In this document: positions 1-5,402 of the stretch, one piece after another | Layout: each line of letters starts with the position of its first letter | How positions within the stretch are numbered: the stretch's first letter is position 1 | Notes under the pieces: generated by a model | Database searches by the model: none | What the model saw: the letters and a program-made list of their open reading frames with translations, nothing else | What the model was told of the DNA's origin: nothing | Source of the DNA: a virus | DNA length: 5,402 nt | IMG/VR virus record: IMGVR_UViG_3300038683_000076 | Location: 1-5,402 of that record | Direction: 5' to 3' (one strand) | Program-made: the position numbers and the translations under genes

Positions 1-17
1 GTTTCCCAGTCACGATC
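1..17 (+). other. Non-biological sequence: random-amplification (SISPA / round A-B) primer B, GTTTCCCAGTCACGATC
   Basis: Bases 1-17 read GTTTCCCAGTCACGATC, identical to the fixed part of the widely used random-PCR primer A (GTTTCCCAGTCACGATC-N9) / primer B. The exact reverse complement closes the window at 5386-5402. Confidence 0.9.
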
Positions 18-143
18 TAAACGAGATGTAGTAGATCCTTCTGGACCTGTTAATCTTCCTACTTTCTGTTCAATTGTTTCCCCTGCAAGCCGTTCCTGGC
101 TTGTCAAGGTACTCCTGTGGTATTTTGGTATTTTATATGCCAT
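18..143 (-). CDS. 5' portion (42 codons) of a small ORF just downstream of VP1, interrupted by the contig end. Conserved gut-microvirus small protein, possibly scaffolding-like.
   Basis: An ATG at 143..141 lies 10 nt (all A) after the VP1 stop. My translation is MAYKIPKYHRSTLTSQERLAGETIEQKVGRLTGPEGSTTSRL, open right up to the primer at base 17. It continues in frame at the other window end if the circle is closed with a 2-nt overlap. Confidence 0.7.
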
Positions 144-155
144 TTTTTTTTTTTT
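143..155. repeat. 13-nt homopolymer (T13 on plus, A13 on the coding strand) spanning the VP1 stop, the spacer and the next ATG
   Basis: The coding strand reads TAAAAAAAAAAAAATG. The VP1 TAA (156..154), ten A, then the ATG (143..141) form one continuous A run. Confidence 0.9.
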
Positions 156-2247
156 ATAAGTTAGGTATTATTTTAGCACTCATTTTTCTTCTTGCCGTTA
201 TTTTATTTGATATTTGAACCCAAAAGTTTTGTGAACTTAGACTCTCTTGTGCAAATATGTAATTATATTTACTTGGGTCTACATACGTTGTTAAGTCTGA
301 AATTCCACTATCTGTATGTTCATATCTTCTGTTTAACGTCATAAACATTTCTTGTTCTTGTTCTGCAAAATTTCCTCTACATTGGTTTACATTACTCATG
401 TAGTTTATCCATGCTGGTTGTTTTCCGTTTGTTTGGAAGTTTACCGTACCGTCTTGTTCTATTTCTGTATCAAACCATGCTAACGTATCCGTTATTTTAT
501 CTTCAAACCCTATTCCGTCTAATGCTGGTTTATGTAGATTATCCAATGTTTTTAGATTCGTATCATATTTATTACCCTGTGAATAGTCTATCAATGGAGT
601 TAATGACACTATCCCTATTATGTAACTTGGTTCACTAACCTTAATATTCATTCTTCCACCTTTGTTCTTCCCTGTCAATCTTCCTCGACCTGCTAGAGTT
701 CCCATTGGCTGTTGTGTTCCTTGTACATCTGTATCAGATAATGACACTACTTCTTCGAATCCTAGTTCTTTTATTAAACTTCCATGGTATACTGGACTCT
801 CTACACTTTTTGCTCTTTCGTGTGTGTACACTGCATCTAGCCAATCATCATATGTCCCACCACTTACTGCTATTCTGTTAAGCATATTATATACTTTCTG
901 ACTTAGGTTTAATGCGTCCATTGTTACTACGTCTGAACCCTCACTATTTTGACTAATTAACACTGCTGATACATCATTTACACCGTTATCACCGTCTAAC
1001 CATTCTGTACTTATCCAATTATTGTTTAAATCTGATTGGTATGTTTTGATCCCTAATCCTTCTTGTGAACCTAGACAGAACGCTTTGTCCCATGTTCCTG
1101 CATTTCCTAACCCCGAACCATATGGCGCTGGGCTTTGTCCGTCTATTACTATTGCTCCTACGTTTCTAACATTTTCTAATAGTTCCATTCGCATATCATC
1201 AATGTTTTTCAACTTAAATTCATGCAATTCTGGTGTACCATATACTGCTGTTTGTTCATTCGGCATTTCTGTGTTTTGTCCTGCGTCATTTAATGCTGGT
1301 ATAACTTCCATATCGCTATCTTCAAAGCTTAATCTCCATGCTCTTGCTAAGATATATAGTTGCCCATTTTCTCCCTCTTCATATTGTAGTGTTATATCTG
1401 CAAACATTTCACTCAATGTGTAATTTTCTCCATTCCATACATACTCTACATCTTCATCGTATAGTGGTGTTCCATGTCTTTCATTTTTATATGCATTTAA
1501 CAATATTTTCATTTCCACGAATGGATTTGACGGGTTAAATCCTGTTACTGGTTCAAGGTTTATATCTATATTATTATTTTGTACTTGAAATGTATCCACT
1601 ATTCCACCTCTACTTACTCCTACTTGTACCCCCTCCATAGTAAATGCTCTTCCGAAATCTCCACCATGTACTACCACTCCAATTCCGTCTCCATCTGTAT
1701 CTGTTTGGTTTTTATTACTATAATAGTTTTTGTATATATCCCAGTAACTTAGTAACGGTATTGCGTTAAATTCTCTATTTATTACATCACCGTCACTTTC
1801 AGCTCTTCCCAGTCCTCTTACGTTTAAGTAACTATATATTGAGCTACTATTTACTTGTGCATTATCTGTTAGGTTTGTTTCATCATATTTTGCATGTAAT
1901 TTATATTGAGGTAGTTTTATTTCTTTCATGTCTAACCCTACTCCCAACATGTTCATGTGTAGTTTTCCGTTATATAGTCTTATTGGACATTCAAACACAT
2001 CTAATTGTACTTTATATCTTCCAAACAGAGGCCCTACTGTTGGCAATGTTTTCACATCACAATTTAAGTCAATATCGAAACTATCGCCTGGTAGTGCTAC
2101 TTCGCTCATGAATGGTACTAATGTACCTGCACTCATTGAGCTTCTCCATATATAACCCAAGTCATGTGTACTACGCGAGTAGTTTTTCATACTTATTTGT
2201 TGTTTTTGTCCCGAACCTAATCGGTCTCCTCCTAGTGTTGTTTTCAT
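154..2247 (-). CDS. VP1: Major capsid protein (Microviridae VP1 / phiX174 F-like), large Alpavirinae-like form
   Basis: A 697-aa uninterrupted ORF. The N-terminus (LGGDRLGSG...NYSRSTHDLGYIWRSSMSAGTLVPFM...LPGDSFDIDL...TLPTVGPLFGRYKVQLDVFECPIRLYN) matches the conserved start of microvirus F/VP1 capsid proteins. The ~700-aa size is typical of gokusho/alpavirus-type capsids with large insertion loops. The start ATG overlaps the upstream ORF stop (TAATG at 2249..2245). Confidence 0.97.
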   Translation of the reverse strand: MKTTLGGDRLGSGQKQQISMKNYSRSTHDLGYIWRSSMSAGTLVPFMSEVALPGDSFDIDLNCDVKTLPTVGPLFGRYKVQLDVFECPIRLYNGKLHMNMLGVGLDMKEIKLPQYKLHAKYDETNLTDNAQVNSSSIYSYLNVRGLGRAESDGDVINREFNAIPLLSYWDIYKNYYSNKNQTDTDGDGIGVVVHGGDFGRAFTMEGVQVGVSRGGIVDTFQVQNNNIDINLEPVTGFNPSNPFVEMKILLNAYKNERHGTPLYDEDVEYVWNGENYTLSEMFADITLQYEEGENGQLYILARAWRLSFEDSDMEVIPALNDAGQNTEMPNEQTAVYGTPELHEFKLKNIDDMRMELLENVRNVGAIVIDGQSPAPYGSGLGNAGTWDKAFCLGSQEGLGIKTYQSDLNNNWISTEWLDGDNGVNDVSAVLISQNSEGSDVVTMDALNLSQKVYNMLNRIAVSGGTYDDWLDAVYTHERAKSVESPVYHGSLIKELGFEEVVSLSDTDVQGTQQPMGTLAGRGRLTGKNKGGRMNIKVSEPSYIIGIVSLTPLIDYSQGNKYDTNLKTLDNLHKPALDGIGFEDKITDTLAWFDTEIEQDGTVNFQTNGKQPAWINYMSNVNQCRGNFAEQEQEMFMTLNRRYEHTDSGISDLTTYVDPSKYNYIFAQESLSSQNFWVQISNKITARRKMSAKIIPNL

Positions 2248-2531
2248 TATTTTTTGTTTTTTGTTTTATCGTTTAACTCATTTAATATCATAAATACTTG
2301 TACTAATCTATTCCATGTCATTTTATTTAGTTCATCTTCTACTTCTTTTCTAGTCTTATACGTTTCTGTTAATCTGTATTGTCCCATAACTCCGAAACTT
2401 TCTTCTTCTATCGTAATTATTGTAAATGGGCTATTTTCCATCTCTTTTCTTACTATTGTTTCACTCCCAGAGTCGTTGTTGTTCACTTCTTTTACACTCG
2501 TTGATAAGTTCTCTAATGTAGTAGTTTCCAT
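2247..2531 (-). CDS. Hypothetical small protein immediately upstream of VP1 (94 aa, or 64 aa from the internal Met at 2441)
   Basis: The stop overlaps the VP1 start by one base (TAATG), which suggests translational coupling. The C-terminal two thirds (SPFTIITIEEESFGVMGQYRLTETYKTRKEVEDELNKMTWNRLVQVFMIL) look like a folded small domain. The N-terminal 30 aa are low-complexity and overlap ORF68, so the ATG at 2441..2439, 17 nt after the ORF68 stop, is an equally plausible start. Confidence 0.6.
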   Translation of the reverse strand: METTTLENLSTSVKEVNNNDSGSETIVRKEMENSPFTIITIEEESFGVMGQYRLTETYKTRKEVEDELNKMTWNRLVQVFMILNELNDKTKNKK

Positions 2532-2667
2532 TTTTTGTAATTGTTTTAGTTGTTTTTAGTTGTTTGTATTTATTGTTTTTGATCTCGTTCTTCTTTATTA
2601 TTTCCCCCGTACATATGTCTACGTAGATGCTTTTTGTTTTCCATTTTAAGCCTTTCTTTTTCTGCAT
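2461..2667 (-). CDS. Hypothetical, strongly basic 68-aa protein (possible DNA-binding/packaging protein)
   Basis: The ORF reads MQKKKGLKWKTKSIYVDICTGEIIKKNEIKNNKYKQLKTTKTITKNGNYYIRELINECKRSEQQRLWE. I count about 18 K/R against 7 D/E. It overlaps ORF81 at its 5' end and ORF94 at its 3' end in different frames, so coding status is uncertain. Confidence 0.4.
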   Translation of the reverse strand: MQKKKGLKWKTKSIYVDICTGEIIKKNEIKNNKYKQLKTTKTITKNGNYYIRELINECKRSEQQRLWE

Positions 2668-2815
2668 CGCTTATATCTTTTCCGTTGAATGGGTTTCTTC
2701 CTGTTTCTTCTTTGTACGTTCTTATTAACTCTTTTACGTTAATGTAGTTTCTCATCTTCATAATTATCTGTATTACTTTAATGATTTTTTTTACTATGAG
2801 TATTACTTTCTTCAT
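2570..2815 (-). CDS. Hypothetical 81-aa protein downstream of Rep (alternative starts at Met19/Met21)
   Basis: This is the first ORF after the Rep stop and has an A-rich leader. The N-terminus MKKVILIVKKIIKVIQIIM is hydrophobic and cationic. The remainder (MRNYINVKELIRTYKEETGRNPFNGKDISDAEKERLKMENKKHLRRHMYGGNNKEERDQKQ) is hydrophilic. I recognise no family. Confidence 0.45.
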   Translation of the reverse strand: MKKVILIVKKIIKVIQIIMKMRNYINVKELIRTYKEETGRNPFNGKDISDAEKERLKMENKKHLRRHMYGGNNKEERDQKQ

Positions 2816-2825
2816 TTTTTGTTTT

Positions 2826-2833
2826 CAAATATA
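2826..2833 (-). promoter_or_regulatory. Bacteroides-type -7 promoter-like motif TATATTTG (TAnnTTTG) between Rep and ORF81
   Basis: Plus-strand caaatata at 2826-2833 is TATATTTG on the coding strand, 10 nt upstream of the ORF81 ATG. No matching -33 TTTG lies at the expected spacing. It would only leave a sensible leader if ORF81 starts at Met19/Met21. Confidence 0.2.
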
Positions 2834-2852
2834 CACTTTTTTTTTTTAGTTC

Positions 2853-3755
2853 CTAATCTTCACTATAAAAAGCGCCGTTAGGCAAGATAACGAGCCCGTT
2901 AGGGTCGTAAGCCATCTTTGGCGCTGGCTCTCCGTATACCTTTTTTATTCTTTCTTTCTTTTTTATATTTCTTCTCTCTTCTTCATATTTCTTTAACTCC
3001 CAATTTTTTTCGTTATTTCCGTATCCTTGTCTTTTATTTATTATTCTAGCTTCTTTTAATGCTCTTTGATAATCTTTTTCATTATCTCCATCTATTTCTT
3101 TTCCTAGCACATATCTTTTATTTTTATCCAATTTTTCTAACCATAATTTTTCTTTTTCTTCTTCACTATATATTTTGTTTCTGTAATATATTGGTAGTGC
3201 TAATTCTAGTCCCTCTCTCGTTTTATACGTTTCTCTTGTTTTATTCTTATTATATCGGTTTCTTTTACTATTCTTAGTCTCAACATATTTTTTCCCGATT
3301 CCTTGGCTTGCAAATATTTTTCCATTATATTCCTTATGATATTTATCTATTTTATTAACATATTTTACTATATAATTTATTGTCTTATTATTTACATACT
3401 CTCCTATATATACTGCTCCGTATTTCCATATTTTTTCAATATCTTCTTTTTCTTTTGTCCATACTATTCCATGCATATGCACTCTTTCTGTATTTTGGTG
3501 TCCTAGTTCTGTTACTAACCAGTGTCTTATGGTTTTTTTATATTTTTTACGCCACCTTTCTGTATATCTTCTTACTGCTATTCGGCATACTTCATTATCA
3601 AGGTTATATCCCGTTAATTCTGTGTTTTCTTTTTCTAGTTTTGTTAATTCTGTGTCACTAAATGTCAATGTCACGAATTGTGCATTTTTATTATGTTTTA
3701 GATCCTCTGTTAATCTTACTTGCCATTGCCTGGCTTTCTGTTTTTTGCATTCCAT
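2853..3755 (-). CDS. VP4: Replication initiation protein (Microviridae VP4 / phiX174 A-like HUH endonuclease), the uninterrupted 300-aa part. The true gene very likely extends to 3877 across a frame change.
   Basis: The rolling-circle Rep motifs appear in order: motif 1 FVTLTF, motif 2 (HUH) VHMHGIVW, motif 3 YIVKYVNK, with two Tyr spaced as in phiX174 A (YVAKYVNK). The same frame is open upstream of the Met at 3755 and there encodes VPVGCGKC, part of the conserved Cys cluster. The ATG at 3755 is therefore probably not the real start. Confidence 0.95.
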   Translation of the reverse strand: MECKKQKARQWQVRLTEDLKHNKNAQFVTLTFSDTELTKLEKENTELTGYNLDNEVCRIAVRRYTERWRKKYKKTIRHWLVTELGHQNTERVHMHGIVWTKEKEDIEKIWKYGAVYIGEYVNNKTINYIVKYVNKIDKYHKEYNGKIFASQGIGKKYVETKNSKRNRYNKNKTRETYKTREGLELALPIYYRNKIYSEEEKEKLWLEKLDKNKRYVLGKEIDGDNEKDYQRALKEARIINKRQGYGNNEKNWELKKYEEERRNIKKKERIKKVYGEPAPKMAYDPNGLVILPNGAFYSED

Positions 3756-3804
3756 ACATTTTCCACACCCTACTGGTACATATAGTACTCTTTGGTCTTT
3801 AACA

Positions 3805-3819
3805 GGGGGTATTACCCCC
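3805..3819. other. GC stem-loop (ggggg-tatta-ccccc) embedded in the Rep 5' region, overlapping the G7/C7 homopolymer
   Basis: Plus-strand 3805-3809 ggggg pairs with 3815-3819 ccccc around the loop tatta. An extra t-a pair is possible, giving a 3-nt loop. It is the only run of consecutive G:C pairs of this kind in an otherwise very AT-rich stretch. Confidence 0.6.
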
Positions 3820-3877
3820 CCATTTTTTTTGTTTCCATGTACTTCCTGTTTTTTATTATTTTAGGATATAAACACAT
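3812..3877 (-). CDS. VP4: 5' segment of the Rep (VP4) gene in a different frame: 21 codons plus TAA, ending in the G7 run
   Basis: An ATG at 3877..3875 directly abuts the VP2 stop (TAAATG). My translation is MCLYPKIIKNRKYMETKKMGG, then TAA (3814..3812). As I recall, MCL-P--IKN--Y is the typical N-terminus of microvirus VP4 proteins. One extra G in the run at 3815-3821, or a -1 slip, joins it to the 300-aa Rep frame. Confidence 0.8.
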   Translation of the reverse strand: MCLYPKIIKNRKYMETKKMGG

Positions 3878-4858
3878 TTATTTAAATGTTATCATTTTCA
3901 TGTAGTCTCCTCCTAGTCCCATTATGTCTCCTATTACTTTAGTTATTGATTTATGCCACATTTCTTTATTTTTCTGACTTATATTTAATTTTCCTAGTTC
4001 TTGAGTTACTGCTACGCTTAATTCTTTTGTCCATGCGTTTTGTTGCATTATATCTGTATTTTTTAGTATGTTATTAAATGCAGCTTCGTAGTTTTCTATA
4101 TCTTTTTGTGTTAGTTCTGTTCCTGTTTCTTTTGATAATGTATTCGCTTTTATTTCTAGTGTTTTTGCAAATTCTTGGTTTAACCAATTTTCATAATTAT
4201 CCTCAAACCGATTATTTTCATTTTTTAATTTTCTTGCTGTTTCTCCTATTATTTCTAAGTTATCATTAAAACTCTCTTTTGCAGTTTCATAGCTTAACTG
4301 TTCTGTTAATCTTTGTAGTTTATTAATTTTTGCTTTTTCTTGTGCACTATCTGTTTCTGCTTTTAACGTTTCATATAACTGCCCTAAGTTTTTTGTTTCT
4401 GCGTCTTTTTTATTTAGATCACCCGATTTTAACCCTGTATCTGTTTTTATGTTTTCTGTTTCTGCTTTCATTCTATCTAATTGTGCTGCTGCCATTAGTC
4501 CTTCTATACCCATTGTTTTCGCTTTTGGTGCTTGTCCACTTGCTGCACTTCCTCCTGTTTGGCTTCCTGTGGTTGTTCCTCCTCCACCTTTCATACCATA
4601 CATTAAGGCTGGGTTCAATCCTGCTTCTTTCATGTGTGCCATTTGATTCCCATAGTTTGTATAGTCCCACATAGCTTTTTGCAATCCATGTCCTTGTTCG
4701 TTTAACGCTTTTTGATTTTTATGTTGCATATCCATTAAATTCTGCGTTCTTTGGTATTCTTGATTTCCTGTTATTAGGTTTTCTATTATTCCTAGTCCTG
4801 CGTTTCCTGCGCTTGACGCTATATCCATGAAATTAAACCCTTGTTCATCTTCTCCCAT
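3878..4858 (-). CDS. VP2: Minor capsid / DNA pilot protein (Microviridae VP2, phiX174 H analogue)
   Basis: A 326-aa ORF with the characteristic block MWDYTNYGNQMAHMKEAGLNPALMYGMKGGGGTTTGSQTGG, followed by a long charged helical or coiled-coil-like region (KAETENIK...KAKINKLQRLTEQL...). Its position between a small ORF and Rep fits gut microvirus architecture. The start overlaps the ORF63 stop (TAATG at 4860..4856). Confidence 0.9.
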   Translation of the reverse strand: MGEDEQGFNFMDIASSAGNAGLGIIENLITGNQEYQRTQNLMDMQHKNQKALNEQGHGLQKAMWDYTNYGNQMAHMKEAGLNPALMYGMKGGGGTTTGSQTGGSAASGQAPKAKTMGIEGLMAAAQLDRMKAETENIKTDTGLKSGDLNKKDAETKNLGQLYETLKAETDSAQEKAKINKLQRLTEQLSYETAKESFNDNLEIIGETARKLKNENNRFEDNYENWLNQEFAKTLEIKANTLSKETGTELTQKDIENYEAAFNNILKNTDIMQQNAWTKELSVAVTQELGKLNISQKNKEMWHKSITKVIGDIMGLGGDYMKMITFK

Positions 4859-5049
4859 TACTTAAATTTTATATTTTTTATATTGTTTTTTATTTTTTCT
4901 ATTCCTTTGAATATTCTGTATTTTGAATATTCGCTTAATTCTTCTTCGCTTATTCTGAACACTAAATCTTCTATCATGTTCAATTCATTTTCTACTATTC
5001 TATAGATTTCTATATTGTTTATCTTATCTTTATTTTCTCTTAGAAACAT
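4858..5049 (-). CDS. Hypothetical 63-aa protein upstream of VP2
   Basis: This is the first ORF after the largest noncoding region, and its stop overlaps the VP2 start by one base (TAATG). The sequence is MFLRENKDKINNIEIYRIVENELNMIEDLVFRISEEELSEYSKYRIFKGIEKIKNNIKNIKFK, helical-looking with an acidic centre and a basic tail. I recognise no family. Confidence 0.55.
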   Translation of the reverse strand: MFLRENKDKINNIEIYRIVENELNMIEDLVFRISEEELSEYSKYRIFKGIEKIKNNIKNIKFK

Positions 5050-5065
5050 TTTTCTCTTTTTTTCG

Positions 5066-5081
5066 CGCTTTATTCAAAGCG
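5066..5081. promoter_or_regulatory. Small hairpin in the leader of ORF63 (cgcttt-attc-aaagcg)
   Basis: A perfect 6-bp inverted repeat, 5066-5071 / 5076-5081, with a 4-nt loop. It lies 17 nt upstream of the ORF63 ATG (5049) and just downstream of the TATAAT box on the coding strand. Confidence 0.3.
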
Positions 5082-5085
5082 TTTT

Positions 5086-5091
5086 ATTATA
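5086..5091 (-). promoter_or_regulatory. -10-like hexamer TATAAT on the coding strand in the main noncoding region
   Basis: Plus-strand attata at 5086-5091 is TATAAT on the minus strand, about 37 nt upstream of the ORF63 ATG. I found no convincing -35 at 17-nt spacing. If the host is Bacteroidota, the relevant consensus (TAnnTTTG) differs. Confidence 0.2.
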
Positions 5092-5134
5092 CTTGATATA
5101 TATGAACAAATGCGTACCACTAGTTTAAAAAGTT

Positions 5135-5151
5135 AGGGGAATAGATCCCCT
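5135..5151 (-). terminator. Candidate intrinsic terminator or structural hairpin after the junction-spanning ORF
   Basis: The stem is agggga (5135-5140) / tcccct (5146-5151) with the 5-nt loop ataga. On the coding strand it starts 10 nt after the TAA at 5164..5162 and is followed by AACTTTTTAAA. On the plus strand it is followed by a longer T tract (ttc then t9), so it has a bidirectional terminator-like shape. Confidence 0.35.
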
Positions 5152-5161
5152 TTCTTTTTTT

Positions 5162-5385
5162 TTACGCTTCTTTTGAGTTTTTGTTCGACTCGGCTTCGCC
5201 GTCTAGCTTAATTATTTTAGCTTCTTCCTTACCTGGTGCTTTAGCTTTATTATCTCTTTTTGCTGTTAGACTTGCTTGTACTTTATCCATTGCTTCTGCT
5301 GCTATTTCAAACCTATCTGTCCGTATATTATAAGCTGCTCCAATTCCGTCTTTCCGCTCTGTATATATTTCTGGCGCTCCGTCTA
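5162..5385 (-). CDS. 3' portion (73 codons plus TAA) of the same junction-spanning small ORF
   Basis: The minus-strand frame is open from the primer boundary. It reads DGAPEIYTERKDGIGAAYNIRTDRFEIAAEAMDKVQASLTAKRDNKAKAPGKEEAKIIKLDGEAESNKNSKEA and ends at TAA (5164..5162). It has no plausible start of its own near the 5' end, and its composition is protein-like and noticeably more GC-rich than the intergenic DNA. From memory, the DGAP-IYTERKDG...YNIRTDRF-IA motif recurs in small proteins encoded next to VP1 in gut microviruses (unverified). Confidence 0.7.
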
Positions 5386-5402
5386 GATCGTGACTGGGAA
5401 AC
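5386..5402 (-). other. Non-biological sequence: same amplification primer, reverse-complemented at the other contig end
   Basis: Bases 5386-5402 (gatcgtgactgggaaac) are the perfect reverse complement of bases 1-17. A primer at both ends of an amplicon or contig is expected for single-primer amplification. Confidence 0.9.

Follow-up and report, generated by a model that had tools for sequence, protein, structure and literature searches.

The break in the replication initiation gene (rep, VP4) of this microvirus is very probably an artefact, in which a run of nine adenines (A9) has been written as eight (A8), whilst the adjacent run of seven guanines (G7) is correct and the gene is read without recoding. 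The A8 reflects an undercalled homopolymer, or a minority variant at the most; no programmed frameshift is involved. As a candidate for recoding the split is void, and the annotation should be a Rep of 341 aa beginning at 3877, with the missing A put back. The window referred to throughout is the whole stretch of DNA that was analysed, 5,402 nucleotides in length.

The rep gene in the window

All of the large open reading frames of the window are on the minus strand, in the order VP1-VP2-VP4. Reading the ORFs of the window places VP2 at 4858..3878 (minus strand), with the Rep ATG following its stop directly. The frame from that ATG (3877..3875) is a 21-codon ORF, MCLYPKIIKNRKYMETKKMGG, that closes at the TAA at 3814..3812 (minus strand). 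The annotated Rep ORF of 300 aa runs from the ATG at 3755 to 2853 on the same strand, and its frame is open 5' of this ATG, reading ...NKKNGGVIPPVKDQRVLYVPVGCGKC up to the Met. These coordinates and reading frames, which were put forward in the original prediction, were all verified on the minus strand. The features around the break are as follows, with the bases given in the numbering of the window.

3880..3878, minus strand: VP2 stop TAA, adjoining the Rep ATG at 3877..3875 without a gap
3824..3877, minus strand: Rep codons 1-18, MCLYPKIIKNRKYMETKK, in the frame of the ATG at 3877..3875; matches residues 1-18 of all relatives and is identical in the same-virus assemblies L114-L118
3823..3830, minus strand: A8 run, the probable site of the missing base; A9 in five same-virus assemblies
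3815..3821, minus strand: G7 run, of correct length; Gly20, Gly21 and the first base of Val22, and 5' arm of a predicted stem-loop
3812..3814, minus strand: TAA closing the 21-codon ORF, which is probably artefactual; in what would be the true frame, bases within GTA ATA (Val22-Ile23)
3801..3824, minus strand: predicted stem-loop AAUGGGGGG-GUAAUA-CCCCCUGUU, overlapping Rep codons 19-26 (N-G-G-V-I-P-P-V)
2853..3823, minus strand: remainder of rep, codons 19-341 and stop, in the frame of the 300-aa ORF; codon 19 (AAT) also takes base 3824 once the A is restored

The G7 at 3821..3815 (minus strand; C7 at 3815-3821 on the plus strand) lies within the overlap of the two open frames and is the sole run of G or C of six or more in the window, which has a G+C content of 32.8%. 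Such a run is expected 0.20 times by chance and was found at least once in 27 of 200 dinucleotide-preserving shuffles. It is not the only homopolymer at the break, as the A8 (3830..3823) is one base 5' of the G7, where both frames are also open, and the sense strand of the window reads GGAAAC-A8-T-G7-TAATACCCCC.

Relatives place the missing base in the A run

Relatives were collected by tblastn of the fused protein against GenBank phages, which gave 1328 microvirus records, and by protein-guided scans that gave 33 loci in IMG/VR and 80 loci in metagenome contigs; about 98 loci from the scans contain the Rep N-terminus, and 81 distinct sequences were used for counts. The best GenBank matches align from residue 1 and are annotated as VP4 or as a replication initiator. 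Rep is one uninterrupted ORF across the site in all of the ~98 loci with the N-terminus, and is split in none of them. The proposal that the 21-codon ORF and the stretch 5' of Met-3755 form the true N-terminus of Rep is thus borne out, with the relatives and phrog_942 aligning from residue 1. Relatives without this N-terminal region had been named as what would speak against it, and every relative matches from residue 1.

The family motif across the 81 distinct sequences is K-K-N-G-G-[V/N]-I-P-P, with Asn19 invariant (81/81). The Rep frame of the window reads NKKNGGVIPP through the G7 without any repair, and the upstream frame agrees with the closest relatives through M-E-T-K-K. As the upstream frame fits through METKK and the Rep frame fits from NKKNGGV, the changeover between frames lies inside the A run. 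The codons ACA AAA AAA AAT (T-K-K-N) require A9, where the window has A8; an in-frame A9 is found in three of the 81 relatives (L027, L075, L084). Restoring the A9 gives the family consensus, whereas lengthening the G run to G8 puts a Met at the invariant Asn19.

It had been proposed that the error was in the G7 run, and this does not hold, since G7 is in frame in 13 of the 81 relatives (AAY GGG GGG GTN) and is present in all five other assemblies that cover the site, the base being missing from the A run. Relatives that have Gly-Gly-Val carry exactly G7. The alignment to relatives that the original prediction called for was run; the Rep genes proved uninterrupted, with an in-frame G7 in those 13 relatives. 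The repaired protein with KKMGG that it drew is at odds with the KKNGG found in 81/81 relatives, and its length of 342 aa for an additional G is incorrect, as both a G8 and a -1 slip yield the same 341-aa ...KKMGGV... protein. The 342-aa 'MGGGV' form is a miscount, since the G7 already includes the G of the ATG.

The alternative of a base lost from GGAAAC (A3 to A4, giving MENKKN) was also considered and rejected, as the closest relatives have METKKN and the same-virus assemblies have A9 with GGAAAC unchanged. As a separate observation, the MENKKN placement agrees with the wider family, in which 66 of the 81 sequences have Asn16. The choice of AAA AAA for Lys-Lys is not above the usage in the genome, so the A run itself is without sign of selection. 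More generally, where two homopolymers are adjacent, the overlap of frames alone cannot identify the faulty run, and alignment to relatives can.

Among GenBank phages, megablast with the whole window gave no match, nor did a scan of IMG/VR for exact patterns surrounding the site, and an exact look-up of the 300-aa product found no such gene in an index of 153 billion genes.

Other assemblies of the same virus

Further assemblies of the same virus were found by exact-sequence look-up of the VP1 and VP2 proteins of the window.

L114: ENA, biosample SAMN03945062
L115/L116: ENA, biosample SAMN03945061
L117: JGI 3300038754
L118: JGI 3300038533
L119: Logan assembly of SRR2135735
L120: Logan assembly of SRR2135736

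Their nucleotide identity to the window is 99.9-100%, and they come from at least two biosamples. All five of the other assemblies covering the site read GGAAAC-A9-T-G7-TAATACC, where the window has A8, although these probably have reads or samples in common with the window and should be regarded as independent pipelines and not as fully independent observations. Rep is split in none of the five. The protein obtained by restoring the A9, which was predicted beforehand from the family alignment, is the same at every residue as the 341-aa ORF of L114, L115 and L117. The JGI gene call is a Rep of 341 aa that starts one base past the VP2 stop, and the ENA gene call, of 328 aa, is consistent with translation from Met14 of the 341-aa ORF. 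Of the Logan contigs, L120 ends within the A run and L119 has the primer GTTTCCCAGTCACGATC fused directly after A9-TGG. The literature, when searched by run and sample accession, yielded nothing of relevance.

Between the window and L114-L119 there are three indels in total, all in poly-A runs, the other two being A13/A12 at 143-155 and A11/A10 at 2837-2847. Indels are thus confined to the lengths of homopolymers, and the gene is intact in the other assemblies. A homopolymer length error, which the original prediction had favoured as the explanation, is upheld by the A8 of the window against A9 in five assemblies, with the run at fault being a different one. Its report of primer artefacts was also confirmed, the primer being present at both ends.

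1..17, plus strand: amplification primer GTTTCCCAGTCACGATC, with its reverse complement at 5386-5402

We take this to be the 'primer B' that is used in Round A/B random amplification. Next to the primer, positions 18 to ~57 of the plus strand are unmatched in the other assemblies, and this non-matching end of the window is probably chimeric. The ends of the window do not overlap, and the unit genome is ~5357 nt, as taken from L114. The primer at both ends of the window, together with the non-matching end, indicates that the assembly is imperfect elsewhere too. Frameshifts that split genes in assemblies are described as common by those who have curated microvirus genomes (PMC9239249).

Explanations for the split gene

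The most likely cause of the split is a homopolymer length error in random-primer amplification, sequencing or assembly. The intact 341-aa VP4/Rep would start at the ATG at 3877, right behind the VP2 stop, and the loss of one A from the A9 (3830..3823) would put codons 1-18 in a different frame from the remainder. The upstream frame would then pass the G7, which would itself be correct and code for Gly-Gly-Val, and meet the TAA, with gene callers defaulting to Met42, at 3755 inside the gene. There is no need for recoding, whether by the ribosome or in transcription.

It is conceivable, if improbable, that the A8 is a real variant in the population that arose by replication slippage on the A9, being carried as a defective passenger or partly rescued by slippage. 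For a rescue, RNA polymerase could slip on the A run, or the ribosome could slip by -1 on A_AAA_AAA, and either route would yield the exact consensus ...TKKNGGV... protein. Runs of nine A or T are sites of slippage for bacterial RNA polymerase, at which transcripts gain nucleotides (PMC5009743), and (AC)A_AAA_AAA is a formal X_XXY_YYZ heptamer in the zero frame. The break of L120 inside the run would fit heterogeneity of length among reads, and the length of poly-A varies among assemblies at two further sites. Set against this, the other assemblies have A9 (5/5), none of the ~98 relatives is split, and in E. coli A_AAA_AAA shifts far less readily than A_AAA_AAG (PMC5009743). The hairpin follows the A heptamer after a gap of only 2 nt. 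Stimulators of -1 frameshifting lie about 5-9 nt downstream. For slippage in transcription the A run is present, but the two halves of the gene are in frame in every other sequence.

The two readings that rest on the G run fare far worse, and both can be considered almost certainly wrong. An undercall of the G run from a true G8, with the product ...KKMGGVIPP..., does restore a 341-aa ORF, and homopolymer errors do exist in the assembly of the window; it is contradicted by G7 in 5/5 assemblies of the same virus, by a Met in place of the Asn of 81/81 relatives and by the relatives with Gly-Gly-Val having exactly G7. For programmed -1 ribosomal frameshifting on G_GGG_GGG before a zero-frame TAA to control the synthesis of Rep, the heptamer and the adjoining stop exist in the window as written, and in thymidine kinase mutants of herpesvirus a run of G7 sustains frameshifting at a low level (PMC5009743). 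Both slippery heptamers, G_GGG_GGG at 3821..3815 and A_AAA_AAA at 3830..3824, are in the zero frame in the A8 version of the sequence only, and with A9, as in the genome, the G run falls in frame as Gly-Gly-Val and the TAA out of frame. The split is conserved nowhere (0/5 assemblies, 0/~98 relatives), the product has a Met at the invariant Asn19, and the G heptamer is inside the stem of the hairpin, which leaves it without a downstream stimulator. The -1 frameshift that the original prediction had offered falls away, as the relatives and the assemblies of the same virus are uninterrupted and there is nothing to recode. An undercall of the poly-A run is hence the reading adopted here.

The Rep protein

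With the A restored, Rep matches PF23343 (REP_ORF2-G2P) with 44.1 bits against a cut-off of 27.8, and phrog_942, 'replication initiation protein', with E = 2e-32 over residues 1-301. The motifs that it contains are as follows.

3747..3767, minus strand: CGKCMEC, Cys cluster, residues 38-44; CG[KR]C[MI]EC in relatives
3660..3677, minus strand: FVTLTF, residues 68-73, inside the PF23343 match (residues 67-176); presumably rolling-circle Rep motif I of HUH endonucleases
3459..3479, minus strand: HMHGIVW, residues 134-140, inside the PF23343 match; taken to be the HUH motif (HMH 134-136)
3351..3374, minus strand: YIVKYVNK, residues 169-176, inside the PF23343 match (YIVKY 169-173); presumably the two-tyrosine catalytic motif of phiX174 gpA type, with catalysis predicted

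Met-3755, which was annotated as the start, is Met42 of the full protein and falls within CGKCMEC. The Cys cluster as a whole is Cys2 … C38-x2-C41-x2-C44, and Cys2 is encoded within codons 1-18. Identity of Rep to the annotated VP4 of GenBank microviruses is 45-62%, with 62% the maximum among GenBank phage records, and the closest different strain (L001/L034) is 87% identical in nucleotides and 96% in amino acids. The 697-aa VP1 matches PF02305 (Phage_F) with 32.2 bits against a cut-off of 25. To judge from its sequence, the gene is an ordinary, if divergent, microvirus VP4/Rep of the HUH rolling-circle initiator type, with the profile match, the HUH and tyrosine motifs, an F-type capsid and a genome context on one strand all being found.

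A stem-loop within the 5' end of rep

The G run is able to pair with a C5 run 6 nt downstream, with a G5:C5 core in which 3819..3815 pairs with 3809..3805, and the RNA fold has an energy of -14.9 kcal/mol. Folded by itself with DNA parameters, the hairpin has little stability (-6.1 kcal/mol, z = -0.8), so the fold of a single sequence is no evidence and the argument rests on comparative tests. As the codons of Gly (GGN) and Pro (CCN) are inherently complementary, pairing was tested beyond what the protein requires.

Elsewhere in the window GGG makes up 15% of Gly codons and CCC none of the 31 Pro codons, and elsewhere in the rep genes of relatives the values are 13% for GGG and 8% for CCC. At the site of the stem-loop GGG is used for 43/59 and 48/72 of the Gly codons (~70%) and CCC for 36/81 and 28/44 of the Pro codons (44-64%). 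When codons 18-27 of the 81 relatives were resampled synonymously, the mean minimum free energy was -11.7 kcal/mol in the real sequences compared to -3.9 kcal/mol in the resamples, with p<=0.05 in 70% of the 81 relatives, and in <=25% of them for every other 10-codon window of rep. Covariation across 76 sequences was 0.277 compared to 0.144 in shuffles, a value that 0 of 500 shuffles reached and that is above all slid registers, although the sequences are phylogenetically related and the shuffle statistics overstate their independence.

Base 3 of the Asn19 codon is paired to base 1 of codon 26 (C-G in 39, U-A in 17). The selection seen at the 5' end of rep appears to act on codons, as the stem-loop is kept despite amino-acid changes, with Pro25 to Ala accompanied by a compensating GGC (GGC…GCC) and Pro25 to Ser by a compensating GGA (GGA…TCC). 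Wobble pairs in the 53 relatives that bear the hairpin comprise 34 G·T on the sense strand compared to 9 A·C, with seven of the nine A·C at the loop-closing pair. This excess of G·T assigns the structure to the sense strand, as mRNA or packaged ssDNA, in preference to the antisense. A consensus scan had flagged the plus-strand hairpin and T8 as an intrinsic terminator in antisense, which was set aside as the main reading because the wobble asymmetry favours the sense strand and all of the genes are on the other strand.

Taking the compensatory pairing together with stability that exceeds the requirement of the protein, the comparison of sequences indicates that this is a conserved cis-acting stem-loop. 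It is absent from more distant relatives, such as the human-gut clade (L029-L032, L090-L096), and its loop bases vary at synonymous positions (AATATT, GTAATA, ATAATA, GTCATC…). A search of Rfam gave no match to the stem-loop at E<=1, and in the literature searched there was no hairpin origin from a microvirus or gokushovirus, nor such an element in microviruses other than the Bullavirinae.

The G7 would then be no product of chance and no hotspot of error, but the 5' arm of a stem-loop which selection has kept on the sense strand in the first 80 nt of rep in this clade of aquatic microviruses. It is possible, although rather doubtful, that the stem-loop is a cis-acting replication element. By analogy with the origin of phiX174 inside gene A it could be a site of Rep recognition or nicking, or a priming signal for the complementary strand; it may instead be an element that acts at the level of mRNA. 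The variable sequence of the loop would speak mildly against a fixed nick motif. To our knowledge replication origins are unmapped in most microvirus lineages, and for this reason the stem-loop is possibly worth following up.

Comparison with known systems

The Rep of the window resembles the VP4 of Microviridae, that is Rep of the phiX174 gpA type, in its profile matches, in FVTLTF, HMH and YxxxY and in the VP1-VP2-VP4 order. Once the A9 is restored it shows nothing unusual, and what sets it apart is divergence only, with a maximum identity of 62% and no nucleotide match among GenBank phages. The window can be seen as an example of the frameshifts known from microvirus metagenome-assembled genomes, with a homopolymer difference of 1 nt splitting a gene; curators of such genomes report 'multiple instances' of split genes, which were patched with Ns (PMC9239249).

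There is some likeness to programmed -1 frameshifting, as in E. coli dnaX and IS911, in the formal slippery heptamer and the nearby hairpin of the window, and to transcriptional slippage at A runs, as in IS elements, Shigella and endosymbionts, in the long A run. Unlike these systems, there is no split in the real genome or in relatives, the spacing of the hairpin is wrong and two products are unsupported. The thymidine kinase of herpes simplex, where a G7 is subject to a 'savior' indel and low-level compensatory frameshifting, is similar in that a G7 of a viral gene adjoins a break in frame (PMC5009743). The G7 of the window differs in being without an indel, the indel being in the neighbouring A run and most likely technical.

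The origin of phiX174 is inside gene A, and stem-loop origins are found in CRESS-DNA viruses and rolling-circle plasmids. A GC stem on the sense strand with an AT-rich loop inside rep would be an arrangement comparable to such rolling-circle origins in or near rep. The origins of CRESS-DNA viruses carry an invariant nonanucleotide, whereas in the clade to which the window belongs the loop varies at synonymous sites.

A conserved stem-loop within rep

The replication gene (rep) of this microvirus carries a GC-rich structure early in its reading frame, beside the poly-A run.

3801-3824, minus strand: GC stem-loop in Rep codons 19-26, with G7/C5 arms and an AT-rich loop

The stem-loop, considered at the equivalent place in the relatives' loci (L001-L112) as well as in the window, is upheld by rare GGG/CCC codons. 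Compensatory changes preserve the pairing, among them amino-acid changes of Pro to Ala or Ser, with the wobble bias being that of the sense strand, and within rep it is only at the stem-loop segment that stability exceeds that of synonymous resamples. As to its role, the stem-loop may act in cis in replication, or it may be an mRNA element.

In roughly one third of the relatives AAG is found at Lys17 or Lys18 of Rep. The share of AAG among Lys codons is only about 10% in the window's three large ORFs. Its use at codons 17-18 may reflect mild selection to interrupt the A8/A9 run.

Homopolymer length and breakage in the assemblies

The junction of poly-A and hairpin is also where two Logan contigs of the same virus end. 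The end of L120 (SRR2135736) falls within the Rep A run, and that of L119 (SRR2135735) is the amplification primer joined directly after A9-TGG, therefore breakage or priming recurs at this junction in these libraries, which fits with read-level heterogeneity or polymerase trouble there.

Differences in length were found at two further poly-A/T tracts, both outside the large ORFs and therefore without effect on coding.

143-155: A13 on the minus strand, A12 in L114 (ENA) and L118 (JGI), a 1-base difference
2837-2847: A11 on the minus strand, A10 in L115 (ENA), a 1-base difference

These two tracts show that homopolymer length is untrustworthy in these assemblies. As for single-base differences, at 874 it is L114 alone of the other assemblies that deviates, with a minus-strand G against A in the window, and at 58, adjoining the divergent window end, all six other assemblies have A against G in the window.

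The window end and the unit genome

That end (18 to about 57, plus strand), which adjoins the random-amplification primer at 1-17, has no match in the other same-virus assemblies or in L001, the closest different strain; these read …AAAGAATAGTAAGCAATAAAGAACCGATAACA… at that place and then rejoin the opposite end of the window. It looks chimeric or mis-primed. The window ends share no terminal overlap and the window lacks about 26 nt of the circle, the unit genome being 5357 nt (from L114), and because of this and the divergent end a 112-aa gene that crosses the junction is corrupted in the window.

Directly after the stop of this junction-spanning gene and an A9 run there is an intergenic hairpin.

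5135-5151, minus strand: hairpin AGGGGA-TCTAT-TCCCCT, then AACTTTTT on the coding strand

This hairpin resembles a terminator on either strand, and a plausible role for it is that of main transcription terminator. In L001 the equivalent place carries a related GGGGGT-AATT-CCCC.
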